From positions 1 to 55,050 of the IMG/VR virus record IMGVR_UViG_3300025137_005047: a stretch of 55,050 nt of DNA; one strand, given 5' to 3'. This document shows, one piece after another, positions 1 through 55,050 of the stretch. Positions within the stretch are counted from its first letter, which is position 1; each line of letters starts with the position of its first letter. The notes below the pieces were generated by a model. The model searched no databases, had not been told where the DNA came from, and worked only from the letters and a program-made list of their open reading frames with translations. Source of the DNA: a virus. Taxonomy: Duplodnaviria; Caudoviricetes. Made by a program: the position numbers and the translations under genes.

Positions 1-1
1 A

Positions 2-1432
2 ACTACCGCCCTGATAACTGTCTTTAGTATGGGAGCATATTTTATGGCTGACCCCTATTTGGGGTTAGTCTTTCTGACTGCTATCGTGGCAAGTTGTGCC
101 AGTGCTGATAGTTATACAAGTATTCTTACTGGTATACCTGGTGCAAGTACAACAGCCGCCTGTGTTATTGACGGTTATCCTATGGCAAAGAAAGGTCAAG
201 CCGCAAGAGCAATGGGTATTGCTATTACTGACTCTACATTTAATGGAGTTATATTCGCGGCACTAACTTTCTTTCTACTTCCTTACTATGGGAAGATTAT
301 AGTATTATTTGGACGTCCAGAGTTTCTGGGCTTCATGACAATGGCCCTAGCCTGTGTAGGTTTTGTGGCAAGTAAAAATGTATTTTTAAGTATCTGTGCA
401 ATCATATTTGGATTAGCAGTAGGTATGGTTGGAGAAGATGTTGTAAGTAATCCTAGACTAACATTTGGTTGGGAATATTTACAAAATGGAATTGGCATGG
501 TAGTTTTACTATCAGGGCTATTTGGAGTCCCAGAATTATTAGATGGATTCAGAAGAAAATTAAAATCAGCGGCACCACCAATGGAAGGCAATTACTTTGA
601 AGGCTTGAAAGAAGGCTTTGGGGATTGTAGAAAAAATTGGAAAGATATGGCCCGCGGAGGAATAATTGGTTTTGTTACTGGTTTACTACCAGGTGTAGGA
701 GGAGCAGTAGGAGACTTTTTGGCGTATGGAGCCACAAAAGCCGCACATAAAGAAAAACAAGAGGTTCCATTCGGCTCAGGTAACCCAATTGGATTATTAG
801 GTTGCGAAGGAGCCAACAATGCACAAAAAGTATCTAGTATGATACCTGCTTGTTTATTTGGTATACCAGCGGCACCATTTGCGGCTATGGTAATGGCAAT
901 TTGTATGTACTTTGGTATGGAAATTGGTACACCTAGTCTACTAGATGATTTACAGTTTACAAACAGTTTAGCATTTGGTTATATTTTTGGTACTATCGGT
1001 GTAGCATTATTAAGTATTTTCTTATACAAGTATATACTTAAAATCTTAGAAGTTCCTTTTTGGATTTATGCAACATTTATTTTAGCAGTAATTGTTTATG
1101 CAAATATGCAGTACACAGGTGGCTGGGAAGACTTGGCACTGTTAACAATTTTAAGTGCGATTGGATGTGTATGTAAACACTTTAATATTAGTAGACCAGC
1201 AATTCTTGTTGCATATGTTGTAGCATTTAAAATTGATGAATACTTTTGGGGAACATTACAATTATACGGATACAAACAATGGAAGCCAGGCTTAACTTCT
1301 ATGGAAGGATTTAGATGGACTGAATTGTTTAATATTTACAATCATCCTATCTTTCTTATATGTATTGTAATTGCAATAGGTATATTTGTAAATAGTTTAG
1401 TAAGAAAAGATAAAGGATTGGATTATACATAA
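2..1432 (+). CDS. tctA: Tripartite tricarboxylate transporter large permease (TctA family), 5'-truncated by window edge
   Basis: Polytopic membrane protein with TctA motifs (SILTGIPGAST, DGYPMAKKGQAARA, GLLPGVGG, EGANNA, GIP). The frame is open back to position 2. Confidence 0.85.
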   Translation, partial: TTALITVFSMGAYFMADPYLGLVFLTAIVASCASADSYTSILTGIPGASTTAACVIDGYPMAKKGQAARAMGIAITDSTFNGVIFAALTFFLLPYYGKIIVLFGRPEFLGFMTMALACVGFVASKNVFLSICAIIFGLAVGMVGEDVVSNPRLTFGWEYLQNGIGMVVLLSGLFGVPELLDGFRRKLKSAAPPMEGNYFEGLKEGFGDCRKNWKDMARGGIIGFVTGLLPGVGGAVGDFLAYGATKAAHKEKQEVPFGSGNPIGLLGCEGANNAQKVSSMIPACLFGIPAAPFAAMVMAICMYFGMEIGTPSLLDDLQFTNSLAFGYIFGTIGVALLSIFLYKYILKILEVPFWIYATFILAVIVYANMQYTGGWEDLALLTILSAIGCVCKHFNISRPAILVAYVVAFKIDEYFWGTLQLYGYKQWKPGLTSMEGFRWTELFNIYNHPIFLICIVIAIGIFVNSLVRKDKGLDYT

Positions 1433-1433
1433 A

Positions 1434-2180
1434 ATGAAACATCAAACTAATTGGAATAAAACTCTGCAACCTGCAGATGATTACGAAAGTAATTGGGATT
1501 GGACAGTTGCACACAGTGAATATCATTTCGATGATAATATTAAAGACAAAGAAGGTGAATGGTTTAAAGTTCTAGGACGATTTGACAATTCTTCCTTATG
1601 GCAAGACGAAACAGATAGATTAATCAAAGAATCAACAAAGGCAATTAATTGGCAAACAAGAAAGTTTTTTGGAGAATCTCCAAAAGAGTCACCAATGTTA
1701 AAGCAAGAAGAATATGATATTGCACAAGGCGGCGGCGACCCTAAAAAACTTATGTTAACTAATATGTTGGACGAGTTAGAAGATTACCCAGTACTAACTA
1801 AAATGAAAGAACATTTTGGAGTTATTGGAGATCAGAACGAATTTAAAGTCCGTTGTCACACTCAATTAACTGGACAGATGTTCAACTTGCATATGGATAA
1901 ATTATGGGATCGTTGTATAGATGATCCAGAAAAAATATGCCGTATTACATTCTTCTTAGAAGACTGGAGGCCTGGTCAATTTTATATGTATGGTAATTGT
2001 GTGTATGAACGTTGGAAAGCCGGCGAAGCACATATATTTGATTGGCCCAATGTACCACACGCAACCGCCAACGCAAGTAATTTCGCAAGACCAAGTATTC
2101 AGATTACAGGATTAAAATCTGATAAAACACGAGAATTAATTGAGAACGGATCACGCGATACAGTATGGACACTAGACTAA
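1434..2180 (+). CDS. Putative 2OG-Fe(II) oxygenase / cupin-fold hydroxylase
   Basis: HxD (LHMD) followed by W.AG...FDW.NVPHATAN with the distal His; phage hydroxylase-like pattern. Confidence 0.55.
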   Translation: MKHQTNWNKTLQPADDYESNWDWTVAHSEYHFDDNIKDKEGEWFKVLGRFDNSSLWQDETDRLIKESTKAINWQTRKFFGESPKESPMLKQEEYDIAQGGGDPKKLMLTNMLDELEDYPVLTKMKEHFGVIGDQNEFKVRCHTQLTGQMFNLHMDKLWDRCIDDPEKICRITFFLEDWRPGQFYMYGNCVYERWKAGEAHIFDWPNVPHATANASNFARPSIQITGLKSDKTRELIENGSRDTVWTLD

Positions 2181-2365
2181 GAAGTATAGTAAAAACTATT
2201 TCTTGGCGATTAACTGGTACACTACTAACATTTTTAATAAGTTGGGCTATACTAGGCGATATTGCTACAAGTAGTGCTATTGCTATAATACAATTAACAT
2301 TTAATACTTTTGCATTTTATATACATGAACGTATATGGAATCTATTTAAATGGGGTAGAAATTGA
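2165..2365 (+). CDS. Small membrane protein, DUF2061-like
   Basis: RSIVKTISWR...YIHERIW motifs and two hydrophobic helices. Confidence 0.7.
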   Translation: MDTRLRSIVKTISWRLTGTLLTFLISWAILGDIATSSAIAIIQLTFNTFAFYIHERIWNLFKWGRN

Positions 2366-3003
2366 AACCAATACTAACAATAATGACAGGACCACAAGGC
2401 AGTGGCAATCATCTATTCAGTAAAGCACTAGGACAAAATAGAAACATCTTTGCATGGCCCAGTTTACAGGAAAAGTATTGGGAAGGGCATGACTTAGAGC
2501 CTTTCGCAGAGTATTGGAAAAATCCGTTAAAACTAAATGAGTTTAATTGGAAACAAAGTTTTCATTTTGTAACAAGTATCAGTTGTCCTTATTTTGATGA
2601 TGGTAAAGAAACTATTCCAAATTATAAAAAATTTGTAAAAGAAGCAAGTAAGTACGCAGAAGTACAATTTGTTATAATTGGTAGAGATAGCAATATTATA
2701 AAATTACAACAAGAACGTGTAAGGGGTAAACATACTACCTCTTATTTTACGAAAGAAGTAGGTAATCTAATTTCAAATTATAAAACAATTTTTGCAAGTC
2801 AGGAATTGTTATACCTATATAAGGTACACTATTTAAATTGGATAGAAAAAGAAATAGGCTTATTGCCTGTAGAAACTACTGTAAATGATAGTAAACTTTT
2901 AGAAATATTATTAAAAGATGCTAATACAAAATATATATCACAAGCAGAGTCGGAATTAGATAAAACAATAAAGTTAGCAAGTAGCCGTAAAGGTGCAATA
3001 TGA
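2362..3003 (+). CDS. P-loop / sulfotransferase-like protein
   Basis: N-terminal TGPQGSGNH loop and downstream IIGRD; TTG start overlaps the upstream stop. Confidence 0.45.
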   Translation: MKPILTIMTGPQGSGNHLFSKALGQNRNIFAWPSLQEKYWEGHDLEPFAEYWKNPLKLNEFNWKQSFHFVTSISCPYFDDGKETIPNYKKFVKEASKYAEVQFVIIGRDSNIIKLQQERVRGKHTTSYFTKEVGNLISNYKTIFASQELLYLYKVHYLNWIEKEIGLLPVETTVNDSKLLEILLKDANTKYISQAESELDKTIKLASSRKGAI

Positions 3004-3683
3004 AAAAACAAGTAAAAGAGTTATGGGTTTGGCCACCAGGTGCTAGTGGTAATTTTGTAATGACACACTACTATGGAGATGGTGAAATAAAACCTAATAA
3101 CGAGTATCAAGTTAAAGGTCCAGTTAAATGGATACCAATGTTCTTTAACAAAGTTCATGCAAACCATTACTTAAAATTAGGACATACTATAAGACAAGAT
3201 GTATATAGCAGTAACTTACAAAAATTACTTAATAGTACAGAAGAGAATTTATCTTGGCACTGGTTACCGATCTTCTTAAAAAAACATTTAGATATAAACG
3301 AAATACATTATATTTTACCTAAACCAGAAATACAATGGTATATTAGTTTTTTAACGTTACTTAAAAATACAACAATAAACACATACGATAACTTTGTAAA
3401 CGACTTACTAGAACATAGTAATACAAAGTTGTTAGAGTACGAATACAAACAACGTATAGATGAAGTTAACAGTTTTAAAACAAATAAGACAAATATTATC
3501 GATTATGAAAGTTTATTTTTTAACTATGATGCAGAATTACTAGATAGATACAATCTAACTAAAGATGTGGTAGAGAAGTACACATATGACAATATAGAAT
3601 TAATTAAACAGTTTATAAACAAAAATTTAAACGCAGAGCAACAAGCATATTTTATGTCACAGATAAGAAAGTTAGAAAAATGA
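3000..3683 (+). CDS. Hypothetical protein, sulfotransferase-like fold (paralog of 18395..18919)
   Basis: WPPGASGNF at N-terminus and IIDYESLF near C-terminus; same motifs in 18395..18919. Confidence 0.4.
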   Translation: MKKQVKELWVWPPGASGNFVMTHYYGDGEIKPNNEYQVKGPVKWIPMFFNKVHANHYLKLGHTIRQDVYSSNLQKLLNSTEENLSWHWLPIFLKKHLDINEIHYILPKPEIQWYISFLTLLKNTTINTYDNFVNDLLEHSNTKLLEYEYKQRIDEVNSFKTNKTNIIDYESLFFNYDAELLDRYNLTKDVVEKYTYDNIELIKQFINKNLNAEQQAYFMSQIRKLEK

Positions 3684-4123
3684 AAATTTTAATATTTGGA
3701 TTACCTGGAAGTGGTAAAACAACATTAGCAAAGCCTTTCGCAGAATTGATTGGTGCAATACATATTAACGCCGATGTAGTACGCACACAATATGATGATT
3801 GGGATTTTAGTCCTGAAGGAAGAATTAGACAAGCACAACGTATGAAACATTTAGCAGATGGCGTAGTAATGGCAGGTAAAATTGCAGTTGCTGATTTTAT
3901 TTGTCCTACTATAGAAGCAAGAAAAGAATTTGCTCCAGACTATACAGTTTGGATGAATACTATTAAAGTGGGTAAGTATGAAGATACTAACAGAATGTTT
4001 GAGGATCCGGGTGAAGTTAATTACCATGTACGTGAATGGTTTACTGATACACACGCACAACTTGGGCAAGTCGTACAGAACTATATGTTAGTTAAACAAG
4101 GAAAACCCACGGAGAGGTTATAA
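3680..4123 (+). CDS. cysC: Adenylylsulfate kinase-like P-loop kinase
   Basis: GLPGSGKTT Walker A, NADVVR, DFSPEGRIRQ, DFICP, FEDP. Confidence 0.65.
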   Translation: MKILIFGLPGSGKTTLAKPFAELIGAIHINADVVRTQYDDWDFSPEGRIRQAQRMKHLADGVVMAGKIAVADFICPTIEARKEFAPDYTVWMNTIKVGKYEDTNRMFEDPGEVNYHVREWFTDTHAQLGQVVQNYMLVKQGKPTERL

Positions 4124-4512
4124 TGTTTGATTTGAAAAAGCCCACTGCACAAATGTTAGGCAGATGGCAACCATGGCACGACGGACACACTGAATTGTTT
4201 AAACGTGCATTAGCACAAACTGGGCAAGTTGCTATAATGGTTAGAGATGTCGAAGGTGTTGATGCTGGTATGGGAAATGATGATAATCCTTTTGATTTTA
4301 CAACGATTGCACTAGGTATTAATGAGGTACTAGCAAAGCATGGATTTACAGTACAAAAAGAGTATATTGTAATGCAAGTCCCTAATATTGTTGATATAAG
4401 TTATGGTAGAGGCGTAGGTTATACGTTTACAGAACATGACTTAGGTAAAGAACTGCATAGTATTAGTGCTACTAAAATCCGTGCTAATATGCGAAAAAAC
4501 GGCAAATTATAA
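4123..4512 (+). CDS. Cytidylyltransferase-like (HxGH) nucleotidyltransferase
   Basis: GRWQPWHDGH and ISATKIR motifs. Confidence 0.75.
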   Translation: MFDLKKPTAQMLGRWQPWHDGHTELFKRALAQTGQVAIMVRDVEGVDAGMGNDDNPFDFTTIALGINEVLAKHGFTVQKEYIVMQVPNIVDISYGRGVGYTFTEHDLGKELHSISATKIRANMRKNGKL

Positions 4513-4540
4513 AATAATTTAAAAAAGATTAGAAAAAAGG

Positions 4541-4569
4541 TTGACTTTGGATACCTTATACTGTATATT
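4541..4569 (+). promoter_or_regulatory. Sigma70-type promoter for the putative ncRNA
   Basis: AAAAAAGG-TTGACT(4541-46), 17-nt spacer, TATATT(4564-69). Confidence 0.7.
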
Positions 4570-4577
4570 AATAATTA

Positions 4578-4800
4578 ACAACTAGCACAAAAAGGCTTAT
4601 AATCTTTTTGCGTTTGTGGCGGAACAACTCTTCGGCAGAGGGGTAACGCACACTAATTCTTTTTAGGCGCCCGAGTGGGTAGGTTTAAGAGGAGGTGGTT
4701 CTAGTAAATTTCATATCTAAACCTTGCAAAAAATAGATGTGATCTGCTATTAGAAAGTTGGGGGTGAGTTCACAGCAAGGCCCTCCGAACTGCTAGTTGT
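4578..4800 (+). ncRNA. Unassigned highly structured ncRNA (~225 nt, multi-way junction with pseudoknot)
   Basis: Closing helix ACAACTAGCA/TGCTAGTTGT, five internal arms and a CCTTGC/GCAAGG pseudoknot. GC-richer than its flanks, with a promoter on each side and no credible ORF. Confidence 0.7.
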
Positions 4801-4829
4801 AACAATTATTTCAGATTCAGAAAAAAAGG

Positions 4830-4858
4830 TTGACTTTGAGTTCGAAGATAAGTATAAT
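4830..4858 (+). promoter_or_regulatory. Sigma70-type promoter for gp32
   Basis: AAAAAAAGG-TTGACT(4830-35), 17-nt spacer, TATAAT(4853-58). Confidence 0.8.
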
Positions 4859-4945
4859 TGTTAGCAGTACATCAGGAAGGTGTACATATTGCTATCATAG
4901 GCAATAATTAATTAACTTAAATAGGCAAATAGAGAGGCATACATT

Positions 4946-5980
4946 ATGGCAACATTGGCTGATATCCGTGCGAAACTACAAGCACAAGACACCCGCTCAC
5001 AAGGCGGAAACCGCGGCGGCGACAACGCAATTTATCCACACTGGAATATAGCAGAAGGTACAAGTAGTACATTAAGGTTCCTTCCGGATTCCAATCCACA
5101 AAACACATTTTTCTGGGCCGAACGAGCAATGATTCGTTTACCGTTCCAAGGCATTAAAGGACAGGTTGATAGTAAACCTATTACTGTTCAAGTACCTTGT
5201 ATGGAAATGTGGGAACCAGTAGGTTCATGTCCAATACTTACAGAAGTACGTCCATGGTTTAAAGATAGTTCTTTAGAAGACATGGGTCGTAAATATTGGA
5301 AAAAGAAATCTTACGTTTTTCAAGGAATTGTTCGTGATTCTGCACTAGATGAAGAAGCACCAGAAAATCCAATTCGTAGATTTATTATGGGACCACAACT
5401 GTTTAATATTATTAAAGCAAGTTTAATGGATCCTGATATGGAAGAATTACCTACTGATTATTCAAAAGGTATTGATTTCCGTGTTGTAAAAACTAGTAAA
5501 GGTGGATACGCAGATTATTCAACTTCTAACTGGGCAAGAAAAGAAACTGCTCTATCTGAAGATGAAACGAAAGCCATTGAAACTTACGGTCTTTATGACT
5601 TAAATGACTTTCTTCCTAAGAAACCGAGTGAAGCAGAACTAGGCATTATCAAACAAATGTTTGAAGATAGTGTTGATGGTAAGGCTTACGATTCGGAGAA
5701 GTACTCACAGTACTTCCGTCCTTCAGGAGTGCAATTACCAGATAATGGTAACAAAGCAAGTACAACAGTAACATCGGCACCAGCGGCAACGCCAACACCG
5801 ACACCTACTGCAACTGAAACAACTCAGACATCTGCTCCGGCGGCTCCTGTTTCAGAACCTGCTAAAACTGAAGCAGTTGCAACACCTGTTGCATCAGCGA
5901 CAGCAACGACAACTGCACCTGCTGAATCTGGACAACGTGCTGAAGATATTTTAGCAATGATTCGTTCAAGACAACAGTAA
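4946..5980 (+). CDS. gp32: Single-stranded DNA-binding protein, T4 gp32-like
   Basis: LRFLP, CP..CPI, G.DF...K...GGYADYS.S.W motifs and an Ala/Thr/Pro-rich linker; adjacent to uvsX. Confidence 0.8.
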   Translation: MATLADIRAKLQAQDTRSQGGNRGGDNAIYPHWNIAEGTSSTLRFLPDSNPQNTFFWAERAMIRLPFQGIKGQVDSKPITVQVPCMEMWEPVGSCPILTEVRPWFKDSSLEDMGRKYWKKKSYVFQGIVRDSALDEEAPENPIRRFIMGPQLFNIIKASLMDPDMEELPTDYSKGIDFRVVKTSKGGYADYSTSNWARKETALSEDETKAIETYGLYDLNDFLPKKPSEAELGIIKQMFEDSVDGKAYDSEKYSQYFRPSGVQLPDNGNKASTTVTSAPAATPTPTPTATETTQTSAPAAPVSEPAKTEAVATPVASATATTTAPAESGQRAEDILAMIRSRQQ

Positions 5981-5991
5981 TTAAAAATAAT

Positions 5992-6022
5992 AGGGAGGCG
6001 GCTATAGTCGTCTCCTTTTTTT
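5992..6022 (+). terminator. Rho-independent terminator
   Basis: GGGAGGCGGC / GTCGTCTCC stem followed by T7. Confidence 0.75.
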
Positions 6023-6041
6023 AAACGGAAAGAGAAAAAAT

Positions 6042-7100
6042 ATGGCAAAACCATTTGACGTGAGTAAATTTCGTAAAGATATTACGAAGAGTATTGATGG
6101 TTTAAGCATTGGCTTCAATGATCCGACTGATTGGATTTCAACAGGAAGTTATGCATTAAATTATCTAGTAAGTGGAGATTTTAACAAAGGTCTTCCATTA
6201 GGAAAAGTAAGTGTATTCGCAGGCGAATCCGGTGCAGGTAAAAGTTATTTTGCATCAGGGAACGTTATTAAATCTGCACAAGAACAAGGTGTATTTGTAG
6301 TACTAATTGATAGTGAAAATGCATTAGATGAAACTTGGTTAAAAGCATTAGGTGTAGATACAAGTGATAGTAAACTACTAAAATTAAGTATGGCAATGTT
6401 AGATGATGTTGCTAAAACTATTAGTACATTTATGAAAGATTATAGAGATATGCCAGACGGAGAACGTCCTAAGGTATTATTTGTAATTGATTCATTAGGA
6501 ATGATGATGACACCAACTGAACTTAATCAGTTCGATGCAGGTGACATGAAAGGCGACATGGGTCGTAAAGCAAAAGCTCTTAAGGCATTAGTAACAAACT
6601 GTGTCAATATGTTTGGTAGTTATAATGTAGGGCTAGTAGCAACAAACCACACTTATCAATCGCAAGATATGTTTGATCCAGATGATAAAATATCAGGTGG
6701 ACAAGGATTTATCTATGCAAGTAGTATTGTTATTGCTATGAAGAAACTTAAATTAAAAGAGGATCTTGACGGTAATAAAGTAAGTGATGTAAGAGGTATT
6801 AGAGCAGGATGTAAAGTAATGAAAACACGTTACTCTAAACCTTTTGAAGGTGTACAAGTTAAAATCCCATACGAAACAGGTATGGATCCATATAGTGGAT
6901 TAGTTGACTTGTTTGAAAAAGCCGGTTTACTTAAGAAACAAGGTAACCGATTACAATATAAAGCAAAAGATGGGACAGAAGTTATTGAATTTCGTAAAAA
7001 TTGGACAGGCGACAAACTTGACATTGTTATGAAAGATGTATCTTCTGGCGTAGTAGAAATATCCGAAACGGCGTCTGAAGACGAAGTACCGGAAGAATAA
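6042..7100 (+). CDS. uvsX: RecA-like recombinase UvsX
   Basis: GESGAGKS Walker A, LIDSENA, VIDSLG, NHTY, SGGQG. Confidence 0.9.
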   Translation: MAKPFDVSKFRKDITKSIDGLSIGFNDPTDWISTGSYALNYLVSGDFNKGLPLGKVSVFAGESGAGKSYFASGNVIKSAQEQGVFVVLIDSENALDETWLKALGVDTSDSKLLKLSMAMLDDVAKTISTFMKDYRDMPDGERPKVLFVIDSLGMMMTPTELNQFDAGDMKGDMGRKAKALKALVTNCVNMFGSYNVGLVATNHTYQSQDMFDPDDKISGGQGFIYASSIVIAMKKLKLKEDLDGNKVSDVRGIRAGCKVMKTRYSKPFEGVQVKIPYETGMDPYSGLVDLFEKAGLLKKQGNRLQYKAKDGTEVIEFRKNWTGDKLDIVMKDVSSGVVEISETASEDEVPEE

Positions 7101-7109
7101 GGGGATTAC

Positions 7110-7340
7110 ATGGAAGAAGAAATGTTACCTGAAATTTGGAATGTATTAAAAGAATATATTCCAGCAAAAGATAGAACAACTGCGGCGGATCATTGGGTAT
7201 CTGCGTTAGTTGACTTAGGTGTTAGTGACGAAGCATTAAAAGAATTAGGTAAAGAAGATACACATATTCGAGATGCAGTTAGTAATGCAATTCCTGAAGA
7301 GGAATTAGTTGATGACGAAGACCCTTACGGAGACGAATAA
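7110..7340 (+). CDS. Acidic hypothetical protein between uvsX and uvsY
   Basis: ORF with GGGGA RBS, translationally coupled to uvsY. Confidence 0.6.
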   Translation: MEEEMLPEIWNVLKEYIPAKDRTTAADHWVSALVDLGVSDEALKELGKEDTHIRDAVSNAIPEEELVDDEDPYGDE

Positions 7341-7795
7341 TGAGTTGGTATGGTAAAGTAACACATGATTTATCTAAATTACCTGACTTTATTGCACACT
7401 TTGAGAAAGAACTCGAAGAAGCAAAAAGAGATGTAGGTATATATGGTATCGTAGAAAAAAGTATTCGTGCTTTACCAGGAGTAACTGAGCATCGCTTTAA
7501 TCAACTTCAAGAAGTTGAAGCGGTGCTTAATTTCCTTAATATACAAATAAGAAAAATTCGTAGAAAACATTTTAAGAAATATCTAGAAGGATATCAAAGA
7601 GCATTAACAAGCCGTGATGCTGAAAAGTATGTTGACGGTGAAGATGAAGTTGTTGACTTTGAAACTTTAATCAACGAAGTTGCATTATTGCGTAATAAGT
7701 GGCTAGGTATAATGAAAGGACTAGATGCAAAACAATGGCAACTAGGACATATTGTTAAACTTAGAACAGCCGGAATGGAAGATGTATCATTATAA
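7340..7795 (+). CDS. uvsY: Recombination mediator UvsY
   Basis: Helical protein with YLE.Y...L..RD..KYVDG and KGLDAKQWQL motifs; downstream of uvsX. Confidence 0.75.
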   Translation: MSWYGKVTHDLSKLPDFIAHFEKELEEAKRDVGIYGIVEKSIRALPGVTEHRFNQLQEVEAVLNFLNIQIRKIRRKHFKKYLEGYQRALTSRDAEKYVDGEDEVVDFETLINEVALLRNKWLGIMKGLDAKQWQLGHIVKLRTAGMEDVSL

Positions 7796-8099
7796 AACAA
7801 GTAAAGTAGCAGTAGAAACACTGTTTGAATACAATAAGTTTTCAAAAGAATATAATCAATATATACAATCTTTAACAGAAGAGTTAGAAGATTGTCCAGA
7901 GTGTGTACAGTTCAGACGTAAAAAGCATACATTGGATCAATTAGCAGATGACTTAAATAGAAGTTATAATAAAGTTAAAGCAGATATATTTGATACAAAA
8001 ATAAAAAACACACAACGTCAGTTAGAAGATGTAAAAGCAGACTTTATGAAAGGAATGTTAAACGATGGATTTTCTATTAAGCAACCCAGCGAACTCTAG
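7782..8099 (+). CDS. Hypothetical coiled-coil protein with CxxC
   Basis: Probable ATG at 7782 (MYHYK), overlapping both neighbours. Confidence 0.5.
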   Translation: MYHYKTSKVAVETLFEYNKFSKEYNQYIQSLTEELEDCPECVQFRRKKHTLDQLADDLNRSYNKVKADIFDTKIKNTQRQLEDVKADFMKGMLNDGFSIKQPSEL

Positions 8100-8817
8100 A
8101 TTACATAGTTTAAATTTCTTAAACTTAATATATCAATATCCAGAATTAATGGAAAGTGTTGATAGTGTTTTAGATGTTGGCAGTAGAGATGGACATGATG
8201 CACATTGGTGGGCAACTACTGATGATGGAGACGACGATAATCCACAACCATTAAATATTAATGTTACTGCATTAGATAAAGATCCAAAATGGAACGAAGA
8301 GTTTGCACACGAAAATATAGTAAAATTAAAAAGCGACTGGGACAACAGTAACTTTGATAAAACATTTGATATTATATGGGCTCATAGTGTTTTACAAGAA
8401 GCAACTGACCCATTAAAATTCTTACACAAAATGAATAAATTTTGTTCTGAAGGAGGAGTACTTTGTTTAAGTTTTCCAACTACAGTGAATACATTCTATG
8501 GTGAACCTGATCATCGGGTTTACGAAAAAGCAACACATCAAATCACTATACCACACTTAATTCATATGTTAGTTCTAAGTGGATTTAATTGTAGAGATGG
8601 CTTTTTATACAAAGCACCTAACACTAATATTATCAATGCATTTGTATATAAAGATACTAACGAAGTTTACAATTACGGTGAAAAAACTTTGTTTGATTTA
8701 GTTAACTTTATGCCAGAACCATGCGAAAAGCAAATAGATAAATTTGGTTATATAACCAATAAAGGATTGTTACTTAAATGGCTAGATGGAACCATAATAG
8801 ACTATTCAAATACCTAG
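8065..8817 (+). CDS. Class I SAM-dependent methyltransferase
   Basis: VLDVGSRDG, VTALD, FDIIWAHSVLQ, GGVL. Confidence 0.75.
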   Translation: MDFLLSNPANSRLHSLNFLNLIYQYPELMESVDSVLDVGSRDGHDAHWWATTDDGDDDNPQPLNINVTALDKDPKWNEEFAHENIVKLKSDWDNSNFDKTFDIIWAHSVLQEATDPLKFLHKMNKFCSEGGVLCLSFPTTVNTFYGEPDHRVYEKATHQITIPHLIHMLVLSGFNCRDGFLYKAPNTNIINAFVYKDTNEVYNYGEKTLFDLVNFMPEPCEKQIDKFGYITNKGLLLKWLDGTIIDYSNT

Positions 8818-8847
8818 AAACTCCCCCAAATACTGATAAGTATTAAT

Positions 8848-9621
8848 ATGAAGAAACTTGTGCTAGTAACGGGCGGATTTGACCCCTTACACGACGGACA
8901 TATCTCTTATTTTATTGATGCCAAAAAACTCGGTGATAAACTGATTGTTGGGGTTAATAGTGATGAATGGCTTAGACATAAAAAAGGTAAAGAGTTTCAA
9001 AGTTTAGAAATACGTTCAAAAATTATTAAACATTTAGACATGGTCTCAGAAGTTATCCATTTTGACGACTCAGATGGCACTGCCTCCAATGCCATAGAAC
9101 TCTTACTAAAAGAGTACCCGCATGATGAAATCGTTTTTGCCAATGGAGGAGACCGGGTAGAAGAATCAACACCTGAAGTTAAACAATTTGCATCTAAAGA
9201 TAGAGTGTCGTTTAAATTTAATGTAGGTGACGAAAAGAAATATGGTTCTCGCGATTTCCTTGCTTCTTGGGTAAATGCAAAAACAGAAAGACCATGGGGA
9301 TATTATAAAATTTTATATAGAGATGACGGAGTAAAGGTTAAAGAAATAGTTATACAACCTGGTAAATCTATGTCATATCAAAAACACAATCTTAGAAGTG
9401 AACTTTGGTTAGTTACTGAAGGCCCACTTGCTAATAATTGTGAACACCCAAGCGATCCTAGATTAATACATCAGCAAGTATTACAAAAACATGAATTCAC
9501 AAACATAGAACCTGGTACTTGGCATCAGTTAAATAATCCTAGTAACGAAGATATAAAAGTAATCGAGATACAGTATGGAGAAAAATGTACTGAGGAAGAT
9601 ATAGAACGTAAAGATGAATAG
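8848..9621 (+). CDS. Cytidylyltransferase fused to mannose-6-phosphate-isomerase-type cupin
   Basis: TGGFDPLHDGH, FANGGDR; C-terminal ERPWG.Y, SYQKH..RSELW, WHQL, IEIQYG..EEDIER. Confidence 0.85.
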   Translation: MKKLVLVTGGFDPLHDGHISYFIDAKKLGDKLIVGVNSDEWLRHKKGKEFQSLEIRSKIIKHLDMVSEVIHFDDSDGTASNAIELLLKEYPHDEIVFANGGDRVEESTPEVKQFASKDRVSFKFNVGDEKKYGSRDFLASWVNAKTERPWGYYKILYRDDGVKVKEIVIQPGKSMSYQKHNLRSELWLVTEGPLANNCEHPSDPRLIHQQVLQKHEFTNIEPGTWHQLNNPSNEDIKVIEIQYGEKCTEEDIERKDE

Positions 9622-10438
9622 TATCCAAACTGCACAATGTAAACACGGAAAGTTTTCTTACTTTACTAATGATACTATTATTGGTAAGAGTTTAGATATG
9701 TATGGTGAGTATTGTGAACAAGAGTTTACAATAATGGAACATATTGTTAGACCAACAGATTTTATTATAGATGTAGGAGCAAATATTGGTGTACATACTA
9801 TATGGCTCAGTAAACACGCCTTTCAGGGTCGTGTAAGCTCGTTTGAACCAAATGAGTTTAGTAGGGAACTACTATTAAAAAATTTATATCTCAATAACTC
9901 TACTAACGTAACTGTATATAATAACGTAGTAGGAAATGGTATGTCTTCAGTTTTTATAAGTTCTTATAGTCCGCATATTCCAGGTAACTACGGAGAATGT
10001 AGTGTACTAGATAAAAGACCAGGCAATTACCACTCTGCACAAATGTTAACTATTGACCAATTAGATCCTGTAAAAGTTGACTTTATGAAAATAGATGTTG
10101 AAGGATATGAAATGGAAGTGATAAAAGGTGCAAGAAGTACAATAGAAAAATTCCGTCCTAGTATGTTAATTGAAGTAAATGACAGTTTACCGCATATAGA
10201 TTTTTTATATAAAGAACTAGTACCAAAAGATTATCAACTGTATTGGTTACCTGTTAGAAATTATAATCCAAATAATTATAAAGGTAACAAAACTAATATC
10301 TTTATGAATAGTGGTGTTGTAAATATTATAGCCGCACATAAGGATAAAACCCACATAAAAACTTTAGATACATTATTAGCACCAGTAACGAGTGCAGACG
10401 ACTCATATATAAAGATGCATAAAAGACGAACATTCTAG
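9614..10438 (+). CDS. FkbM family methyltransferase
   Basis: IDVGANIG, SFEPN, MKIDVEGYE. Confidence 0.85.
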   Translation: MNSIQTAQCKHGKFSYFTNDTIIGKSLDMYGEYCEQEFTIMEHIVRPTDFIIDVGANIGVHTIWLSKHAFQGRVSSFEPNEFSRELLLKNLYLNNSTNVTVYNNVVGNGMSSVFISSYSPHIPGNYGECSVLDKRPGNYHSAQMLTIDQLDPVKVDFMKIDVEGYEMEVIKGARSTIEKFRPSMLIEVNDSLPHIDFLYKELVPKDYQLYWLPVRNYNPNNYKGNKTNIFMNSGVVNIIAAHKDKTHIKTLDTLLAPVTSADDSYIKMHKRRTF

Positions 10439-10467
10439 TTGACATTTGAATTAATAGACTGTATTAT
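10439..10467 (+). promoter_or_regulatory. Early (sigma70-type) promoter
   Basis: TTGACA, 17-nt spacer, TATTAT. Confidence 0.7.
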
Positions 10468-10494
10468 AATAGTTATATTAATAGGAGAATACAA

Positions 10495-10698
10495 ATGGCA
10501 AACAATAAGTATGTAGTTCGGTATGTTATAGATGATGACCCACGCAGTCAAGAAGCAATCATGCTGGCGAGCTCAAAAGATGATGCACAACGCCAATTAG
10601 TTAACGAGTTTATTGATGTTAATTATGTACGAATACTTGATGTTTCTACAAAAACTGTTGAAGATACCCGGAAAAAAGCAGAATCTTTCTTTATATAA
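10495..10698 (+). CDS. Small hypothetical protein
   Basis: AGGAG RBS, own promoter and terminator. Confidence 0.65.
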   Translation: MANNKYVVRYVIDDDPRSQEAIMLASSKDDAQRQLVNEFIDVNYVRILDVSTKTVEDTRKKAESFFI

Positions 10699-10713
10699 TA
10701 TAAGAAATTAATT

Positions 10714-10740
10714 AAAGCCTTGTTTATCAAGGCTTTTTTT
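10714..10740 (+). terminator. Rho-independent terminator
   Basis: AAAGCCTTG-tttat-CAAGGCTTT followed by T tract. Confidence 0.8.
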
Positions 10741-10753
10741 ATGACTAAAAAGG

Positions 10754-10781
10754 TTGACAGATAGAGCAAAGATGCTATTAT
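10754..10781 (+). promoter_or_regulatory. Early promoter (extended -10)
   Basis: AAAAAGG-TTGACA, 16-nt spacer, TGc-TATTAT. Confidence 0.75.
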
Positions 10782-10814
10782 AAAATAGTAAGTTAAATAA
10801 ACAGGAGAAAATAA

Positions 10815-11180
10815 ATGAATATATTACTTAAACAAGCAGTAGAACAAGTTACTGAAACAATGAAGCAAGACTATATTAATTGGTGTACTTCGAATGGTAA
10901 GAAAGATCTTTCAGGTTATCATAAAGAAGTTATTGATAATTGGAAAATTGAAATTAAAGAAGGTCAAAAGTACATTAAACTTATTAAAAAAGAACATAAG
11001 AGTTCATTTGGTGGCGGTAGTGTAAACGGCTTTATTGTTAAAACTCCTACTAAAGGCTTTGTAGAAGGTGATATGCTTAAGGCGGCTAGTTATAATATGC
11101 CAGCAACAAATTTTAAACGTGGTAATGTTTACGAAGATGCCAATAATGGTACAATAGCAAGGTGGACAGGAATTAGTTAA
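10815..11180 (+). CDS. Conserved phage early hypothetical protein
   Basis: AGGAG RBS; G.KYIK...GF.....GD.LKAASY..PA...RGN pattern common in myovirus early genes. Confidence 0.65.
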   Translation: MNILLKQAVEQVTETMKQDYINWCTSNGKKDLSGYHKEVIDNWKIEIKEGQKYIKLIKKEHKSSFGGGSVNGFIVKTPTKGFVEGDMLKAASYNMPATNFKRGNVYEDANNGTIARWTGIS

Positions 11181-11689
11181 TGGATTACGATTTTATCCAG
11201 CAGGCAAAAGAATTTGCCATTGAAGCACATAAAGGTCAAGTCCGTAAATATACGGGCTTACCTTATATTACTCACACTGAAGAAGTGGCAAAGATTGTCG
11301 AGTCTTATAACGGCAGTAAAGAAATGATAGCCGCGGCTTTGTTACATGATACAGTAGAAGATACAAATATTACTATAGAGAATATTAGACATAACTTTGG
11401 TAATTCAACTGCTGATATGGTTAATTGGTTAACAGATACAAGTAAGCCAGAAGATGGTAATCGTGAAGTTCGTAAAACCATTGACAGAGACCGATTAAGT
11501 CAAGCACCGGCGGCAGTGCAATTAATCAAAGCCGCTGATATGATTAGTAACGGTAAAGATATTAAAGTAAATGATCCAAGTTTTGCTAAAGTTTATATTT
11601 CAGAAATGAAGTTGTTATTAAATGCAATGACTAAAATACATATGATGGATATTTACAAAGAAGCACAAGGAGTAGTAAATGGATCATAG
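11180..11689 (+). CDS. HD-domain hydrolase, RelA/SpoT-hydrolase (Mesh1/SAH)-like
   Basis: AH.GQ.RK..G.PYI.H, AALLHDTVEDT, IKAADMISN. Confidence 0.8.
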   Translation: MDYDFIQQAKEFAIEAHKGQVRKYTGLPYITHTEEVAKIVESYNGSKEMIAAALLHDTVEDTNITIENIRHNFGNSTADMVNWLTDTSKPEDGNREVRKTIDRDRLSQAPAAVQLIKAADMISNGKDIKVNDPSFAKVYISEMKLLLNAMTKIHMMDIYKEAQGVVNGS

Positions 11690-11912
11690 AACTGATGTAC
11701 CAGAAAAAGTAATGGTGCATTGTACAGACAATGATAAGAAATGGGAAGGTACAGTCATACATCAACATGATGATATGGTTAAAGTTCTGCTAGAAGGTGT
11801 ACCTCTTAACTTCAAAAGATACAAAGGCAAAGACTTATTTGTTGCAAATTTCAGTGGTATGGAATTAACGTTTTCTTTTAATGTTAAGAAAATGGGTGGA
11901 ATATTTCTTTGA
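11679..11912 (+). CDS. Hypothetical protein
   Basis: AGGAG RBS; coupled ORF. Confidence 0.55.
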   Translation: MDHRTDVPEKVMVHCTDNDKKWEGTVIHQHDDMVKVLLEGVPLNFKRYKGKDLFVANFSGMELTFSFNVKKMGGIFL

Positions 11913-12235
11913 ACTTTAGATTAGATTTACATGGATATACAGTGCATGATGCTTGGAGACAATTTAAAGCTCATACTGAAATATGTGAATTAAATGGCAT
12001 TCGTAAATTTACAGTAATTACAGGACGAGGTAAAATATACGACGAATTGCCTAAATGGGCTGAAGCAATTCCTAGCATTTCTGAGGTATTAGTGCCTATG
12101 AGAGGGCCTGGATCTTACCAAATTGTGTTAAAAAAGAAGAAAATAGATCCAAAAATTTCAATTCAATCAAAAAACCCAATAAAATCAATGGTTAATATAG
12201 CACCTTTATTAAAAAAATGGGGTCTAAAAGGTTGA
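11909..12235 (+). CDS. Smr-domain (small MutS-related) endonuclease
   Basis: LDLHG and ITGRG motifs, G.G in the last loop. Confidence 0.75.
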   Translation: MNFRLDLHGYTVHDAWRQFKAHTEICELNGIRKFTVITGRGKIYDELPKWAEAIPSISEVLVPMRGPGSYQIVLKKKKIDPKISIQSKNPIKSMVNIAPLLKKWGLKG

Positions 12236-12259
12236 CAGATAACAGAATGGTGTTATTAT
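12232..12259 (+). promoter_or_regulatory. Early promoter (extended -10)
   Basis: AAAAGG-TTGACA, 16-nt spacer, TGt-TATTAT. Confidence 0.75.
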
Positions 12260-12298
12260 AATAATATAAGTTAAGTTAATAAACAGGAGATAAAAAAC

Positions 12299-12736
12299 AT
12301 GGCATATATTAATAAAGAAGACGTTAAAGCAATTAGAGTAGCATTAAAAAAAGCATATCCTAACATTAAGTTTAGTGTAAGAAAAGATCACCATTCAAGT
12401 GTACAAGTTACACTAGTATCAGGTGATATTGACTTTTATGATGGATCTTTAGATTTCTTTGACAGATACTCTCAGAAAATTGCACCATTTCCAGGTTCAG
12501 CACAAATTAATCATTATCATACAGATTATTATGGTATACATAAACCATTATTTGATAACCTACTTGAAATTATTAAAACTGCTCCAGTTAAAGGAGAAGG
12601 ATATCATAAGAACAAAGGTTGGTTTGATGAGTCAGATATTATGACAGATTATTTCCATACTGCATATTATATCAATATTAGTGTTGGTAGTTGGAATAAG
12701 AATTATGAAACTACTAAACAAAAGGTGGCGGCATAA
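12299..12736 (+). CDS. Conserved phage early protein (LPD29-like N-terminus)
   Basis: IR.ALKK.YP..KFSVR and D.SD.MTDYFH motifs; AGGAG RBS. Confidence 0.55.
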   Translation: MAYINKEDVKAIRVALKKAYPNIKFSVRKDHHSSVQVTLVSGDIDFYDGSLDFFDRYSQKIAPFPGSAQINHYHTDYYGIHKPLFDNLLEIIKTAPVKGEGYHKNKGWFDESDIMTDYFHTAYYINISVGSWNKNYETTKQKVAA

Positions 12737-12744
12737 AAAAAAGG

Positions 12745-12772
12745 TTGACACTATAGCAAATGGTGTTATTAT
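12745..12772 (+). promoter_or_regulatory. Early promoter (extended -10)
   Basis: A-tract-GG-TTGACA, 16-nt spacer, TGt-TATTAT. Confidence 0.75.
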
Positions 12773-12809
12773 TAAAATATAAACATAAAACGACGAATAG
12801 GAGAAATAC

Positions 12810-13835
12810 ATGAATAGTTACGTTTTAGTTAAAAGTGGTTCTTATAGAAACCAACAAATAAAAAACAAAGTCTTTCCATTACTTAAAAATGTACAGGAAA
12901 GTAAAACAGGAATGTTTGTTACTGTCGATGGTACAGAAGGCTTTGGATCCGATAAAATTAGGGTAAAAATTAAATCCCCTACTGCAATTACTTTCGTTGA
13001 TAGGTCAGAATATGCTACACAGGTTGAAGCATCGACACCTAAAGAAAGTTCGAAACTTACTAAACAAGATGAGAAGAGAATCGTTGAAATCCAAGATAGG
13101 TTTGAAATCCTAAATGAGATGACAGGTGCTCTTAAGAATAATGACGTTAGAGCAATGATTGTTACAGGACCTCCAGGGGTTGGTAAATCATATGGTGTTG
13201 AAACTACACTTGAAGAACAAAGTGGTTTTGATGACCTTGCTGGTAATAGGAAGTTTGAGTTTGTAAAAGGTGCTATGACGGCACTAGGTTTATATGCTAA
13301 ACTTTATGAGTATTCAGCTCGTGGTAACGTTGTAGTGTTTGATGACTGTGATAGTGTATTACTAGATGACCTTGCATTAAACATTTTAAAGGCGGCACTT
13401 GATAGTGGTGCTAGACGTAAAATTTATTGGAATGCTGATTCCTCAAAATTGAGAGCAGAAGGTATTCCTAATAGTTTTGATTTCCAAGGAAGTGTTTGTT
13501 TTATTACTAACATTAAATTTGACAATGTTAGAAGTAAAAAACTTAAAGATCACCTAGATGCTTTGATGTCAAGATGTCATTACATTGATTTAACTCTTGA
13601 TACCGAAAGAGACAAGTATCTTAGAATTATGCAGATTGCTAGAAAAGGCGATTTGTTTCAAGGATACAAAATGGACGAAAGTGAAGAAAAAGAAGTACTT
13701 CAATTTATGTTCGAAAAAAGAAAGTTCCTTAGGGAGATGTCATTAAGGATGGCACTAAAGATTGCCGACCTTAAGAAGTTAAGTCCAACAAATTGGAAGA
13801 ACTTGGCGGCGTCAACTTGTATGCGAAGAGCATAA
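12810..13835 (+). CDS. AAA+ family ATPase
   Basis: GPPGVGKS Walker A, VVFDDCD Walker B, FITN sensor, SR arginine finger. Confidence 0.8.
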   Translation: MNSYVLVKSGSYRNQQIKNKVFPLLKNVQESKTGMFVTVDGTEGFGSDKIRVKIKSPTAITFVDRSEYATQVEASTPKESSKLTKQDEKRIVEIQDRFEILNEMTGALKNNDVRAMIVTGPPGVGKSYGVETTLEEQSGFDDLAGNRKFEFVKGAMTALGLYAKLYEYSARGNVVVFDDCDSVLLDDLALNILKAALDSGARRKIYWNADSSKLRAEGIPNSFDFQGSVCFITNIKFDNVRSKKLKDHLDALMSRCHYIDLTLDTERDKYLRIMQIARKGDLFQGYKMDESEEKEVLQFMFEKRKFLREMSLRMALKIADLKKLSPTNWKNLAASTCMRRA

Positions 13836-13845
13836 CACAAATTAA

Positions 13846-13867
13846 AAAAGAGCCTTCGGGCTCTTTT
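13846..13867 (+). terminator. Rho-independent terminator
   Basis: AAAAGAGCC-TTCG-GGCTCTTTT. Confidence 0.8.
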
Positions 13868-13887
13868 ATATACCTTAAGGAAATGAT

Positions 13888-15120
13888 ATGCATTTATACA
13901 AACCTGAGAATATCGAGTATTGCTTAAAAATAGCAACAGGTATTATAACCAGTCCAATTCCCCCTAGACATATTAGTAAGCCTATTAGTTTGGCAAACTA
14001 TGATGTTGGCTTTGTCAACAATGCCGTTCGTAGCATAAACAAAGGCGAAGGGTTAAGTGACAGGCAGAGAGAACTATCTGTTAAGTTAGTTAAAAAATAT
14101 GCAAGACAATATAAACGACTTGGTATAGACATTAGTGAAATTGTAATTAGACCATCGTTTGAAAGTACATTAAGACAAGTTGATAGACTAAGGTACTTTG
14201 ATATTGAAGAAGAAAAGATTAGTATTAAGTTTCCCTATAATAAAGATATGATTAGAGAGTTTAATGCAATAGCAAAGAAACTACGAGCTTCCAAGAGTAT
14301 GTTTAATAAAGAAGAAAAGAAATACTATACAGACTATAACGAGTACAACTTTTTATCGTTGTATAATTGGGCGGCAAAATATAACTTTGGTTATTCGGAT
14401 ACTGTTAAAAAACTTTATAATGATTGTCAAAACATCATTAATAATAGAAAAGAATATGCAATACAATTAGTAGTTAATGATGACAAGTGTTTTCTTCGTA
14501 ATGCTCCAGATAGTCTAAACGAATATTGGGTAAATACTATGAAGTCCGAAAGTCCAATTAAACAAATTGTTTCAGCGGCTGATCAAAATATTGATATTGT
14601 TAATAACAGTAGTAAGATAAATTTAAGTTCACTAGGAATAAAAATATTACAAACTCGTGGTGGTAGATTTGATTGGTTAAAAACAAAACCTATTGATATC
14701 TATAATTCAGCAGTTAACGAATTTGGGTTTAAAAAGATTGCTTTTATAATAGACGGTAGAACAATGACGGAGGAATTGACACAAAACCTTCTAAATATGG
14801 TGTCTAAACTGGGCAAAGACGTCTGTACAGTGCAGTTGAAACATAACAAGCACCACTTTAAGTCCAATAAGACATTGACTTTGGATACTAAATTTGCTAT
14901 AATAGATAGTGTACAAAGGTATACCAATCCTCGTGTTAAACATGATTGGAAACCTGATTTCGTTATCAGTACAAATACAGTAACAAAATATAGACGTTAT
15001 GGATTCAATGTAATTGGAGGACAGACTGGAGTTTCATTTAATACTGAGGCTTGGATTTGTCATTATACGTTTGGAACAGAATTAGGAAAAGATAGTGCCG
15101 ACGGCGAAATTATTAATTAA
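13888..15120 (+). CDS. Hypothetical protein upstream of uvsW
   Basis: 410-aa ORF with AAGGA RBS. Confidence 0.6.
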   Translation: MHLYKPENIEYCLKIATGIITSPIPPRHISKPISLANYDVGFVNNAVRSINKGEGLSDRQRELSVKLVKKYARQYKRLGIDISEIVIRPSFESTLRQVDRLRYFDIEEEKISIKFPYNKDMIREFNAIAKKLRASKSMFNKEEKKYYTDYNEYNFLSLYNWAAKYNFGYSDTVKKLYNDCQNIINNRKEYAIQLVVNDDKCFLRNAPDSLNEYWVNTMKSESPIKQIVSAADQNIDIVNNSSKINLSSLGIKILQTRGGRFDWLKTKPIDIYNSAVNEFGFKKIAFIIDGRTMTEELTQNLLNMVSKLGKDVCTVQLKHNKHHFKSNKTLTLDTKFAIIDSVQRYTNPRVKHDWKPDFVISTNTVTKYRRYGFNVIGGQTGVSFNTEAWICHYTFGTELGKDSADGEIIN

Positions 15121-16555
15121 AGACGAAGTTAACGTATCTATAAAAGGACTAGAGTTAGACGCCCGTAGGCGTTTACTTAATATGTTCAAATACGAAGTAC
15201 CTTATGCACGATATCTCCCAGCAGTACGTTTAGGAAGATGGGATGGTAAAGTAAGTTATTTTCAATTAGGTGGCAGTACTTACATTAATCTTTTACCACA
15301 GATACTTCCGGTATTAGAAGAGATGAAGTATCAAATAGATTTAGATGATCAAAGAGATTATAGAACTGCATTTGAATTTGATAAAGTAGAAGAAGATGCT
15401 TTCTCAGACATAATGTGGCCCGAGAATCATCCAGTTGGAGGAACACCTATTGTATTAAGAGATTACCAAGTAGATATTATTAATAACTTTTTAGTTAATC
15501 CACAAAGTATGCAAGAGATTGCCACTGGTGCAGGTAAAACATTAATAACGGCGGCATTAAGTAGTAAAGTAGAACAGTATGGAAGAAGTATTGTAATTGT
15601 TCCTAACAAAAGCCTAGTAACACAAACAGAAGAAGATTATGTTAATATGGGTTTAGATGTTGGGGTATTTTACGGAGACAGAAAAGAATTTGGACATAAG
15701 CATACAATTTGTACATGGCAAAGTTTAAATATTCTTTTAAAGAATACAAAGAACGCAGTAGCACCTATAACTATTGGAGAGTTTATTGAAGATGTAGTAT
15801 GTGTTATGGTAGACGAAGTGCATATGGCAAAAGCAGATGCATTAAAAACATTATTAACTGGACCAATGTCCACTATACCTATTAGGTGGGGACTAACTGG
15901 AACTATACCAAAAGAAGATTTTGAATTTATGAGTCTTCTAGTAAGTTTAGGAGAAGTAGTTGGTCGTAAGAGTGCAAGTGAGTTACAAGAACAAGGTGTA
16001 CTTGCAAATTGCGAAGTTAATGTAGTACAATTAGTTGACCATGGAGATTATGGCAACTACCAAAGTGAATTGAAATATTTACTTACAAACGAAAAACGTT
16101 TAGACTATTTGTCTACACTAATTGGTAAAATTGGTGAAGATGGTAACTCGTTAGTATTAGTTGACAGAGTTGAGTCCGGCAAAGAGTTAGTAAAACGTTT
16201 AGGAGACAAAGCAGTTTTTATTAGTGGAGCAACTAAAGTAAATGATAGAAAAGAACACTATGATGAAATTGCAGACGTAGATAATAAGATTATTGTAGCA
16301 ACATACGGAGTTGCCGCAGTAGGATTGAATATACCAAGAATTTTTAATCTTGTACTAGTAGAACCTGGAAAGAGTTTTGTAAGAGTTATACAAAGTATCG
16401 GCAGAGGTATTAGAAAAGCACAAGACAAAGATTTTGTTAAAATATGGGATATTACAAGTACTTGTAAATATGCTAAAAGACATTTAACTAAAAGAAAACA
16501 CTTCTATAAAGAAGCAAATTATCCCTTTGTTATAGAAAAAACACAATGGGATTAA
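15095..16555 (+). CDS. uvsW: SF2 DNA helicase UvsW
   Basis: LRDYQ, ATGAGKT, DEVH, GLTGT, QSIGRGIR; GRWDG in N-terminus. Confidence 0.9.
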   Translation: MPTAKLLIKDEVNVSIKGLELDARRRLLNMFKYEVPYARYLPAVRLGRWDGKVSYFQLGGSTYINLLPQILPVLEEMKYQIDLDDQRDYRTAFEFDKVEEDAFSDIMWPENHPVGGTPIVLRDYQVDIINNFLVNPQSMQEIATGAGKTLITAALSSKVEQYGRSIVIVPNKSLVTQTEEDYVNMGLDVGVFYGDRKEFGHKHTICTWQSLNILLKNTKNAVAPITIGEFIEDVVCVMVDEVHMAKADALKTLLTGPMSTIPIRWGLTGTIPKEDFEFMSLLVSLGEVVGRKSASELQEQGVLANCEVNVVQLVDHGDYGNYQSELKYLLTNEKRLDYLSTLIGKIGEDGNSLVLVDRVESGKELVKRLGDKAVFISGATKVNDRKEHYDEIADVDNKIIVATYGVAAVGLNIPRIFNLVLVEPGKSFVRVIQSIGRGIRKAQDKDFVKIWDITSTCKYAKRHLTKRKHFYKEANYPFVIEKTQWD

Positions 16556-16569
16556 TAATGGAGAGAACA

Positions 16570-17160
16570 ATGGCAGACATGAAGAACGCAAAACCAACAC
16601 CACCAACACCACCTAAACAACCAGGTATGTTGATGTGGGAAACAGGAGTGCATTACTTCGCTGATCCTTTTACAATGGAATCGACAAAACCAGTCGTACA
16701 ATGGATTATTGAAAAGAATTTAGCACCCGATAGTGAAAGACCTAAAGAGTTAACATTAATTATTAATAGTCCAGGTGGCGATGTTCATGCCGCATTTGCT
16801 CTTATTGATACAATGAAAGCAAGTGGTATTCCTATTAAAACAGTAGGATTAGGAATTATTGCAAGTTGTGGTATACTTACATTTATGGCAGGGACAAAAG
16901 GAAAACGTATCCTAACACCAAATACAAGTATTTTATCACATCAATATAGTTGGGGATCAGGCGGAAAAGAACACGAACTTTTTGCTCGTGTTAGAGAGTT
17001 TGAATTATCAAGCGAACGTATGGTTGAACACTATAAAAAATGTACAGGTATGACAGAGAAGAAAATTAGAGAGGTATTATTACCAGCAAAAGATGTTTGG
17101 CTTTCTGCCAAAGAAGCAGTCAAATATGGTATTGCAGATAAAATTAAAGAGGTATATTAA
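16570..17160 (+). CDS. clpP: ATP-dependent Clp protease proteolytic subunit
   Basis: INSPGG, ASC (Ser), SHQ (His), D.WLSA.EA..YG..D; start placed at the ATG after GGAGAG. Confidence 0.85.
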   Translation: MADMKNAKPTPPTPPKQPGMLMWETGVHYFADPFTMESTKPVVQWIIEKNLAPDSERPKELTLIINSPGGDVHAAFALIDTMKASGIPIKTVGLGIIASCGILTFMAGTKGKRILTPNTSILSHQYSWGSGGKEHELFARVREFELSSERMVEHYKKCTGMTEKKIREVLLPAKDVWLSAKEAVKYGIADKIKEVY

Positions 17161-17660
17161 TGCAGATACTTACATTAGAAAATAAAACTTTTGTAATGAA
17201 CGACCTTCCGGAGGAAGTAGATGATTTAAGATTTGCAGTTTTAGATAATAGCAATCCTAAAGAACCTGATTACTTTTTTATTCCTCTTATTTTTCTTCAA
17301 AGTTTCAATGCTCCAGCACTTGTATTAAAGATAGGAGAGCATACAATTAGAATGCCAAGAGATTGGCAATTACTAATCGGTGAAGCAGAAGTAGGAGATT
17401 TAGAAGTTGTTCCGTTAACAAGTTTAAATGATAGAGGCTTTAATGCATTTACGTTTAATCCACGTGGCGACTTCCGTCCTGAGTTTTATCCTGTAGAAAT
17501 TGTAGACGTTTACCAAGAAGTTAAATGGTATTTTCCAAAACTTAAACCTGGGCATCTATTAGCAGTACCTTTATGTGAAGGTGAAAACCCACCTTGTGTT
17601 TATTTTGTAGAAGATATAAGTAGAACTTCGGAAGTAGTTGATGTCTCAAAAGTCTGGTAA
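17160..17660 (+). CDS. Conserved beta-rich hypothetical protein (possibly degenerate Hint-like fold)
   Basis: Coupled ORF in the replication cluster; fold is an inference only. Confidence 0.5.
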   Translation: MQILTLENKTFVMNDLPEEVDDLRFAVLDNSNPKEPDYFFIPLIFLQSFNAPALVLKIGEHTIRMPRDWQLLIGEAEVGDLEVVPLTSLNDRGFNAFTFNPRGDFRPEFYPVEIVDVYQEVKWYFPKLKPGHLLAVPLCEGENPPCVYFVEDISRTSEVVDVSKVW

Positions 17661-17910
17661 ATTAATTGTTAAAAAGAACGCATACGAATACAGTCTTAAA
17701 CTGAATGCCCAAGACGAAGAACATTGGCTTGAAACACAGAGACCGTTAATTGAAAATGTAGTAGGATTTTTTAATGATAGACAACTAGTTAATAAAGGTG
17801 TAACTGTTAAAATTGACTGGGATCCAGATAATAACAGATGGTATCATATACAATTTGAAAGCATTGATGACGCAAACTTATTTGAAATTACATTTGCAGA
17901 ATACTTATAA
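17641..17910 (+). CDS. Hypothetical protein
   Basis: ORF overlapping the upstream gene. Confidence 0.5.
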   Translation: MSQKSGKLIVKKNAYEYSLKLNAQDEEHWLETQRPLIENVVGFFNDRQLVNKGVTVKIDWDPDNNRWYHIQFESIDDANLFEITFAEYL

Positions 17911-17927
17911 AGGTGTTATAATAAACT

Positions 17928-18395
17928 ATGGCTAGTAAATTACCGCTTAATAGAATACTTGGTGCAATGGATCGTAAACAAAAAGACTTTTACGATACAT
18001 TAACTGATGAGGAGAAGAAGGCTTTTAGTGCCTTTCTTATGAATCGTTATGCGAGTAGTGTTAAAGGTAATTCATCATTACAAGAATGGTGGCTAATTGC
18101 AACAAACAAAAGAGTTAATACAAACTTTTTTGATTTAACTAAACACCCAAAACTACAGTGGTTATTATTAACAACTGCTAGTCCTGGAATGGGTACTGCA
18201 TTTCATGAATGGATACCGGGTGGAAAAAAGAAAAATGCAGTAAATAACAAAATACTAAAAACACTGAAAACATTGTATCCATTTGCAAAAGAAGACGAAC
18301 TTGAACTTATGGCAACTATGAATACTAAAGCAGATGTTAAGAAATACTTAATTGCTTTAGGGTATGATGATAAACAGATAAAAGAATTAATATAA
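17928..18395 (+). CDS. Clamp loader small subunit-like (T4 gp62-like)
   Basis: F...FLMNRY.S, N...F.L.KHP.LQW.LL, helical C-terminus. Confidence 0.5.
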   Translation: MASKLPLNRILGAMDRKQKDFYDTLTDEEKKAFSAFLMNRYASSVKGNSSLQEWWLIATNKRVNTNFFDLTKHPKLQWLLLTTASPGMGTAFHEWIPGGKKKNAVNNKILKTLKTLYPFAKEDELELMATMNTKADVKKYLIALGYDDKQIKELI

Positions 18396-18919
18396 TGAAA
18401 ACTATCGATTGTGAATTATTTTTAATGTGGCCCGCAGGAGCAGGAGGCAACTTTTTACAATCTTTATGGACTTGGGGAAGTATAGAAGATATTCCTATCG
18501 ATAATAACATAAACTTATTTGATGCTTCACCTTTTAAAAGTGTAGCACAGATTGATAACTTAAATGATATTCACAGTGTAGAAAGTTCAACTTTAATTAG
18601 TACTCATAATCCAGATGATTTTTATCTAACTAATTATGAGTTTAAATGTAAAGAAGCATGGGCAATAACAATTAACGATTTGAAAACTTGGAAATATGTA
18701 TGCAATCTTAAAGACTTTAAACGTTATGGACAGCCAACTAATAGAGGAACTAAATCACAATTAAATAGATATACATCTAATATGAATAAAGTTGCAAATT
18801 TAATTGACAATTTGCAGATAATAGATTATAATGAGATATTCGTAAATAAAACTATATTTCCAAAATGGAGTAAGAGTATTGAACAATACCATAAAAAGAA
18901 TTTAATGTTATGGACGTAA
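18395..18919 (+). CDS. Hypothetical protein, paralog of 3000..3683
   Basis: WPAGAGGNF and IIDYNEIF motifs. Confidence 0.45.
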   Translation: MKTIDCELFLMWPAGAGGNFLQSLWTWGSIEDIPIDNNINLFDASPFKSVAQIDNLNDIHSVESSTLISTHNPDDFYLTNYEFKCKEAWAITINDLKTWKYVCNLKDFKRYGQPTNRGTKSQLNRYTSNMNKVANLIDNLQIIDYNEIFVNKTIFPKWSKSIEQYHKKNLMLWT

Positions 18920-19644
18920 TTATGGCTATAGCAAAGCAAACTAGAGAAAATTACAAGCCGGGTAATAAACCTTTTGTGTGCAAGTATTGTGAAAGAGGTT
19001 TTAGTAGAGAAAAAACATTACTACACCATGTTTGTGAACAAAAACGCAGATGGCAACAAGAAAAAGATAAAGGAGTACAATTAGGACTTCAAGCATATTT
19101 ACGTTTTTATGAAGTTACACAAGGCGGTGATAAAGCAAAAAAGACATATGGCGATTTTGTAAATAGCCAATATTATAATGCCTTTGTTAAATTTGGTAAA
19201 CATATGGTTAGTATAAGTTGTATTAATACATCGGCTTTTATAAACTATGTTATTAATAATAATGTTAAGTTAGATCAATGGTGTCAAGATAAACATTACC
19301 AAGCATATTTAGAACATCATCTTAGAACTGAAACATGGCAAGATGCTATTGCAAGAAGTTTAAAAACTATGGAAAGTTGGGCAGATGAGAATGGTGTACA
19401 TTTACACACTTACTTCTTTGCTTGTAACCCAAACAAAATTTGTAGCCATATTGTTAATGGCAGAGTTAGTAGTTGGGTTATATTTAATTGTGATACAGGT
19501 GTTAACTTTTTAAGTAAACTTAATCCAGAACAATTACAAATTATTTACAGTTACATTGATCCAGACTTTTGGAGAAGATATTTTGTAAAGTTTCATCAAG
19601 AAACGGCAATAGTAAAAGACGCACTAAAAGAGGCAAAATTATGA
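18910..19644 (+). CDS. C2H2-like zinc-finger protein
   Basis: FVCKYCERGF.....L.HHVC; coupled (ATGA) to mini-DnaE. Confidence 0.65.
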   Translation: MDVIMAIAKQTRENYKPGNKPFVCKYCERGFSREKTLLHHVCEQKRRWQQEKDKGVQLGLQAYLRFYEVTQGGDKAKKTYGDFVNSQYYNAFVKFGKHMVSISCINTSAFINYVINNNVKLDQWCQDKHYQAYLEHHLRTETWQDAIARSLKTMESWADENGVHLHTYFFACNPNKICSHIVNGRVSSWVIFNCDTGVNFLSKLNPEQLQIIYSYIDPDFWRRYFVKFHQETAIVKDALKEAKL

Positions 19645-20222
19645 GTCACAGATTACCAGACATCGATATAGATTTTGGAGACAGAGAACGTGCATTAAGT
19701 GTGATGCCCGGTGTAACGGCGTCTATAAGCGAACACGGGGTCACTAAAAAGCATAATACAGGAGTATACTATACAAAGATTCCTGTTGATCCAGTTACTG
19801 GTATGAGTACGTTAGATTATAAAATAGCAGAAGATAGAGGTTACTTTAAATTAGATTTACTTAATGTAGCAGTGTATCAAAAAGTAAAAGACGAAGAACA
19901 TTTAAATAGATTAATTAAGCAAGAACCGTTATGGGAACTGCTTTGGAAAAGTAAAGAATTTTGTGAACAAGTTATCCATGTTGGTAACTATCACGAACTA
20001 ATTAAAAAGATGAAACCTGATAGTATACCTAGAATGGCAATGCTATTAAGTATCATAAGACCAGGTAAAGCAAAACTACAAGGTAAGTCCTGGAAAGAAG
20101 TATCGGAAGATGTTTGGAAAAAGCCAGAAGGAGATGCATATTACTTTAAAAAAGCCCATGCAGTTGCATATGCTCATTTAGTATCTATACACATAAATTT
20201 ACTATGCGAGGATTATAAATAA
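19641..20222 (+). CDS. Miniature family-C DNA polymerase (DnaE catalytic core), ~193 aa
   Basis: [37 protein letters not shown]; start at ATG 19641. Confidence 0.8.
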
Positions 20223-20226
20223 ATTT

Positions 20227-20586
20227 ATGACATATCTCGTAGATGACAAATGTATCAAATGTAGATTTACTGACTGTGTAGAAGTTTGTCCTGTGGACTG
20301 TTTTTACCTTGGAGAAAATTCTATAGCAATTAACCCAGACGAATGTATTGACTGTGGAGTATGTGAACCAGAGTGTCCAGCAGGTGCCATTAGAGCAGAT
20401 AGTGACTTTGAAGATACTGAACTAGCATACTGGATGAAAATTAATACAGATATGTCTGAAAAGTGGCCCAACATAACAGAAAAAATTGATCAACTAGAAG
20501 ATGCTGATAAGTTTAATCCAAAAGAAAATCCAGATGTTGGTGATAAGAGAGAAGAATTAAGTTTAGAACCTGGTGAAGTAGATTAA
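20227..20586 (+). CDS. fdxA: 7Fe ferredoxin
   Basis: MTYLV...[39 protein letters not shown]. Confidence 0.9.
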
Positions 20587-20957
20587 TCTACTCTTTTAAC
20601 CAATTGTATACTTCTACGTTTTGTTCTTTTTTTAGATAGTTCGTTTAAACTTACTTGAGGACCGGCTAAAACATTACAGTCTTTACTAACAAAAGTTGTT
20701 AGATATGGTCTGAACATAAACCATTCTTCTTTAAGAAATATGTTAATTGGAATCATTCTATTTGATTCCCACCACCAACTTTCTGCAGAAGTTAAAAACT
20801 GTTTTTTAAGTTCTATGTCTTGAATTTTTTCATAATCATAGAAACTGGTACAATGGGAATCACGGTTTTGTATGATACCGATATATTCCTTCTGACCATA
20901 GTTTATATGGCTTAAAAAGGGGTATTCTTTAAGTAGTTTTTCTAATAGCTCGTCCAT
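20583..20957 (-). CDS. Conserved phage hypothetical protein
   Basis: Probable start MDELL; [27 protein letters not shown]. Confidence 0.65.
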
Positions 20958-20970
20958 AGGTCTCTTTTTA

Positions 20971-20978
20971 TATAAATA
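20971..20978 (+). promoter_or_regulatory. T4-type late promoter TATAAATA
   Basis: Exact T4 gp55 consensus 26 nt before a structural-like gene. Confidence 0.55.
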
Positions 20979-21003
20979 CAATGTATGTGGAAACAAAAAT
21001 ACT

Positions 21004-21786
21004 ATGCAAAAATTATTTGGATATTTAACAAATCAGAACTTATCAGTTGTATACTCCCCAGATGCAACTGTGGAAAATAGGAATAAAAAAGTGTACTCAC
21101 GTCCCTTAAAAGCATATAGAGGAATTAAAAACACTCTACAACTACAACTGAAAGATTCAGATCAAAAACCCGTTGTCATTACTGGCAAAACTTTTGTTTT
21201 TAATATTTTAAATCCTTCTACATATGTAGTTATCCTTTCTAAAACCGGCACCATATCAAATGCGAATCTAGGTAAGGTCAATTTTGAATTATCTGATTCT
21301 GATTTAAGAAACACTGATGCAAATATGTATACTTACAGTGTACACGAATTAAATGCAGATAGTACAAGAACTATAGTATTTGGTGGAGACAATTACGACG
21401 CTGGTGGTACTATTGAAATAATTGATGGCGTTTATAATGAGTTCAGAAAATCTGCAGAATTAAAAATTTTATCAGATGTAGTTGGAACAGGTACAGAAAC
21501 AACAAGGTATACTAGTGCCGCTAACGCATATCCAGAATTAAATCAAAATAAAGCACTTCATACGGCTCAATACTATCTAGACGGTTATACAGGAACAATT
21601 ACAGTTGAAGGAACCATGGATCCAGTAACAGATATACTAAATGCTAACTTTTTCGATGTTACTTCTAATACATATACGTCTAAAACAGGCAATGAATACG
21701 CGACTTTTAGCGGTGTCTTTACTGCAATTAGAATAAAAGACAAAAAAACCTTCGGAACCTTAACAAAAGTCTTGTATCGTTCGTAG
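21004..21786 (+). CDS. Putative virion structural protein (BppU-like beta-sandwich)
   Basis: Thr/Gly-rich beta-strand pattern, preceded by late promoter. Confidence 0.45.
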   Translation: MQKLFGYLTNQNLSVVYSPDATVENRNKKVYSRPLKAYRGIKNTLQLQLKDSDQKPVVITGKTFVFNILNPSTYVVILSKTGTISNANLGKVNFELSDSDLRNTDANMYTYSVHELNADSTRTIVFGGDNYDAGGTIEIIDGVYNEFRKSAELKILSDVVGTGTETTRYTSAANAYPELNQNKALHTAQYYLDGYTGTITVEGTMDPVTDILNANFFDVTSNTYTSKTGNEYATFSGVFTAIRIKDKKTFGTLTKVLYRS

Positions 21787-21807
21787 TTTTGTGCTATAAT
21801 AAGCACT

Positions 21808-22818
21808 ATGCAAAATATAATTTACGAAACAATTACAGGTTTACTACCTTCTAGAAAGAAAACTAGTCCTAGTGGCTGGGTAAGTTTTAGTGGCCCGTGT
21901 TGTGTACACAATGGTGAGTCTCAAGATAAAAGAGGCAGAGCAGGAATAACAGGCGCCGGAGATGGTGTTGTAAGTTATCACTGTTTTAATTGTGGATTTA
22001 AAACACATTGGAAACCTGGATGGCATCTTACATACAAAGTAAGAAAACTTTTAGAATGGTTAGGTGCTGACGAACGTACTATTAAAGGTTTGCAGATTGA
22101 AGCATTACGATTAAAAGAGTATGCACAAGAACAAGGTGAAGTCGAAGAATACGAAGAAGTAGAATTTAAAGAAGAAACTTTTCCTACAGATTCAGAGACA
22201 CTAATACATTGGATTCATAATCCAGGTAAACATGAAGTACAAATTGCGGCAGTGGCAGAGTATGCCATTGCAAGAGGACTAGAAAATAATTTACATGAAT
22301 TAAGATGGTCACCGAGTAGAGCTGGAAATTTAAATCAACGATTGATTATTCCGTTTTTTTATAAAAAGAAATTTGTTGGTTATACTGCAAGAGCAATTAA
22401 TAATAACATACAACCTAAATATATGAACCATATGCAACCGGGTTATGTGTATAATATTGATGAACAAAACAAGGACAGAAAGATAACAATAGTTACAGAA
22501 GGTCCAATTGATGCTTTAAAAATTGGCGGTGTTGGAATAAACAGTAATATGATTAACGATACTCAAGCGGATTTACTTGACTCTTTAGGAAAAGATGTTA
22601 TAGTAATACCAGACCAAGACAATGCAGGAAGTAAAGTAATTGATACTGCATTAGAATATGGGTGGAGTGTTGCATTTCCGGATTGGGAAAATAATGTTAA
22701 AGATGTTAGTGATGCAGTTGACAAATATGGAAAGTTATATGCATTATGGAGTATTATAAACACTGCACAAAGTAGTAAAATAAAAATCGAACTTATGAGG
22801 AAGAAACTTGGCAACTGA
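21808..22818 (+). CDS. DNA primase (gp61-like)
   Basis: Zn-binding CC.H...CFNCG; TOPRIM TEGPIDA, PDQDNAG, KDVSDA. Confidence 0.85.
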   Translation: MQNIIYETITGLLPSRKKTSPSGWVSFSGPCCVHNGESQDKRGRAGITGAGDGVVSYHCFNCGFKTHWKPGWHLTYKVRKLLEWLGADERTIKGLQIEALRLKEYAQEQGEVEEYEEVEFKEETFPTDSETLIHWIHNPGKHEVQIAAVAEYAIARGLENNLHELRWSPSRAGNLNQRLIIPFFYKKKFVGYTARAINNNIQPKYMNHMQPGYVYNIDEQNKDRKITIVTEGPIDALKIGGVGINSNMINDTQADLLDSLGKDVIVIPDQDNAGSKVIDTALEYGWSVAFPDWENNVKDVSDAVDKYGKLYALWSIINTAQSSKIKIELMRKKLGN

Positions 22819-24202
22819 ATATACAATAGACCTACAAAGATTATTCTTAGAAATGATGCTTAATGATGCGGAATCTTATGTCCGTGTGCAAAACATCTTT
22901 AATAGTGAAAATTTTGATAAGAGTCTTAAAGAGTCGGCGAAGTTTATTGAAAAACATACAGCCGAATATAGTACAATGCCTACAATAGATCAGGTAAATG
23001 CGTCTACAGGCAGTAAACTTAAACCAGTTAAAGAAATTAACGATGGTCATTATGAATGGTTTATGGCTGAATTTGAATCGTTTACTAGGAGACAAGAACT
23101 AGAACGTGCAATTTTAAAAAGTGCAGACTTATTAGAAAAAGGTACATATGATCCTGTAGAGAAATTGATTAAAGACGCAGTACAAATAAGTTTAACAAAA
23201 GACTTAGGTATAGAGTATTGGGAAGATCCTAGAGCAAGACTTATGGCTCTTAAAGATAACAATGGACAAGTAAGCACAGGTTGGCCCGCATTAGATAGAA
23301 AGTTATTTGGTGGATTCAACAGAGGCGAACTTAATATCTTTGCAGGTGGTAGTGGGTCTGGTAAGAGTTTGTTTATGCAGAATCTAGCAGTTAACTGGAC
23401 TATGGCAGGACTTAATGGCGTATATCTAACACTTGAATTAAGTGAAGGGTTATGTGCTATGCGACTAGATAGTATGGTTACTGATATTCCAAGTAAAGAT
23501 ATCTTTAAAGATTTAGATACTTTAGAAATGAAAATTGGAATGACTGGTAAAAAAGCAGGAAGTTTGCGAATTAAATATATGCCAGCACAAAGTAATATTA
23601 ACGACATTAGAGCATACATAAAAGAACTACAAATAAAAATTGGTAAAAGATTAGACTATATCTGTGTTGATTATCTAGACTTGTTAATGCCAGTTAGTGC
23701 AAAAGTTAGTCCTAATGATCAATTTATTAAAGACAAGTATGTTAGTGAAGAACTGCGTAATCTTGCAAAAGAGATGGACTTTATTATGGTAACTGCTTCG
23801 CAGTTAAACAGAGCGGCAGTTGAAGAAATTGAATTTGACCATTCTCATATTGCAGGTGGTATTAGTAAAATTAATACTGCTGACAATGTTATTGGTATTT
23901 TTACTAGTAGAGCTATGCGTGAACGTGGTAGATATCAAATACAATTTATGAAAACAAGAAGTAGTAGTGGTGTAGGTATGAAAGTAGACTTAGAGTTTGA
24001 TAATAACAGTCTGCGTATTAGAGACCTAGGTGATGAAGCAGAAACTGAATACAAGAAGACTGAAAATAGAAGTAATGATGTAATGAATAAGATTAAAGCA
24101 TCTTCAGAATTTAAGCCAGCAGACGAACAACCTGAAAAGGTAGTCCGTGCTGACGTTCAGTCGCATAAACTAAATGATATGCTTAAGAACTTAAAAACTT
24201 AA
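22808..24202 (+). CDS. Replicative DnaB-like helicase (gp41-like)
   Basis: GGSGSGKS, TLELSE, VDYLDL, TASQLNR, KTRSS. Confidence 0.9.
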   Translation: MATEYTIDLQRLFLEMMLNDAESYVRVQNIFNSENFDKSLKESAKFIEKHTAEYSTMPTIDQVNASTGSKLKPVKEINDGHYEWFMAEFESFTRRQELERAILKSADLLEKGTYDPVEKLIKDAVQISLTKDLGIEYWEDPRARLMALKDNNGQVSTGWPALDRKLFGGFNRGELNIFAGGSGSGKSLFMQNLAVNWTMAGLNGVYLTLELSEGLCAMRLDSMVTDIPSKDIFKDLDTLEMKIGMTGKKAGSLRIKYMPAQSNINDIRAYIKELQIKIGKRLDYICVDYLDLLMPVSAKVSPNDQFIKDKYVSEELRNLAKEMDFIMVTASQLNRAAVEEIEFDHSHIAGGISKINTADNVIGIFTSRAMRERGRYQIQFMKTRSSSGVGMKVDLEFDNNSLRIRDLGDEAETEYKKTENRSNDVMNKIKASSEFKPADEQPEKVVRADVQSHKLNDMLKNLKT

Positions 24203-24956
24203 TTTTAGGGTGTACTTTATTAGATATCTTAAAACTTTTATCTAATTTTGAATGGTAGTCACTAACACTGTGGTCAAACACACCATCAAAGAATTGTAAT
24301 TTTTTCCAAGCAGACCATCTTCCTCTAAATCTGTCTTTTATACGTTGCCATGTACTTAATCCGTTACGAACGTTTCCGTAATGATTTAAATAATGCATTT
24401 TACCGTAGTGTCTAAAACCAAATAAAGCAGGTGGTACTCTCGTTACAGTATCGTTATTATTAACCCAACGACAATGTTTAAATTTAAGGCTTGATATGAA
24501 CTTTTTATTACCAACACGTGGAGAACCATATGTATATAAACACATATTTTCAAACTTGTCTTGTAGTCTTGCGGCACAGATAGTTGCCATTGCGGCACCT
24601 AAACTATGACCAGATATAGTACATTCTTTTCCTTCATGTTTGGCTACAAATTCTTGTATTTTGGGCCAAAGTTTTTCAATTTCGTCGTAAAATCCGCTAT
24701 GTACTCTTCCAGCAACATCGCTCTTATTTTTCCATGTTTTAAGATCAGCAATTATATCACTGGGTTGACTTGGTTCTGTTCCCCTAAAAACAATCGTAAT
24801 AAGGTCCTTATTGGCGAGCAAATATGCTTGAGCTCCATCAATATTCAAAAAATCAACGTTTTTGTACCCTATTTTTTTAAAAGATGCTTCTAGAATTGGA
24901 GTCAGATTCTTATATGCAAGTGCTGAAAGCATGGCATGATGTGAATCGTAGTTCAT
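24183..24956 (-). CDS. Lipase class 3 (alpha/beta hydrolase)
   Basis: FRGTE, VHSGF, GHSLG, YGSPRVG, NNDTVTRVP, DH. Confidence 0.9.
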   Translation of the reverse strand: MNYDSHHAMLSALAYKNLTPILEASFKKIGYKNVDFLNIDGAQAYLLANKDLITIVFRGTEPSQPSDIIADLKTWKNKSDVAGRVHSGFYDEIEKLWPKIQEFVAKHEGKECTISGHSLGAAMATICAARLQDKFENMCLYTYGSPRVGNKKFISSLKFKHCRWVNNNDTVTRVPPALFGFRHYGKMHYLNHYGNVRNGLSTWQRIKDRFRGRWSAWKKLQFFDGVFDHSVSDYHSKLDKSFKISNKVHPKIKFLSS

Positions 24957-25045
24957 ATTTTAATCCCCTATTAATAGTTAGTATTGTAATATGTATTTAA
25001 CCAAATTTTTTAAATAAATAACATATAGTACGGAGAAAAATACTC

Positions 25046-25288
25046 ATGCATAATAAACATCGTAGATTATTAGAAGAATTAGACAGCATTTCTTTACCAA
25101 GAGATCGAGTACATTTAATAGAGTCTAGAGCTCAGCATATTATCGCTGGTGCAACGAATCTAATTAACTTAATTAAAGAGACCTACGATGATGGTATGGC
25201 TGAGGAATTAGAGCGAAAACTACTATTAGCAATTAAACGTCAAGATCCTACGAAGTTTAACAACGGTTTAAAGAAGATAAAAAAATGA
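25046..25288 (+). CDS. Conserved hypothetical protein, first gene of late block
   Basis: GGAG RBS; TAAATA upstream. Confidence 0.65.
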   Translation: MHNKHRRLLEELDSISLPRDRVHLIESRAQHIIAGATNLINLIKETYDDGMAEELERKLLLAIKRQDPTKFNNGLKKIKK

Positions 25289-25845
25289 GAATAGATGAAA
25301 TCGCAGGGTTTGAAAAACCTGATATACAAAAAAAATTAGCAGATGTTAAAGCCAAAGAGCAAGAATTAAAAGTACTTGCTAACAAAACTAAACAAATGTA
25401 TACTAAAGCACTTGCAAACTACGAAGAGGTAGAAAGCAAGAATGCAGAGAAATTTGACACAGATCCATTTAATTCATTTAATGGCTGGTTCACTCATATG
25501 TTTAAGGCAGACGTTTCTAAACTATTTGCTATACCTAACCTACAAATTCAAGACAACAATATTAAAAAGTTAGGTAAATTAATTATTGCATATGCAAGTC
25601 AAAACTATTTTTTAAAGCCTAAGACTCCTTTTGCAGGAGCAGATACATTTTTAAAGATTTGTAAAGCCGTTGATTCAAATTTACTAACAATGGCGGATCA
25701 GGTATTAGGAAGATTTGTAAGAGGTGAAGAAGCAAAAAACCCAACACCAGTACCTAATGATATGAAAGCAGTAATACAGAATTTAACTCCGGAACAAAAG
25801 AAACAATTAAACGATTTAATAAGTAAAGCCGGTGGAAAAGCATAA
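25285..25845 (+). CDS. Putative capsid-internal protein
   Basis: N-terminus MRIDEI, shared motif of the block. Confidence 0.5.
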   Translation: MRIDEIAGFEKPDIQKKLADVKAKEQELKVLANKTKQMYTKALANYEEVESKNAEKFDTDPFNSFNGWFTHMFKADVSKLFAIPNLQIQDNNIKKLGKLIIAYASQNYFLKPKTPFAGADTFLKICKAVDSNLLTMADQVLGRFVRGEEAKNPTPVPNDMKAVIQNLTPEQKKQLNDLISKAGGKA

Positions 25846-28124
25846 TGAAATTAAATGAAGTAAAACATGAATATAAGTCAAAGCAATATTTGGCAGAAAG
25901 TTGGAGTTATCTAACTGAAGCACAACAAGTATATGTTGGCTCTTGGGAAAAGAAAGTTTGGCCTCTAGTTGAAAACTATAGCAAACTATTTGAAGCAGAA
26001 CTTACACCAGACCAAATTAATGGTTTATTTAAAAAAGCAGAACAAACTGCTACACAAAGCGGAACTAATCAAACTGTTTTAGGTAAAGCAGGAAAAATTA
26101 GTGGACAAATTGCTAGTAAATTAAAAGTAGAAATTGAAAAATTAGCCAAACAAGCACAAGATTCAAAACCAATACAAAATGTTGATAATGCATTTGATGG
26201 ACTAAGAACACAAATTGCACAATCAATTGGCAAAGGCCCAGGCGGACAGAGTATTTTATCAATAGTTGATAAATGGAAAAACTATGTAAAAGAAAATCCA
26301 GCCAAAGGTGCATTTGTAATTGCGGCAATGACATCATCATTAGCATTCGCAAGTGGTGGTATTGTTTCGGGTATGGCAATTGGTTTCTTTCTTAAATTAG
26401 CAAACAATATTTTAACAGGTGACAAATTAAGTAGTGCAGTTGCAAAAACTGGAAAACAAATAGCCATTGGTGCTATTGCAGGTGGACTTGGAAAAGTAAT
26501 TGCCGATGCGGCGGCAGATTTATTTCCAGCAGAAGTTACAGATTTATTTACAAGTGCAGATGGGCAAACAATTAGTTTAGATAATGTTGATGCCATGAAT
26601 ATGACACCGGAGACGATAACACCTGAAGCAGTAAAAGAATTATTACAGACTAGAAATGCATTTATTGGACTAGCAAGAGATTTAGCCGGACAAGATGCTG
26701 AAGCCCAAACAGCCATTTTGGACCAAGTTAGAGAAATTAACGATAAAATATTTGAACTATCGCCAGACGGATCAACAGCCGACCAAGCCGCTATTAATTT
26801 AGCCAATGCAAACGGTGTTGTAGGTGATGGTATAGATTTAGAAACACAAACAGTAAAAACTGGAACTGATGTTGATCCTGATGGTGATGGAATGGATATC
26901 ACGGATAGTGAAGTCGTAAAAGAGATACCGATAGAACAAGTACAAGCGGCTGGTTTAGATTATGCTACACAACCTCCAATAAGTGACGAGTTTAGAGAAT
27001 TTTTAGAAGACAAAGGTTTAAATGTAGACGAAGTACAAGCACAGGTTGGATTTGATAAAGCATATGATGACCAATCATTTATGGGTATTAATGTTGGCGG
27101 AGAAACGACTTCTGGAGTATTCTCAGGCGGACTCCCAGATGGCATTGAAGTACCAAAAGAAATAGATATTCCACCTGGACTTAAAGTAGGTGAAACTTTT
27201 ACAAACGAAATTGAATCTGGATTTGACGGTATTGAAGGACCATTGAGAGTTGATAGTACATTTAGACTTGTTAGTGTTGATGCTGATGGAAACGAAGTTT
27301 ACCAAACAGTACGGACTACAATGTCTCCAAAAAACTTAATGGATTTTTCTGCTATTGACAAATTATCAGAAGCAGACCAAGATCAATTTATGAAATTTAT
27401 GGATCAGTATACTGGTTCAGGATATTCTAATACAGGTAGTGTTGAAGAAATTGCTGACGCATTTAATCAAAATGTAGCACAAGGTATAGGTGGAGCAATA
27501 TCAGTATTTGCTCTTTCTGCCGCGGCGGCGAAAAAAGCAGAACAAGATAAAAATGAAAGCAGAATTCAAAACGTAGAAAACGTATTAATGGAAAAATACC
27601 TTGAAGAAGGTCCAGCCTTAGATGCTATGAAAAAAGCGGCTATGGCAACTGTTAAAGGTGTTGGTACTGTGGCAGACAAAGCCGTTGGTGGTGTTACAGC
27701 CGTTGGATTAAAAGCGGCAACAAAGGCAATTCAAACTGGTAAAGCAGTAGCACACGAAGTAGGTAACAAAGTTACTGTTAAAAAATTACAAACTGCTTGG
27801 ACAAAAGCAGGCAAACCTACACAAATTGCAGGCGTAGTACAAGTATTACAACAAGCAGGTATGGATGACCAACAAATTGGTTTACTTAATAAAGAAGTTG
27901 ATATAGACTTAACTGCTAAAGCAGATCCAAAAGCAGATGCAAAAGCAGATCCAAAAGCAACCGATGACGCACAAACTGATAAAAATAAAGATGGCAAAGA
28001 TGATAAAACAGGAATGGATATGAAAAACTTTGTCGATGTTGAAGCACTAGCAAAAATTATTAGAGCAAATGACTTAGATGACGAAGTAAAAGTTATACTT
28101 GCTAAAAGTATGAAGGCGGCATAA
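25845..28124 (+). CDS. Large putative internal/ejection protein
   Basis: MKLNEV start, several LxE sites, hydrophobic Gly/Ala helices, acidic middle, KADP/KADA repeats. Confidence 0.5.
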   Translation: MKLNEVKHEYKSKQYLAESWSYLTEAQQVYVGSWEKKVWPLVENYSKLFEAELTPDQINGLFKKAEQTATQSGTNQTVLGKAGKISGQIASKLKVEIEKLAKQAQDSKPIQNVDNAFDGLRTQIAQSIGKGPGGQSILSIVDKWKNYVKENPAKGAFVIAAMTSSLAFASGGIVSGMAIGFFLKLANNILTGDKLSSAVAKTGKQIAIGAIAGGLGKVIADAAADLFPAEVTDLFTSADGQTISLDNVDAMNMTPETITPEAVKELLQTRNAFIGLARDLAGQDAEAQTAILDQVREINDKIFELSPDGSTADQAAINLANANGVVGDGIDLETQTVKTGTDVDPDGDGMDITDSEVVKEIPIEQVQAAGLDYATQPPISDEFREFLEDKGLNVDEVQAQVGFDKAYDDQSFMGINVGGETTSGVFSGGLPDGIEVPKEIDIPPGLKVGETFTNEIESGFDGIEGPLRVDSTFRLVSVDADGNEVYQTVRTTMSPKNLMDFSAIDKLSEADQDQFMKFMDQYTGSGYSNTGSVEEIADAFNQNVAQGIGGAISVFALSAAAAKKAEQDKNESRIQNVENVLMEKYLEEGPALDAMKKAAMATVKGVGTVADKAVGGVTAVGLKAATKAIQTGKAVAHEVGNKVTVKKLQTAWTKAGKPTQIAGVVQVLQQAGMDDQQIGLLNKEVDIDLTAKADPKADAKADPKATDDAQTDKNKDGKDDKTGMDMKNFVDVEALAKIIRANDLDDEVKVILAKSMKAA

Positions 28125-29380
28125 TGTTAATAAACGAAATTTTTATTCCTAAAACACATAGTTGGAAATTACTTGAAGCGGCTGAAGGTAAAAACACACA
28201 CCTTGAGCATATTGAAGATTTAATTTTTAACGAAGGTTATAAAGGAGCCATTAGAGCATTTGATTATTTAGATGCAGTTAAAGGATTACTAGAAGGCGGA
28301 GATCCGGAAGGTAAAGTAACTGTTAAGTGGGACGGTGCTCCTGCTATAGTTTGCGGAGTTGATCCAGAAGATAGTAAATTTTTTGTAGGTACTAAATCGG
28401 TGTTTAATACAACAACACCTAAAGCGGCTAAATCAGTTGCACAAATTAAAGAATGGTATGCTGAACAACCTACGTTAGCAAATAAATTAATTTTAGCCTT
28501 ACAACTATTACCTAAATTAGGAATAGGTACAGTAGTACAAGGTGATTTTTTGTTTGGACAAGGAGATGTCGAAACAGATACAGTTGGTGACGACGAATGT
28601 TATACGTTTACTCCTAACACTATTACATATGCAGTTCCAGTGAATAGTGCTATAGGTAAACGTGTCGCGAAAGCAAAGATTGGTATAGTATTTCATACAG
28701 AATATACAGGTGCTACATTGGGTGAGATGACTGCAAGTTTTGGGTACAGTGTTAGAGGTTTGAAAGAAACCTCAGATGTATGGTATGATGACGCTAATTA
28801 TAAAGACGTTTCAGGAATTGCAACACTAACTGCAAGTGAAGAAAAGGGTATAGACGACACTATTGCAACAGGACGTACTACACTTAAAAAAGTAGGTACT
28901 CAAATGGATGCAGTATTACAGGCAGAATTTGCAAAGTTTATTAAACCTTTTATTAACAACAATGTAAGAGCTGGTGAACAAGTTGGTGAACCTATGAAGT
29001 TTTTAGAAAACTTTATGAATTACTACACTGACAAAATGAATAAAGAAATTGAAAAATTAAAAGGCGGTGCAGAAAGTCCTGCGGCACAAAAACGTATAGA
29101 AAAAATTGAACAACAAAAGAAATTTTTGGCAGACAATAGTAATACGTTGCTCTTGACACTAGCAGTATATCGTCGTATAATAAGTGCTAAATTAATGTTA
29201 ATTAAAAAGTTAAGTAACGTAGATAAAATTGGTACATTCGTTAAAACTGATACAGGATACAAAGTTACAAATCATGAAGGTTTTGTAGCATTTGGAGTAG
29301 ACGGTGGAGCAGTTAAACTTAACGATAGAATGGAATTTAATGCTTTAAATTTCGCGGCAACTAAGACTTGGAGTAAGTAA
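28124..29380 (+). CDS. Conserved T4-like protein with KxDG ligase-type nucleotidyltransferase motif (DUF6267-like)
   Basis: KNTHLEHIED, TVKWDGAPA, GTKS, QGDFLF, HEGFV, VKLNDR. Confidence 0.6.
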   Translation: MLINEIFIPKTHSWKLLEAAEGKNTHLEHIEDLIFNEGYKGAIRAFDYLDAVKGLLEGGDPEGKVTVKWDGAPAIVCGVDPEDSKFFVGTKSVFNTTTPKAAKSVAQIKEWYAEQPTLANKLILALQLLPKLGIGTVVQGDFLFGQGDVETDTVGDDECYTFTPNTITYAVPVNSAIGKRVAKAKIGIVFHTEYTGATLGEMTASFGYSVRGLKETSDVWYDDANYKDVSGIATLTASEEKGIDDTIATGRTTLKKVGTQMDAVLQAEFAKFIKPFINNNVRAGEQVGEPMKFLENFMNYYTDKMNKEIEKLKGGAESPAAQKRIEKIEQQKKFLADNSNTLLLTLAVYRRIISAKLMLIKKLSNVDKIGTFVKTDTGYKVTNHEGFVAFGVDGGAVKLNDRMEFNALNFAATKTWSK

Positions 29381-30058
29381 ATGGCTATGGAATTTATTAA
29401 TGATGAACTTGCAGAAGCACGTTTATTCAGAAGTCCTAAACAGTTCGTTACTACTAACGGTTCTGATATAGCGGCTAATGTATACGCACACTTATTAGGT
29501 GTACAGGCTATGCGTTATACTGATCCTGGTCAAGCAAGTACATACGCAAGAAATACATTAAAGTTTAGTGGCTTTGATGGTGTTAGAGCAGGCGGTACAG
29601 ATTTACATAATTTAATTGCAGGGTTAGAACGCAAAGGTGGATACAATATTCCTACTGCACAAATTAAAAGATATTTAAAAAATGTTCAAAACGGTGTAGT
29701 AGATACTGCACTAGATAGACGAACAATGATGGCAGTTGAACGTGGACTATCAATTAGAGATAGTAAACTAACTTCAATGAGACGTATTATTTCAGATTGG
29801 CCTCGTGCTTTACCTAACGAACAAAAAGCAGGTGCAACACGTTTAGGCTTTATGCTTAATCATTATGCTAAAGGAAGTGATTTAGCCGGACCTTACAATA
29901 AAAGTGTAAGAGGTATTGCGGCTCCTAAAGCCAAAAGTCCTTACAATTCTGCATTAACTTGGGCGGCAGTGGCGGCTGGTGCAGTTATAGGTTACAAAGC
30001 AATAAGAAATAAAAATATAGCAAACGTTCACAAAAATTACAAGATTAAAAAAGCATAA
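29381..30058 (+). CDS. Putative internal protein with C-terminal hydrophobic helix
   Basis: MEFINDELAE start; WAAVAAGAVIG near C-terminus. Confidence 0.5.
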   Translation: MAMEFINDELAEARLFRSPKQFVTTNGSDIAANVYAHLLGVQAMRYTDPGQASTYARNTLKFSGFDGVRAGGTDLHNLIAGLERKGGYNIPTAQIKRYLKNVQNGVVDTALDRRTMMAVERGLSIRDSKLTSMRRIISDWPRALPNEQKAGATRLGFMLNHYAKGSDLAGPYNKSVRGIAAPKAKSPYNSALTWAAVAAGAVIGYKAIRNKNIANVHKNYKIKKA

Positions 30059-30080
30059 AAAGACCATAGTTAAAAGTTAG

Positions 30081-30125
30081 TATAAATATTATGGTAGTTT
30101 ATACAGTGGTAACGCAGTATAAATA
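30081..30125 (+). promoter_or_regulatory. Two T4-type late promoters
   Basis: TATAAATA at 30081-88 and 30118-25. Confidence 0.55.
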
Positions 30126-30264
30126 CTTTAGTAAGAACATTAATGTTCTTATTTGTAAACAACAATTATTATGGCATTATAGGCAAACAAAACAGGCATT
30201 TCAAGGCTCACATTAGGCATCCGACAAAATCAATCCGTCCAAGGTAGACGTAAATGAGGAAGCA

Positions 30265-30525
30265 ATGAGTACAACTCGAGAAATAGAAAAAGAAAGCCTA
30301 GAAGCCCATGTAGAATTATGTGCGGCGAGGTATTCACGTTTGGAAGAAAAACTAGACAATCTAGAGGGCCGAGTTATCGGCATAGAAACAGTTCTTGGCG
30401 AAATTAGAGATACGGTAATAAAAGACCGTGAAAGACGTCAAACCCAACTTATTACTTGGGGTATGGCTATCATTGGCTCATTAGCGACAGCAGTAGGTGT
30501 ATTATCCTACAATTTATTCATTTAA
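30265..30525 (+). CDS. Coiled-coil + single TM small protein (XhlA/holin-like architecture)
   Basis: LEAHVELCA.RY, heptad repeats, C-terminal TM; GAGG RBS. Confidence 0.55.
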   Translation: MSTTREIEKESLEAHVELCAARYSRLEEKLDNLEGRVIGIETVLGEIRDTVIKDRERRQTQLITWGMAIIGSLATAVGVLSYNLFI

Positions 30526-30576
30526 TACAATTCACAAAAAATTAAAACCGATTAATCTATACTAAATAGTAGTGTT

Positions 30577-30879
30577 ATGCTTATATTAGAACTTTTTAGC
30601 GACGAAAATACAGAACTTACAGAGACCAAAATGGCTTGGGGCCGTTCTGGAAATAAAGTTGTGCGTAAGTACAGATGTTCTATAGGACGTTTAAAAGGTA
30701 AAATTGTAAGCAGTCCAGGTGCTTGTTTTAAGGCACCAGACATTAAAAAACGAATTAGACTTAAAATGGCTAAAGCAAAATTAGGTGCTAGAATGAAGTT
30801 GAAAGCAAAACGTACAAAACGTATTAATCCAGCAAGTAAACGTGTTCAAGCATTAAACAAAGCAGGACGTAGAAAGTAA
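30577..30879 (+). CDS. Basic putative capsid-internal protein
   Basis: Acidic leader MLILELF...LTE followed by K/R-rich body. Confidence 0.55.
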   Translation: MLILELFSDENTELTETKMAWGRSGNKVVRKYRCSIGRLKGKIVSSPGACFKAPDIKKRIRLKMAKAKLGARMKLKAKRTKRINPASKRVQALNKAGRRK

Positions 30880-31133
30880 TGAGATTTTCAGAATTATTTG
30901 AACAACCAATGACAGGCAAAGTAACTAAAGTTGCCGGTGATAATGTTGAAATTAGCGATCCAAAGAAACCGGGTATTACTACAAAAATAGACCTGAAGAA
31001 AATGGATATTGATAGCACAAACCCAAATGAACCTACGTTAAAACCTAAAACTGCAAAACCACAAGGACAAGGGTCAAAGATTAGACCAGGTCAAAAAATT
31101 TCCGTTGCTACCGAGGTCAAAAAAAAAGACTGA
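30879..31133 (+). CDS. Small putative internal protein; N-terminal part of probable frameshift fusion
   Basis: MRFSELFE start; ends in GTC-A9-GAC-TGA. Confidence 0.6.
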   Translation: MRFSELFEQPMTGKVTKVAGDNVEISDPKKPGITTKIDLKKMDIDSTNPNEPTLKPKTAKPQGQGSKIRPGQKISVATEVKKKD

Positions 31134-31783
31134 CTGACCTTGAAGAAGGCATAAACGATCCAGCAATTTTTAAAGCAGTATTCCTAGCAGGTGGCCCTGG
31201 TAGTGGAAAAAGTTTTATGGTAAAACAAACGGCTTTAGTTAGCATGGGTTATCGTTTAATTAATAACGATGCCGCATTTGAAAAATATTTAAAAGATGCA
31301 GGAATGGGATCAGATCCAGAAAGCATCTTAAGTCCACAAGGACAAGAAGTTCGAGCGAAAGCAAAACGAGTTACAGACAATAAACTTGCCATGCATCTAA
31401 ATGAACGTTTAGGTTTAGTTATAGATGGAACAGGCAAAGATTACAGTAAGATCACATCACAAGCAGATACCTTAAGATTATTAGGTTACGATGTAGCAAT
31501 GATATTTGTTAACACCGACCTAGAAACTGCTATAGGTAGAAACAATCAGAGAGATAGAAGATTACCAGACGACATGGTTACTAAATTATGGAAAGAAGTA
31601 CAAAGAAATATTGGAAGATTCCATAACTTTTTTGGTAAATTTATGTTTGTCGTTGACAATTCAGAAAGTTCAGATACACAAGGTGTTACTATGAATATGT
31701 ATAAGAGAATGAAAGAGTTCACTAGCATACCTCCGCATAGTCCAATGGCAAAAAATTGGATTAAACAGAGGACTACTACATAA
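31127..31783 (+). CDS. P-loop kinase (zeta-toxin/polynucleotide kinase-like), N-terminus upstream of the first ATG
   Basis: Frame reads RLTDLEEGINDPAIFKAVFLAGGPGSGKSFMV before ATG 31217; also VIDGTG and RN..R.R. No ATG between the in-frame stop at 31082-84 and 31217. Confidence 0.75.
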   Translation, partial: RLTDLEEGINDPAIFKAVFLAGGPGSGKSFMVKQTALVSMGYRLINNDAAFEKYLKDAGMGSDPESILSPQGQEVRAKAKRVTDNKLAMHLNERLGLVIDGTGKDYSKITSQADTLRLLGYDVAMIFVNTDLETAIGRNNQRDRRLPDDMVTKLWKEVQRNIGRFHNFFGKFMFVVDNSESSDTQGVTMNMYKRMKEFTSIPPHSPMAKNWIKQRTTT

Positions 31784-31989
31784 TGTCACACTTTGAATTT
31801 TCTAATGGCGCAAGAGTGTCATTAACAAAAGAAGAAGACGTATTTTTGAAAGAATTTAAACAGTCAATTAAGTTGACTGATTTAAATGAAAGCCAATTAA
31901 AGTTGGCTTTTATGTTAGTCAATAAAAGTGTACTCAATAGGAAAAAGAAAAATGGTGATCTCTACTATGTCAAGGAAAGTAAAAAGTAA
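31783..31989 (+). CDS. Small hypothetical protein (winged-helix-like)
   Basis: Coupled ORF; LVNKSVL.R pattern. Confidence 0.5.
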   Translation: MSHFEFSNGARVSLTKEEDVFLKEFKQSIKLTDLNESQLKLAFMLVNKSVLNRKKKNGDLYYVKESKK

Positions 31990-32407
31990 AGTAGCAATAA
32001 CAAAGATAAAGAACTTCCTGGAAGAAAAATCTGATGAACTTCCTGTAATTTCTATATCCGGTGCTCATATTAAAATAGGTAAATATTTTTGCCTAGAACG
32101 TAATGGTGTTTGGGAAATTTACAATAAAGAAATGCTTGTAAAGTCGTTTACACTGCGAAATAGTGCCATTGCTTGGGCAGTAGCGTCATTACAAGGGCAA
32201 ACAGTAGATGCACAACAAATAGAGTCACATGATTTGCATTTTAGTAGGCACCACAATGATTCTATTATATTTCACCAGAGATATCGTACTGCAACAGACG
32301 ATTTTCGGAGAGATTTAATGTATATTAGGTATGAAGAGAGCGAATATCATAAAAATCACATTAGAAACCAACTGGAAGAATCAATAAAAAAGATTAAAAT
32401 CAACTAA
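31967..32407 (+). CDS. Hypothetical protein
   Basis: Probable start MSRKV at 31967. Confidence 0.55.
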   Translation: MSRKVKSKVAITKIKNFLEEKSDELPVISISGAHIKIGKYFCLERNGVWEIYNKEMLVKSFTLRNSAIAWAVASLQGQTVDAQQIESHDLHFSRHHNDSIIFHQRYRTATDDFRRDLMYIRYEESEYHKNHIRNQLEESIKKIKIN

Positions 32408-32438
32408 ATACAAATAACGTACAATTAGGGAACTCAAC

Positions 32439-33449
32439 ATGGAACTAAATGATTTAAATAAAACATCACGTAGTGGCAGTTTAAACAAACTGTTAAACAC
32501 ACGTTTTGAATTCGATCTAGATTTATCGAAAATGAATGAAACAATAGCAACACAAATGGTTGCAACTGCTGACAACAAAATGAATGAAGTAGCAAGTAAA
32601 GAAGGCGACTTTCAAGTTAACAAAGAATACTTGATGTCAAAACTTGTTAAAGAAACAGTTGAAGCATGGCAAATAGAAAATAACATCGCTGAAGCACCAA
32701 AGAGTGACAGTAACAATAAAGAGTTAGAGCCAGGAGATGGGGAAATTAACCCACAACAAAATTCACCAAGAGCACAATCAACTCGTGCAAACGCACTAAG
32801 ATTGTTAGTTGGTCCATCAAATTATATGAAAGCCAAACGTGCTTTAGATATGTACAAAAAAGGTCAAACAGTTCCCCCAGCCTTAATGCAAGGTCTAATG
32901 CCAATTATAGATATGATTGATGAAATTATGTCAAGCAATCTTGCAAATGTACGTTTCTTGCAAATGGTAGACAAAAGAGCAAAAAAACAATTAGGCATTT
33001 CAGAAAGTGTTCTTAAAGAAGGCGAAATGGAAAATGCTGAATTAGTGTTAGCATCAAAAGATATGGTTGACAGAATTCAATCTATGTTAGAAGATGTAAG
33101 TGAAATGCAGGCAGAAGATTTACTTCCGTTAACTGATCAAATCCGTGACGAAATGGGTAATGATAAAGCAGAAGCATTTATGACAGCGGCAAAAGGTTCA
33201 CTAGAAGCATTATTAGATGCTATTACAACTGCAAGAGGCGACATGGATAATGCATCACGTATTTTAACAGGTACTGCTGATGAATCAGGCGCAGACTTAA
33301 CTGTAGAAGAACCTGCAGAAGAGCCAGAAGCAGAAGTTGATGTTGACGCAGAAGCACCAGCAGAAGATGATACAGTTGATGTAGACTTAGATGCAGGTGA
33401 AGAAGGCCAAGAAGGCGTTGACGAATTAGATAGACAAGAACGTCCGTAA
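32439..33449 (+). CDS. Putative prohead core/scaffold-like protein
   Basis: MELNDL start, LKE site, helical body, very acidic C-tail; TAAATA upstream. Confidence 0.45.
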   Translation: MELNDLNKTSRSGSLNKLLNTRFEFDLDLSKMNETIATQMVATADNKMNEVASKEGDFQVNKEYLMSKLVKETVEAWQIENNIAEAPKSDSNNKELEPGDGEINPQQNSPRAQSTRANALRLLVGPSNYMKAKRALDMYKKGQTVPPALMQGLMPIIDMIDEIMSSNLANVRFLQMVDKRAKKQLGISESVLKEGEMENAELVLASKDMVDRIQSMLEDVSEMQAEDLLPLTDQIRDEMGNDKAEAFMTAAKGSLEALLDAITTARGDMDNASRILTGTADESGADLTVEEPAEEPEAEVDVDAEAPAEDDTVDVDLDAGEEGQEGVDELDRQERP

Positions 33450-33811
33450 TGAAAGCAAGTGATTTTATCACAGAATCCGTACCAGATGGAGCAGACAAAC
33501 TAATGAGTTTGTTAATCTTTCTTCGTAACCGTGCAGAACAGTTAGGAGCAAAGACTCAAATCTCTATGAAGGCGTTATCTCAAATGGCAAGTGGTTTAGG
33601 TATACCTCTTACTTACGATAGTTTTTCAGCAATACATCAATCAAATCCAGGAATACAAAATTTAGTAACAGACTTTAATAAAGACGTAGTTATTTTTAAA
33701 AACACAGATGGTGAAGACGATCAAACAATCTCAACTCCAGATGATGCAGATATAAAGCCAACAACAAATGTTGATAAAATGGCTAAACGTGCTCTTAAAA
33801 AACGTTCATAA
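33449..33811 (+). CDS. Putative internal protein
   Basis: MKASDFITE start resembles the T4 capsid-targeting sequence. Confidence 0.55.
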   Translation: MKASDFITESVPDGADKLMSLLIFLRNRAEQLGAKTQISMKALSQMASGLGIPLTYDSFSAIHQSNPGIQNLVTDFNKDVVIFKNTDGEDDQTISTPDDADIKPTTNVDKMAKRALKKRS

Positions 33812-33816
33812 TTTAC

Positions 33817-33845
33817 TTGACATCACACGTCAAAACCTGTATAAT
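33817..33845 (+). promoter_or_regulatory. Sigma70-type promoter
   Basis: TTGACA, 17-nt spacer, TATAAT. Confidence 0.8.
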
Positions 33846-33880
33846 TATAAGTTACACACAATCAATTCAGAGAACAATCA

Positions 33881-34564
33881 ATGATTACCGAACGGTACGA
33901 CTATACACCTATAAAACGTAAACAAGTAGATGGCAAAAGATTATACACAACACCAACAGGTGAAGCCGTCCCAAGTGTTACAACAATCTTAGACAAAACT
34001 AAATCAGAAGAAAAGAAGCAGGCACTCCGTAATTGGAAGAAACGTGTTGGTGAGGCTAAAGCACAAGAAATTGTAACAGAAGCCGCCGGACGTGGAACTC
34101 GTATGCATAAATGGTTAGAAGACTATTGTATTGCAGACGAAATTAAATCACCTGGCAGTAACCCATTTAGCCAACAAAGTCATAAAATGGCTAATATTGT
34201 TATTGAAAAAGGTATGTCTAATGTTTCAGAGATTTGGGGAACAGAAGTTCCTTTATATTTTCCAAAAATATATGCAGGTACTACAGATTGTGTAGGAATA
34301 TACAATAATGAACCCGCTATTATAGATTTTAAACAAACTAATAAACCTAAAAAGACAGAATGGGTACAAGATTATTTTTTACAATTAACGGCATATGCTG
34401 AAGCACATAACGAAGTACATGGTACTAATATTAAAAAAGGTGTAATTTTAATGTGTAGTAAAGACTATGAGTACCAATCTTGGGTACTAGAAGGCGATGA
34501 GTGGAAAAATAACGTAAAAACGTGGTGGAACAGGGTAGAACAGTTTTATACAAATCACAACTAG
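33881..34564 (+). CDS. PD-(D/E)xK exonuclease (Cas4/RecB-like phage exonuclease)
   Basis: PSVTTIL, RGTRMH, YAGTTD, IIDFKQ, QL.AY. Confidence 0.85.
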   Translation: MITERYDYTPIKRKQVDGKRLYTTPTGEAVPSVTTILDKTKSEEKKQALRNWKKRVGEAKAQEIVTEAAGRGTRMHKWLEDYCIADEIKSPGSNPFSQQSHKMANIVIEKGMSNVSEIWGTEVPLYFPKIYAGTTDCVGIYNNEPAIIDFKQTNKPKKTEWVQDYFLQLTAYAEAHNEVHGTNIKKGVILMCSKDYEYQSWVLEGDEWKNNVKTWWNRVEQFYTNHN

Positions 34565-34592
34565 AGCATAAATACGTTATAGGAGTATACAA

Positions 34593-36173
34593 ATGGCAGT
34601 AATTCAAATATCAAAAATTCAACACAGAAGAGGTTTAAATTCCGATTTACCGCAATTATCTAGTGCAGAGCTAGGTTGGGTAATTGACCAACGTAAATTA
34701 TACATTGGAAACGGTACCACTTCAGAAGGTGCACCAGCAATTGGTAACACAGAAATTTTAACACAATATAGTGATATATTGGGAAGTATAAACAGTTATA
34801 CTTACAAAGGTGCAGAAGTTGGATACACGGCACAAACAACAAGTACAGGTGCTGATGTACAACGTTCTTTACAGAATAAGTTAGATGATTTTGTTAGTGC
34901 TAAAGACTTTGGTGTTGACGGTGATGGAGTTACAGATTATACTGCTAAAATTAACTTCATGTTAAACCAAGTATACTCACGTGAAGCAACAAACACAGAA
35001 TCTTTAAAAACAGTTTATTTTCCAGCAGGTACATATATTGTAACTGACTCTATTAAGTTTCCTAGAGGAGCAAAAATAGTTGGTGCTGGAGCAGGTTCAA
35101 CAATTATTAAAAGAACTACTAGTGCAGGTTATGTTGGAGAAACTTCCGACAGTAAACAACAAACAGGTTCTAATGTTGGAGTAGGTGGTGCCTTAAAACC
35201 AAAAAATATTGAAATTTCAGGAATTGAATTCTTTAATTCACAAGATGATGATGTATTCGTAGTTGACCAAGCAAATCTAGTAACATTTACAAATGTTAGA
35301 TTTAAAGGAAGACACACTACAAATCCAATTACTATTGGAAATAGAAAAGCAGGAGTTCGTATTACAGAAACAACTGCAACAGATTGTAAAAATATTAAAT
35401 TTGAAAATTGTGATTTTGCAAGATTAGACGTTGCATTCGATTGTGACCATGATGCAAAGAACATAGTTTTTAATAATTGTTACATACACGATAACTTTGC
35501 AGGAATTTTAGTTGGTGAAAACATTACAGGTTCAGCACCAAGTGTTACAGGACCACGTGGAGTTAAAGTTTCAAATTGTTTGTTTGAAATTATATTTAAA
35601 GAAGCAATTAAAACTGTAACAGTACAAGAATTTGTTAGTGCATATAATACTTTCGTAACTTGCGGAGTAGGAAACGTTGCATCAGCAGGAACACCGACTT
35701 GTCCAATTATTAATTTTAATGCGGACAATAATTATAGTATTGGTGATAGTTTTGATAGAACGACATCACAACAAGCAACATATCCAAATATCGAAAACAA
35801 CGGTAAAGCAGTATTCAGTTTAGAAGCAATTAACAGTATGCGTTATGGATTCTTTGATACAGAACCGGGTAAAACATTCACGTTAACTGATAATACAAGT
35901 GCAACAACAAATACGCCAATTGATTTTGATTCCTCTACATTAATTAATGCAACAGTTGATTTTGTTATTGAAAGAGGAACGTCTAGAAGAGTTGGAACTT
36001 TAACAGTTGCAGGTAATAATACTTCTGGATATTCATTAGAGCAGGATTACACTGAAAACTCTGACGCAGGTGTTGGGTTTACTATTTTATCCACAGATGG
36101 TACAGTTCAGTACACAACTACATCCACAGGCAATAACGCAACATTAAAATATCGCATAACTAAATTTGCATAA
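34593..36173 (+). CDS. Tail/baseplate-associated protein with pectate-lyase-like beta-helix
   Basis: IQHRRG...LPQL..AELGW...RKLYIGNG N-terminus; KDFGV.GDG.TD, YFPAGTY; CATAAATA upstream. Confidence 0.7.
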   Translation: MAVIQISKIQHRRGLNSDLPQLSSAELGWVIDQRKLYIGNGTTSEGAPAIGNTEILTQYSDILGSINSYTYKGAEVGYTAQTTSTGADVQRSLQNKLDDFVSAKDFGVDGDGVTDYTAKINFMLNQVYSREATNTESLKTVYFPAGTYIVTDSIKFPRGAKIVGAGAGSTIIKRTTSAGYVGETSDSKQQTGSNVGVGGALKPKNIEISGIEFFNSQDDDVFVVDQANLVTFTNVRFKGRHTTNPITIGNRKAGVRITETTATDCKNIKFENCDFARLDVAFDCDHDAKNIVFNNCYIHDNFAGILVGENITGSAPSVTGPRGVKVSNCLFEIIFKEAIKTVTVQEFVSAYNTFVTCGVGNVASAGTPTCPIINFNADNNYSIGDSFDRTTSQQATYPNIENNGKAVFSLEAINSMRYGFFDTEPGKTFTLTDNTSATTNTPIDFDSSTLINATVDFVIERGTSRRVGTLTVAGNNTSGYSLEQDYTENSDAGVGFTILSTDGTVQYTTTSTGNNATLKYRITKFA

Positions 36174-36177
36174 TTAA

Positions 36178-36618
36178 ATGTTTGACTTAAAACCAGAAGA
36201 CAGAATTCATTTCTGGAGAAACTTCCGTGTCGGACTAAAAGATATGGAACCAGAAAAAGCCCTACAAGAAATTGTTGACTTATGGGGAAAATGTCCTACA
36301 ACCAACGGTTACTTGGATTATGCAGATTGTAAAGATTGGCCTGATCCCTGGACATTACTAGACAATAATCACTATTGCGACGTAGCAGTTGCATTAGGTA
36401 TATTTTATACTATTTTTTTATCGGAAATACTTGACAATAGTACCCTAAAGATAGTAATATATAAACATGAAGCAAATTTCGTTAATGCAGTGCATATAAC
36501 AAAATATGCTCTTAATATAAACTATCGAGAAGTATTAAATACTACATCGATACCAAAAGATTTATCAACGCAATCGGTCTTTACAGTAAAGGACTTAAAT
36601 GCACAGAAGTATCTATAA
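36178..36618 (+). CDS. Conserved hypothetical protein
   Basis: WPDPWTLL motif. Confidence 0.6.
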   Translation: MFDLKPEDRIHFWRNFRVGLKDMEPEKALQEIVDLWGKCPTTNGYLDYADCKDWPDPWTLLDNNHYCDVAVALGIFYTIFLSEILDNSTLKIVIYKHEANFVNAVHITKYALNINYREVLNTTSIPKDLSTQSVFTVKDLNAQKYL

Positions 36619-36635
36619 TAATAGCAAGGCATCAA

Positions 36636-38939
36636 ATGACACAGATTCAAGTAACAAAAAGAGATGGCAGTAAAGAAGATTTAGATTTAGAAAAAATGCA
36701 CAAGGTCGTCTTTTATGCTTGTGAAAATATAACTGGCGTAAGTGCTAGTGAAGTCGAAATAAAATCCCACCTTTCGTTTTATAGCGGAATAACATCAATA
36801 GAAATACAAGAGACACTTATTAAAAGTGCGGCAGATCTTATTAGCGAAGATACTCCAAATTATCAGTGGGTAGCAGGTAGGCTAATTAATTACCATTTAA
36901 GAAAACAAGTTTATAACACATTTGAGCCATGGAAAATTTTAGACGTTGTAAAAAACAACATTAAACTTGGATTTTATGATCCAGAAATTTTAAACCTTTA
37001 CACAGAAGAAGAGTTTGCACAATTTGATACATTAGTTAATCATGAACGTGATGAAGGTATGACATATGCGGCAATGGAACAATGGCGTGGAAAATATTTA
37101 GTACAAAATAGAGTAACAAAACAGATGTTTGAAACTCCTCAAGTTGCATATCTTTTAATTGCGGCTACATTGTTTAGTAAATATCCTATAGAAACGAGAA
37201 TGAAATATGTTAAAGATTATTATGATGCAATTAGCACATTTCAAATAAGTTTACCTACACCTGTTATGGCAGGAGTTCGTACACCACAAAGACAATTTTC
37301 TTCTTGCGTTCTAGTAGAAACAGGAGATAGTTTAGATAGTATTAATGCTACAACAAGTAGTATTGTAAAATATGTTTCACAAAAGGCAGGTATTGGTATT
37401 GGTGCAGGAAGTATTCGTGCATTAGGAAGTCCTATTAGAAATGGTGATGCATATCATACAGGTGTTATCCCTTTTTATAAAATGTTTCAGGCGGCAACAC
37501 GTTCTTGTTCTCAAGGCGGTGTTCGCAACGGTGCGGCAACATTATATTACCCAATATGGCATTTAGAAATAGAAGATATGTTAGTGCTAAAGAATAATAA
37601 AGGTACTGAAGAAAACAGAGTTAGACATATGGACTATGGAGTTCAGTTTAATAAATTGATGTACGAAAGGTTATTGTCTAATGATAATATAACTCTTTTC
37701 TCGCCTCAAGATGTACCAGGTTTGTATGAAGCATTCTTTTCAGACCAAGATAAATTTAAAGAATTGTATGAACGTGCAGAACGTAATACAAAAATTAGAA
37801 AGAAAACTATTCGTGCAAGTGAATTGTTTAGTTCTTTTATGGAAGAACGTAAAAACACAGGTAGAATTTATTTAATGAATGTTGACCATGCAAATGATCA
37901 TAGTTCTTTTATCTCAGAAAAAGCACCAATAAAACAAAGTAATTTATGTTGTGAAATTAACTTACCTACAAGACCTTTAGATTCGTTTGATGATGAAGAG
38001 GGAGAAATTGCATTATGTACATTAAGTGCTATTAATTGGGGCAGTGTTAAAGAACCACAAGATTTTGAAAAACCTTGCGAACTTGCAGTTCGTGGATTAG
38101 ATGCATTATTAACTTATCAGAATTATCCTGTTAAAGCGGCTGAAAATAGTACAGTTAAAAGACGACCTTTAGGAGTTGGTATTATTAATTTAGCATATTG
38201 GATGGCTAAGAACGATATGACTTATACAAATCCTAATTTAGACTTAATTGATAGATATGCAGAAGCATGGAGTTATTACTTAATTAAAGCAAGTGCAGAT
38301 TTGGCAGTTGAACAAGGTGCTTGTCCAGGTACTACTGAAACAAAATACGGTGCTGGCATTACTCCTAATCAAACATATAAGTCTGATGTAGACGAATTAG
38401 TACCACATAAAGAACGTATGGCATGGACTAGTTTAAGAAAACAACTGCAAAAAACAGGTATTAGAAATTCAACTTTAATGGCTTTAATGCCAGCAGAAAC
38501 GTCTGCACAGATAAGTAACAGTACCAACGGAATTGAACCACCTCGTGCATATGTAAGTGTTAAGCAGAGCAAAGACGGTGTTTTACGACAAGTTGTACCT
38601 GAGTTTCGTAGATTAAAGAACAAATACGAGATGTTATGGACACAAAAGTCTCCCGAAGGTTATTTAAAGATTATGGCTGTATTGCAAAAGTATATAGACC
38701 AAGGTATTAGTGTTAATACAAGTTATAATCCAACACACTACGAAGATGAAAAAATTCCTATGAGTGTGATGTTACAACATTTAATTATGTTTTATAAGTT
38801 TGGTGGTAAACAACTTTACTACTTTAACACTTATGATGGACAAGGCGAGATCGACGTAGACAAGTTTAACGTCGAAGATAAAGAAGTAAACTTACTAGAT
38901 GACATTGAAGACGCTGATTGCGATTCGTGTGTGATATAA
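36636..38939 (+). CDS. nrdA: Ribonucleotide reductase class Ia alpha subunit
   Basis: ATP cone VTKRDG, PTPVM, FSSC, SNLCCEI, LYY, C-terminal CDSC. Confidence 0.95.
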   Translation: MTQIQVTKRDGSKEDLDLEKMHKVVFYACENITGVSASEVEIKSHLSFYSGITSIEIQETLIKSAADLISEDTPNYQWVAGRLINYHLRKQVYNTFEPWKILDVVKNNIKLGFYDPEILNLYTEEEFAQFDTLVNHERDEGMTYAAMEQWRGKYLVQNRVTKQMFETPQVAYLLIAATLFSKYPIETRMKYVKDYYDAISTFQISLPTPVMAGVRTPQRQFSSCVLVETGDSLDSINATTSSIVKYVSQKAGIGIGAGSIRALGSPIRNGDAYHTGVIPFYKMFQAATRSCSQGGVRNGAATLYYPIWHLEIEDMLVLKNNKGTEENRVRHMDYGVQFNKLMYERLLSNDNITLFSPQDVPGLYEAFFSDQDKFKELYERAERNTKIRKKTIRASELFSSFMEERKNTGRIYLMNVDHANDHSSFISEKAPIKQSNLCCEINLPTRPLDSFDDEEGEIALCTLSAINWGSVKEPQDFEKPCELAVRGLDALLTYQNYPVKAAENSTVKRRPLGVGIINLAYWMAKNDMTYTNPNLDLIDRYAEAWSYYLIKASADLAVEQGACPGTTETKYGAGITPNQTYKSDVDELVPHKERMAWTSLRKQLQKTGIRNSTLMALMPAETSAQISNSTNGIEPPRAYVSVKQSKDGVLRQVVPEFRRLKNKYEMLWTQKSPEGYLKIMAVLQKYIDQGISVNTSYNPTHYEDEKIPMSVMLQHLIMFYKFGGKQLYYFNTYDGQGEIDVDKFNVEDKEVNLLDDIEDADCDSCVI

Positions 38940-38967
38940 AGATAGAGAAAGAGATAGGAAAAAAGCA

Positions 38968-40092
38968 ATGAGTGTATTTAATAGTACCAAAAAAAACCAT
39001 CTAGAAAGCAAAGCATTTTTAGACCCTAGTGGCGGTGTGAATATTCAAAGATACGATGCAGTTAAGTATAAAGCATTTGATAAGTTAACAGATAAGCAGT
39101 TAGGATTCTTTTGGAGACCAGAAGAAGTTGATATTGGCAAAGACAACAAAGACTTTAAAGACTTGACAGCACATGAACAACATATTTTTACTGCTAACTT
39201 AAAAAGACAGATTTTATTAGATAGTGTACAAGGAAGAGCACCAACAGAAGCATTTGGTCCTTTAATTAGTATACCAGAATTAGAAGCATGGGTACAAACA
39301 TGGACATTTAGTGAAACAATACATAGTAGAAGTTACACACATATTATTAGAAATGTATATCCAGACCCAAGTAAAATATTTGACGAAATGTTAGATATAA
39401 AAGAAATTACAGATTGTTCAGACGACATTAGTAAGAACTATGATGACCTTATTCAAACAAGTTTAGCATTTCAACTAATGGGAGAAGGAACACATACTAT
39501 TAACGGTAAAAAAGTTGAAGTTGACTTATACGACTTAAAGAGAAAACTTTGGTTAACAATTAATAGTGTTAATATATTAGAAGGAATTCGTTTTTATGTT
39601 TCATTTGCTTGTAGTTGGGCATTCGCTGAACTGAAAAAAATGGAAGGTAATGCTAAAATTATTAAATTTATTTGTAGAGATGAAAATGTACATTTGGCAT
39701 CTACACAACAGATGATTAAACTATTACCAAAAGACGATAAAGACTTTGCTAAAATCCAAAAAGAAACAAAAGCAGAATGTGAACAGATGTTTGCTGATGC
39801 AGTTAAGCAAGAATGTGATTGGGCTGAATACTTATTTAAAGACGGATCTATGATTGGTCTTAATGCTCAACTATTAAAAGACTATGTAGAATGGACTGCT
39901 CACAAACGTATGTTAGCAGTTGGTTTAACAAGTCCTTATAAAGGAGGATCTAATCCTTTACCTTGGACACAAAATTGGATTAGTGGAGCAGAAGTACAAG
40001 TTGCACCGCAAGAAACTGAAATTAGTTCTTATGTTACTGGTGGAACAAAACAAGACGTAGATACAGAAACATTTAAAGGATTTAGTTTATGA
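38968..40092 (+). CDS. nrdB: Ribonucleotide reductase class Ia beta subunit
   Basis: FFWRPEE, LDSVQGR, ETIHSRSY, LEGIRFY, DENVH, APQETE..SY. Confidence 0.95.
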   Translation: MSVFNSTKKNHLESKAFLDPSGGVNIQRYDAVKYKAFDKLTDKQLGFFWRPEEVDIGKDNKDFKDLTAHEQHIFTANLKRQILLDSVQGRAPTEAFGPLISIPELEAWVQTWTFSETIHSRSYTHIIRNVYPDPSKIFDEMLDIKEITDCSDDISKNYDDLIQTSLAFQLMGEGTHTINGKKVEVDLYDLKRKLWLTINSVNILEGIRFYVSFACSWAFAELKKMEGNAKIIKFICRDENVHLASTQQMIKLLPKDDKDFAKIQKETKAECEQMFADAVKQECDWAEYLFKDGSMIGLNAQLLKDYVEWTAHKRMLAVGLTSPYKGGSNPLPWTQNWISGAEVQVAPQETEISSYVTGGTKQDVDTETFKGFSL

Positions 40093-40343
40093 TCGAAATA
40101 TGGGGGAAACCAATGTGTCCTTCTTGCAACAAAGCAAAAGCACTTTGCGAGAATAGAGGATACAAGTATGTTTACAAACAACTTGGTGTCGACTTCCAAA
40201 GAGAACAAGTCATGGAAGAATTTCCAGGTGCTAGAACATTTCCACAAATAAAAGTATTCTCAACAAAAGTTGGTGGATATGAACAATTACTAGAATACAT
40301 CGACAATACCGGCTATAATGGCACAGGTGAATCAATAGGATAA
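40089..40343 (+). CDS. Glutaredoxin
   Basis: CPSC, TFPQI, VGGY. Confidence 0.9.
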   Translation: MIEIWGKPMCPSCNKAKALCENRGYKYVYKQLGVDFQREQVMEEFPGARTFPQIKVFSTKVGGYEQLLEYIDNTGYNGTGESIG

Positions 40344-40346
40344 ATT

Positions 40347-40670
40347 ATGTTACAAGAACAAGGGCTAAAAGACCAAGTAATTACATTCAAGTTAATTACT
40401 GGCGAAGAAGTTATCACAAAAGTTACAGAAGAACACACAGATAAGTTTATGGTAGAAAAACCATTTGCTTTTATCATGCAAAAACAAGGACCAGCAATGG
40501 CTCCTATGTTTATTAGTGTTGATTGGGAAAACGAGAAAATCGTTATATTTAAGAGTGCAGTCACAATGGTAGCAAAACCTAAGAAAGAAATGGCTGATAG
40601 TTACGAACAAGTAACAAAACAACTGTCAAGTAAGCTCATTACACCTGAAAAACCTAAGATAATTACTTAA
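40347..40670 (+). CDS. Sm-like small phage protein
   Basis: KLITGEEVI, Y.Q..S.LI.P pattern. Confidence 0.55.
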   Translation: MLQEQGLKDQVITFKLITGEEVITKVTEEHTDKFMVEKPFAFIMQKQGPAMAPMFISVDWENEKIVIFKSAVTMVAKPKKEMADSYEQVTKQLSSKLITPEKPKIIT

Positions 40671-40694
40671 TTTACAACGTTTTTAAGAAAAAGG

Positions 40695-40724
40695 TTGACA
40701 TTTAGTGCGAAAACGTGCTATATT
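40695..40724 (+). promoter_or_regulatory. Early promoter
   Basis: AAAAAGG-TTGACA, 18-nt spacer, TGc-TATATT. Confidence 0.65.
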
Positions 40725-40771
40725 AATAAAGTTAGTTAACATTAACATTTATTAATAGAAAAGGAGTTAAC

Positions 40772-41029
40772 ATGATGACTAAAGCAATCGGAACAAAGTT
40801 CTTTAAAGAAGGAACTCAAAATCAACAAATCCTAGCAAACTATTGGGGTAACGGTTCAACGTTTACTGCTGATGATCTAAGGTCAGACTTAGGTATCGCA
40901 TCTCCAGGTGCAAGGTTAACTGAATTAAGAGAAGCAGGCTTTAATGTAAAAGCAACTGCATCAGATTCAGGATCCGTTGGAAGACCAGCGGCAACTTACT
41001 CTATTCCAAGACGTAGAGTAGTAGCATAA
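40772..41029 (+). CDS. Winged HTH DNA-binding protein
   Basis: GIASPGARLTELREAGF...GRP..TY; AAGGAG RBS. Confidence 0.7.
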   Translation: MMTKAIGTKFFKEGTQNQQILANYWGNGSTFTADDLRSDLGIASPGARLTELREAGFNVKATASDSGSVGRPAATYSIPRRRVVA

Positions 41030-41050
41030 TTATTTTAAAATAATTTAATT

Positions 41051-41082
41051 AAAGGCCCTATAGAAATATGGGGCCTTTTTTT
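41051..41082 (+). terminator. Rho-independent terminator (possibly bidirectional)
   Basis: AAAGGCCCTA / TGGGGCCTTT stem followed by T tract, between convergent genes. Confidence 0.75.
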
Positions 41083-41090
41083 GTGACTGA

Positions 41091-41167
41091 TGGTAGCAGA
41101 GGCTGGGATCGAACCAACGACCTCCGGCTTATGAGTCCGGCGCTCTAACCAACTGAGCTACTCTGCC
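41091..41167 (-). tRNA. tRNA with CAT anticodon, most likely elongator tRNA-Met
   Basis: Reverse complement GGCAGAGTAGCTCAGTTGGTTAGAGCGCCGGACTCATAAGCCGGAGGTCGTTGGTTCGATCCCAGCCTCTGCTACCA folds as a cloverleaf with encoded CCA and G1-U72. Confidence 0.93.
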
Positions 41168-41176
41168 ATTATTTGA

Positions 41177-41575
41177 TTAAACTGCTATATGTAAGGTTGA
41201 TGGTTGGATTTCTATTTCGGTTAAACCGTTTTCTCTATCCAAATATTTGTAATCTACTTTAACAGGATTATATTGTTTTAACCAATCAAATACAATCTGT
41301 GGATCAAACTCTCCACAAGTATATACGTCTAGTTGTAGATTAGCAGGACTAGATTCGTCCCATGAATGTAATACTATATGTGAAGTTTCAATTATTGTTG
41401 CAACAGTAAGTCCTCTATTGCCTTGCATATTGCAGTATTTGGCATATGGACCCATAAGTATTTTCATACCTATACGTTCAATTAATTCTTTTACACTTTG
41501 AGAAGTACTTCCTTCTTCAAGTGGCGGGTTAACAACTTCTGCCCTAATGATAATATGCTTATGTACAAGTTCCAT
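41177..41575 (-). CDS. speD: S-adenosylmethionine decarboxylase proenzyme
   Basis: G.T....IETSHI.LHSW.E....LQLDVYTC; start at ATG 41575 after AAGGA. Confidence 0.8.
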   Translation of the reverse strand: MELVHKHIIIRAEVVNPPLEEGSTSQSVKELIERIGMKILMGPYAKYCNMQGNRGLTVATIIETSHIVLHSWDESSPANLQLDVYTCGEFDPQIVFDWLKQYNPVKVDYKYLDRENGLTEIEIQPSTLHIAV

Positions 41576-41582
41576 AAAATCC

Positions 41583-41777
41583 TTAACATTGTCCGAATGG
41601 TAATGGGTTGCCATCTTTACCGAGAATTAATTCTCCGTTAATAGCACCACACATTCTTCCGTTTGCATTAGGACCGTAATATTTTACGGGCTTTACTTCG
41701 TGTAGTTCACCGTTAGCATCTTTTCTCATCTTCTTGTTATGCACAGAGATGATACCACGTTGTTTGATTCCTGCCAT
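41583..41777 (-). CDS. Small basic hypothetical protein
   Basis: AAGGA RBS; part of a tightly packed minus-strand operon. Confidence 0.6.
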   Translation of the reverse strand: MAGIKQRGIISVHNKKMRKDANGELHEVKPVKYYGPNANGRMCGAINGELILGKDGNPLPFGQC

Positions 41778-41789
41778 TTTAAATCCTTA

Positions 41790-41945
41790 CTAGGACTTGC
41801 GTTTTTTCTTCATACCCATGTAGTTTTTACTTGGCTCATAGTTCCATTTCATACCATGATGACCTCTACAATCAGCATAAAACATACGCAGTCTTACTAT
41901 TGCTCTTACTATTGGTCTTAATAGTGGGTTAGTTTGTACTGTCAC
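41790..41945 (-). CDS. 51-aa ORF absent from the ORF track (MTVQTNPLL...RMFYADCRGHHGMKWNYEP...KKKRKS)
   Basis: GTG-started ORF exactly filling the gap between two minus-strand genes. Confidence 0.55.
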   Translation of the reverse strand: MTVQTNPLLRPIVRAIVRLRMFYADCRGHHGMKWNYEPSKNYMGMKKKRKS

Positions 41946-41950
41946 GTCGT

Positions 41951-42199
41951 TTATTTTCCAATCTTTGCTCTTGCGGCTTTCTTCTTTGCTTCTATTATTG
42001 CCGCTTGTCTTATTTTTCTACCTAACGGTAATTTTTGTGTTATTTCGTATATTCCGCCCTTTTTGGCTTCCCATTCAACTCTAACAGCCTTACTCTCTGT
42101 ACCGCCTTGAAAAGATTTTACTGCTTTTCTATAAGACATAGATTCGATTGTCTTTGTTTCTTCGCCATCGATGAACGTGTAAGTTCTCATCTTCGCCAT
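41951..42199 (-). CDS. Small basic hypothetical protein
   Basis: AGGGG RBS; first gene of the minus-strand operon. Confidence 0.65.
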   Translation of the reverse strand: MAKMRTYTFIDGEETKTIESMSYRKAVKSFQGGTESKAVRVEWEAKKGGIYEITQKLPLGRKIRQAAIIEAKKKAARAKIGK

Positions 42200-42286
42200 T
42201 TTTTTGCCCCTGATTAATCTTATTAGTCTTTTTACAGAATACTTATCATCTTTTTATAAAAGTAGTACTTTATTTGTACCTTATTT

Positions 42287-42319
42287 GGTTGACATTGTCA
42301 ACCTTTTAGTATATAAATA
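42287..42319 (+). promoter_or_regulatory. tmRNA promoter with palindromic -35 and overlapping late motif
   Basis: GGTTGACA-T-TGTCAACC palindrome; TTGACA, 17-nt spacer, TATAAATA. Confidence 0.55.
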
Positions 42320-42325
42320 TATATA

Positions 42326-42386
42326 GAACGTTGAAGCAATTTGAACGTTAGACTGGACCCGGGTGCGATTCCCGGCATCTCCACCA
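42326..42386 (+). ncRNA. ssrA: tmRNA acceptor piece (3' part of permuted two-piece ssrA); 5' end approximate
   Basis: GGAC-CCGGG-TGCGATT-CCCGG (T arm)-CATCTCC-A-CCA. Confidence 0.9.
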
Positions 42387-42401
42387 ATAAAAGGAAGTGT
42401 A

Positions 42402-42740
42402 ATGGAATTTATGAAGAAGAACATAGGCTGGTTTTTGCTAATAGTATTAGCAATTGGTATTTGGGCAGGTCATTCTGAGCCGTCCGACGACTATCCAGTG
42501 TTTATATTTTATCTGATGATTCCAGTAGTATTATGGAAAGTCCCTCCTTTTAGTTTTAGCGATAAAACTTTTGCTTGGGCAGGAAGACAAGACCCGTTAG
42601 GTACAAAAAAGGCTACCCGTAATTTTTTAAAGGGTAAAAAATGGTACTGGTGGGTAGGTTATACCATTCTATTATGGGGTATAGCAAGTCTTCTTATTAG
42701 TTTAATATCTGGTACACCAACGTTGGTTCTTATCGGATAA
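42402..42740 (+). CDS. 112-aa membrane protein encoded within the tmRNA intervening segment
   Basis: AAGGAAG RBS at 42391-97, ATG 42402, about 3 hydrophobic helices, TAA ending 7 nt before tmRNA G1. Confidence 0.75.
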   Translation: MEFMKKNIGWFLLIVLAIGIWAGHSEPSDDYPVFIFYLMIPVVLWKVPPFSFSDKTFAWAGRQDPLGTKKATRNFLKGKKWYWWVGYTILLWGIASLLISLISGTPTLVLIG

Positions 42741-42747
42741 ACAGAAT

Positions 42748-42925
42748 GGGGATGAACAGGATCGACAGGTAACAACTAGGATCGGTGGAGTTCTCGGTAG
42801 GCGATGACCGTAAATCAAGCAAACTTTTAAATGCAAACACTATGTTCGCAAATGAGGATTTAGCCCTAGCGGCTTAATCTATCGGGGTTGGCAACGTACC
42901 TGGCAACAGAAATCGTTGCACTGTA
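42748..42925 (+). ncRNA. ssrA: tmRNA coding piece (5' part of permuted ssrA); tag (A)ANTMFANEDLALAA; 3' end approximate
   Basis: GGGGATG-AACAGGATCGAC start pairs with CATCTCC, including G3-U70; resume codon GCA at 42833, TAA at 42875-77; CTGGCAACAGAA near 3' end. Confidence 0.9.
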
Positions 42926-43018
42926 TCAATTTAGATATGGGTGACAATATAACTACAACCGCACTGGTAGTGATACAAATTCTAATTGCACACGTTTCAG
43001 TGGACGTGACGAACAAAC

Positions 43019-43074
43019 ACAAGATACATGACAAAAGAAACAAGAAACAAGTAACAAGATCCAACGATAACAAG
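43019..43074 (+). repeat. Five ACAAG motifs in an A/C-rich tract
   Basis: ACAAG at 43019, 43040, 43047, 43054 and 43070. Confidence 0.6.
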
Positions 43075-43095
43075 AAACGATTTTACTAAAAAATT

Positions 43096-43127
43096 AAAAG
43101 CCTACCTAACCCGTAGGCTTTTTTTTT
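43096..43127 (+). terminator. Rho-independent terminator closing the tmRNA transcript
   Basis: AAAAGCCTAC / GTAGGCTTTT followed by T tract. Confidence 0.85.
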
Positions 43128-43163
43128 GTTAAATAGTACCACTAAAGGCAGAGGAGAATTATC

Positions 43164-44222
43164 ATGCCACCGCGTAATCATAAAAATTGGATAAAAGAAC
43201 CTAACGTAGAATATGTAAGCAGTGAAATATATTCTAGTCAAAAGATATTTGAAGAAGAAATTGAACACATTTTTAGTAAAGTATGGGTACCAGTATGCCA
43301 TATTAGCGAAATGTATAATAAGTTAGATTATCGCACATCACAAATTGCTGGATATAATATTATTGTTTATAATACAGGTAATGAAGTCAAAGCATATCGT
43401 AATTACGGTAGTTGGGCACCTACGGGAACATTACAAGCACCTATTGTAACAAGTGAAACACCTTTATACTGTGAAGTTAAACATGGAGGTATGGTATGGG
43501 TAACATTAGATCCTAACCCTACAATGGATGTAGAACAATGGACGGCAGGAGCATTCGATTGTATTGCTGAAGCAATTGATACAGAAGAACTAGAAATCTT
43601 CCATTATCATAAAGCAGTTATTCCTACTAACTATAAACTATGGCATGATACAAATAGTGAATTCTATCATGACTTTATGCATTACTTTAATAGAGTAACC
43701 GGTTTCAATGATGAGTATTTTGCTAGAAAGAATATTCCCTTTGATAACGGACACGTTAACGTAAGTAGTTTTACTGTTAACTATACTGAATTTGACAAAG
43801 AAGGTGACAGAGGAGAGTTAAGTTTTCCTAACTTACCACCGAACCAATGGTACATGGTAGATTTGTTTCCAGGCTTTAACTTTAATTTACGTGGTAGTGC
43901 TTATCGGTCAGATAGTGTTACACCTCTTGGACCAAACAAGGTTCTTATAGAGTTTAGAGGATATGGATTAAGAAAAGACACACCAGAAGAAAGACAAACT
44001 CGTATTAAACATCATAATACTATTTGGGGACCTTTTGGGCGTAACCTACATGAAGATTTATTAGGTGTAACAGGACAAGGTGCATCTATGGCACCAGGTA
44101 CTGAACGTAGAAACATACTACATGGTAGACATGAAAATAGCACAATACACGATGAAGTTGGTATGCGTCATTACTATGCTGAATGGGGAAAACATCTAGA
44201 TTTAAATCCGGCTAATCCATAA
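43164..44222 (+). CDS. Ring-hydroxylating (Rieske-type) oxygenase alpha subunit lacking the Rieske cluster ligands
   Basis: E...IF...WVPVCH.SE, NYKL...N.EFYH..MH, LFP.F, ED; no CxH...CxxH. Confidence 0.75.
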   Translation: MPPRNHKNWIKEPNVEYVSSEIYSSQKIFEEEIEHIFSKVWVPVCHISEMYNKLDYRTSQIAGYNIIVYNTGNEVKAYRNYGSWAPTGTLQAPIVTSETPLYCEVKHGGMVWVTLDPNPTMDVEQWTAGAFDCIAEAIDTEELEIFHYHKAVIPTNYKLWHDTNSEFYHDFMHYFNRVTGFNDEYFARKNIPFDNGHVNVSSFTVNYTEFDKEGDRGELSFPNLPPNQWYMVDLFPGFNFNLRGSAYRSDSVTPLGPNKVLIEFRGYGLRKDTPEERQTRIKHHNTIWGPFGRNLHEDLLGVTGQGASMAPGTERRNILHGRHENSTIHDEVGMRHYYAEWGKHLDLNPANP

Positions 44223-44253
44223 AGATAAGTACTACTATAATAAGAGGTAATCA

Positions 44254-45003
44254 ATGATATTATGTAGTGGTTGTAGTTATACAATTGGATCACACAAAAA
44301 TGAACTCGGGGTAGATGTTGATTATAAACACTGGCCCGATTTTATACCAAATTCTAAAAATGTAGCAATAGGTGGAGCAGGTAATAGATTAATTGCCCGT
44401 ACTATTCTAGAGAATATAAGCCACGAGTGTAACGCAGTAATTGTTATGTGGAGTACTGTTGAACGTTATGACTGGTATATGCCTGAATATAATGCATACA
44501 AATCAGAAGGTGCAAGTTACACAGGACCTAAAGAGAATTACTTAAAATATTTTTATACAGATTTTAATCAACTTGCAAAAACACTAGAATATATTCTACT
44601 AGTACAACAAACTTGTAGAGTTAGAAATATTCCACTTATAATGACACATATGGGAGATATGCGTTATGGAGATTGGGATATGGATAAAGCATATGGAATT
44701 GGTAGAGCTGAAGATGGCAAAGGTGCAAATAGGGTTAAGTACGACTCGTCAATTGATAGAGAACCGATATTGTCATTTGAACAAAAATTACAAACTGACA
44801 AAGAACGTAAATTTATTAAAACATTAATGGAACAAGTTGACTGGAGTAAATGGATATTTCATAAAGACTATGGCGGATTTTGGCAGTTTACAAATGACGG
44901 AGGTTACGACTGGATTGCATACCATCCGCCAGAACAAGCACATAAAGATTGGGTTGAACAATATATTATCCCAAGACTAAAACAACTAAATATTAGCATA
45001 TAA
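44254..45003 (+). CDS. SGNH-hydrolase-like phage protein
   Basis: GCSYT, NVA.GGAGN, VMWS...R, HP...AH. Confidence 0.6.
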   Translation: MILCSGCSYTIGSHKNELGVDVDYKHWPDFIPNSKNVAIGGAGNRLIARTILENISHECNAVIVMWSTVERYDWYMPEYNAYKSEGASYTGPKENYLKYFYTDFNQLAKTLEYILLVQQTCRVRNIPLIMTHMGDMRYGDWDMDKAYGIGRAEDGKGANRVKYDSSIDREPILSFEQKLQTDKERKFIKTLMEQVDWSKWIFHKDYGGFWQFTNDGGYDWIAYHPPEQAHKDWVEQYIIPRLKQLNISI

Positions 45004-45027
45004 TCAACCAACTAACCCAGGAGGGTT

Positions 45028-45171
45028 ATGAAATTATACAAGGGGCATGAAGCCCATGAGACACAACCAAAGAAAACAAGTATTGGAAATAATCATAGTA
45101 GAACAAAGTTTAGTTCTATGAATAAAAGTAAAAAACGATCTTATAAAAAATATAAGGGTCAAGGAAAATAA
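45028..45171 (+). CDS. 47-aa basic protein (…KKTSIG…SSMNKSKKRSYKKYKGQGK), absent from the ORF track
   Basis: AGGAGGG RBS; the C-terminal KKYxGQG motif is typical of a small conserved T4-like phage protein. Confidence 0.75.
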   Translation: MKLYKGHEAHETQPKKTSIGNNHSRTKFSSMNKSKKRSYKKYKGQGK

Positions 45172-45174
45172 AAA

Positions 45175-45606
45175 ATGTACGAGTATAAATGTAAAATATT
45201 AAGAGTAGTTGACGGAGACACAGTTGACGTTGATATTGACTTAGGTTTCGGAATGTGGATGCACAAAGAACGTGTTCGCATGATGGGAATAGACACACCA
45301 GAATCTAGAACAAGAGATAAAGTTGAAAAAAAATTCGGACTTGCATCAAAGCAAAGACTTAAAGACTTACTACCAGTTGGATCAATCCAAACTCTCAAAA
45401 CAGAGATTGACCGAAGCGGTGAAGATAAAAAAGGAAAGTTTGGGAGAATTCTTGGAGACTTCATCGTTGAAGATAAGCGATGCACTGCGATACTTATTAA
45501 AGAGGGATATGCTGTAGCATATTCTGGCGGTTCTAAAGATGCTATTACAAAACAACATATGAAAAATAGAACAAGGCTAGTTAAAGCAGGCGTTGTTACT
45601 CTTTAA
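45175..45606 (+). CDS. Thermonuclease (SNase-like)
   Basis: VVDGDTV, RVR..GIDTPE, GKFGRILG. Confidence 0.85.
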   Translation: MYEYKCKILRVVDGDTVDVDIDLGFGMWMHKERVRMMGIDTPESRTRDKVEKKFGLASKQRLKDLLPVGSIQTLKTEIDRSGEDKKGKFGRILGDFIVEDKRCTAILIKEGYAVAYSGGSKDAITKQHMKNRTRLVKAGVVTL

Positions 45607-46385
45607 TGAAGAAAGTTGCTATTATACTTACAGGCGACCCACGGCACTTGGACTTCTGTTTAAGATGGTGGCAAAATTTAGTAGATAACTCTACATACGA
45701 TATACAATTTTTTAGTAGTATATGGAAAACAGATAATTTACATTTACCTAAATTTAAAGAAACTTCAGTTACAGAAGACGAAGTATTAGAAAATGAACAT
45801 TTATGTTCTGATGAATTAAAAGAATATTTAAATAATCCTTACGAAACACATTTAAAAACAACTGTTAGATTTGATTACTATTTTGGTAGGTTAATCATGT
45901 TAAACAAGATTTTAAAATTATACAAAAATACAATACAAGATGCAGATGTAATACTTCATGCTCGTTGGGATTGCGCCATTAGAAACACAAATTTCTTCCA
46001 GGACTTTGTTACTAAAGCATATGAAACACAAAGTTATGTATTCACAGGAGTACAACCTGAGAAACATGGATTATTACACACAAATGATTGGTTATATGCA
46101 GGACCAACTTCACATTTTATAAAAGATTACAATTCAGAGTCATTACAAAAGCACATACAGTTATTTGACGAATATTATAAGGAAAACGAAGTAAAAGCAA
46201 AATCTTACTTAATAGGACACAACTTTTACGGGACGTTTTTACAACACTCAGGTGCGGAAATACAACATTTTGGTTGCGATTCTACACTAGTAAGGGATAA
46301 TAACTTGGGCATAAGTGCTAACTTTGACGATACATGGGCAAAATTACTAGAAATTTACCTAGAAAGCCTTAAAAATAGGGGATAA
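45606..46385 (+). CDS. Glycosyltransferase-like hypothetical protein
   Basis: KVAIILTG.PR, D....ARWD, ND..Y.G. Confidence 0.45.
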   Translation: MKKVAIILTGDPRHLDFCLRWWQNLVDNSTYDIQFFSSIWKTDNLHLPKFKETSVTEDEVLENEHLCSDELKEYLNNPYETHLKTTVRFDYYFGRLIMLNKILKLYKNTIQDADVILHARWDCAIRNTNFFQDFVTKAYETQSYVFTGVQPEKHGLLHTNDWLYAGPTSHFIKDYNSESLQKHIQLFDEYYKENEVKAKSYLIGHNFYGTFLQHSGAEIQHFGCDSTLVRDNNLGISANFDDTWAKLLEIYLESLKNRG

Positions 46386-46393
46386 TTAACCGG

Positions 46394-46421
46394 TTGACAG
46401 ATACCTATAAGATGCTATAAT
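46394..46421 (+). promoter_or_regulatory. Early promoter (extended -10)
   Basis: GG-TTGACA, 16-nt spacer, TGc-TATAAT. Confidence 0.75.
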
Positions 46422-46457
46422 GAAAGAGTAAGTTAAAACAAAGATAAGGAGATATCT

Positions 46458-47099
46458 ATGCGTAAACTAGGACTAATAATTATAACAGGTATTATAGTGT
46501 TAATATCAACAAATGCACAGGCTACAACTGGTGCACATTTAACAACTCAAGCCAAACATATTTTATGGAACGAGCTTAATAACGAAAATGTTCCAAATTC
46601 TAAACACCCAGAAATCCAGTGTTTAGCAGAAAACATTTACTTTGAAGCAAGAGCAGAATCTTATTCAGGTAAAGCCGCAGTAGCAAATGTTACTCGTAAT
46701 AGGGTTGAAGATAAAAGATGGCCCGATACATTTTGTGGTGTTGTAACAGATGGTCCAGTAAGAGAAAGTTGGAAAACAAAACAACATAAAAACTTGGCTG
46801 ACAAAGATAGAGTTTATTACCCAAGAAAGCACAGATGTCAGTTTAGTTGGTTTTGTGATGGTAACAAAGATGTTATTTGGGCAAATAAAGAATTAACAGG
46901 ACAAACTATAGAAGGTAATGCAAGAGCATGGAGAGAAGCAGTACAAATTGCAATTATAGTTACTGGAAACGGTTCGTACGAAGTTACAGATAATACACTA
47001 GGTGCAGTTTTTTACTATGCACATAATTTAGTTTATCCTAGTTGGGCTGATAAGAAGAAATACATTGGTATATTAGGCAATCATACATTTATGAAATAA
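46458..47099 (+). CDS. Cell wall hydrolase SleB/Hydrolase_2 family
   Basis: Signal peptide; CLAENIYFEARAE, NRV, CQFSW.CDG, GNH.F. Confidence 0.9.
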   Translation: MRKLGLIIITGIIVLISTNAQATTGAHLTTQAKHILWNELNNENVPNSKHPEIQCLAENIYFEARAESYSGKAAVANVTRNRVEDKRWPDTFCGVVTDGPVRESWKTKQHKNLADKDRVYYPRKHRCQFSWFCDGNKDVIWANKELTGQTIEGNARAWREAVQIAIIVTGNGSYEVTDNTLGAVFYYAHNLVYPSWADKKKYIGILGNHTFMK

Positions 47100-47443
47100 T
47101 GCAAAAACAAATATTTAAAGAAAATTACTTTGGAACGTTGATGTGTATTCTAGTCGACGAATCACGTAGAATGTTACCTGCATTTATGCCTACACAGGAA
47201 TTACACCAAATACAAAATGATATGTGTAAAGCAGGTAGTTGGATAGATCACATACCTGTAGATGTAATAATACAAACAATGCCACAACAATCGATACAAA
47301 AACTTCAGCAAGACGCCTTACCAAAATATAGACTTTTGGCGGCAAAATTGATAGAAACTTTTATAGAGTCATTTAAGACACAAGGAGGAGATGCAGTGAA
47401 ACTAAGACAGCATTTTGAAAAATTATATAACTGGAAACAATAA
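47099..47443 (+). CDS. Hypothetical protein
   Basis: Coupled ORF (TAATG). Confidence 0.5.
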   Translation: MQKQIFKENYFGTLMCILVDESRRMLPAFMPTQELHQIQNDMCKAGSWIDHIPVDVIIQTMPQQSIQKLQQDALPKYRLLAAKLIETFIESFKTQGGDAVKLRQHFEKLYNWKQ

Positions 47444-47450
47444 ATACAGT

Positions 47451-49430
47451 ATGTTCTTTGCATTATTAACATTATTAGTCGCCTTAAGCATAAGTTCCAT
47501 AGCGGCGTGGTATAGTATAGTAGGATTAACAGCCATCTTTGCGGCGGCAGTTTTTCCTATTATTTTAATGGGTGCAGTTCTTGAGGTAGGTAAAATAACC
47601 GCCACAGTCTGGTTACACCATTATTGGAAAAAGGCGCCTGCGTTCACTCGCTGGTACCTAAGTATGGCAGTCATTATACTCATGTTTATTACTAGTATGG
47701 GTATCTTTGGATTTTTATCTAAAAGTCATATTGAACAAACTGCACTTGGAGAAGATCAAGTAGCAATAATACAATCCGTAGAAGCAAATATTAGTCGTAG
47801 TGATGGTAAGGTTGATAGATGGCGTACGGAAATTAATAACCTAAATACAGGTGACAGTACTAGAGTAGATAATCTAGTTTCTAAAGAGCAAATAGTTTTG
47901 AATGAGTTATATGTTCGTATTGAAGCAGAAAAAGATAAAAAACGAGCAGATGCTGACAAGTCTATAGAGATTCAAAACAATAGATTAGAACAAGCAAAAG
48001 AAAGAAAAGAAGCAGATATTAAAGCCGCCAAAGACCGATTTGAAGGTAGTTTAGGTGGCGGAACAAAGTACGACAAGGCAGTCGAACGTGCCAAACAAAA
48101 CGAAATTTCAGTAGCATCTAAAGTGCAGAAAGAAATCATTGCAATCCAAACAAGACTTGCTAACGAATTAAAAGCAATCGATGACAAATATGCAAATGAC
48201 GTAGATGCAATACAAGATAGAATACAATCTCTAAGAGACCAAGCAAACGTTAAAACAGAAGATATTGATTCTAGAATAACAGAATTAGAAAACTTTATAG
48301 ATAAGGAACAAGTTAAACTAGAAGCATGGCGTAGTCAAAAATTTGATTATGAAAAAGAGTATAGAAAACTTGAAGCAGAAGTTGGCCCTATTAAGTATAT
48401 TGCAGAATTCATTTATGGTGAAGAAGCAGACAGAAATTTACTTGAGGCGGCAGTACGTTGGGTAATTATTATTATTGTTATAGTATTTGATCCACTAGCA
48501 ATTATGCTAGTATTGGCAGGTACCATGCAATTAAGATGGTTGCGAGAAGAAAAAGAATACCAACACCGTCCTGAAGCAAAACAACAAAAGATAGAGGAGT
48601 TAAAAATGAAAATTGACGACTATACTGGATTGTTACATCAATTAGAAGAAAAGATGGATGCACTTCAGGAAAGTAACAATGCTAAAGATAAAGACATTGC
48701 CAAGTTACAAAAAACAATAGATAAAACTATTAAAGATAAAGTTGCACTAGAACAACGTTTAATGAAATTAATCGAAGATAAAGATGCATCACATACACAG
48801 ATTACAGACAATTTAAAAGCAAAAGTTTCTAGTAAAGAAGAAAGTGTTGCTAAATTGAAAGAAACGGTAAAGTCCTTAGAAGCGAAAGAGCCCGAAATCG
48901 TAGAGAAGTTAGTGGAAGTAGAAAAACTAGTGGAAGACGAAACAAAGATAAAAGCGGCACTATCGGAAAAGGAAAAGATAGCATTAGAAAAATTGGAAGT
49001 AGAAAAAGCAAAAGCGGAAGTAGAAAAACAAAGTAAAGATATGGAAACACAGATTAAGGCTAGAGATGCCGCAATCGAACGTCTAAATGCAAAATATAAG
49101 TTAGTAGAAAATTCTACTACTCCTGATATTTTAAAACCTAAAGCAGATGACGATAATGATGTTCCACCGGCTACTTACGGAAGTAAATTTCCACCAGATG
49201 CAGTGAATGGTCAACTGTTTACTAAAACAGATGTTTTTCCACATACATTATTTAAATGGAATGGTAAAAAATGGATTGAAGTAGATAAAGAAGGTACTAA
49301 CAGTCATTTAACAGAAGACTATGTTAGACTACTAGTTGAAAAAGTTGCTAGTGGAGAAATTGAACTAGAAGATATGTCAGATTCTGAGAAATCACAAATG
49401 ACAGATTTTTTATCTAATGGGAGAGAATGA
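47451..49430 (+). CDS. Membrane-anchored long coiled-coil protein
   Basis: Three N-terminal TMs (YSIVGL, LEVGK, TSMGIFGFLS), coiled coil, EVGPIKY, VFDPLA TM; start probably MFFALL. Confidence 0.7.
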   Translation: MFFALLTLLVALSISSIAAWYSIVGLTAIFAAAVFPIILMGAVLEVGKITATVWLHHYWKKAPAFTRWYLSMAVIILMFITSMGIFGFLSKSHIEQTALGEDQVAIIQSVEANISRSDGKVDRWRTEINNLNTGDSTRVDNLVSKEQIVLNELYVRIEAEKDKKRADADKSIEIQNNRLEQAKERKEADIKAAKDRFEGSLGGGTKYDKAVERAKQNEISVASKVQKEIIAIQTRLANELKAIDDKYANDVDAIQDRIQSLRDQANVKTEDIDSRITELENFIDKEQVKLEAWRSQKFDYEKEYRKLEAEVGPIKYIAEFIYGEEADRNLLEAAVRWVIIIIVIVFDPLAIMLVLAGTMQLRWLREEKEYQHRPEAKQQKIEELKMKIDDYTGLLHQLEEKMDALQESNNAKDKDIAKLQKTIDKTIKDKVALEQRLMKLIEDKDASHTQITDNLKAKVSSKEESVAKLKETVKSLEAKEPEIVEKLVEVEKLVEDETKIKAALSEKEKIALEKLEVEKAKAEVEKQSKDMETQIKARDAAIERLNAKYKLVENSTTPDILKPKADDDNDVPPATYGSKFPPDAVNGQLFTKTDVFPHTLFKWNGKKWIEVDKEGTNSHLTEDYVRLLVEKVASGEIELEDMSDSEKSQMTDFLSNGRE

Positions 49431-49813
49431 TTAACGACAAGATAACAATAGTAACAAGTCCAGACTATGATCACAATAGTGATTATAAAATATGTTTAGT
49501 AGGCGATACTCCTCTCGTAGATAACATATTAGATTTATTGGATAGAGATGAACGTAGAATAAGTGTTCATTGTATTACTAAAAATGATACTGATTTTGAT
49601 TGGATTGCAAATACAGTAAATTCTAGTCATTTTACATTCTTAGACCAAACTTCAGAATTGAATAAAGTATACTTGGGGTGGATACTGTCCCGCCCTAATG
49701 TATACCACAATATTGAAGCACACAAAGTGATTAATCCTAATTATGGGATTAACGTTGTGGCTTCACTACTTAAACAAACCGACAGTTACAATGGAGGGCA
49801 AATTGGGATATAA
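49427..49813 (+). CDS. Hypothetical protein
   Basis: GGAG RBS; overlapping ORF. Confidence 0.55.
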   Translation: MINDKITIVTSPDYDHNSDYKICLVGDTPLVDNILDLLDRDERRISVHCITKNDTDFDWIANTVNSSHFTFLDQTSELNKVYLGWILSRPNVYHNIEAHKVINPNYGINVVASLLKQTDSYNGGQIGI

Positions 49814-50102
49814 TCAAAAACCAAGAAGTAACAACAATTTCAAAGGAAACTTTGAACATAAAAAAAGATGGGAAGATAGACCTAGAGATCACGGGTTAAC
49901 AGTTCATGTAAATGGTGATACACCTGAAGCATTAACTAAAGCACTTCGTAAACTTAAAAAGAGAGTTGCGAATGATGGATTATTGCAAACATTAAGAGAT
50001 AAGCAATATTATCAAAAACCGTCTGAAATCAAAAGAGAGAAGAAAAAACAAGGAATTAAACGTTGGAAGAAATTACAACGTGAAGCAGAAAAAAGAGGCT
50101 AA
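49803..50102 (+). CDS. rpsU: Ribosomal protein bS21 with N-terminal extension
   Basis: V.V......KALRKLKK.....G.L..L.....Y.KPS..KR; TTG start after GGAGG (ATG 49791 is the alternative). Confidence 0.8.
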   Translation: MGYNQKPRSNNNFKGNFEHKKRWEDRPRDHGLTVHVNGDTPEALTKALRKLKKRVANDGLLQTLRDKQYYQKPSEIKREKKKQGIKRWKKLQREAEKRG

Positions 50103-50193
50103 CATTGTGCCGTACTTTTAAACAAAGTACCGTTAAACGACGTCTTTGACTGCTTAAACTACCATATTATCCCTGGTTTTCTATCTAAAGTAC

Positions 50194-50223
50194 TTGACTT
50201 TTACAGATAAATAACTATATAAT
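50194..50223 (+). promoter_or_regulatory. Promoter for hsp20
   Basis: TTGACT, 18-nt spacer, TATAAT. Confidence 0.6.
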
Positions 50224-50227
50224 ACAG

Positions 50228-50321
50228 TATGCATTAGAAATGGTTCTAATGTATATATTATCGCAACGCCTATATAGGGTTGCATTTATAAACTTGCTTA
50301 ATACAAAGGAGTTATAGCATG
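50228..50321 (+). promoter_or_regulatory. ROSE-like RNA thermometer in the hsp20 5'UTR
   Basis: Three hairpins; in the last, UUGCU pairs with the AGGAG SD leaving a bulged G. Confidence 0.65.
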
Positions 50322-50762
50322 ACAAACTACAAAACAAATCTATCATTTTTTAACCAATTACGTCCATTTTCTGTGGGCTTTGATGATATGTTCGATCAAT
50401 TCGAAAGAATGTACGACTATCAATCAAGTAATACGGTTAATTATCCACCATATAATATCGTTAAGACAGGTGATTATACTTACGATATAGAGGTTGCACT
50501 AGCAGGCTTTGGTAAAGACGACATCGAAGTTAAAACTGCAGACGGTGAACTAACCATTAAATCAGTTAAATCAGATGAAGGACAGGAGAAAGATCCAGGA
50601 GTAATCCACAAAGGAATTTCAAAACGTCAATTCGTTAGAACATTTACTATCGCAGAAGACATGGTAGTTAATGGCGCTGAATTAAAAGACGGCTTACTTA
50701 CAGTTGCTTTGGAAAAAATTATCCCTGAAGCCAAAAAGCCAAAAACAATTCAAATTAAGTAA
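50319..50762 (+). CDS. Small heat shock protein Hsp20 (IbpA-like)
   Basis: VGFD, NYPPYNI, ALAGF, HKGIS.R.F.R.F, A.L.DGLL.V.L...IPE. Confidence 0.92.
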   Translation: MTNYKTNLSFFNQLRPFSVGFDDMFDQFERMYDYQSSNTVNYPPYNIVKTGDYTYDIEVALAGFGKDDIEVKTADGELTIKSVKSDEGQEKDPGVIHKGISKRQFVRTFTIAEDMVVNGAELKDGLLTVALEKIIPEAKKPKTIQIK

Positions 50763-50897
50763 TCTTAATTTTAACGATAGTGGTTGTAGTAGTCTATGAC
50801 CACTATCTCTCTCCTAAAAACTATAATATAACATACTCACCTTTGACTTATAAATACAACTGAGTGATGCAAATAACAACTCATACAGGAAAAGAAA

Positions 50898-51350
50898 ATG
50901 GATCGTAATTTACTTTATAAATGGGTTGCAATATTTACTTGTACAACCTTTAGTTTCTTCGTTATACATATGTTTAACTTATGGAACGCACTTTGGCTTT
51001 CAGACCAAACAAAAATCAGTTTTATTATTATAGCCGTGTGGGCGATATCATCAATTTTTGTACTATACAAAATTTATAAACCAAAATCAGTAAACGAAGA
51101 GTTACTTTGGTTTACTTCTGAAAGTTTAGTCACACTAGGACTAATTGGAACAGTGAGTGGGTTCTTATTAATGCTTTACTCAGCATTTGCAGACATAGAT
51201 GTTTCAAATATAGATTCATTAACGGCTTCGCTAGATCAAATGGCGACAGGAATGAGTACGGCCCTTACCACAACCTTAGTTGGACTTATCAGTAGTTTAC
51301 ATTTAAAAGTACAATTAATGTTAGTGGAGTCGCATAATGCAAAAGAATAA
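50898..51350 (+). CDS. MotA/TolQ/ExbB proton-channel family protein
   Basis: LGLIGTVSG and GMSTALTTTLVGL motifs; TATAAATA upstream. Confidence 0.8.
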   Translation: MDRNLLYKWVAIFTCTTFSFFVIHMFNLWNALWLSDQTKISFIIIAVWAISSIFVLYKIYKPKSVNEELLWFTSESLVTLGLIGTVSGFLLMLYSAFADIDVSNIDSLTASLDQMATGMSTALTTTLVGLISSLHLKVQLMLVESHNAKE

Positions 51351-51981
51351 GCATCGTAGATACTTAACCACATTTGGATTTATAGACTTACTGTTTAATA
51401 TGCTAGTAGGATTTGTATTCCTATTCTTTATTGCATACATTTTAATTAATCCAATAGCAGATGATGGAAAAGTTGATCCACCTGATCAGGCTTTAATAGT
51501 AATTAACTGGTCCAATGAGAGTGACTTTGATGTAGATGTCTGGGTTAGAGATCCAAATGGAAAAATATTAAGTTTTACAAATAAAACTATTAAAGGTATG
51601 CATTTGGAAAAAGATGATTTAGGTAAAACTGGTGATGCTCCCGGTTATGTAAAGAATCAAGAAGTTGTACACATCACACAATTCTTTCCAGGGTCTTATG
51701 AAGTCAGTGTTCATTTATATAGTATGCACGATCAAGTAGAGCCAGATGATATAACAGTTGAATTTATGACTATTAAGAATTTTAGAAAATACGGAAGTAG
51801 AACTGTTACACTAAAATTTAAAGGACAAGAAGAGCCTATAGTTCGTATTAAAGCAGGCGAAAAAAATAAAGTATTAGATGTTGACTGGGACTTTAATGGT
51901 GCAGTTGTTGAATGGAATAAAGTTAACTCAGTACAATTAGGAGAAGGTAATATAGTTAATGGAAATGAGGCTAGTAGATAA
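51337..51981 (+). CDS. ExbD/MotB-like single-TM protein with YfaP/DUF2135-like periplasmic domain
   Basis: TM with conserved Asp (FIDLLFN); DVDVWVRDPNG, DD.G, N.EV, PGSY.V.VHLY. Confidence 0.65.
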   Translation: MQKNKHRRYLTTFGFIDLLFNMLVGFVFLFFIAYILINPIADDGKVDPPDQALIVINWSNESDFDVDVWVRDPNGKILSFTNKTIKGMHLEKDDLGKTGDAPGYVKNQEVVHITQFFPGSYEVSVHLYSMHDQVEPDDITVEFMTIKNFRKYGSRTVTLKFKGQEEPIVRIKAGEKNKVLDVDWDFNGAVVEWNKVNSVQLGEGNIVNGNEASR

Positions 51982-52439
51982 TGTTTAATTTAGATTGGTT
52001 TGATACATGGATTTACCATATTATAGGTTGGCCCTTTTTAGTACTAGTACTTTGTATAGCAGTATGGCTTAGAGTTAACTGGAAAATAGCACTAGTATTA
52101 CTTCCTTTAAGTTTTGGTGCTTTAGGACTTTTAACTGTAGATATTGAAAAAGTGTTTGGAAGAGCATATCCGTCGCTACCTGAGGGAGAATGGCGATATT
52201 TATGGCATGGAGAAACTGCCAATTCTATTGAACTTTTAGTACTTGACAAAGAGGGTACAAGGTTGTATACTATAACACTAAATGAAGAAAACAGAGAACA
52301 ATTAAACTCGATGGGCGAAAAACAGAAAGTAACAGGTGTACAACAAATGGGCGAATTTAAGTCTAATAAAGGTAGAAGTACAGATAAGACTAAACTTGAA
52401 TATTATGATTTTCCTCATCAAGAATATCAAAAGAAATAA
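51981..52439 (+). CDS. Membrane protein, third gene of the ExbB/ExbD-like operon
   Basis: Two N-terminal TMs; coupled (TAATG). Confidence 0.6.
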   Translation: MFNLDWFDTWIYHIIGWPFLVLVLCIAVWLRVNWKIALVLLPLSFGALGLLTVDIEKVFGRAYPSLPEGEWRYLWHGETANSIELLVLDKEGTRLYTITLNEENREQLNSMGEKQKVTGVQQMGEFKSNKGRSTDKTKLEYYDFPHQEYQKK

Positions 52440-52444
52440 GGGCA

Positions 52445-52756
52445 ATGACAGATACAGATAATGCAACGATAGTAAAGCCAGTAACTAAAGTGGAATTAAA
52501 AGAACCAAATTTATGGAAAGTCATTATGTTAAATGATGACATTACAACAATGGAATTTGTTATTCAATGTCTTGTTGACTTCTTTGAATATGATGAAGAA
52601 GGTGCAAAAAAGATTGTTGTTGATATTCATGAGAATGGAAGTTGCGTAGTAGCAACTATGCCATATGAGATGGCAGAGCAAAAAGGAATTGAAGTTACAC
52701 TGGCGGCTAGAAACGACGGCTATCCGTTAGAAGTTAGGATCGAAGAAGACAAATAG
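52445..52756 (+). CDS. clpS: ATP-dependent Clp protease adaptor ClpS
   Basis: KVIMLNDD.TTMEFV, IH..G, YE.AEQK, YPL. Confidence 0.9.
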   Translation: MTDTDNATIVKPVTKVELKEPNLWKVIMLNDDITTMEFVIQCLVDFFEYDEEGAKKIVVDIHENGSCVVATMPYEMAEQKGIEVTLAARNDGYPLEVRIEEDK

Positions 52757-52763
52757 GGGCAAT

Positions 52764-53300
52764 ATGTCAACACACGCAATGATTGACCTAGAAACACTAG
52801 GCACTCAACCCGATTGTGTAGTACTTACACTAGGCGGTATAAAATTTAATCCATATAATAAAGAAGAACCTGCAAAAGGTTTGTACTTACGTCTTAATGT
52901 AGACGAACAAACAAGTATGAATCGAAGTGTAGACAATGGAACCGTAGAATGGTGGGGTAAACAATCTAAAGCAGTACAAGATGAAGCATTGGGAGAAGAA
53001 GGAAGAACTAATGTTTCTGATTCTTTAGCACAACTTAATAAATGGCTTATTGGGTGCGATGAGATATGGTGTCAAGGACCTGCATTTGATATGGTCATAT
53101 TAGAAAATTTATATAGGCAAATGAAACAACCTTTGCCTTGGAACTTTTGGCAAGTTAGAGATAGTAGAACATTATTTTCGATGATGCCATCTGATCCTAG
53201 AAAAGCAATAAGAACGGATGCTCATAATGCCTTAGCAGATTGCTATTATCAAGCAAAATGCGTTCAGCAATCATATGAACATTTTAAGGTAACTAAATGA
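52764..53300 (+). CDS. DEDDh 3'-5' exonuclease (DexA/Rv2179c-like)
   Basis: MIDLETL, WCQG..FD, RDSRT, HNALAD. Confidence 0.85.
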   Translation: MSTHAMIDLETLGTQPDCVVLTLGGIKFNPYNKEEPAKGLYLRLNVDEQTSMNRSVDNGTVEWWGKQSKAVQDEALGEEGRTNVSDSLAQLNKWLIGCDEIWCQGPAFDMVILENLYRQMKQPLPWNFWQVRDSRTLFSMMPSDPRKAIRTDAHNALADCYYQAKCVQQSYEHFKVTK

Positions 53301-54010
53301 ATGTACTACTTACAGGACACAAAGGTTTTATAGGAACTCAATTATATAAAAGATTACAAGACTTAAAATTTAATGTTATTGGAATCGATTTACAAGACGG
53401 TAATGATTTACTTACTTGCGAATTACCTATAGAAGTAGACTTTGTAATACATTTAGCAGGTAAAAGCGGAGTAAGACAGAGTTTAAATGATCCTGCAGGT
53501 TATTGGACAAATAATATAGAAGCAAGTAAACGTTTATTTGAAAGATATAAAGGTAAAAGAATATTATATGCAAGTTCTAGTTCGCAATACGAACCACATT
53601 TAAATCCGTATGCGGCATCTAAACATTGTTTAGAATATTTGGCTTCTTGTTATCCTTTTACTTTAGGAATGAGACTACATACAGTTTATTCAGACATACC
53701 TAGGAAAGATATGTTTTTTGACAAGTTACAAAAAGGTACATTAGAATATGTTACAAATCATACTAGAGATTTTATACATATGGAAGATGTATTAGATGCA
53801 ATACAATTATTAGTGTATAATCCAGAAATGATAGGAGTTATTGATATTGGTACTGGAAATAGTGTAAGAGTAAGAGACCTTGCACCAAATTTACCAGTTA
53901 AGATATATACTCCAAATGAAAGACACGACACACTAGCCGATATAACACAACTAAAGAAATTAGGGTTTACACCTAAACACTTATCACCAAGGATAGAGGT
54001 TATCAAATGA
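53297..54010 (+). CDS. NAD-dependent epimerase/dehydratase
   Basis: TGHKGFIG, HLAG, ASSS, YAASK, RDFIH. Confidence 0.85.
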   Translation: MNVLLTGHKGFIGTQLYKRLQDLKFNVIGIDLQDGNDLLTCELPIEVDFVIHLAGKSGVRQSLNDPAGYWTNNIEASKRLFERYKGKRILYASSSSQYEPHLNPYAASKHCLEYLASCYPFTLGMRLHTVYSDIPRKDMFFDKLQKGTLEYVTNHTRDFIHMEDVLDAIQLLVYNPEMIGVIDIGTGNSVRVRDLAPNLPVKIYTPNERHDTLADITQLKKLGFTPKHLSPRIEVIK

Positions 54011-55050
54011 GACTGAAAGAAGAGTTAAAATTAAATTTTGAAGATGTACTATTGCAACCAAAACGTTCTACACTATCAAGTAGACGAGATGTACAAATGA
54101 GTAGAAAATTTGAATTTAGGAACTCTGGAAAAGTTATGGACTTCTGTCCTATATTTGCAAGTAATATGGATGGAGTTGGAACATTTAGTATGGCAAAAGT
54201 TTTACAACAACATAAAATGATGACAGTTATTACAAAGTCAACAACTCCGGAACAATGGAAAGCGGCGGCTGGCACAGGTTTAAGAATGCAAAGTGTGAGT
54301 GTATGTACAGGAACAAATATAATGTGGGATCCTGATGCACCTGACTATAAAATGATGAAGGAAGTTTTAACTATGTTTCCTGATGTTAAAATGATTACTG
54401 TAGATGTTGCCAATGCATATCACGAAAACTTTATAGACTTTATTAAAAAAATTAGAAATGAATACCCTGACAAAGTTATTGTAGCAGGTAATGTAGTTAC
54501 ACCTGAAATGGTAGAAGAACTTATTATAAATGGTGCTGATGTTGTTAAAATTGGTATTGGTCCAGGATCAGTATGCACTACAAGAACAATGACGGGTGTA
54601 GGAGTACCACAGTTTTCAGCAATTATGGAATGTGCCGACGCGGCGAACGGAGTCGATGGACATATTATGGCTGACGGCGGTTGTGTATATCCAGGTGATA
54701 TTGCAAAAGCATTTGGCGGTGGAGCACATATGGTAATGATTGGTGGTATGTTAGCAGGACATGACGAATCAGAGCAACCAGTAGTAGATGGTAAAGTAGA
54801 ATTTTATGGCATGAGCTCAGACCGTGCCAGAGAAAAGCATGGTAAACGTAAAGATGGGTATAGGGGAAATGAAGGAAGATTTATTTCTATGCCATATCGT
54901 GGACCAGTAGAAGCAACTGTACAAGATATTTTAGGTGGAGTTAGATCATCGGCAACATATATTGGTGCAAGACGTTTGAAAGATATGCCAAAGTGTGCAA
55001 CGTTTGTAAGATGTAACTCAAACATTAATAGAATATACGAACAATTCACA
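54007..55050 (+). CDS. guaC: GMP reductase, runs off window end (absent from the ORF track)
   Basis: ATG 54007: MRLKEELKLNFEDVLLQPKRSTLSSRRDV, ASNMDGVGTF, DVANA, KIGIGPGSVCTTR, ADGG, FYGMSS; open to 55050. Confidence 0.9.
   Translation, partial: MRLKEELKLNFEDVLLQPKRSTLSSRRDVQMSRKFEFRNSGKVMDFCPIFASNMDGVGTFSMAKVLQQHKMMTVITKSTTPEQWKAAAGTGLRMQSVSVCTGTNIMWDPDAPDYKMMKEVLTMFPDVKMITVDVANAYHENFIDFIKKIRNEYPDKVIVAGNVVTPEMVEELIINGADVVKIGIGPGSVCTTRTMTGVGVPQFSAIMECADAANGVDGHIMADGGCVYPGDIAKAFGGGAHMVMIGGMLAGHDESEQPVVDGKVEFYGMSSDRAREKHGKRKDGYRGNEGRFISMPYRGPVEATVQDILGGVRSSATYIGARRLKDMPKCATFVRCNSNINRIYEQFT

What the first reader, a model, noticed from the sequence alone, without database searches (positions are those of the whole stretch)
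4541..4810. Unassigned ~225-nt multi-branched, pseudoknotted ncRNA with its own promoter upstream of gp32
Seen: a promoter (4541-69) fires just before a perfect 10-bp closing helix (4578-87/4791-4800). Inside are five arms: 4588-95/4603-10; 4615-21/4647-52 with an inner CTCT/AGAG; 4657-72/4677-94; 4699-4719/4734-55; and 4757-64/4783-90 with a GTG/CAC hairpin. The loop sequence CCTTGC (4722-27) is complementary to GCAAGG (4775-80), giving a pseudoknot. Many G-U pairs favour the + strand. gp32 has its own second promoter at 4830, so this looks like a stand-alone RNA rather than a leader. I cannot assign it to tRNA, RNase P, SRP, 6S, an intron or a known riboswitch. It is a candidate novel phage RNA class.
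Basis: partly seen in the sequence, partly recalled or inferred. Interest (0 to 1): 0.8.

Follow-up and report, generated by a model that had tools for sequence, protein, structure and literature searches.

The report
Divergent manA-like phage leader RNA
A real, well-folded RNA of about 223 bases with its own promoter in a marine jumbo phage turns out to be a remodelled, previously unannotated relative of the known but functionally unsolved manA RNA of marine phages.

Summary
The structure is real. The + strand of 4570-4810 folds far better than shuffles (z -4.18). About 70 related loci from marine viral and metagenome contigs keep the fold: 93.6% of cells paired against 40-47% for slid partners, and 26 of 76 pairs changed on both sides.

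The inner register of arm 2 and the outer part of arm 5 are wrong; a long-range helix, 4612-4616 with 4786-4790, replaces the latter. The loop-loop "pseudoknot" is complementary but never covaries.

It is not an unassignable class. Three subtypes give full-length, sub-threshold matches to Rfam manA RNA (RF01745; 22-25 bits, E about 1e-4). One is the only hit in a 307-kb phage record. Core helices, junction nucleotides and promoter-proximal setting match a true manA RNA. The three-hairpin manA domain is replaced by one hairpin, and the window's own copy scores nothing.

In 42 of the 64 relatives with a readable downstream region (72 loci in all) the RNA is the 5' leader of the next gene. There are five unrelated downstream genes, so "stand-alone, not a leader" is not supported.

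Verdict: new variant of a known kind, function unknown.

The parts
4541..4569 (+). Promoter of the RNA: -35 TTGACT (4541-4546), 17-nt spacer, -10 TATATT (4564-4569). The inferred start is about 4576-4578.
   Evidence: Consensus scan. An equivalent -35/-10 pair ends 5-9 nt before the RNA in 29 of 29 distinct upstream regions of relatives. The transcription start is inferred, not mapped.
4578..4800 (+). The structured RNA, about 223 nt: a manA-like variant with P1, P1a and P2, then a four-way junction bearing P3 to P6.
   Evidence: Fold z -4.18. Covariance models R1 and R2 score it 272.8 and 251 bits. Covariation.
4578..4586 (+). P1 closing helix, 5' strand. It pairs with 4792-4800; in the window a tenth pair, 4587 with 4791, is also possible.
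   Evidence: for coordinates. 8 of its 9 pairs show changes on both sides among 24 distinct sequences. The Rfam manA model has no counterpart.
4588..4610 (+). P1a hairpin (4588-4594 with 4604-4610). It corresponds to the first hairpin of the manA model.
   Evidence: 5 of 7 pairs changed on both sides, 97.6% of cells paired. Aligned to manA model positions 1-16 in L123.
4612..4616 (+). P2 long-range helix, 5' strand. It pairs with 4786-4790 and corresponds to the enclosing helix of manA.
Evidence: 3 of 5 pairs changed on both sides, 100% paired. Found by RNAalifold.
4619..4649 (+). P3: GCG/CGC base, an internal loop GAAYAAC opposite UAAY, and a distal stem 4627-4633 with 4638-4644 capped by a GGCA loop.
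   Evidence: Helices 4 and 5 are 100% paired, with 4 pairs changed on both sides. The internal-loop nucleotides match the most conserved manA segment, UGAAUAA ... UAAG.
4651..4697 (+). P4: one long hairpin (4651-4654 with 4694-4697, and 4658-4672 with 4677-4693). Its 3' strand carries GGAGGUGG. It stands where manA has a three-hairpin domain.
   Evidence: Helices 6 and 7: mostly one-sided G-U/A-U changes, and 3 pairs changed on both sides. It aligns poorly to the manA model, with posterior 2-5.
4699..4755 (+). P5: 4699-4706 with 4748-4755, then 4711-4719 with 4734-4742, with a 14-nt loop that carries CCUUGC at 4722-4727.
   Evidence: Helices 8 and 9. The basal part shifts register between subtypes (77.5% paired). 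The distal part is 94.4% paired with one-sided changes only.
4760..4785 (+). P6: 4760-4765 with 4780-4785, with the near-invariant loop GAGUUCACAGCAAG that carries GCAAGG at 4775-4780.
   Evidence: 100% paired, 1 pair changed on both sides. The loop shares ACAG.AA with the last hairpin of manA. Part of its invariance was forced by the search patterns.
4786..4800 (+). The 3' strands of P2 (4786-4790) and P1 (4792-4800).
4830..4858 (+). Second promoter-like site, TTGACT-17-TATAAT, between the RNA and the SSB gene. AAGGTTGACTTTG is repeated exactly at 4537 and 4826.
   Evidence: It is present in the loci where SSB follows the RNA and absent where an ORF follows directly.
4859..4945 (+). The SSB gene's own leader, with conserved hairpins. 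It is not part of the RNA.
   Evidence: Conserved in L002. Kept with compensatory changes in L003 and L004, which lack the RNA.
4946..5980 (+). SSB gene of jumbo-phage type, 344 aa: the downstream gene in this clade.

Best explanation
The element is a divergent, remodelled relative of the manA RNA motif (Rfam RF01745) of marine phages.

It is transcribed from its own sigma-70-type promoter, so the RNA forms the extreme 5' end of the transcript. It folds into P1, P1a and P2, then a four-way junction with P3, P4, P5 and P6. It keeps the manA core:
- the first hairpin;
- the enclosing helix;
- P3 with the GAAYAA/UAA internal loop;
- the last hairpin with the ACAG.AA loop;
- a pair of complementary loops on the last two arms.

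It has a single hairpin where manA has three, and it adds a closing helix, P1.

The most likely mode of action (inferred, not shown) is as a promoter-proximal leader that acts in cis on the message that carries it. That could mean control of read-through, stability or translation in response to a ligand or factor still unknown, as proposed for manA.

In the window's clade the SSB gene has acquired or kept a second promoter and its own leader. Only transcripts from the upstream promoter would then carry the RNA.
For: Real RNA.
- z -4.18 on the + strand.
- 27 sequences (24 distinct): 93.6% of cells paired against 39.8-46.6% with slid partners. 26 of 76 pairs changed on both sides against 7-12 when slid. 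0 of 500 shuffles reach the score. A second set gave the same picture.

manA link, scores.
- Full-length (1-192 of 192), correct-strand, sub-threshold RF01745 matches in three subtypes: L123 24.9 bits, E 9.3e-5; L094 22.0 bits, E 8.3e-4; G007/L154 22.9 bits, E 1e-4.
- The G007 match is the only hit in a 306,714-base, 87%-complete record. It coincides with the R2 hit.

manA link, structure.
- The manA model's helices fall on my independently covarying P1a, P2, P3 and P6.
- The conserved UG, GAAUAA, UAA-G and ACAG.AA are shared.
- With filters off, the only three alignments of about 220 nt that R2 made in 15 manA-bearing loci lie exactly on the manA sites, on the right strand (L184, L193, L177; against the positions).

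Same setting as a true manA RNA.
- In P-SSM2, TTGACA-17-TATAAT ends 7 nt before the RNA. A C/U-rich tail follows it, and the AUG lies 15 nt after it.
- In my family, 29 of 29 distinct upstream regions carry the promoter.
- In 42 of the 64 loci where the downstream region can be read, an ORF starts within about 30 nt of the hit's 3' end.

Contigs of RNA libraries from three studies bridge the RNA's 3' end into SSB: X7 record 27, X5 record 11, X6 record 19.
Against: - The window's own copy gives no manA match at E up to 10.
- No member reaches the gathering score of 55.2 bits.
- No manA match in 9 of 10 sources, 5 of 5 records and 4 of 5 records.
- The reciprocal search is not significant. R1 and R2 score the P-SSM2 manA RNA 2.8 and 5.3 bits. 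R2 with default filters found none in 80 manA-bearing loci. The co-located hits have E 0.37-3.3.
- The P4-P7 domain of manA is absent.
- No expression platform (terminator or anti-terminator, or masking of the ribosome site) was identified.
- The five downstream genes are unrelated, and each record holds one copy (12 of 12 records). That suits a gene-independent function as well as it suits a leader.
- In the window a second promoter separates the RNA from SSB.
- Contigs cannot prove transcription, strand or ends.
- The homologues were found with exact patterns inside the RNA, so the invariance of those stretches is partly forced.
Confidence: 0.55

Rival explanations
1. It is a stand-alone RNA whose job does not depend on the gene behind it. 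The RNA is made in quantity from a strong early promoter and assembles into homo-oligomers through an intermolecular CCUUGC/GCAAGG kissing contact. The contact would join the loops of the last two arms, as reported in vitro for manA RNAs.
For: - A July 2026 preprint (10.64898/2026.07.01.735769; passages and section 8 read) reports that manA RNAs form pentamers, decamers and a 60-mer cage. The contacts are intermolecular kissing loops, L5-L7' and L8-L9'.
- By position, my two complementary loops correspond to manA L8 and L9. In P-SSM2 these carry CUGUA and UACAG (the correspondence is my inference).
- There is one copy per record in 12 of 12 records, including an 87%-complete 307-kb genome.
- Five unrelated downstream genes follow it.
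- In the window's clade the next gene has its own promoter.
- The junctions and loops are almost invariant.
Against: - The loop pair never covaries and is lost in the L114, L123 and L162 types.
- The arms that give manA its L5-L7' contact are missing here.
- The oligomers were seen only in vitro, at high RNA and Mg concentrations.
- No convincing terminator follows P1 in the window.
- Contigs of RNA libraries run on into SSB.
Confidence: 0.27
2. It is a new RNA class unrelated to manA, and the weak Rfam matches are chance or convergence.
For: - There is no match for the window itself.
- All matches lie 30 bits below the gathering score.
- Reciprocal searches are not significant.
- The central domain differs, and there is an extra helix P1.
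Against: - Three subtypes match full length at E about 1e-4, one of them as the sole hit in 307 kb.
- The helices of the two models coincide, and the junction nucleotides are shared.
- The promoter, tail and AUG arrangement is identical, and the habitat is the same: marine phages.
- The R2 alignments lie exactly on true manA sites in 3 of 15 loci.
Confidence: 0.15
3. It is an SSB-specific translational operator of the T4 gene 32 type, or a DNA-level element (MITE-like inverted repeats) or a small protein gene.
For: - It lies upstream of the SSB gene in the window and in 22 of 72 loci.
- Its ends form an inverted repeat.
- The promoter motif is repeated on both sides.
Against: - The same RNA precedes four other genes.
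- 79 of the 80 best SSB relatives lack it.
- The SSB gene has its own conserved leader even where the RNA is absent.
- There is one copy per record.
- G-U pairs and compensatory changes point to an RNA of the + strand.
- No ORF of 30 aa or more lies within 4513-4911.
Confidence: 0.03

Closest known systems
manA RNA motif (Rfam RF01745; Weinberg et al. 2010, PMC2864571, passages read)
   Same: - Marine phage habitat.
- It sits directly behind a sigma-70-type promoter, at the 5' end of a message, with a pyrimidine-rich tail and an AUG within about 15-30 nt.
- It has a first hairpin, then a long-range helix that encloses a multi-stem junction.
- P3 has the GAAUAA/UAA internal loop, and the last hairpin has the ACAG.AA loop.
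- The loops on the last two arms are complementary.
- The downstream genes are diverse.
   Different: - Scores are 22-25 bits against a gathering score of 55.2, and nothing for the window copy.
- One hairpin (4651-4697) stands where manA has three, so the GUGGUG and ACCA loops and the GNRA loop are missing.
- An extra covarying closing helix, P1, is present.
- The sequences of the complementary loops differ.
- The carriers are jumbo phages with a PA5oct-type SSB, not T4-like cyanophages.
- In this clade a second promoter lies between the RNA and the gene.
wcaG RNA motif (RF01761; described with manA in PMC2864571)
   Same: A marine-phage leader RNA and riboswitch candidate with an unknown ligand.
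   Different: No match at E up to 10 in any search here.
Translational operator of T4 gene 32 (recalled from general knowledge, not from a call)
   Same: A structured element upstream of a phage SSB gene.
   Different: The RNA here is not tied to SSB: there are four other downstream genes, and 79 of 80 SSB relatives lack it. The SSB gene has a separate conserved leader at 4859-4945 that is the better candidate for such an operator.
Promoter-proximal antitermination RNAs such as HK022 put (recalled, not tested)
   Same: They sit just behind early promoters, act in cis whatever the downstream gene, and are followed by U-rich tracts.
   Different: put RNAs are much smaller two-hairpin elements.

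Membership tests
manA RNA (RF01745) | Score at or above Rfam's gathering score of 55.2 bits. | tested here: not met
   Window: no match at E up to 10. Best relatives: 24.9, 22.9 and 22.0 bits. A true member, P-SSM2, scores 181.6 bits.
manA RNA (RF01745) | Core architecture: 5' hairpin, an enclosing long-range helix, P3 with the conserved GAAUAA/UAA-G internal loop, and a last hairpin with the ACAG.AA loop. | tested here: met
   The manA model's alignment of L123 puts these helices on my covarying P1a, P2, P3 and P6 with high posterior. The P-SSM2 alignment gives the comparison.
manA RNA (RF01745) | Central three-hairpin domain with the GUGGUG loop, the GNRA loop and the ACCA loop. | tested here: not met
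   A single hairpin, 4651-4697, occupies this place. The model aligns it with posterior 2-5 and many gaps.
manA RNA (RF01745) | Complementary loops on the last two arms. These are L8 and L9 of the 2026 preprint; the 2010 paper also marks a 'pseudoknot?', but I did not see which strands it joins. | tested here: inconclusive
   CCUUGC at 4722-4727 and GCAAGG at 4775-4780 are complementary in 12 of 15 distinct sequences. No pair changes on both sides, and three types lose the complementarity. The correspondence with manA L8 and L9 is my inference.
manA RNA (RF01745) | Position in the 5' UTR of a gene of a marine phage or bacterium. | tested here: met
   Met in relatives: an ORF starts within about 30 nt of the hit's 3' end in 42 of 64 readable loci. 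In the window it is met only in part, because a second promoter and a 145-nt leader lie between the RNA and the gene.
manA RNA (RF01745) | Homo-oligomers in vitro (pentamer-based assemblies). | not testable with these tools
   Known only from the preprint. No tool here folds RNA complexes.
Riboswitch (general) | A conserved aptamer joined to an expression platform, upstream of genes that share a pathway. | tested here: inconclusive
   Aptamer-like conservation is present. No platform was identified. The downstream genes are SSB, ClpP, an Rv2179c-like exoribonuclease and two unknown proteins, which are unrelated.
T4 gene 32-type SSB operator | Constant linkage to the SSB gene. | tested here: not met
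   22 of 72 loci are upstream of SSB, and 42 precede other genes. 79 of 80 SSB relatives lack the RNA.
tRNA, tmRNA, RNase P, SRP, 6S, group I/II introns, known ribozymes and riboswitches in Rfam 15 | A match to the family's covariance model. | tested here: not met
   Only chance-level matches at E 2.5-5.1 in 4450-4960 and E 2.4 in 4570-4810.

The most novel reading that the evidence does not exclude
The RNA is a single-copy, stand-alone gene of marine jumbo phages. Its product self-assembles through the CCUUGC/GCAAGG kissing contact into closed RNA oligomers. It would be a second architectural type of the manA 'RNA cage' fold, one that uses a single interface, and it would work in the infected cell as a scaffold, a decoy or a container rather than as a gene switch.
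Probability: 0.2. Interest if true: 0.85.

Novelty: new variant of a known kind. Interest (0 to 1): 0.5.

Why it matters
- manA is one of the oldest unsolved structured RNAs of marine phages. A 2026 preprint reports that it builds RNA-only cages.
- This finding adds a sister group that Rfam does not detect: about 70 loci, and at least 33 distinct sequences among the first 49.
- The group sits in a different phage lineage, jumbo phages of more than 300 kb. It keeps the core, lacks one whole peripheral domain and has an extra closing helix.
- That natural 'deletion variant' shows which parts of the fold are indispensable. It also gives a direct test of whether the loop-loop contact and oligomer formation matter.
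- The range of downstream genes (SSB, ClpP, an exoribonuclease, two unknown proteins) constrains any ligand hypothesis.
- The constant position right behind an early-type promoter is a shared feature. It may point to a role linked to transcription or to the 5' end of the message.

Tried and rejected
Searches that found nothing.
- Rfam at gathering scores found nothing in the region.
- blastn of 4513-4945 against 50,697 phage records found no match.
- An exact 20-mer of the P6 loop had 0 matches in 185,579 species' genomes. No cellular copy was found at that stringency. One more genome scan was allowed and I did not use it.

Searches through the SSB gene.
- Of the 80 best SSB loci, only L002 holds the RNA.
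- I measured the upstream gap for 69 of the 80 loci. I left out 11 with too little upstream sequence: L007, L013, L017, L024, L030, L048, L058, L059, L062, L075 and L079.
- The gap is 27-295 nt in 68 loci and 424 nt in L002.
- L003 and L004 have gaps of about 290 nt, but these hold a different sequence.

Readings I considered and dropped.
- MITE or mobile repeat: rejected, because there is one copy per record in 12 of 12 records.
- Small ORF: none of 30 aa or more.
- By eye I looked for likeness to RNase P, SRP, the lysine riboswitch and T-loops. None was backed by a model match, so I dropped them.
- A possible pairing between the GAAYAAC loop of P3 and the 3' tail GUUGUUC seemed to covary in a few subtypes by eye. 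It is absent in others. I did not test it formally and make no claim.

Reciprocal searches with R1 and R2 against true manA RNAs were not significant.

RNA libraries.
- All four runs laid were contigs.
- In X5, X6 and X7 the listed pieces begin inside the RNA (4648, 4612, 4589), and none covers 4320-4583.
- X1 covers the whole stretch in one near-identical piece and may be the window's source.
They could show whether a sequence like this one was already included.

Full report
What is there.

The window is a 55-kb fragment, about 13% complete, of a marine jumbo phage. The gene called gp32 (4946-5980) is an SSB about 55% identical to those of PA5oct, Phosso and Atu_ph07. It has no Pfam family.

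A 433-nt gap lies between a 129-aa gene that ends at 4512 and the SSB gene. No ORF of 30 aa or more lies within 4513-4911.

The gap holds two promoter-like sites. One is TTGACT-17-TATATT at 4541-4569; the other is TTGACT-17-TATAAT at 4830-4858. Both sit in an exactly repeated AAGGTTGACTTTG.

The + strand of 4570-4810 folds to -75.6 kcal/mol (z -4.18, 0 of 200 shuffles as good). The - strand gives z -2.67.

Relatives.

- blastn against 50,697 phage records found nothing.
- Of the 80 best SSB loci in IMG/VR, only L002 has the RNA. There the intergenic region is 94% identical, although the SSB is 81% identical.
- Exact-pattern scans with conserved stretches gave 8, 4, 3 and 24 new viral loci and 32 metagenome loci.
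- nhmmer or the covariance models confirmed every one.
- The first 49 loci hold 33 distinct sequences.
- Because the scans needed exact matches inside the RNA, the invariance of those stretches is partly forced.
- Each of the 12 records searched whole holds exactly one copy. One of them is a 306,714-base, 87%-complete genome.
- No cellular genome held the 20-mer tried.

Structure.

RNAalifold on six sequences, then two model-based alignments, give these helices in window coordinates:

| Helix | Coordinates |
|---|---|
| P1 | 4578-4586 with 4792-4800 |
| P1a | 4588-4594 with 4604-4610 |
| P2 | 4612-4616 with 4786-4790 |
| P3 | 4619-4621 with 4647-4649, and 4627-4633 with 4638-4644 |
| P4 | 4651-4654 with 4694-4697, and 4658-4672 with 4677-4693 |
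| P5 | 4699-4706 with 4748-4755, and 4711-4719 with 4734-4742 |
| P6 | 4760-4765 with 4780-4785 |

On 24 distinct sequences:
- 93.6% of cells pair, against 39.8-46.6% when the partners are slid.
- 26 of 76 pairs change on both sides, against 7-12 when slid.
- No shuffle of 500 reaches the covariation score.

The alignment was fitted to the model, which favours it. Even so, the MAFFT alignments already show the same compensatory changes.

P1, P1a, P2, P3 and P6 are the best supported. P4 and distal P5 vary mostly on one side through G-U pairs, which fits only the + strand. Basal P5 shifts register between subtypes.

The inner register of arm 2 and the outer pairs of arm 5 were wrong, and P2 was missed.

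The loop-loop pairing, CCUUGC 4722-4727 with GCAAGG 4775-4780, is present in 12 of 15 distinct sequences. No pair changes on both sides, and the pairing is lost in the L114, L123 and L162 types.

What it is.

The window copy has no Rfam match even at E 10. Three other subtypes of the same family match manA RNA (RF01745) over the whole model, on the right strand:
- L123: 24.9 bits, E 9.3e-5. It is still E 0.011 in a 28.7-kb search.
- L094: 22.0 bits, E 8.3e-4.
- L154 in record G007: 22.9 bits, E 1e-4. This is the only match in 306,714 bases, and it coincides with the R2 hit.

Against this stand several negatives:
- 9 of 10 sources showed nothing.
- All 5 records showed nothing.
- 4 of 5 records showed nothing.
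- All scores lie 30 bits under the gathering score.

The alignment of L123 puts the manA helices on my P1a, P2, P3 and P6. The conserved UG, GAAUAA, UAA-G and ACAG.AA are shared with the true manA RNA of P-SSM2 (181.6 bits). The middle of manA, three hairpins with GUGGUG, GNRA and ACCA loops, has no counterpart. One hairpin, P4, stands there, and my family adds the closing helix P1.

Reciprocal searches were weak:
- R1 and R2 score the P-SSM2 RNA 2.8 and 5.3 bits.
- R2 with default filters finds none in 80 manA-bearing loci.
- With filters off, the only three alignments of about 220 nt that R2 made in 15 such loci lie exactly on the manA sites and strands (L184, L193, L177). Their E-values are 0.37-3.3.

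I read this as a true but distant kinship, with a probability of about 0.8.

Setting.

- All 29 distinct upstream regions carry a -35/-10 pair, spaced 16-17 nt, that ends 5-9 nt before the RNA. The RNA is therefore the 5' end of its transcript. This is inferred.
- The P-SSM2 manA RNA has the same arrangement: TTGACA-17-TATAAT, the RNA, a C/U-rich tail, and an AUG 15 nt later.

The downstream gene differs among the 72 loci examined:

| Downstream gene | Loci | Arrangement |
|---|---|---|
| SSB | 22 | a second promoter lies in between |
| Unknown 140-aa protein | 29 | ORF follows directly |
| Membrane protein of 80 aa (55 aa in one locus) | 8 | ORF follows directly |
| ClpP | 2 | ORF follows directly |
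| Rv2179c-like 3'-5' exoribonuclease | 3 | ORF follows directly |
| Cut off, cannot be read | 8 | - |

Some loci are the same contig held in two collections. In the 42 'direct' loci, the first ORF that the script called starts 3-28 nt after the end of the nhmmer or CM hit.

Contigs of RNA libraries from three studies run from inside the RNA into the SSB gene. This fits read-through but does not prove transcription.

How it may work.

The literature treats manA as a probable cis-regulatory RNA and riboswitch candidate, with a doubtful pseudoknot, upstream of diverse phage genes (PMC2864571, passages; PMC9964418, passages).

A July 2026 preprint reports that manA RNAs form pentamer-based decamers and a 60-mer cage in vitro. 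The contacts are intermolecular kissing loops, L5-L7' and L8-L9'. By position, my two complementary loops correspond to L8 and L9. The arms that bear L5 and L7 are absent.

Two readings remain open:
- A leader that acts in cis. This is favoured by the constant promoter-proximal position directly before ORFs.
- A gene-independent RNA, possibly self-assembling. This is favoured by the single copy, the unrelated neighbours, the near-invariant loops and, in this window, a separate promoter for SSB.

I could find no expression platform.

Verdict.

The interpretation as an unassignable new class and as 'not a leader' is not upheld. It is a new, structurally remodelled variant of the manA kind, unannotated by Rfam, and its function is unknown.

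Noticed in passing
window 42277-42922 (+): A circularly permuted (two-piece) tmRNA gene encoded by the phage. Rfam tmRNA_permuted scores 102.3 bits and alpha_tmRNA 71.3 bits, both above gathering.
   Followed up: no
window 41094-41167 (-): A tRNA gene: Rfam tRNA, 66.2 bits.
   Followed up: no
window 4859-4945; L003 980-1076; L004 2900-3000: The SSB gene's own leader has a hairpin: GTACATCAGGAAGGTGTAC in the window, with ATACAAGTAGATCTTGTAT and ATACTAGTAGATCTAGTAT in the relatives. It is kept through compensatory changes even in phages that lack the manA-like RNA. It is a candidate autoregulatory operator of the SSB.
   Followed up: partly
window 4537-4549 and 4826-4838: The 13-nt promoter core AAGGTTGACTTTG is repeated exactly on both sides of the RNA. 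Four looser copies lie elsewhere in the window; in all there are 6 matches against 2.1 expected. It is probably the phage's early-promoter consensus.
   Followed up: partly
L103 1457-1543 (+); L108 2746-2833 (-); L106 405-453 (+): Related phage contigs also carry other known leader RNAs above gathering. These are the freshwater-2 RNA (65 and 71.3 bits), just after the 140-aa gene that follows the manA-like RNA, and a glutamine riboswitch (39.3 bits).
   Followed up: no
window 3680-4512 (+): The two genes upstream of the RNA are a P-loop kinase-like protein (AAA_33 / APS_kinase, E 6e-8) and a 129-aa protein with a weak, sub-threshold cytidylyltransferase-like match. They are syntenic in L002, L085 and L086 but absent in L083.
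   Followed up: partly
L103 1012-1434 (+); L095 2365-2607 (-): The commonest genes directly behind the RNA, a 140-aa protein and an 80-aa membrane-like protein, have no Pfam or PHROG family.
   Followed up: partly
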